This document shows, piece after piece, positions 1 to 14,423 of a stretch of 14,423 nt of DNA; within the stretch, counting starts at the first letter, position 1; each line of letters starts with the position of its first letter. Below the pieces are notes generated by a model, which saw nothing but the letters and a program-made list of their open reading frames with translations, did not search any database and was not told the origin of the DNA. Source of the stretch: Candidatus Thorarchaeota archaeon SMTZ1-45. GTDB taxonomy: Archaea; Asgardarchaeota; Thorarchaeia; Thorarchaeales; Thorarchaeaceae. Location: NCBI GenBank assembly GCA_001563335.1, contig LRSL01000084.1, positions 1 through 14,423 on the forward strand, read 5' to 3'. The translations under genes were made by a program, and so were the position numbers.

Positions 1-960
1 CCTGAGATAACACGGACTGTCTTTGGAGTTGGAGGGGGCGAAGCTGTTGACTTTGCAATAAAACTGGCACGAGGACATACAAAGAAACACAAGATCATCC
101 ATGCCACCTCTGCGTATCACGGACACACCGGCCTAGCACTCGCTGCAGGTGACGACCATTTCAAAGCCCCATTTGAACCACTAGCACCAGGATTTGTCGA
201 TGTGCCATTCGGTGATGCTGATGCAGTAGCTGCGGCGATAGATAGTGAAACTGCTGCGGTCATTTTCGAAACAATACCTGCCACGCTCGGGATGCCCATA
301 CCATCCAACGACTTCTATCCCAAAGTTCGAGAGATATGCGACGAGAAGGGAGTCCTTCTCATCTTAGATGAGATTCAGACAGGTCTCGGAAGGACTGGTA
401 AACTCTGGTGCTTTGAGCACTATGATATTGTGCCAGACATATTCACAATTGGTAAGGGTCTCTCGGGAGGGATATTTCCAATCACAGCCACATGCTATCG
501 AGAGGACCTTGATTATTTCATGAACGAGCACCCCTTCATCCATATATCCACATTCGGAGGAGCTGAGGTGGGCTGTCCAGTAGCAGCAAAGGTGCTTGAC
601 ATCACTTCAAAACAATCATTCTTAGAACACGTGAACCAAATAAGTGACAGTCTGAGCATGAAACTTGAAGGGATAAGAGAAGCGTATTCGGACGTCCTTC
701 TCGAGATCAGACGCAAGGGGCTCTTCATGGGACTCAAGATGAGTGATGTTGGCTATGGACCTCTCATGAGCATTGCTTCCTACAACTGCGGAGTCTTCGC
801 AGTCTACGCTGACAATGACCGTTCAGTCTTGCAGTTTCTCCCACCACTCATAATCAGAGAGGATGAGGTCCAGTATATTGATGATTCAATGCGGAAAGCA
901 TATGCATATGCAAAAGAACGACCAGACTACCTGGAACTAGCAAGGAATCTGGCAGCATAA
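1..960 (+). CDS. Class-III PLP-dependent aminotransferase family protein (acetylornithine/putrescine aminotransferase-like), 5'-truncated by the window edge
   Basis: Frame 1 is open from base 1 (PEITRTVFGVGGGEAVDFAIKLARGHTKKHKIIHATSAYHGHT...), so the ORF-track GTG at 202 is internal. Class-III motifs: GGEAVD..IKLAR, YHGHT, LILDEIQTGLGRTG, GKGLSGG (Schiff-base Lys codon 454-456), STFGG, GLFMGL, LQFLPPL. Stop TAA 958-960. Confidence 0.93.
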   Translation, partial: PEITRTVFGVGGGEAVDFAIKLARGHTKKHKIIHATSAYHGHTGLALAAGDDHFKAPFEPLAPGFVDVPFGDADAVAAAIDSETAAVIFETIPATLGMPIPSNDFYPKVREICDEKGVLLILDEIQTGLGRTGKLWCFEHYDIVPDIFTIGKGLSGGIFPITATCYREDLDYFMNEHPFIHISTFGGAEVGCPVAAKVLDITSKQSFLEHVNQISDSLSMKLEGIREAYSDVLLEIRRKGLFMGLKMSDVGYGPLMSIASYNCGVFAVYADNDRSVLQFLPPLIIREDEVQYIDDSMRKAYAYAKERPDYLELARNLAA

Positions 961-1944
961 ATGGAGGAGGAAATTGAGTTGAAAATAGACAAGGAACTTC
1001 TGAGGGAATTTGAAGAGGGACTAGACCCTCTAAAGCCGGAAGAATCTAAGATTCCAGCAAGAGTGCTTGGATATGGCGAGATCAGCACAGTTTTTGAGAT
1101 ACTCCATGAGGAGCAGTCTGATATTGCCTTCAAGAGAATGCCTCTTTTCGATAATATGGAACAGGTGGAGAGATACAGGGATGTCTATAATCGCTATCAT
1201 GACCGTTTCAAACAGATTGGAATAGATATTCCAGAATATGGATCAGTGGTGATTGAAACAGAGAAAGGGAGGATTGTGCTTTACCTGTATCAGAAGAAAC
1301 TACCGTCCGAGTCAATAGGAAACAGTATGATTCACCACATATCTGAAACAGGAGTGCACAATCTTGTTTCGACAATACTTGACCAACTCAACAAGGTCTG
1401 GGAGTTCAATAGACATGAGAGCCCTCATGCGGAGGTGGCGATAGATGGTCAAATATCAAACTGGGCTATTAGGAACTACATTCCAGATGCAGGAGATCCA
1501 CAGCTAGGGGAAGACCTGCTCTATCTAGACACAAGCACGCCCCTCTTCCGAGAGAATGGTGAAGAACAGCTAGATGTAGAACTGTTTCTAAAACCCACAC
1601 CGCCTGGAATCAGATGGTACCTCAAGAAGTACTACCTGCAAGACATTGTGGACCGATATTACGACTTCAGAAAGGTAGTCATTGATCTAGTTGCTAATTT
1701 CTTGAAGGAACAGCGGAGTGAGTTTGTACCCGGTCTGGTGGACTTGATTAACACCTACTTCTCAACAGAGGCGACTGATCAGGATGCTGAACCTATCACA
1801 GTCGAAGAGATTGAGGAATATTACAAGGATGATGCCTCCACATGGAAACTCTATCTGAGAATGCGAAAGGCGCATCGGTTCATCAAGACCAAAATATTGA
1901 GGGGCTATTATGCATACATACTGCCTGCTGACATTCAGAGGTGA
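961..1944 (+). CDS. Uncharacterised protein (DUF6206-like) with protein-kinase-like/phosphotransferase motifs
   Basis: 327-aa ORF whose ATG directly follows the upstream TAA. Motifs VLGYGEISTV, IAFKRMP, IDGQISNW and YLDTSTP occur in kinase order. The DUF6206 label is from recollection of the family pattern, not from a search. Confidence 0.8.
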   Translation: MEEEIELKIDKELLREFEEGLDPLKPEESKIPARVLGYGEISTVFEILHEEQSDIAFKRMPLFDNMEQVERYRDVYNRYHDRFKQIGIDIPEYGSVVIETEKGRIVLYLYQKKLPSESIGNSMIHHISETGVHNLVSTILDQLNKVWEFNRHESPHAEVAIDGQISNWAIRNYIPDAGDPQLGEDLLYLDTSTPLFRENGEEQLDVELFLKPTPPGIRWYLKKYYLQDIVDRYYDFRKVVIDLVANFLKEQRSEFVPGLVDLINTYFSTEATDQDAEPITVEEIEEYYKDDASTWKLYLRMRKAHRFIKTKILRGYYAYILPADIQR

Positions 1945-2013
1945 ATTTTCCTTTCATAAGACTGAATAGACTGTGTAATTCATTCTCACAATCAGCGGAT
2001 AGAGGGTCATTTG

Positions 2014-2379
2014 ATGTCAGAGATGATGACAGCATTATTCGGAACAGCAATAGCTCTCTTCTTCATATGGCGCTTCGCTCGAACTCATCAACTCTACCGA
2101 TTCTCACTCAGAGTAATAAGAGGACTTGAAGAACCAGTCATAATCAAACCAGCTATTTCTCGTGAATTTGCGAACCATGCACTTCTGGGAAATCGGAACA
2201 TAGAGCCAAATTCCTTCTTCATCAGAGGAGTTGTTTATCTTGCTATCGCTCTTATCCTATTGCCTTTTAGAGACTATATTCCAGTTCTATATTGGCTTGT
2301 TGTTTTCCTGATTGCTCTCTATGTTCCTTGGTGTTTGATTCACGGAGTCCTACTCAAACAGGAAATAACTAGGAGATAG
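2014..2379 (+). CDS. Small hypothetical membrane protein (about 3 TM helices)
   Basis: Hydrophobic segments ALFGTAIALFFIW, GVVYLAIALILL and VLYWLVVFLIALYVPWCLIHGVLL. Start uncertain (TTG 2011, ATG 2014 or ATG 2023). Its 3' end overlaps the convergent gene by 11 nt. Confidence 0.65.
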   Translation: MSEMMTALFGTAIALFFIWRFARTHQLYRFSLRVIRGLEEPVIIKPAISREFANHALLGNRNIEPNSFFIRGVVYLAIALILLPFRDYIPVLYWLVVFLIALYVPWCLIHGVLLKQEITRR

Positions 2380-2800
2380 ATTTCAGTAGTGAGATGTGTT
2401 TTTCAGCCTTGGTTGATAGTCTCTTGAACTCATCACTCACTTCCGGTAGAAATGTTGTCTTCTCAGATGCTTTCATGAAAAAGGATTGGGAACTCTCCTC
2501 AATTCTTATCGCATTCTCTTGAAGTGAGGAATCATCAGGTGTGTCTGGAGTAGTGATTTCTATATCAAAGGGTTCGCTATCAAAGTCATGGATGGGTTCG
2601 AGAATCATCTCTGTCACATTCTCTCTTCTGAACCGATTCAGGAGGCGGGTTCGTTTCTCGTGTTCCTTCATAAGGAGCTCAAATGCGTCTCTCAGACTAG
2701 AGTTGCTGATGAGTTCGGTGTATTTACTATAGAAAGAGCCAATCTTTGCTTCGCGCTCAAGAGCAAAAGTGAAGATCGCCCCAGTGGTTCCTAAATTCAT
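2369..2800 (-). CDS. Ferritin-like / rubrerythrin-type four-helix-bundle protein without a rubredoxin domain; degenerate di-iron ligands
   Basis: Two-fold internal helix pattern: FALEREAKIGSFY...FELLMKEHEKR and NAIRIEESSQSFF...FKRLSTKAEKH. AGGAG upstream on the minus strand; starts 25 nt after the mmsA stop. Confidence 0.75.
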   Translation of the reverse strand: MNLGTTGAIFTFALEREAKIGSFYSKYTELISNSSLRDAFELLMKEHEKRTRLLNRFRRENVTEMILEPIHDFDSEPFDIEITTPDTPDDSSLQENAIRIEESSQSFFMKASEKTTFLPEVSDEFKRLSTKAEKHISLLKSIS

Positions 2801-2825
2801 TGTGACATTTGACTCCTTATTATTC

Positions 2826-4283
2826 TTAGAACCATCGAGTGATAACTACTTTATCCTCTGTGAAGAACCTGATGGCATCAGTTCCTTGACCGTGTAGGTC
2901 TCCAAAGAATGAGTCCTTCATTCCAGAAAATGGAAAGTGAGCCACTGGAGCAGCGATGCCTATGTTGATTCCTATGTTGCCTGTTTGAACCTCATAGGTA
3001 AACTCTCTCGCCCATTTACCACTAGAGGTGAATATTGAGGATGCATTTCCATATGGGTTTGCATGGATTATCTTAATGGCTTCCTCATAGCTCTTTACTT
3101 TGATTATTGACATGACCGGACCAAAGATTTCCTCCTGAGCAATACCCATGTTAGGTTTGACATCATCAAAGATCGTTGGACCAACAAAGAATCCATTTGG
3201 ATGACCGTCAACCTTAACATCCCTACCATCCAGCAAGAGTGTTGCACCTTCCTTTAGTCCCCGTTCAATGAAGTCAATGGTCCTAGCCTTGGATTTTGCT
3301 GTGATCAGTGGGCCCATCTGCACTCCTTCTTCAAGCCCATTACCTACTCGGATCATCTTTGCCTTTTCAACCAACAGCTGGACCAATGGTTCATGAATCT
3401 CTTCCATTGCGAGAATCACAGCTCCAGCCAGACATCGTTCCCCAGCGCACCCATAGCATGATGTCATCAGTGCTGATGCAGTTCGCTCCAAGTCAGCATC
3501 AGGCATTACGAGTAGGAAGTTCTTTGCTCCAGCTTGAACTTGGGCTCGTTTGCCATGGGCTGCAGCTCGTTCGTATACAATCCTACCAACAGGAGTAGAC
3601 CCCACGAATGAAACACCCTTTGTTATCGGGCTATCCAATAGTGTATTTGCTGTTTCCACATCACCATGAACTAGATTTATGACACCTGGAGGAAAGCCAG
3701 ACTCATCAATCACCTCCGTTAACCTCACAGCACTAATTGGGGCTATTGGAGAAGGCTTCACGATGTAGGTGTTACCACAGGCAACAGCTGCTGGTAGGAA
3801 CCACAACGGCACCATGCTTGGGAAATTAAAAGGTGCTAGACAGAAGAAGACACCCATAGGTTGACGGAGTACAATCTCGTCAATTTCTGGGGCAACGTCT
3901 TCGGCGTTGTATCCCATCATCAACGAAGGTATGCCAGTCGCGACTTCTACATTTTCTATTCCACGCCTGATCTCACCACGTGCCTCATCTATTGTCTTTC
4001 CATTCTCGATTACAACCTGTCGAGCCAATTCTTCAAATTTCTCTTCCATGAGATTCTTCATTTCAAAGAAATACCTAGCACGTGTGATCGGAATAGTCCG
4101 TCTCCATCTAGGAAACGCTTTGTTGGCTGCTTGAATAGCCTCCTCAGTTTCGTCAACAGTACTCATAGGAACTTTGGCAATCAGTTCACCAGTCGCCGGG
4201 TTCAATACATCTCGAAGATTCTTTGAGCTGGACTCAACCCATTCACCATCGATGTAGTTCTTAAGTATGGGTACATCAGTCAT
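2826..4283 (-). CDS. mmsA: CoA-acylating (methyl)malonate-semialdehyde dehydrogenase (ALDH6/IolA family)
   Basis: 485 aa with PFNFPSMVPLWF, SFVGSTPVG, QAGAKNF (no general-base Glu, typical of CoA-acylating ALDHs), YGCAGERCLA (catalytic Cys), EEIFGPV, YGNASSIFT, FPFSGMKDSFFGDLHGQG and C-terminal RWF. Confidence 0.93.
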   Translation of the reverse strand: MTDVPILKNYIDGEWVESSSKNLRDVLNPATGELIAKVPMSTVDETEEAIQAANKAFPRWRRTIPITRARYFFEMKNLMEEKFEELARQVVIENGKTIDEARGEIRRGIENVEVATGIPSLMMGYNAEDVAPEIDEIVLRQPMGVFFCLAPFNFPSMVPLWFLPAAVACGNTYIVKPSPIAPISAVRLTEVIDESGFPPGVINLVHGDVETANTLLDSPITKGVSFVGSTPVGRIVYERAAAHGKRAQVQAGAKNFLLVMPDADLERTASALMTSCYGCAGERCLAGAVILAMEEIHEPLVQLLVEKAKMIRVGNGLEEGVQMGPLITAKSKARTIDFIERGLKEGATLLLDGRDVKVDGHPNGFFVGPTIFDDVKPNMGIAQEEIFGPVMSIIKVKSYEEAIKIIHANPYGNASSIFTSSGKWAREFTYEVQTGNIGINIGIAAPVAHFPFSGMKDSFFGDLHGQGTDAIRFFTEDKVVITRWF

Positions 4284-4508
4284 AGGGCTTACCTTCTTCT
4301 CAGTTAATTGGTGGAGTTCAACCAGTAGTCAGATGGACCATATAACTATAATCAAAACTGCGTTTTTGCAAGTTAGACTATAATGATACGTTAATGGAAA
4401 CCTTGTACAGAGTTATGTCCATCAAAGGTATTGAGAGATTAGCAACTCAGGTCACTGTATGCGCTCTCCGAGATGTGTTTCTCTCAACAGATTTGAAATC
4501 GATTGTCC

Positions 4509-4940
4509 TTAGGATGGAGTACTACTTTTTCCCGTGGCGAAGTAGTAAGCGACCACAGATGCAACAAAGCTGCCAAGCACACCCATGATTGCAGTGAACT
4601 TTTCCAACTCTATAAAGTTGAATACTGTCATCACCACAACCAGAGTAAATAGTCCAAAGATCCAGACAGCCAAGACTGCTCTCATATTCTTCCGAAGACT
4701 CAATAATTGTACTGTGCTTTCACCCGCTCGCTGTAGTGTTTGAATTGTAGTCAGTATCAACGCTTCATTCATCACGATGATGAAGGCAATACCTAGCCCT
4801 AACCCGATTCCAACTACAAAGACGACTGTTGTTATTGTATCGGTCATAAACCATAGAACCACTACAACCAATGTGAGGAGCCAACCAACAACAAGCCAAC
4901 CTATTTGAGCGGTCCGTTCATGTAAATTCAGTTCTGCCAT
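4509..4940 (-). CDS. Hypothetical membrane protein (about 4 TM helices)
   Basis: 143 aa with four hydrophobic stretches, ending in LGSFVASVVAYYF. Purine-rich leader and an AT-rich TTTAATTA about 30 nt upstream on the minus strand. Confidence 0.7.
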   Translation of the reverse strand: MAELNLHERTAQIGWLVVGWLLTLVVVVLWFMTDTITTVVFVVGIGLGLGIAFIIVMNEALILTTIQTLQRAGESTVQLLSLRKNMRAVLAVWIFGLFTLVVVMTVFNFIELEKFTAIMGVLGSFVASVVAYYFATGKSSTPS

Positions 4941-5159
4941 CTTCTATCCCCTTCCCTTGCATCCCTATCCATAATTAAACTTGACGTCCTAAAACATCTT
5001 TGGATGAGATTCCCTTTATACTAGGAGATTCGGTAGAACCATTCCCCAAGTGGATGGATTTGGAACACTACTGGATTTTGGTATTACCCCCTTCAAAGAG
5101 AATATTGAAATGGGTGTTAATGGACAACAATAGGAAGCAAAGAAAAGCTGTGAATAAGC

Positions 5160-5558
5160 ATGGATGACACTCAGAGAGAAACACTGTTTCTGACAATTAA
5201 AGCTGTGATTGATGGTATCATTGCAGACAAGAGAGAGAATCCAAAGAACACCAAGAGATTGAACTCTTTCGAGGGCAGAATCAACATTGGACTCCATGTT
5301 GAAGAAGACGAGATAATGTGGATTAATCTAATAGCAAAGGATGGGGAATATACTGTCGGAAAAGACGCTCTTGAGGAACGGGACTTGGAACTGATTGCGG
5401 ACCCAGAGGATTTGATGTTTTTCTGCAATGGTCAATTTTCAGTCATGCATATGATGATGAAGCGAAACAGGTTTGGAGAGAGAAAACTGAGATTCAAGGG
5501 AAGAGCATATGGCAAACTTCTAGCATTGCCAAAGATATTGGTGTTGGACAAGAAATAA
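5160..5558 (+). CDS. Divergent SCP2 (sterol carrier protein 2)-like lipid-binding domain protein
   Basis: 132 aa with an SCP2-like layout: FEGRINIGL...WINLIAKDGEYTVG...DLELIADPEDLMFFCNGQFSVMHMMM...KLRFKG...KLLALPKIL. First gene of a tightly spaced run. Confidence 0.65.
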   Translation: MDDTQRETLFLTIKAVIDGIIADKRENPKNTKRLNSFEGRINIGLHVEEDEIMWINLIAKDGEYTVGKDALEERDLELIADPEDLMFFCNGQFSVMHMMMKRNRFGERKLRFKGRAYGKLLALPKILVLDKK

Positions 5559-5577
5559 CACATGAGAGGAATAGAAG

Positions 5578-6027
5578 ATGGTAAAATTTGGAACTCAAGA
5601 ATGGGCAGAACTAGTCATTGAAGCTATAAACTCGAATAAAGCCTATGCAAAGGCGGCGGACTGGTGGGAAGGTGACTTCATCTTTCAGATTGATCCATTT
5701 GGCGGATTAGATCATCAAATCAGAGTATGGGTAGGTCTATACCATGGGAAATGTACAGGTGCCCAGGTACTTAAAGAAGATGAGGAGTATAGACTTCTAG
5801 AGAAGGGAGAAAAGGCGTCAGGTCAACCGTTTGAAGCTGAGTTTGTGTATTCAGCGAGAATTGATGTATGGGAGAAGATTCTACGTAAGGAGTTGGATCC
5901 AATTCGAGCCTTGCTCTCTGGGCAGTCGAAGATTCAGGGTGATATGCCCAAAATCCTGCGGGCAACTGAAGCAGCCAAAGAACTCGTAGCGAGCGCGGCG
6001 ACCATAGAAACCGAGTTCTATGACTGA
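5578..6027 (+). CDS. SCP2 sterol/lipid-binding domain protein
   Basis: FGTQEW..V...IN.N..Y...A..WEGDFIF, LYHGKC and W..IL..ELDPIRALLSGQSKIQGDMPKILR...AAKELV match the prokaryotic stand-alone SCP2 pattern. GAGAGGA RBS upstream. Confidence 0.85.
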   Translation: MVKFGTQEWAELVIEAINSNKAYAKAADWWEGDFIFQIDPFGGLDHQIRVWVGLYHGKCTGAQVLKEDEEYRLLEKGEKASGQPFEAEFVYSARIDVWEKILRKELDPIRALLSGQSKIQGDMPKILRATEAAKELVASAATIETEFYD

Positions 6028-6067
6028 ATGAACAAAGGCCTACTATGAACACACGGATGGACATTAA

Positions 6068-7939
6068 ATGCTAAAGGGATACATGGGAAAGATACTACGA
6101 GTCAACTTAACTGATGGGACAATAACTGAAGAGTTTCCAGATGAGAACATACTCAAGATGTATTTAGGAGGAGCAGGACTCGCCACTTATTTTTTGATCA
6201 ATGAAACTGAGAAAGGAATAGACCCCTTAGGATCAGAGAACAAACTCATTGTCATGACTGGACCATTGACTGGGACACAGTCTCCGAGCGCTGGGCGATA
6301 TAGCGTTGTGGCCAAGTCGCCCTTGACGAATCTTTGGGGTCAGGCAAACTCAGCAGGATTCTGGGCTAAGGACTTCAAGAGGTCAGGCTTTGATGGCATC
6401 ATCTTTGAGGGGGCATCTCCCAATCCTGTGTATCTCTTGACAGAGGATGGAAAAGCGGAGTTATTAGATGCTACTGAGATATGGGGAAAGACAACTTCAG
6501 AAACTACTCGAATTTTGAAAGAAAAACACGGCGTTAAGCACAATGTTGCCTGTATTGGTCCTGCAGGGGAGAGGCTGGTAAAGTATGCAGCAATCATGAA
6601 TGACTGTGATGAGAAGTACTTTGGTCGTGCGGCTGGGAGATGTGGTCTAGGAAGTGTGATGGGTTCAAAGAACCTGAAGGCAATGGCAGCCTATGGGAAA
6701 GAAACAATCCCTATTGCAAATCCTGAAGAATATAGGATCGAGGCAAAGAAGAGATTCGACTGGGTCAACCAAAGCATGCTCAAGATGACACTGGAGGTCT
6801 ACGGTACAGCCACAATGGTCGACCTGTGTCAGGTTGTCGGAGGACTGCCAACTCGCAACTTCCAGACTGGTGTGTTTGAGGGTGCTGACAACATCAATGG
6901 CACAGCCCTGAACGATACAATACTTGCGGCTCGAAAGCCATGTTTTGCCTGTCCAATTGCCTGTGGTCGTATCGCGGAGATAAAGGAGGGCAAGTTCAAG
7001 AGCAGGGGAGAAGGTCCAGAGTATGAAACTATTGGTTCGTTTGGTAGTATGTGTGGGGTTGATGATCTTGAAGCAATCTCAATGGCTCACTTCCTCTGCA
7101 ATGAGTACGGTCTTGATGTAATTTCTGCTGGAAACTCAGTGGCTTTCGTCATGGAATGCTTCGAAAAGGGAATCATTACAAAGGAGGACACTGGTGGGAT
7201 AGAGTTCAAGTTTGGTGACAAGGATGTCATCGTAGATATTGTGCCTAAGATTGCTCTGCGTGAAGGTTTTGGTGATGTCATTGCAGAGGGAACCATGCGA
7301 ATGGCAGAGAAATTTGGGAAAGGTTCAGAACATTTTGCTATGCACGTCAAAGGACTTGAACTTCCTGCGTATGATAGTAGAGCTGCAAAAATCACAGGTT
7401 TGGCGTATGCCACTGCTAACAGAGGTGGGGATCATATCACAGCATGGATTGAAGGACCTGCCTTTCTCTCAATGCCATTCATGATTGTGGATGATGCTGA
7501 TGTGGGTGATGCACAAAAGGAAATTCCTGAAAAATCTGTTATACTGAAGGACTTTGAAGACGCGTTTCAGATCTTTGATGCAGTTGGTGCATGCAAATTC
7601 ATGGGCATTGTGATGACTGCTGATGACTGGGCTGTCTTATTGTCAAATCTAATGGGAATCGAATACTCTGCTACAGACTTCAGAAGGACAGGTGAAAGAA
7701 TCTATAACCTTGAGAGGGTCTACAATATTCGAGAGGGTGCCACACGAGAAGATGATACTCTTCCCCCGAGACTTTTGAAAGATCCGCTCCCAGAAGGTCC
7801 AGCCAAGGGACTGGTGGTCAATCTAGAACCCATGCTTGAGAGCTATTACGAGTTTCGGGGATGGGACCAAGATGGCAAGCCAACCAAGGAAAAACTGACA
7901 GAACTGGGGTTGGACTGGGCAATTAGCCAAATTTATTGA
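6068..7939 (+). CDS. aor: Aldehyde:ferredoxin oxidoreductase family protein (tungstopterin + [4Fe-4S])
   Basis: 623 aa with KSPLT, CIGPAGE, GRAAGRCGLGSVMGSKNLKA, CFACPIAC (Fe-S ligands), GPEYET, CNEYGLDVIS (DxxGLD-type motif), VKGLELPAYDSR, ANRGGDH, DAVGACKF (fourth Cys) and YYEFRGWD..G.PT.EKL..LGL. Confidence 0.95.
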   Translation: MLKGYMGKILRVNLTDGTITEEFPDENILKMYLGGAGLATYFLINETEKGIDPLGSENKLIVMTGPLTGTQSPSAGRYSVVAKSPLTNLWGQANSAGFWAKDFKRSGFDGIIFEGASPNPVYLLTEDGKAELLDATEIWGKTTSETTRILKEKHGVKHNVACIGPAGERLVKYAAIMNDCDEKYFGRAAGRCGLGSVMGSKNLKAMAAYGKETIPIANPEEYRIEAKKRFDWVNQSMLKMTLEVYGTATMVDLCQVVGGLPTRNFQTGVFEGADNINGTALNDTILAARKPCFACPIACGRIAEIKEGKFKSRGEGPEYETIGSFGSMCGVDDLEAISMAHFLCNEYGLDVISAGNSVAFVMECFEKGIITKEDTGGIEFKFGDKDVIVDIVPKIALREGFGDVIAEGTMRMAEKFGKGSEHFAMHVKGLELPAYDSRAAKITGLAYATANRGGDHITAWIEGPAFLSMPFMIVDDADVGDAQKEIPEKSVILKDFEDAFQIFDAVGACKFMGIVMTADDWAVLLSNLMGIEYSATDFRRTGERIYNLERVYNIREGATREDDTLPPRLLKDPLPEGPAKGLVVNLEPMLESYYEFRGWDQDGKPTKEKLTELGLDWAISQIY

Positions 7940-7969
7940 GCTGAAGTGTATCTATCTGAGTTGATTTCG

Positions 7970-9652
7970 ATGACAACATCGTATCAGGATAAACCATGGC
8001 TCAAGGCATATTTCTTGGGCCCCTACAAGTTGAAGCATTCAATGGAGCCTTATCCAGAGATCAATGTCTACTCTTTCTTGGAGGAGTCTGCGAGAGAATA
8101 TCCTGAGAACATCGCCTGTGTCTATGCAGATGAAGAGATGAACTACGAGGAGCTGAAGGACAAAGTAGACCGACTAGCATCAGCGTTTGTAGACCTAGGA
8201 GTAAGGAAAGGAGACCCTGTAGCCACAGTACTCCCCTCTTGTCCAGAGTTCATCATTGCAGACTATGCGTGTATGAAGATAGGAGCAATTCATGTGCCGC
8301 TGAGCATTCTTCACAAGGCAGATGACCTGTTACACGAGCTCAAGGAGAGTAAAGCGGAGGTTGTTGTCTGTTCCTATAGACGAGTCCCTCGAGTGAATGA
8401 AGTCAAACCCAAGACCGATGTAAAGAAAATAATCTATGCACCGACGAAGATTTTTCCAGACTACCAAGCCCCCGAAATGGAGGAGATCGCAGAGCCTGGT
8501 CACTATCTGTTGGAGGACCTGTTGAAAAAATACCAACCTCACTCTGAACATGTTGAGATCAACCCAAAGGAGGATATCGCCCTACTACCCTTTACGGGAG
8601 GTACGACAGGAGTTCCCAAGGGCACAATGTTGACCCATTACAATCTCACTTCCAATGTAGTCCAGACAATTCACTGGATGCTGGCTCCTCTTAAGGTGGG
8701 AGTTGCAGGGAAGGGAGCAACTACAATCTGCGTTCCGATATTCCATATGTATGGTCACTGGGCGGTTCATGCGAGTATCTCATGGGGACTGAAGATGTTC
8801 CTGATGGACCCGAGGGATGTAGTGAAGATTGTAGAGGTCATAAATGAGTACAGACCAGCAATGGTCTTTGCAGTACCAGCGCACTACAGCATGTTTTGTA
8901 GTATGCCTTTGAAGAAGGGACAGATATTCTACTACTCTGCAGCTGCAGGACTACCCCCAGAACTTGCAGAGGAGTTTGAGAAGATCTCTGGAGTTCCTAT
9001 GGGTGAGGGTTATGGCGCAACAGAAACCTCTGCAGCTGCTACTGTGAACATCTCTGCATTCTCCAAAGTGACTGGATTCATGAAACATGTGAAGCGTGGA
9101 GTTGGTGTCCCGTTGCCAGACACTGAGATTCGGGTTGTCGATCCTGAAACTGGGAAAGAACCTCCAGTGGGAGAACCCGGCGAGATATGGGTCAGAGGAC
9201 CTCAGATCATGGCAGGATATTGGCCAACACCAGGATCCGGATTGGAGGAAGATGGTTGGTTGAGGATGGGGGATATGGTGACCATGGATGATGATGGATA
9301 CTTCAAAGTGGTGGACCGAATTAAGGACATGATCAACGTTTCTGGCAATAAGGTGTATAGTCGGGTAATCGATGATATTCTCTACGAACATCCTGCAGTT
9401 GAAGTTGGAGGAGTGATTGGAGTACCAGACCCTGGCAGAAAGGGTAGCGAACGAGTCAAAGCTTTCATAAAACTAAGGCAAGAGTATAGGGGGAAAATCT
9501 CTGAGAAGGACATTATTGAGTATCTAAAAGACAAGGTCAAACCATACGCAGTACCGAAGTCTGTAGAATTCAGAGATGAACTCCCACTCACCCTCATAAT
9601 GAAGCTCCACAAGAAGAAACTGAGAGATGATGAGCTTGCCAAACAATCCTAG
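7970..9652 (+). CDS. AMP-forming acyl-CoA ligase (long-chain-fatty-acid-CoA ligase-like, ANL superfamily)
   Basis: P-loop FTGGTTGVPKG, GYGATE, GEIWVRGPQIMAGYW, GWLRMGD, VVDRIKDMINVSGNKV and C-terminal FRDELPLTLIMKLHK. ATG 7970 preferred; GTG 7946 is an alternative start. Confidence 0.92.
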   Translation: MTTSYQDKPWLKAYFLGPYKLKHSMEPYPEINVYSFLEESAREYPENIACVYADEEMNYEELKDKVDRLASAFVDLGVRKGDPVATVLPSCPEFIIADYACMKIGAIHVPLSILHKADDLLHELKESKAEVVVCSYRRVPRVNEVKPKTDVKKIIYAPTKIFPDYQAPEMEEIAEPGHYLLEDLLKKYQPHSEHVEINPKEDIALLPFTGGTTGVPKGTMLTHYNLTSNVVQTIHWMLAPLKVGVAGKGATTICVPIFHMYGHWAVHASISWGLKMFLMDPRDVVKIVEVINEYRPAMVFAVPAHYSMFCSMPLKKGQIFYYSAAAGLPPELAEEFEKISGVPMGEGYGATETSAAATVNISAFSKVTGFMKHVKRGVGVPLPDTEIRVVDPETGKEPPVGEPGEIWVRGPQIMAGYWPTPGSGLEEDGWLRMGDMVTMDDDGYFKVVDRIKDMINVSGNKVYSRVIDDILYEHPAVEVGGVIGVPDPGRKGSERVKAFIKLRQEYRGKISEKDIIEYLKDKVKPYAVPKSVEFRDELPLTLIMKLHKKKLRDDELAKQS

Positions 9653-9929
9653 ACAGGGTTGATAGGTCCATCTTAACTAATCCGCTGTGTCCTGTGGTAA
9701 GACGTTTCATAACGACAGAACCCTTAAGCCATTCCAAGTCGACCTTGTTGTCGTCGAGCCTCGACTTAATGGTCAACAACAATGCCTTGAAGCTTGTGAT
9801 TCTTTAGTGCCAAATGTAGGCAAGTCCAATCGATATTAGACCTAGAAGTATCAGCGACATGACCATACACAATTGATCTCCACCCCCTCAATGGTTTTAT
9901 CCAGAAAAACATACCATTTCATTCGAGTT

Positions 9930-9954
9930 GACCGTGTTAGTTCGACCGTGTTAG
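9930..9954 (+). repeat. Perfect 11-bp direct repeat GACCGTGTTAG x2 (14-bp period)
   Basis: GACCGTGTTAG at 9930-9940 and 9944-9954, in the intergenic region about 95 nt upstream of ATG 10048. Confidence 0.8.
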
Positions 9955-10047
9955 ATTGCGCCACATGCAATAGTTAATAATTCAGTGTTGAATGAGTATG
10001 ATTTAGACTGGATTAACAGTCGATTTTTGGTTTTAGGAGAGAATAAA

Positions 10048-10992
10048 ATGACATTAGAAGGAAGTAAGAATCCTGATTTTCAGCAGTCTGCGTCACAAGA
10101 CTTTAGCGTGGGTGCGTCTGGCCTAGCGTCGAGAACATTCAGTTTATGGATACGACGATTGGGCTCGTATATTGTAATCGTCGGTCTTGTTGGTGCAGTT
10201 TTAGCATTATGGAATACCTATGTAGCGACGATAATTGCTCCACTTGACCCAGAATCTTTCTTGAATCTGATAAGCACAGATCCCCTAGATATCATATTGA
10301 AATCACTTAATTGGACAAGTACGTCGGGCGTTCCTGTCTTCGTTATAATAATCGCATTGTCGCTTATTGGAATGATTATCAACTCAGTTACTCATGGAGC
10401 GGCCATCAAGCTATGTCTTGAGGATTATGGTAATCGTGGTGCGGGTACAATCCGAGAGTCATTCTCATATGCAGGCAACCGCCTTACGACATTGATTGGG
10501 GCACAAATTATTTATGGACTCATCCTGATGATTCCTGTTCTACCCGGGGGTCTAGTCTTTGCATACAGTGCATTGACAATTGACATAATGGATCCATCAA
10601 CTTATGGATTATTACTCACCACTATTCCATTGCTTCTAATAGGACTCATAATTGCCCTTTACCTTGCTGTCCGACTAGCACCTACGATCGCAGTCGTCAT
10701 AGCTGAGAAAGAGAGGTCTGCGGTTGATTCAGTGAAAAGAGCATGGTCAATAACAGGACATCATTTCTGGCACATATTTGCCGGTCTTTTTCTGTTGATA
10801 GTGTTAATTGCAGTCGCTAGTATCCTCATTGCTATGCTTATAGCTCCAATAGCCTTAATCGCTGTGAGCATAATTGGCCTGTCTACTATTATCATAGAGA
10901 TTCTGATTAGTCCTTTGCCTGCGGTCTTCCAGGCTGTCCTTTATCGAGACCTAGAATCAAGAGCGAGGATGGTTGAGGCGGACTGGTGGTAG
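10048..10992 (+). CDS. Multi-pass membrane protein (about 6 TM), similar to glycerophosphodiester-phosphodiesterase membrane-domain-like families
   Basis: AGGAGA RBS before ATG 10048 (the ORF-track GTG 9985 is probably too early). Pattern E...SAVDSVKRAWSITGHHFWHIF and AVLYRDLESR with alternating hydrophobic helices. Confidence 0.75.
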   Translation: MTLEGSKNPDFQQSASQDFSVGASGLASRTFSLWIRRLGSYIVIVGLVGAVLALWNTYVATIIAPLDPESFLNLISTDPLDIILKSLNWTSTSGVPVFVIIIALSLIGMIINSVTHGAAIKLCLEDYGNRGAGTIRESFSYAGNRLTTLIGAQIIYGLILMIPVLPGGLVFAYSALTIDIMDPSTYGLLLTTIPLLLIGLIIALYLAVRLAPTIAVVIAEKERSAVDSVKRAWSITGHHFWHIFAGLFLLIVLIAVASILIAMLIAPIALIAVSIIGLSTIIIEILISPLPAVFQAVLYRDLESRARMVEADWW

Positions 10993-11002
10993 TCATCGGA
11001 AA

Positions 11003-11035
11003 CAAGAAAAATAGAACGAGAGTTTGTTTCTCTTG
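11003..11035 (+). other. Possible RNA hairpin with GAGA (GNRA) loop just after the membrane-protein stop
   Basis: CAAGAAAAATAGAAC-GAGA-GTTTGTTTCTCTTG is an imperfect, AU-rich inverted repeat starting about 10 nt after the stop at 10992. Confidence 0.3.
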
Positions 11036-11149
11036 GAGCAAGCTCAAGAACACCAAACACCGAGTTCAAACTGGAAACTCGATCATGACTGACGAATCTG
11101 TAGAATTAAACCATAGATTCCTGAGAATGGAGTGTCATTCTGTTCCTCA

Positions 11150-11303
11150 GTAGCTCAGGAGAAAATCATCGAGTTCCTTGGACAAGGTCAAACTGGAAGC
11201 TCTTCCAAAGGTCGTTGAGTTTCGTGACGAACTCTCCCTTACACCAATCATGAAGATTCACAAGAAGGTATTTCGGAAAGAGGAACTTCCGAAATTTACA
11301 TAG
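11150..11303 (+). pseudogene. Frameshifted remnant of the C-terminus of a second acyl-CoA ligase homologous to 7970-9652
   Basis: 11181-11303 reads DKVKLEALPKVVEFRDELSLTPIMKIHKKVFRKEELPKFT*, versus DKVKPYAVPKSVEFRDELPLTLIMKLHKKKLRDDELAKQS* at 9530-9652: 26/40 identical by hand count, with the stop at the same position. 11150-11179 in another frame gives VAQEKIIEFL versus ISEKDIIEYL. Confidence 0.85.
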
Positions 11304-11326
11304 ATGCCGGGAACTGTCTATACAAC

Positions 11327-11866
11327 ATGCTAGATTTCATCGTGGGGTATGAACTTGAGAAGTTCAAAAAGTACTACAGTACATTAAGTGATCTTCACAA
11401 GTTCTATGTCAATCGCACATCTCGAGATCCGGGAGAATTCAAGCTAGGTGATGATGAAAGGTTCCATGTTGAGAATGACATTAAGCATCTGATTGTCTGG
11501 ACTGATTCAACTGAGATTGTGGGTCACTGTATATGGCATGAGACAAGCACCGACGAGATGACTCCAGGTGACCCAAGAAACGATGACGACAAAGAAACTC
11601 TAAGAGACCTCTTTGGGGGACAAAAGGGGAACCTAGTGGAACTACATGAGCTCTGGTTACAGACGAAACACAGAGGGAAGGGGTATGGTCATCAGTTCTT
11701 TGAATTCTATGAGAACTACATCACTCAGAGTGGATTTGATGGCATCATTCACTATTCTGATCATTCAGCAGTCATAGCTATCTGTAGAAAGCGCGGCTAT
11801 AAGGAGGCGTTCCTTCAGAGTTCAGGTTGGTATGTATTTGCTATTCAGTTCCCCTTAATCAAATAG
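11327..11866 (+). CDS. GNAT family N-acetyltransferase
   Basis: LIVW....IVGHCIW, ELHELWLQTKHRGKGYG (acetyl-CoA-binding motif A) and AIC.KRGY (motif B-like). Confidence 0.85.
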   Translation: MLDFIVGYELEKFKKYYSTLSDLHKFYVNRTSRDPGEFKLGDDERFHVENDIKHLIVWTDSTEIVGHCIWHETSTDEMTPGDPRNDDDKETLRDLFGGQKGNLVELHELWLQTKHRGKGYGHQFFEFYENYITQSGFDGIIHYSDHSAVIAICRKRGYKEAFLQSSGWYVFAIQFPLIK

Positions 11867-11920
11867 ACTAATTACAAACTTCGTACAGCAAATGCAGAAG
11901 AGAATTCAGGAGGTCATATC

Positions 11921-12778
11921 TTGGTTGACCAACCCACTAAACTAAATCGAGACTTTTTGGGAAAGGTGTATCACTCTGGCCCCCACATTGTAGAAGCGGA
12001 TAGCATCAGGAATTATGCTCTAGCCACCAATGAGAAGAATCCCCTCTATCTGGGTAAAGAACCCGAGACTCACTCTCCTCTCTATCCTGTTGTGTTTCTA
12101 CCGGGAATCCTCAGTCAACTCGTGGAGGATGCTGAGGAGATGGACCTAAACATGCTGAGAGTAGTCCATGCAGAACATAAGATGTCATGGAGAGATACCA
12201 TTCATCTGGGAGACGAGATCTACACCACTACAAAGCTCACGAACATGGAAAAGCTTGGGAACAACGAGATCATGGACCTTTTAGTGCATTGCAAACGGAA
12301 TAACGATATAGTAGTGGAGATGAACTATCGGTTGCTTATTAGAGGAGAGGACACAGGGAAGAAAAAGCCTGCAGGAAAAGCTCCTGAACCTAAGAAGGGA
12401 GAAGTGCTTTTGAGACACCAATCGTTCGTCACTGCAGACCAAGGTCTTAGATATGCCGAGGCCTCTGGAGACCACAATCCGATTCACAAAAGTGATGAGA
12501 TTGCGCAAAGTGTCGGCCTTCCCAGAGCTATCCTTCATGGATTATGTACTATGGCGTTAGCCTCCCAAGCGATTGTTGAAGGGCTCCTCGAAGGCAACGC
12601 AAAGCGTTTGAAGAACATGGGTGTTCGTTTTTCCAGACCTGTGTTAATGGACCAGACTCTTACTACTGAAGTATATGAAGGGGAGCTCACCAATGATGGA
12701 CTGCATGTTGTTCACTTCGAAACAAGAGATGAAAATGATGTTCCAGTTCTGACTCTTGGAACAGCAGAGTTCATTTAA
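11921..12778 (+). CDS. Double-hotdog MaoC/PhaJ-type (R)-specific enoyl-CoA hydratase (hydratase-2-like)
   Basis: TTG start after AGGAGGT (11908-11914). N-terminal hotdog (IRNYALATNEKNPLY, VVHAEH), a Lys/Pro-rich linker, then the catalytic motif YAEASGDHNPIH.....A...GLPRAILHGLCT and VRFSRPV. Confidence 0.9.
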   Translation: MVDQPTKLNRDFLGKVYHSGPHIVEADSIRNYALATNEKNPLYLGKEPETHSPLYPVVFLPGILSQLVEDAEEMDLNMLRVVHAEHKMSWRDTIHLGDEIYTTTKLTNMEKLGNNEIMDLLVHCKRNNDIVVEMNYRLLIRGEDTGKKKPAGKAPEPKKGEVLLRHQSFVTADQGLRYAEASGDHNPIHKSDEIAQSVGLPRAILHGLCTMALASQAIVEGLLEGNAKRLKNMGVRFSRPVLMDQTLTTEVYEGELTNDGLHVVHFETRDENDVPVLTLGTAEFI

Positions 12779-12816
12779 TGAGGTGAGGTTGGTTTTCTAG
12801 ATAGACTGATTATAGG

Positions 12817-12826
12817 GTTTATAAAC
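12817..12826 (+). promoter_or_regulatory. Candidate archaeal TATA box (GTTTATAAAC) for the amine dehydrogenase/aminotransferase unit
   Basis: TTTATAAA at 12818-12825, about 50 nt upstream of ATG 12876; GAGGTGA RBS at 12860-12866. Confidence 0.5.
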
Positions 12827-12875
12827 TCACATCAACTTAGAAGAAACAGTCATCCGAGAGAGGTGATTTAGTTCT

Positions 12876-13901
12876 ATGACAGCACCATTTAGAGTGATAC
12901 AGATTGGATTCGGGTCGCTTGGCCGTCATATTACTGCGTCTATTTTAAGACGAGCAAACCTTGAGCTTGTTGCAGTGGTGGATGCCAATCCAGAATTAGC
13001 AGGCAAGACCATCAAGGAACTACTTCAAGATGAAACTGATAGTGATATCTCAATGGCTGATGATCTACATACAATTTTGAGGTATGTCCCTGCAGACGTT
13101 GCTCTAGTAGCAACCTCCTCGTCGCTTGAAACCGTTTATCCCACGATAGTGGCATGCCTTGAGTCTGGTTTAGATGTGGTTTCAATCTGTGAAGAACTCT
13201 CATATCCATATAAGAAGAGTCCTGAGCTCTCAAGGAAACTGGACCTAGTTGCCAAAGAAAAAGGGAAGACAGTCGTTGGGACTGGCATCAACCCTGGATA
13301 TCTAATGGACCTACTTCCGATTGTTCTCACCGCCCCATGTCAGATAATAGAAACCATTCATGTGACTCGTCATATGAACTCAAGCCATAGGAGACCATCG
13401 TTCCAGAAGAAGATTGGAACTAGCATGACAAATGAGGAGTTCAGAAGGAACATTGATGAGGGCAACATCACTGGTCATGTAGGACTTGTCGAGTCAATCC
13501 AGATGATAGACGCAGCACTTAATCTGGGATTGGATGAGATTGAGGAGCTACCTCCTGAGGCGGTCATAGCAAAAAGAGAAGTCACAAACTCCTTCACAAC
13601 CATTCAGAAAGGAGATGTCCTTGGTCTCACGAGTGTGGCTGTGGGAAAAAGGAATGGAGAGGTAGTAGTCACTCTTGACTTTCAAGCGTATGCAGAAGCA
13701 ACACCACAGTACGATGAGGTCATCATAGAGGGGCTTCCCAGGATACATCAGAGAATTGAGGGAGGAGTCCAGGGAGACCAGGGAACAATCGGTATGCTGC
13801 TGAACCTAATCCCAATCGTGATCAGCGAGTCACCAGGCCTCAAGACCATGAAAGACCTACCAGTTCCAAGAAACACGATGCGATTCTGGAAAGAAAACTA
13901 G
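12876..13901 (+). CDS. NAD(P)-dependent amine dehydrogenase family protein (2,4-diaminopentanoate dehydrogenase Ord / native AmDH-like; DapB-type N-terminal Rossmann fold)
   Basis: VIQIGFGSLG (GxGxxG), VVSICEELSYP, GTGINPGYLMDLLP, RRPSFQKKIG, TGHVGLVES and GGVQGDQGT. Confidence 0.85.
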   Translation: MTAPFRVIQIGFGSLGRHITASILRRANLELVAVVDANPELAGKTIKELLQDETDSDISMADDLHTILRYVPADVALVATSSSLETVYPTIVACLESGLDVVSICEELSYPYKKSPELSRKLDLVAKEKGKTVVGTGINPGYLMDLLPIVLTAPCQIIETIHVTRHMNSSHRRPSFQKKIGTSMTNEEFRRNIDEGNITGHVGLVESIQMIDAALNLGLDEIEELPPEAVIAKREVTNSFTTIQKGDVLGLTSVAVGKRNGEVVVTLDFQAYAEATPQYDEVIIEGLPRIHQRIEGGVQGDQGTIGMLLNLIPIVISESPGLKTMKDLPVPRNTMRFWKEN

Positions 13902-13918
13902 AATGGAGGAACAATAGT

Positions 13919-14423
13919 ATGCTTGAACGCTACAATGCAAGAACCTCAAAATCGGAAACACTTTGGAAGAGTGCAGTCACTCTGTTTCCAGGGGGCGTGA
14001 GTCACAATATTAGGACTTTTGGAATGCCTGGATGCAATTCATACCCACCCTACATTAGTCATGGTCAAAGGGCACACATCTGGGACGTCGATGGGAACGA
14101 GTATATCGACTGGTGGATGACCCATTACTCACTCCTTCTCGGACATAATGATCCTTTTGTGAGAGAGGCGATCAGCGACCAGTTAGAAGCAGGATATCAC
14201 TTTGGAACTCCGACCGAACCTGAGGTAAAGTATGGTGAGAGACTCAAGGAGGCAGTACCACTGCTTGAGAAGATGAGGTTCACTGCCTCAGGTGGAGAAT
14301 CGACTATGTACGCTGTTCGATTGGCAAGGCTGTTCACAAAGAGGAAACTCGTAGGCAAGTCCTTGGGTGGATGGCACGGGGGGAACGATGCACTCACCTA
14401 TCATATGAGCCATCCCTATATAG
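13919..14423 (+). CDS. Glutamate-1-semialdehyde aminomutase-like class-III aminotransferase, 3'-truncated by the window edge
   Basis: Absent from the ORF track because no stop lies in the window. GGAGGA RBS at 13905-13910, ATG 13919. Reads MLERYNARTSKSETLWKSAVTLFPGGVSHNIR...WDVDGNEYID...LLLGH...MRFTASGGESTMYAVRLARLFTKR...GGWHGG. Confidence 0.9.
   Translation, partial: MLERYNARTSKSETLWKSAVTLFPGGVSHNIRTFGMPGCNSYPPYISHGQRAHIWDVDGNEYIDWWMTHYSLLLGHNDPFVREAISDQLEAGYHFGTPTEPEVKYGERLKEAVPLLEKMRFTASGGESTMYAVRLARLFTKRKLVGKSLGGWHGGNDALTYHMSHPYI

Follow-up and report, generated by a model that had tools for sequence, protein, structure and literature searches.

A near-constant gene pair of archaea and bacteria joins DUF6206, a family with a predicted protein-kinase-like fold, to a distinct class-III-fold PLP enzyme

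We examined a 14,423-nucleotide stretch of Candidatus Thorarchaeota archaeon SMTZ1-45 (contig LRSL01000084.1, hereafter the window), which opens with two genes on the forward strand, one for a PLP enzyme and one for a DUF6206 protein. The features considered below are as follows.

1..960, forward strand: 3' part of the PLP enzyme gene, residues 109-427, ending in TAA at 958-960; matches Pfam Aminotran_3 (PF00202) with E 9e-67.
961..1944, forward strand: DUF6206 open reading frame, 327 aa from the ATG at 961-963 to the stop codon TGA at 1942-1944; predicted protein-kinase-like enzyme.
964..971, forward strand: GGAGGAGG, likely ribosome-binding site for an alternative TTG start, from a junction alignment with seven relatives.
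1066..1086, forward strand: predicted Gly-rich loop LGYGEIS, residues 36-42, between predicted strands beta1 (33-38) and beta2 (43-47).
1132..1137, forward strand: K58-R59 (of the motif AFK; K58 codon at 1132-1134), in predicted beta3 (strand 55-63).
1282..1293, forward strand: hinge-like Y108-L-Y-Q111 at the end of beta5 (LYLYQ is residues 107-111; predicted strand 105-112).
1444..1464, forward strand: predicted catalytic loop D162-G-Q-I-S-N167-W168, between predicted beta6 (157-159) and beta7 (168-170); DGQISN, residues 162-167, occupies 1444-1461.
1528..1542, forward strand: D190-T-S-T-P194, directly after predicted beta8 (186-188), at the position of the metal-binding Asp of DFG.

An earlier note on this DNA had called the product of the second gene DUF6206-like, and Pfam bears out the label: residues 35-306 match DUF6206 (PF19709) with an E-value of 1e-24 and a score of 87.6 bits against a cut-off of 30.4. 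The coordinates it had given for the motifs agree with both the translation and the raw sequence. It had also described zero spacing between the genes. The ATG at 961-963 does directly follow the aminotransferase stop codon TAA at 958-960, but the abutment is possibly an artefact of choosing the first ATG. The start codons of seven close relatives align with the TTG at 979-981, and GGAGGAGG aligns where these relatives carry a GGAGG-type site 3' of the stop codon. The nearest DUF6206 homologues are 321 aa long, the length obtained from TTG 979, compared with 327 aa from ATG 961. Given the aligned starts and the length of the homologues, the true start may be TTG 979, which would make the spacer 18 nt instead of zero. 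Whichever start is used, the two genes are tightly coupled.

The PLP enzyme gene is cut by the edge of the window. The last 94 nt of another contig of the same genome (C28) are identical to window positions 1-94 and supply the 5' part, so the gene is broken only by the contig end and encodes a full-length protein of 427 aa. Every NCBIfam match to this partner fell under its cut-off; for the putrescine aminotransferase model NF008570, for example, partners score 213-311 bits against a cut-off of 612. Among the best 60 PDB matches, the closest solved relative is Escherichia coli YgjG/PatA (4UOX, E 1e-64, residues 13-424), and acetylornithine and ornithine aminotransferases match at 1e-55 to 1e-52. 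None of these 60 is a chain named phospho-lyase, a difference from the PHYKPL and ETNPPL systems discussed below.

The partner shares with YgjG an N-terminal extension, the PLP lysine, and the D and Q of DEIQTG. Across 70 DUF6206-linked sequences, one of which is gapped at most columns, the PLP lysine (K263 in the numbering of the homologue from locus L006), D234 and Q237 are each kept in 69. Elsewhere the active site departs from that of YgjG. EPIQGEGG is replaced by ETIPATxG, with the second Glu changed to Thr in 69/70, and IRIEPPL is replaced by the subfamily pattern (V)xQ(L/F)LPPL, with Gln at the position of the Arg in 64/70. The protein of the window carries both signatures, as ETIPATLG and SVLQFLPPL. 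In ordinary 2-oxo-acid-dependent class-III transaminases (GabT, OAT, ArgD, YgjG), the Glu-Arg switch pairs the Glu within EPIQGE(G/A)G with the Arg within (I/L)R(F/I/L)xPPL. Canonical class-III paralogues from the same genomes retain EPIQGE(A/G)G and IRFAPPL. A further motif, YHGHT, has His in 68/70, at what we take to be the position of R141 of GABA aminotransferase. PMC9309667 names R398 and R141 of that enzyme as carboxylate-related arginines. Judged by sequence, the partner is a distinct subfamily, here called ETIPAT, that lies nearest to putrescine aminotransferase and has lost both halves of the switch. This loss would argue against ordinary 2-oxoglutarate-dependent transamination.

The partner could nevertheless be a genuine transaminase that works with the kinase in biosynthesis or salvage, with no elimination step. 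The amino group would then move to or from an aldehyde or ketone without a carboxylate, such as an amino sugar, a polyamine derivative or a cofactor precursor, and the kinase would phosphorylate that substrate or the product. Consistent with this, the nearest relatives are terminal-amine transaminases (YgjG, the aminotransferase domain of PigE, acetylornithine aminotransferase), and the PLP lysine is retained together with D234 and Q237. Against it, the whole subfamily has other residues in place of both halves of the Glu-Arg switch and of the distal Arg, so that no site can be recognised for the carboxylate of an amino-acid or keto-acid co-substrate. We regard it as rather unlikely, and return to it with the gene neighbourhoods.

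The earlier note had also described the DUF6206 protein as a "cryptic" kinase. The term is fair, since sequence and profile searches did not reveal any kinase. A phmmer search of the PDB gave nothing above noise (best E 0.12, a potassium channel), nor did a profile search of the PDB (best E 0.019, a deacylase). The Pfam scan at E <= 0.01 returned DUF6206 alone, with neither the APH/choline-kinase model PF01636 nor the eukaryotic-type kinase models PF00069 and PF07714 among the matches, and NCBIfam gave no match to a kinase or any other family. The AlphaFold2 model (pLDDT 95.7, pTM 0.92), by contrast, has a two-lobed protein-kinase-like (PKL) fold, as the note had anticipated. Foldseek found 90 PDB matches at E <= 0.001; those listed to rank 50 are all kinases or pseudokinases, with TM-scores of only 0.26-0.40. 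A second structural alignment, independent of Foldseek, was run against 48,161 chains and placed 115 of them at Z >= 8, with kinases leading. Among them are Bud32 (Z 11.3, rmsd 4.0, 189 aligned), the aminopropanol kinase 6EF6 (Z 11.1, rmsd 4.9, 220 aligned, model residues 12-327), the amicoumacin kinase 6SUM (Z 11.0) and the N-acetylhexosamine kinase 4OCJ (Z 10.7). A further structural comparison gave the best score of all, to PRPK (Z 12.1, rmsd 4.4, 204 aligned, 16% identity). Since the top Z values all lie within about 1 of each other, no kinase subfamily is singled out. Separately, an ESM Atlas feature search returned kinase-type clusters only, every score being below 0.9, and we treat these as leads only.

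The leading position of PRPK and Bud32, with RIO kinases at Z 9.6-9.9, raises another reading, in which DUF6206 would be an atypical protein kinase or ATPase of the Bud32/RIO kind and take its PLP partner as target, modifying, activating or assembling it. PRPK and Bud32 (of KEOPS) act on or within a protein complex and share with the DUF6206 model a compact kinase core that lacks a long activation segment. However, small-molecule kinases tie with PRPK in Z and extend over a longer part of the model (residues 10-327, compared with 10-290). Bud32 and PRPK, proteins of about 210-230 residues, stop near residue 290, and DUF6206 continues with a helical C-terminal region (290-327). The C-terminal helical part appears to resemble the substrate-binding lobe of APH and choline kinases in length and position. 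It is rich in invariant polar residues (R232, Y233, D242, N246, K249, E250, D291, R302 and R327). A protein target for DUF6206 seems improbable to us.

To these structural comparisons we added conservation across 88 diverse DUF6206 representatives, which share 26-62% identity. In the Gly-rich loop, G39 is kept in 88/88, E40 in 81, S42 in 76 and G37 in 74. In beta3, both K58 and R59 are kept in 87/88, and in the model K58 is at the position of the kinase ATP-binding lysine. The hinge retains Y108 in 80/88 and Q111 in all 88. Similarly, the catalytic loop keeps D162 and N167 in 87/88, S166 and W168 in 85 and Q164 in 81, and after beta8 the Asp of YLD (D190, 1528-1530) and P194 are kept in 87/88 and T193 in 76. 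The near-invariance of G39, K58, Q111, D162, N167 and D190 indicates that the motifs did not arise by chance. The Lys, Asp, Asn and Asp that the earlier note had picked out in one protein (K58, D162, N167 and D190) thus recur in 87 of 88 relatives each.

Two positions bear comparison with familiar kinases. The helix-C Glu, which pairs with the beta3 Lys in most kinases, has its best candidate column at E68, with E in 46/88; the protein of the window has Q in this column and E70 nearby. The catalytic motif of APH and choline kinases is H-x-D-x4-N; two residues before D162, DUF6206 has G (59/88) or A (22/88), and H is absent from the four commonest residues. The apparently unconserved helix-C Glu, and the failure of sequence searches to place the protein in a kinase family, would suit a catalytically dead pseudokinase serving as a scaffold or ligand-binding subunit. 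We consider this very improbable, because each of the four key positions (beta3 lysine, catalytic Asp, Asn, metal-binding Asp) is retained in 87/88 despite overall identities of only 26-62%, a pattern expected of an active enzyme.

The two genes travel together. A class-III PLP gene is adjacent on the same strand in 67 of 80 genome loci anchored on DUF6206 (gathered using a 20-sequence alignment), lying before DUF6206 in 46 of the 67 and after it in 21. The paired loci belong to Asgard archaea, Archaeoglobi, Chloroflexota, Actinomycetota and deltaproteobacterial lineages. When metagenome loci are instead anchored on the PLP gene, DUF6206 is adjacent on the same strand in 69/80; nine of the 11 loci without it end less than 400 nt from the PLP gene on one side, and two (L141 and L154) have room yet lack it. 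The linkage to one PLP subfamily, which the earlier note had named as a check on its proposal, thus extends across Archaea and Bacteria, and the pairing is near-obligate. Eight DUF6206 loci are roomy on both sides with no adjacent PLP gene (L030, L052, L063, L066, L068, L069, L079 and L082). In four of five searched genomes where the pair is non-adjacent, an ETIPAT-type enzyme is encoded elsewhere in the genome, and in G032 one lies 10 kb upstream. In G308, the class-III enzymes found are all canonical, none being of the ETIPAT type. Near-obligate pairing with no fixed third gene would suit a DUF6206 kinase that acts on its partner protein; both genes are, however, present but unlinked in G032 and G304-G307, so a metabolic link fits as well as a physical one. 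Two uncontrolled complex predictions for the PLP and DUF6206 proteins of L006 each gave 0.00 against a mark of 0.32, which is evidence neither for nor against binding.

Beyond the pair, we looked for a third conserved gene in the 134 paired loci and found none; the most frequent operon partner, FMN reductase, occurs in 9/134. Transporters, regulators and further enzymes show no conserved association with the pair in these loci, so no particular substrate is indicated. An amide hydrolase lies in the same operon in about 20/134 (penicillin-amidase family in seven loci, a C69-like protein in seven, M28 peptidase in six), and the genome of the window itself has a divergent M28 peptidase gene upstream. 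The pair stands beside S-adenosylhomocysteine hydrolase in six loci, SAM synthetase in four and phosphomutase in four, in one bacterial group only. These neighbours resemble salvage or biosynthesis more than catabolism, which speaks for the transaminase reading; their confinement to that one group, and the fact that the pair is mostly a stand-alone two-gene unit, speak against it. A role in methionine salvage was considered and dropped, as the neighbouring genes for S-adenosylhomocysteine hydrolase, SAM synthetase and a RuBisCO-like protein are limited to single lineages. Beside ETIPAT enzymes lacking DUF6206 (L141 and L133), we found no other kinase as a stand-in. Locus L141 carries a gene for a phosphate-selective porin, and L133 carries an M28 peptidase and an amidohydrolase.

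Overall, the predicted kinase fold, the intact catalytic site and the near-constant PLP neighbour suggest that the pair probably phosphorylates and then degrades an amine-bearing metabolite. Most likely, it comprises a small-molecule kinase and a PLP-dependent eliminating or deaminating enzyme, with substrate and exact chemistry to be read as inference. In its more specific form, our preferred explanation is that DUF6206 is an active ATP-dependent PKL phosphotransferase of a family of its own, forming a two-gene unit with the PLP enzyme in which phosphorylation is followed by elimination; to this we give about even weight for and against. The DUF6206 kinase would phosphorylate a hydroxyl of a small primary-amine metabolite. 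The PLP partner, presumably unable to accommodate a 2-oxo-acid co-substrate as transaminases usually do, would bind the amine as an aldimine and strip off the phosphate and the amino group, yielding a carbonyl compound, ammonia and phosphate. The earlier note had suggested such a module, an amino-alcohol kinase with a phospho-lyase or transaminase. The predicted fold, the K/D/N/D residues and the linkage stand; the small amino-alcohol substrate and the elimination (phospho-lyase) reaction, along with ATP as donor and the order of the steps, are what we infer. The amino alcohol is possibly set free by the amide hydrolase.

Known systems offer precedents. In the mycobacterial aminoacetone/aminopropanol microcompartment, the (S)-1-amino-2-propanol kinase 6EF6 works with a class-III-fold phospho-lyase. 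The resemblance to DUF6206 lies in the kinase-like fold across the whole model, in the pairing of a kinase gene with a class-III-fold PLP gene and, as proposed here, in a hydroxyl phosphorylated for PLP-dependent elimination. DUF6206 differs in showing no sequence-level kinship to 6EF6 (6% identity in the structural alignment), in carrying G/A instead of the His of H-x-D-x4-N two residues before D162, and in having a partner in the YgjG/ArgD-like branch. Further pairs were reportedly described by Veiga-da-Cunha et al. in 2012, namely hydroxylysine kinase with 5-phosphohydroxylysine phospho-lyase and ethanolamine kinase with ethanolamine-phosphate phospho-lyase. In these, a kinase followed by a class-III PLP lyase gives an aldehyde, ammonia and phosphate, the course that we propose for DUF6206. 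The kinases concerned belong to the APH or choline-kinase family, to which DUF6206, unlike them, has no match. According to PMC8154272, ETNPPL and PHYKPL are the sole class-III members documented as lyases of this kind, and one paper is credited there with identifying both phospho-lyases and hydroxylysine kinase.

DUF6206 is a sizeable family: clustering at 90% identity gives 2,143 clusters, and 566 representatives remain at 50%. Of 301 genomes sampled from this archaeal phylum, 70 carry it, and it is also found in several phyla of bacteria. The sequencing runs that contain the sequence are DNA runs labelled as marine sediment and seawater metagenomes, with no RNA run listed. A search of the main texts of indexed papers found no mention of DUF6206 or PF19709. 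Taking the proposal further, the pair may be a catabolic module, not described before, that anaerobic Archaea and Bacteria have passed between them. A kinase of a new family would then act on an amino alcohol released by an amide hydrolase, and the phospho-lyase would descend from the putrescine/acetylornithine-aminotransferase branch, its origin separate from that of the phospho-lyases of animals and actinobacteria. We hold this fuller version to be possible, if somewhat doubtful.

Until now, DUF6206 had no assigned function, and seeing it as kinase-like and tied to one kind of PLP enzyme gives two generically annotated genes a testable hypothesis. If true, the hypothesis would enlarge the kinase-like superfamily by one new family and the non-transaminating class-III PLP enzymes by a second, independently evolved lineage. 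In its fuller version it would also point to a cobalamin-independent use of such amines by sediment anaerobes, Asgard archaea included.

Three features define the DUF6206 gene and its junction with the PLP enzyme gene directly upstream, which we call the partner:

1-960, + strand: 3' part of the partner gene, class-III aminotransferase fold (E 9e-67), with its TAA at 958-960
961-1944, + strand: DUF6206 ORF, 327 residues (Pfam DUF6206, E 1e-24, 87.6 bits against a cut-off of 30.4)
964-971, + strand: GGAGGAGG, upstream of the TTG at 979

Scans of ORF 961-1944 returned no Pfam family besides DUF6206 and no NCBIfam model, and the nearest relatives of the protein come from Thorarchaeota/Sifarchaeia-type Asgard archaea. 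The kinase-like motifs named in the earlier note, which had proposed a cryptic kinase, were all located in the sequence and its translation where that note had placed them. Searches of all PDB sequences, with phmmer and with a profile built from 88 homologues, yielded noise only and no kinase. The fold emerged from an AlphaFold2 model built on the 88-sequence alignment (pLDDT 95.7, pTM 0.92), in which the order of elements is that of the protein-kinase-like fold. A glycine-rich loop between two short strands is followed by the strand bearing K58, a long helix and two strands leading to Q111; beyond it come a long helix, a short strand, the loop from D162 to N167, two further strands, D190 and a helical C-terminal part.

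Structural comparisons of the model agreed with this assignment. Foldseek against the PDB gave 90 matches at E <= 0.001, and among the matches listed (to rank 50) the chains were kinases or pseudokinases throughout (TM-scores 0.26-0.40). An exhaustive structural alignment against 48,161 representative chains reached Z >= 8 for 115 chains, led by Bud32 (Z 11.3), the aminopropanol kinase 6EF6 (11.1) and an amicoumacin kinase (11.0), with N-acetylhexosamine kinase (10.7), Rv3168 (10.6) and then WaaP, a macrolide phosphotransferase and the choline kinase LicA behind them. On the strength of the predicted structure we are certain of the protein-kinase-like fold; no kinase subfamily is singled out, because the top Z values tie within about one unit. 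A second comparison ranked human PRPK first (Z 12.1), and DUF6206 might accordingly be imagined as a protein-directed, Bud32/RIO-like kinase with the partner as its target. Small-molecule kinases align with residues 10-327 of the model, PRPK and Bud32 only to about residue 290, and we judge such a protein-directed role quite improbable.

Conservation was counted over 88 DUF6206 representatives, which share 26-62% identity with the window protein. G39 and Q111 are kept in all 88; K58, R59, D162, N167, D190 and P194 in 87; S166 and W168 in 85; and E40 and Q164 in 81. The Lys/Asp/Asn/Asp set (K58, D162, N167, D190) on which the kinase proposal depended is thus retained almost without exception. 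The family does not conserve the usual helix-C glutamate (46/88), and APH and choline kinases carry a His two residues before the catalytic Asp, where DUF6206 has G or A. Judged from the model and the alignment, DUF6206 is a separate kinase-like family with a complete and conserved catalytic set, and that it should be a pseudokinase strikes us as scarcely credible.

Unusual forms of the protein also occur. A subgroup of about 500 aa (P0174, P0176, P0180, P0187, P0196, P0200, P0216 and P0221) bears an N-terminal extension of about 200 residues. Motifs are common to the four extensions read (P0176, P0180, P0200, P0216), and none of the eight has a convincing Pfam match, P0174 having one weak DUF2007 hit below cut-off. 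In P0241, the first half of a beta-keto acid cleavage enzyme (BKACE) runs into a DUF6206 without its N-lobe; a true fusion is unlikely, and a broken or chimeric gene call is the probable explanation.

The ATG of the ORF does directly follow the partner TAA, but the zero spacing read from this may not hold. In seven relatives whose junction was aligned with the window's, a GGAGG-type site comes after the stop codon, and an ATG after that site. Since the window's TTG at 979 lines up with this ATG and has GGAGGAGG upstream of it, and most of the nearest homologues are 321 aa long, translation may start at 979, leaving a spacer of 18 nt. Gaps in related loci of the same order range from -7 to 57 nt, and the two genes are tightly coupled whichever start is used.

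The linkage between DUF6206 and this PLP subfamily, which the earlier note had suggested surveying, was established from both directions. Scanning one genome per prokaryotic species and taking the best 80 of 488 confirmed DUF6206 loci, we found hosts among Asgard archaea, Archaeoglobi, Chloroflexota, Actinomycetota, deltaproteobacterial lineages and others. In 67 of the 80 (70/84 with the window and three related-genome loci added), DUF6206 has a class-III gene as its same-strand neighbour; among the 67, this gene lies upstream in 46 and downstream in 21. Of the remaining 13, five are cut near the gene and eight have room yet lack the partner. Conversely, in the best 80 of 591 confirmed loci from a partner-anchored search of metagenome contigs, DUF6206 is the partner's same-strand neighbour in 69. 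Of the 11 exceptions, nine end less than 400 nt from the partner gene, and only L141 and L154 lack DUF6206 despite having room. In L141 (2995-5642), the ETIPAT-type gene has room on both sides, and a phosphate-selective porin (OprO/P family) gene begins 11 nt after it.

Genomes in which the two genes lie apart usually still contain the partner type: it is 10 kb upstream in G032 and 3.2 kb upstream in L082, and it occurs elsewhere in four of five further genomes searched. In four loci of Heimdall-, Hod- and Hermodarchaeota type (L052, L063, L066, L068), DUF6206 stands apart from the partner; the conserved block to which it belongs also contains a DNA methylase, a small ORF, a RuBisCO-like protein and an enolase-superfamily gene. 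Within the window's genus, a close partner orthologue (82-100% identity to the enzyme of locus L006) occurs in the window's own genome, G000, and in G008, G013 and G021, and DUF6206 in G000, G008 and G021; the G013 contig stops 13 nt past the partner gene. The distribution of DUF6206 is patchy: of 301 genomes sampled phylum-wide, 70 have it, all within 4 of 30 families, and 2 of the 24 other genomes from the genus carry it.

The partner gene itself is whole. The window is the opening 14,423 bases of contig C84 in a 3.5-Mb, 88%-complete genome, and the last 94 nt of contig C28 (locus L086, G000:C28 7667-7760) are identical to window 1-94. The two contigs therefore join here, and the gene is cut only by the assembly: it starts at C28:7343, C28 holds codons 1-108, and the full length is 427 codons. 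About 830 nt of non-coding DNA and, beyond them, a divergent M28 peptidase gene precede it, with a family-2 glycosyltransferase and a polysaccharide deacetylase also upstream on C28.

Among solved relatives of the partner, the E. coli putrescine aminotransferase YgjG ranks first (1e-64), ahead of acetylornithine and ornithine aminotransferases; every NCBIfam score is far under its cut-off, and no known phospho-lyase appears among the best 60 solved relatives. Of 70 linked sequences, including one with gaps at most of the columns counted, 69 retain the PLP lysine, 69 the Asp of DE(I/V)QTG and 69 its Gln, and 68 have His at the HG(R/K)(T/S) position. Ornithine and GABA aminotransferases have a "glutamate switch", made up of the second Glu of EPIQGE(G/A)G and the Arg that precedes PPL, by which a terminal amine is bound first and glutamate or 2-oxoglutarate next. 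PMC9309667 names GabT R398 and R141, and PMC6698932 has a "glutamate switch" paper among its references. In place of YgjG EPIQGEGG the subfamily has ETIPATxG (E, T, P, A, T and the final G each 69/70, the third column I or V), and in place of the Arg of IRIEPPL it has Gln (64/70), or Lys in Heimdall-type copies and in the ETIPAT enzyme of the L052, L063, L066 and L068 genomes. Since canonical paralogues in the same genomes retain both switch residues, the partner seems to be a functional PLP enzyme that no longer has the site for a keto-acid co-substrate. We consider a kinase paired with a genuine transaminase rather unlikely.

Across 134 paired loci, no third gene consistently accompanies the pair. 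The commonest genes sharing its operon are an FMN reductase in 9, a penicillin-amidase-family acylase (best solved relative D-succinylase) in 7, a 420-440-aa protein with a weak peptidase-C69 match in 7, an M28 peptidase in 6, an S-adenosylhomocysteine hydrolase in 6 and a glycerate-kinase-like protein in 5. Amide hydrolases of three unrelated kinds thus occur in about 20 loci together and, with the M28 peptidase upstream in the window's genome, weakly hint at a substrate released from an amide. Five Dehalococcoidia-type loci (L025, L034, L042, L053, L056) share a fixed operon of two penicillin-amidase-family genes, DUF169, FMN reductase, the PLP enzyme and DUF6206; an HpaB/4-hydroxybutyryl-CoA-dehydratase-family gene comes next in L025, L034 and L056 but not in L042 or L053. 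No other context encountered is as rich, and a guess at the substrate might best start here.

A part of the window downstream of the pair is also rich in aldehyde metabolism, and none of its genes is conserved beside the pair in other genomes:

2826-4283, strand opposite to the 5160-9652 genes: CoA-acylating methylmalonate-semialdehyde dehydrogenase
6068-7939: aldehyde:ferredoxin oxidoreductase, preceded within 5160-9652 by two small SCP2-like ORFs, both under the Pfam cut-off
7946-9652: acyl-CoA synthetase

Two further genes lie near the end of the window:

12876-13901: 2,4-diaminopentanoate-dehydrogenase-like gene (NCBIfam 275 bits, below the 400 cut-off)
13919-14422: glutamate-1-semialdehyde-aminomutase-like class-III gene, 17 nt after the preceding gene and extending beyond the window

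These two could be a diamino-acid fermentation pair and are unrelated to the ETIPAT subfamily.

For DUF6206 and its partner, the analysis shows the predicted fold, the conserved catalytic residues, the pairing and the altered PLP site, whereas we infer the substrate, the phosphate donor, the order of steps and the elimination as follows: DUF6206 would phosphorylate a small, amine-bearing hydroxy compound with ATP, and the partner would use PLP to eliminate phosphate and release ammonia from the product. We give this proposal about an even chance of being right. The mycobacterial aminopropanol kinase works with a phospho-lyase by the same logic. So do ethanolamine kinase with ethanolamine-phosphate phospho-lyase and hydroxylysine kinase with its phospho-lyase, routes cited in PMC8154272. 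No indexed paper in the literature searched, supplements aside, mentions DUF6206 or PF19709. The concept of a kinase acting with a class-III-fold lyase is already known; what is new is an entire predicted kinase-like family unrecognised by any sequence method, together with a partner lineage whose closest relatives are putrescine and acetylornithine aminotransferases and whose best 60 solved relatives include no known phospho-lyase.
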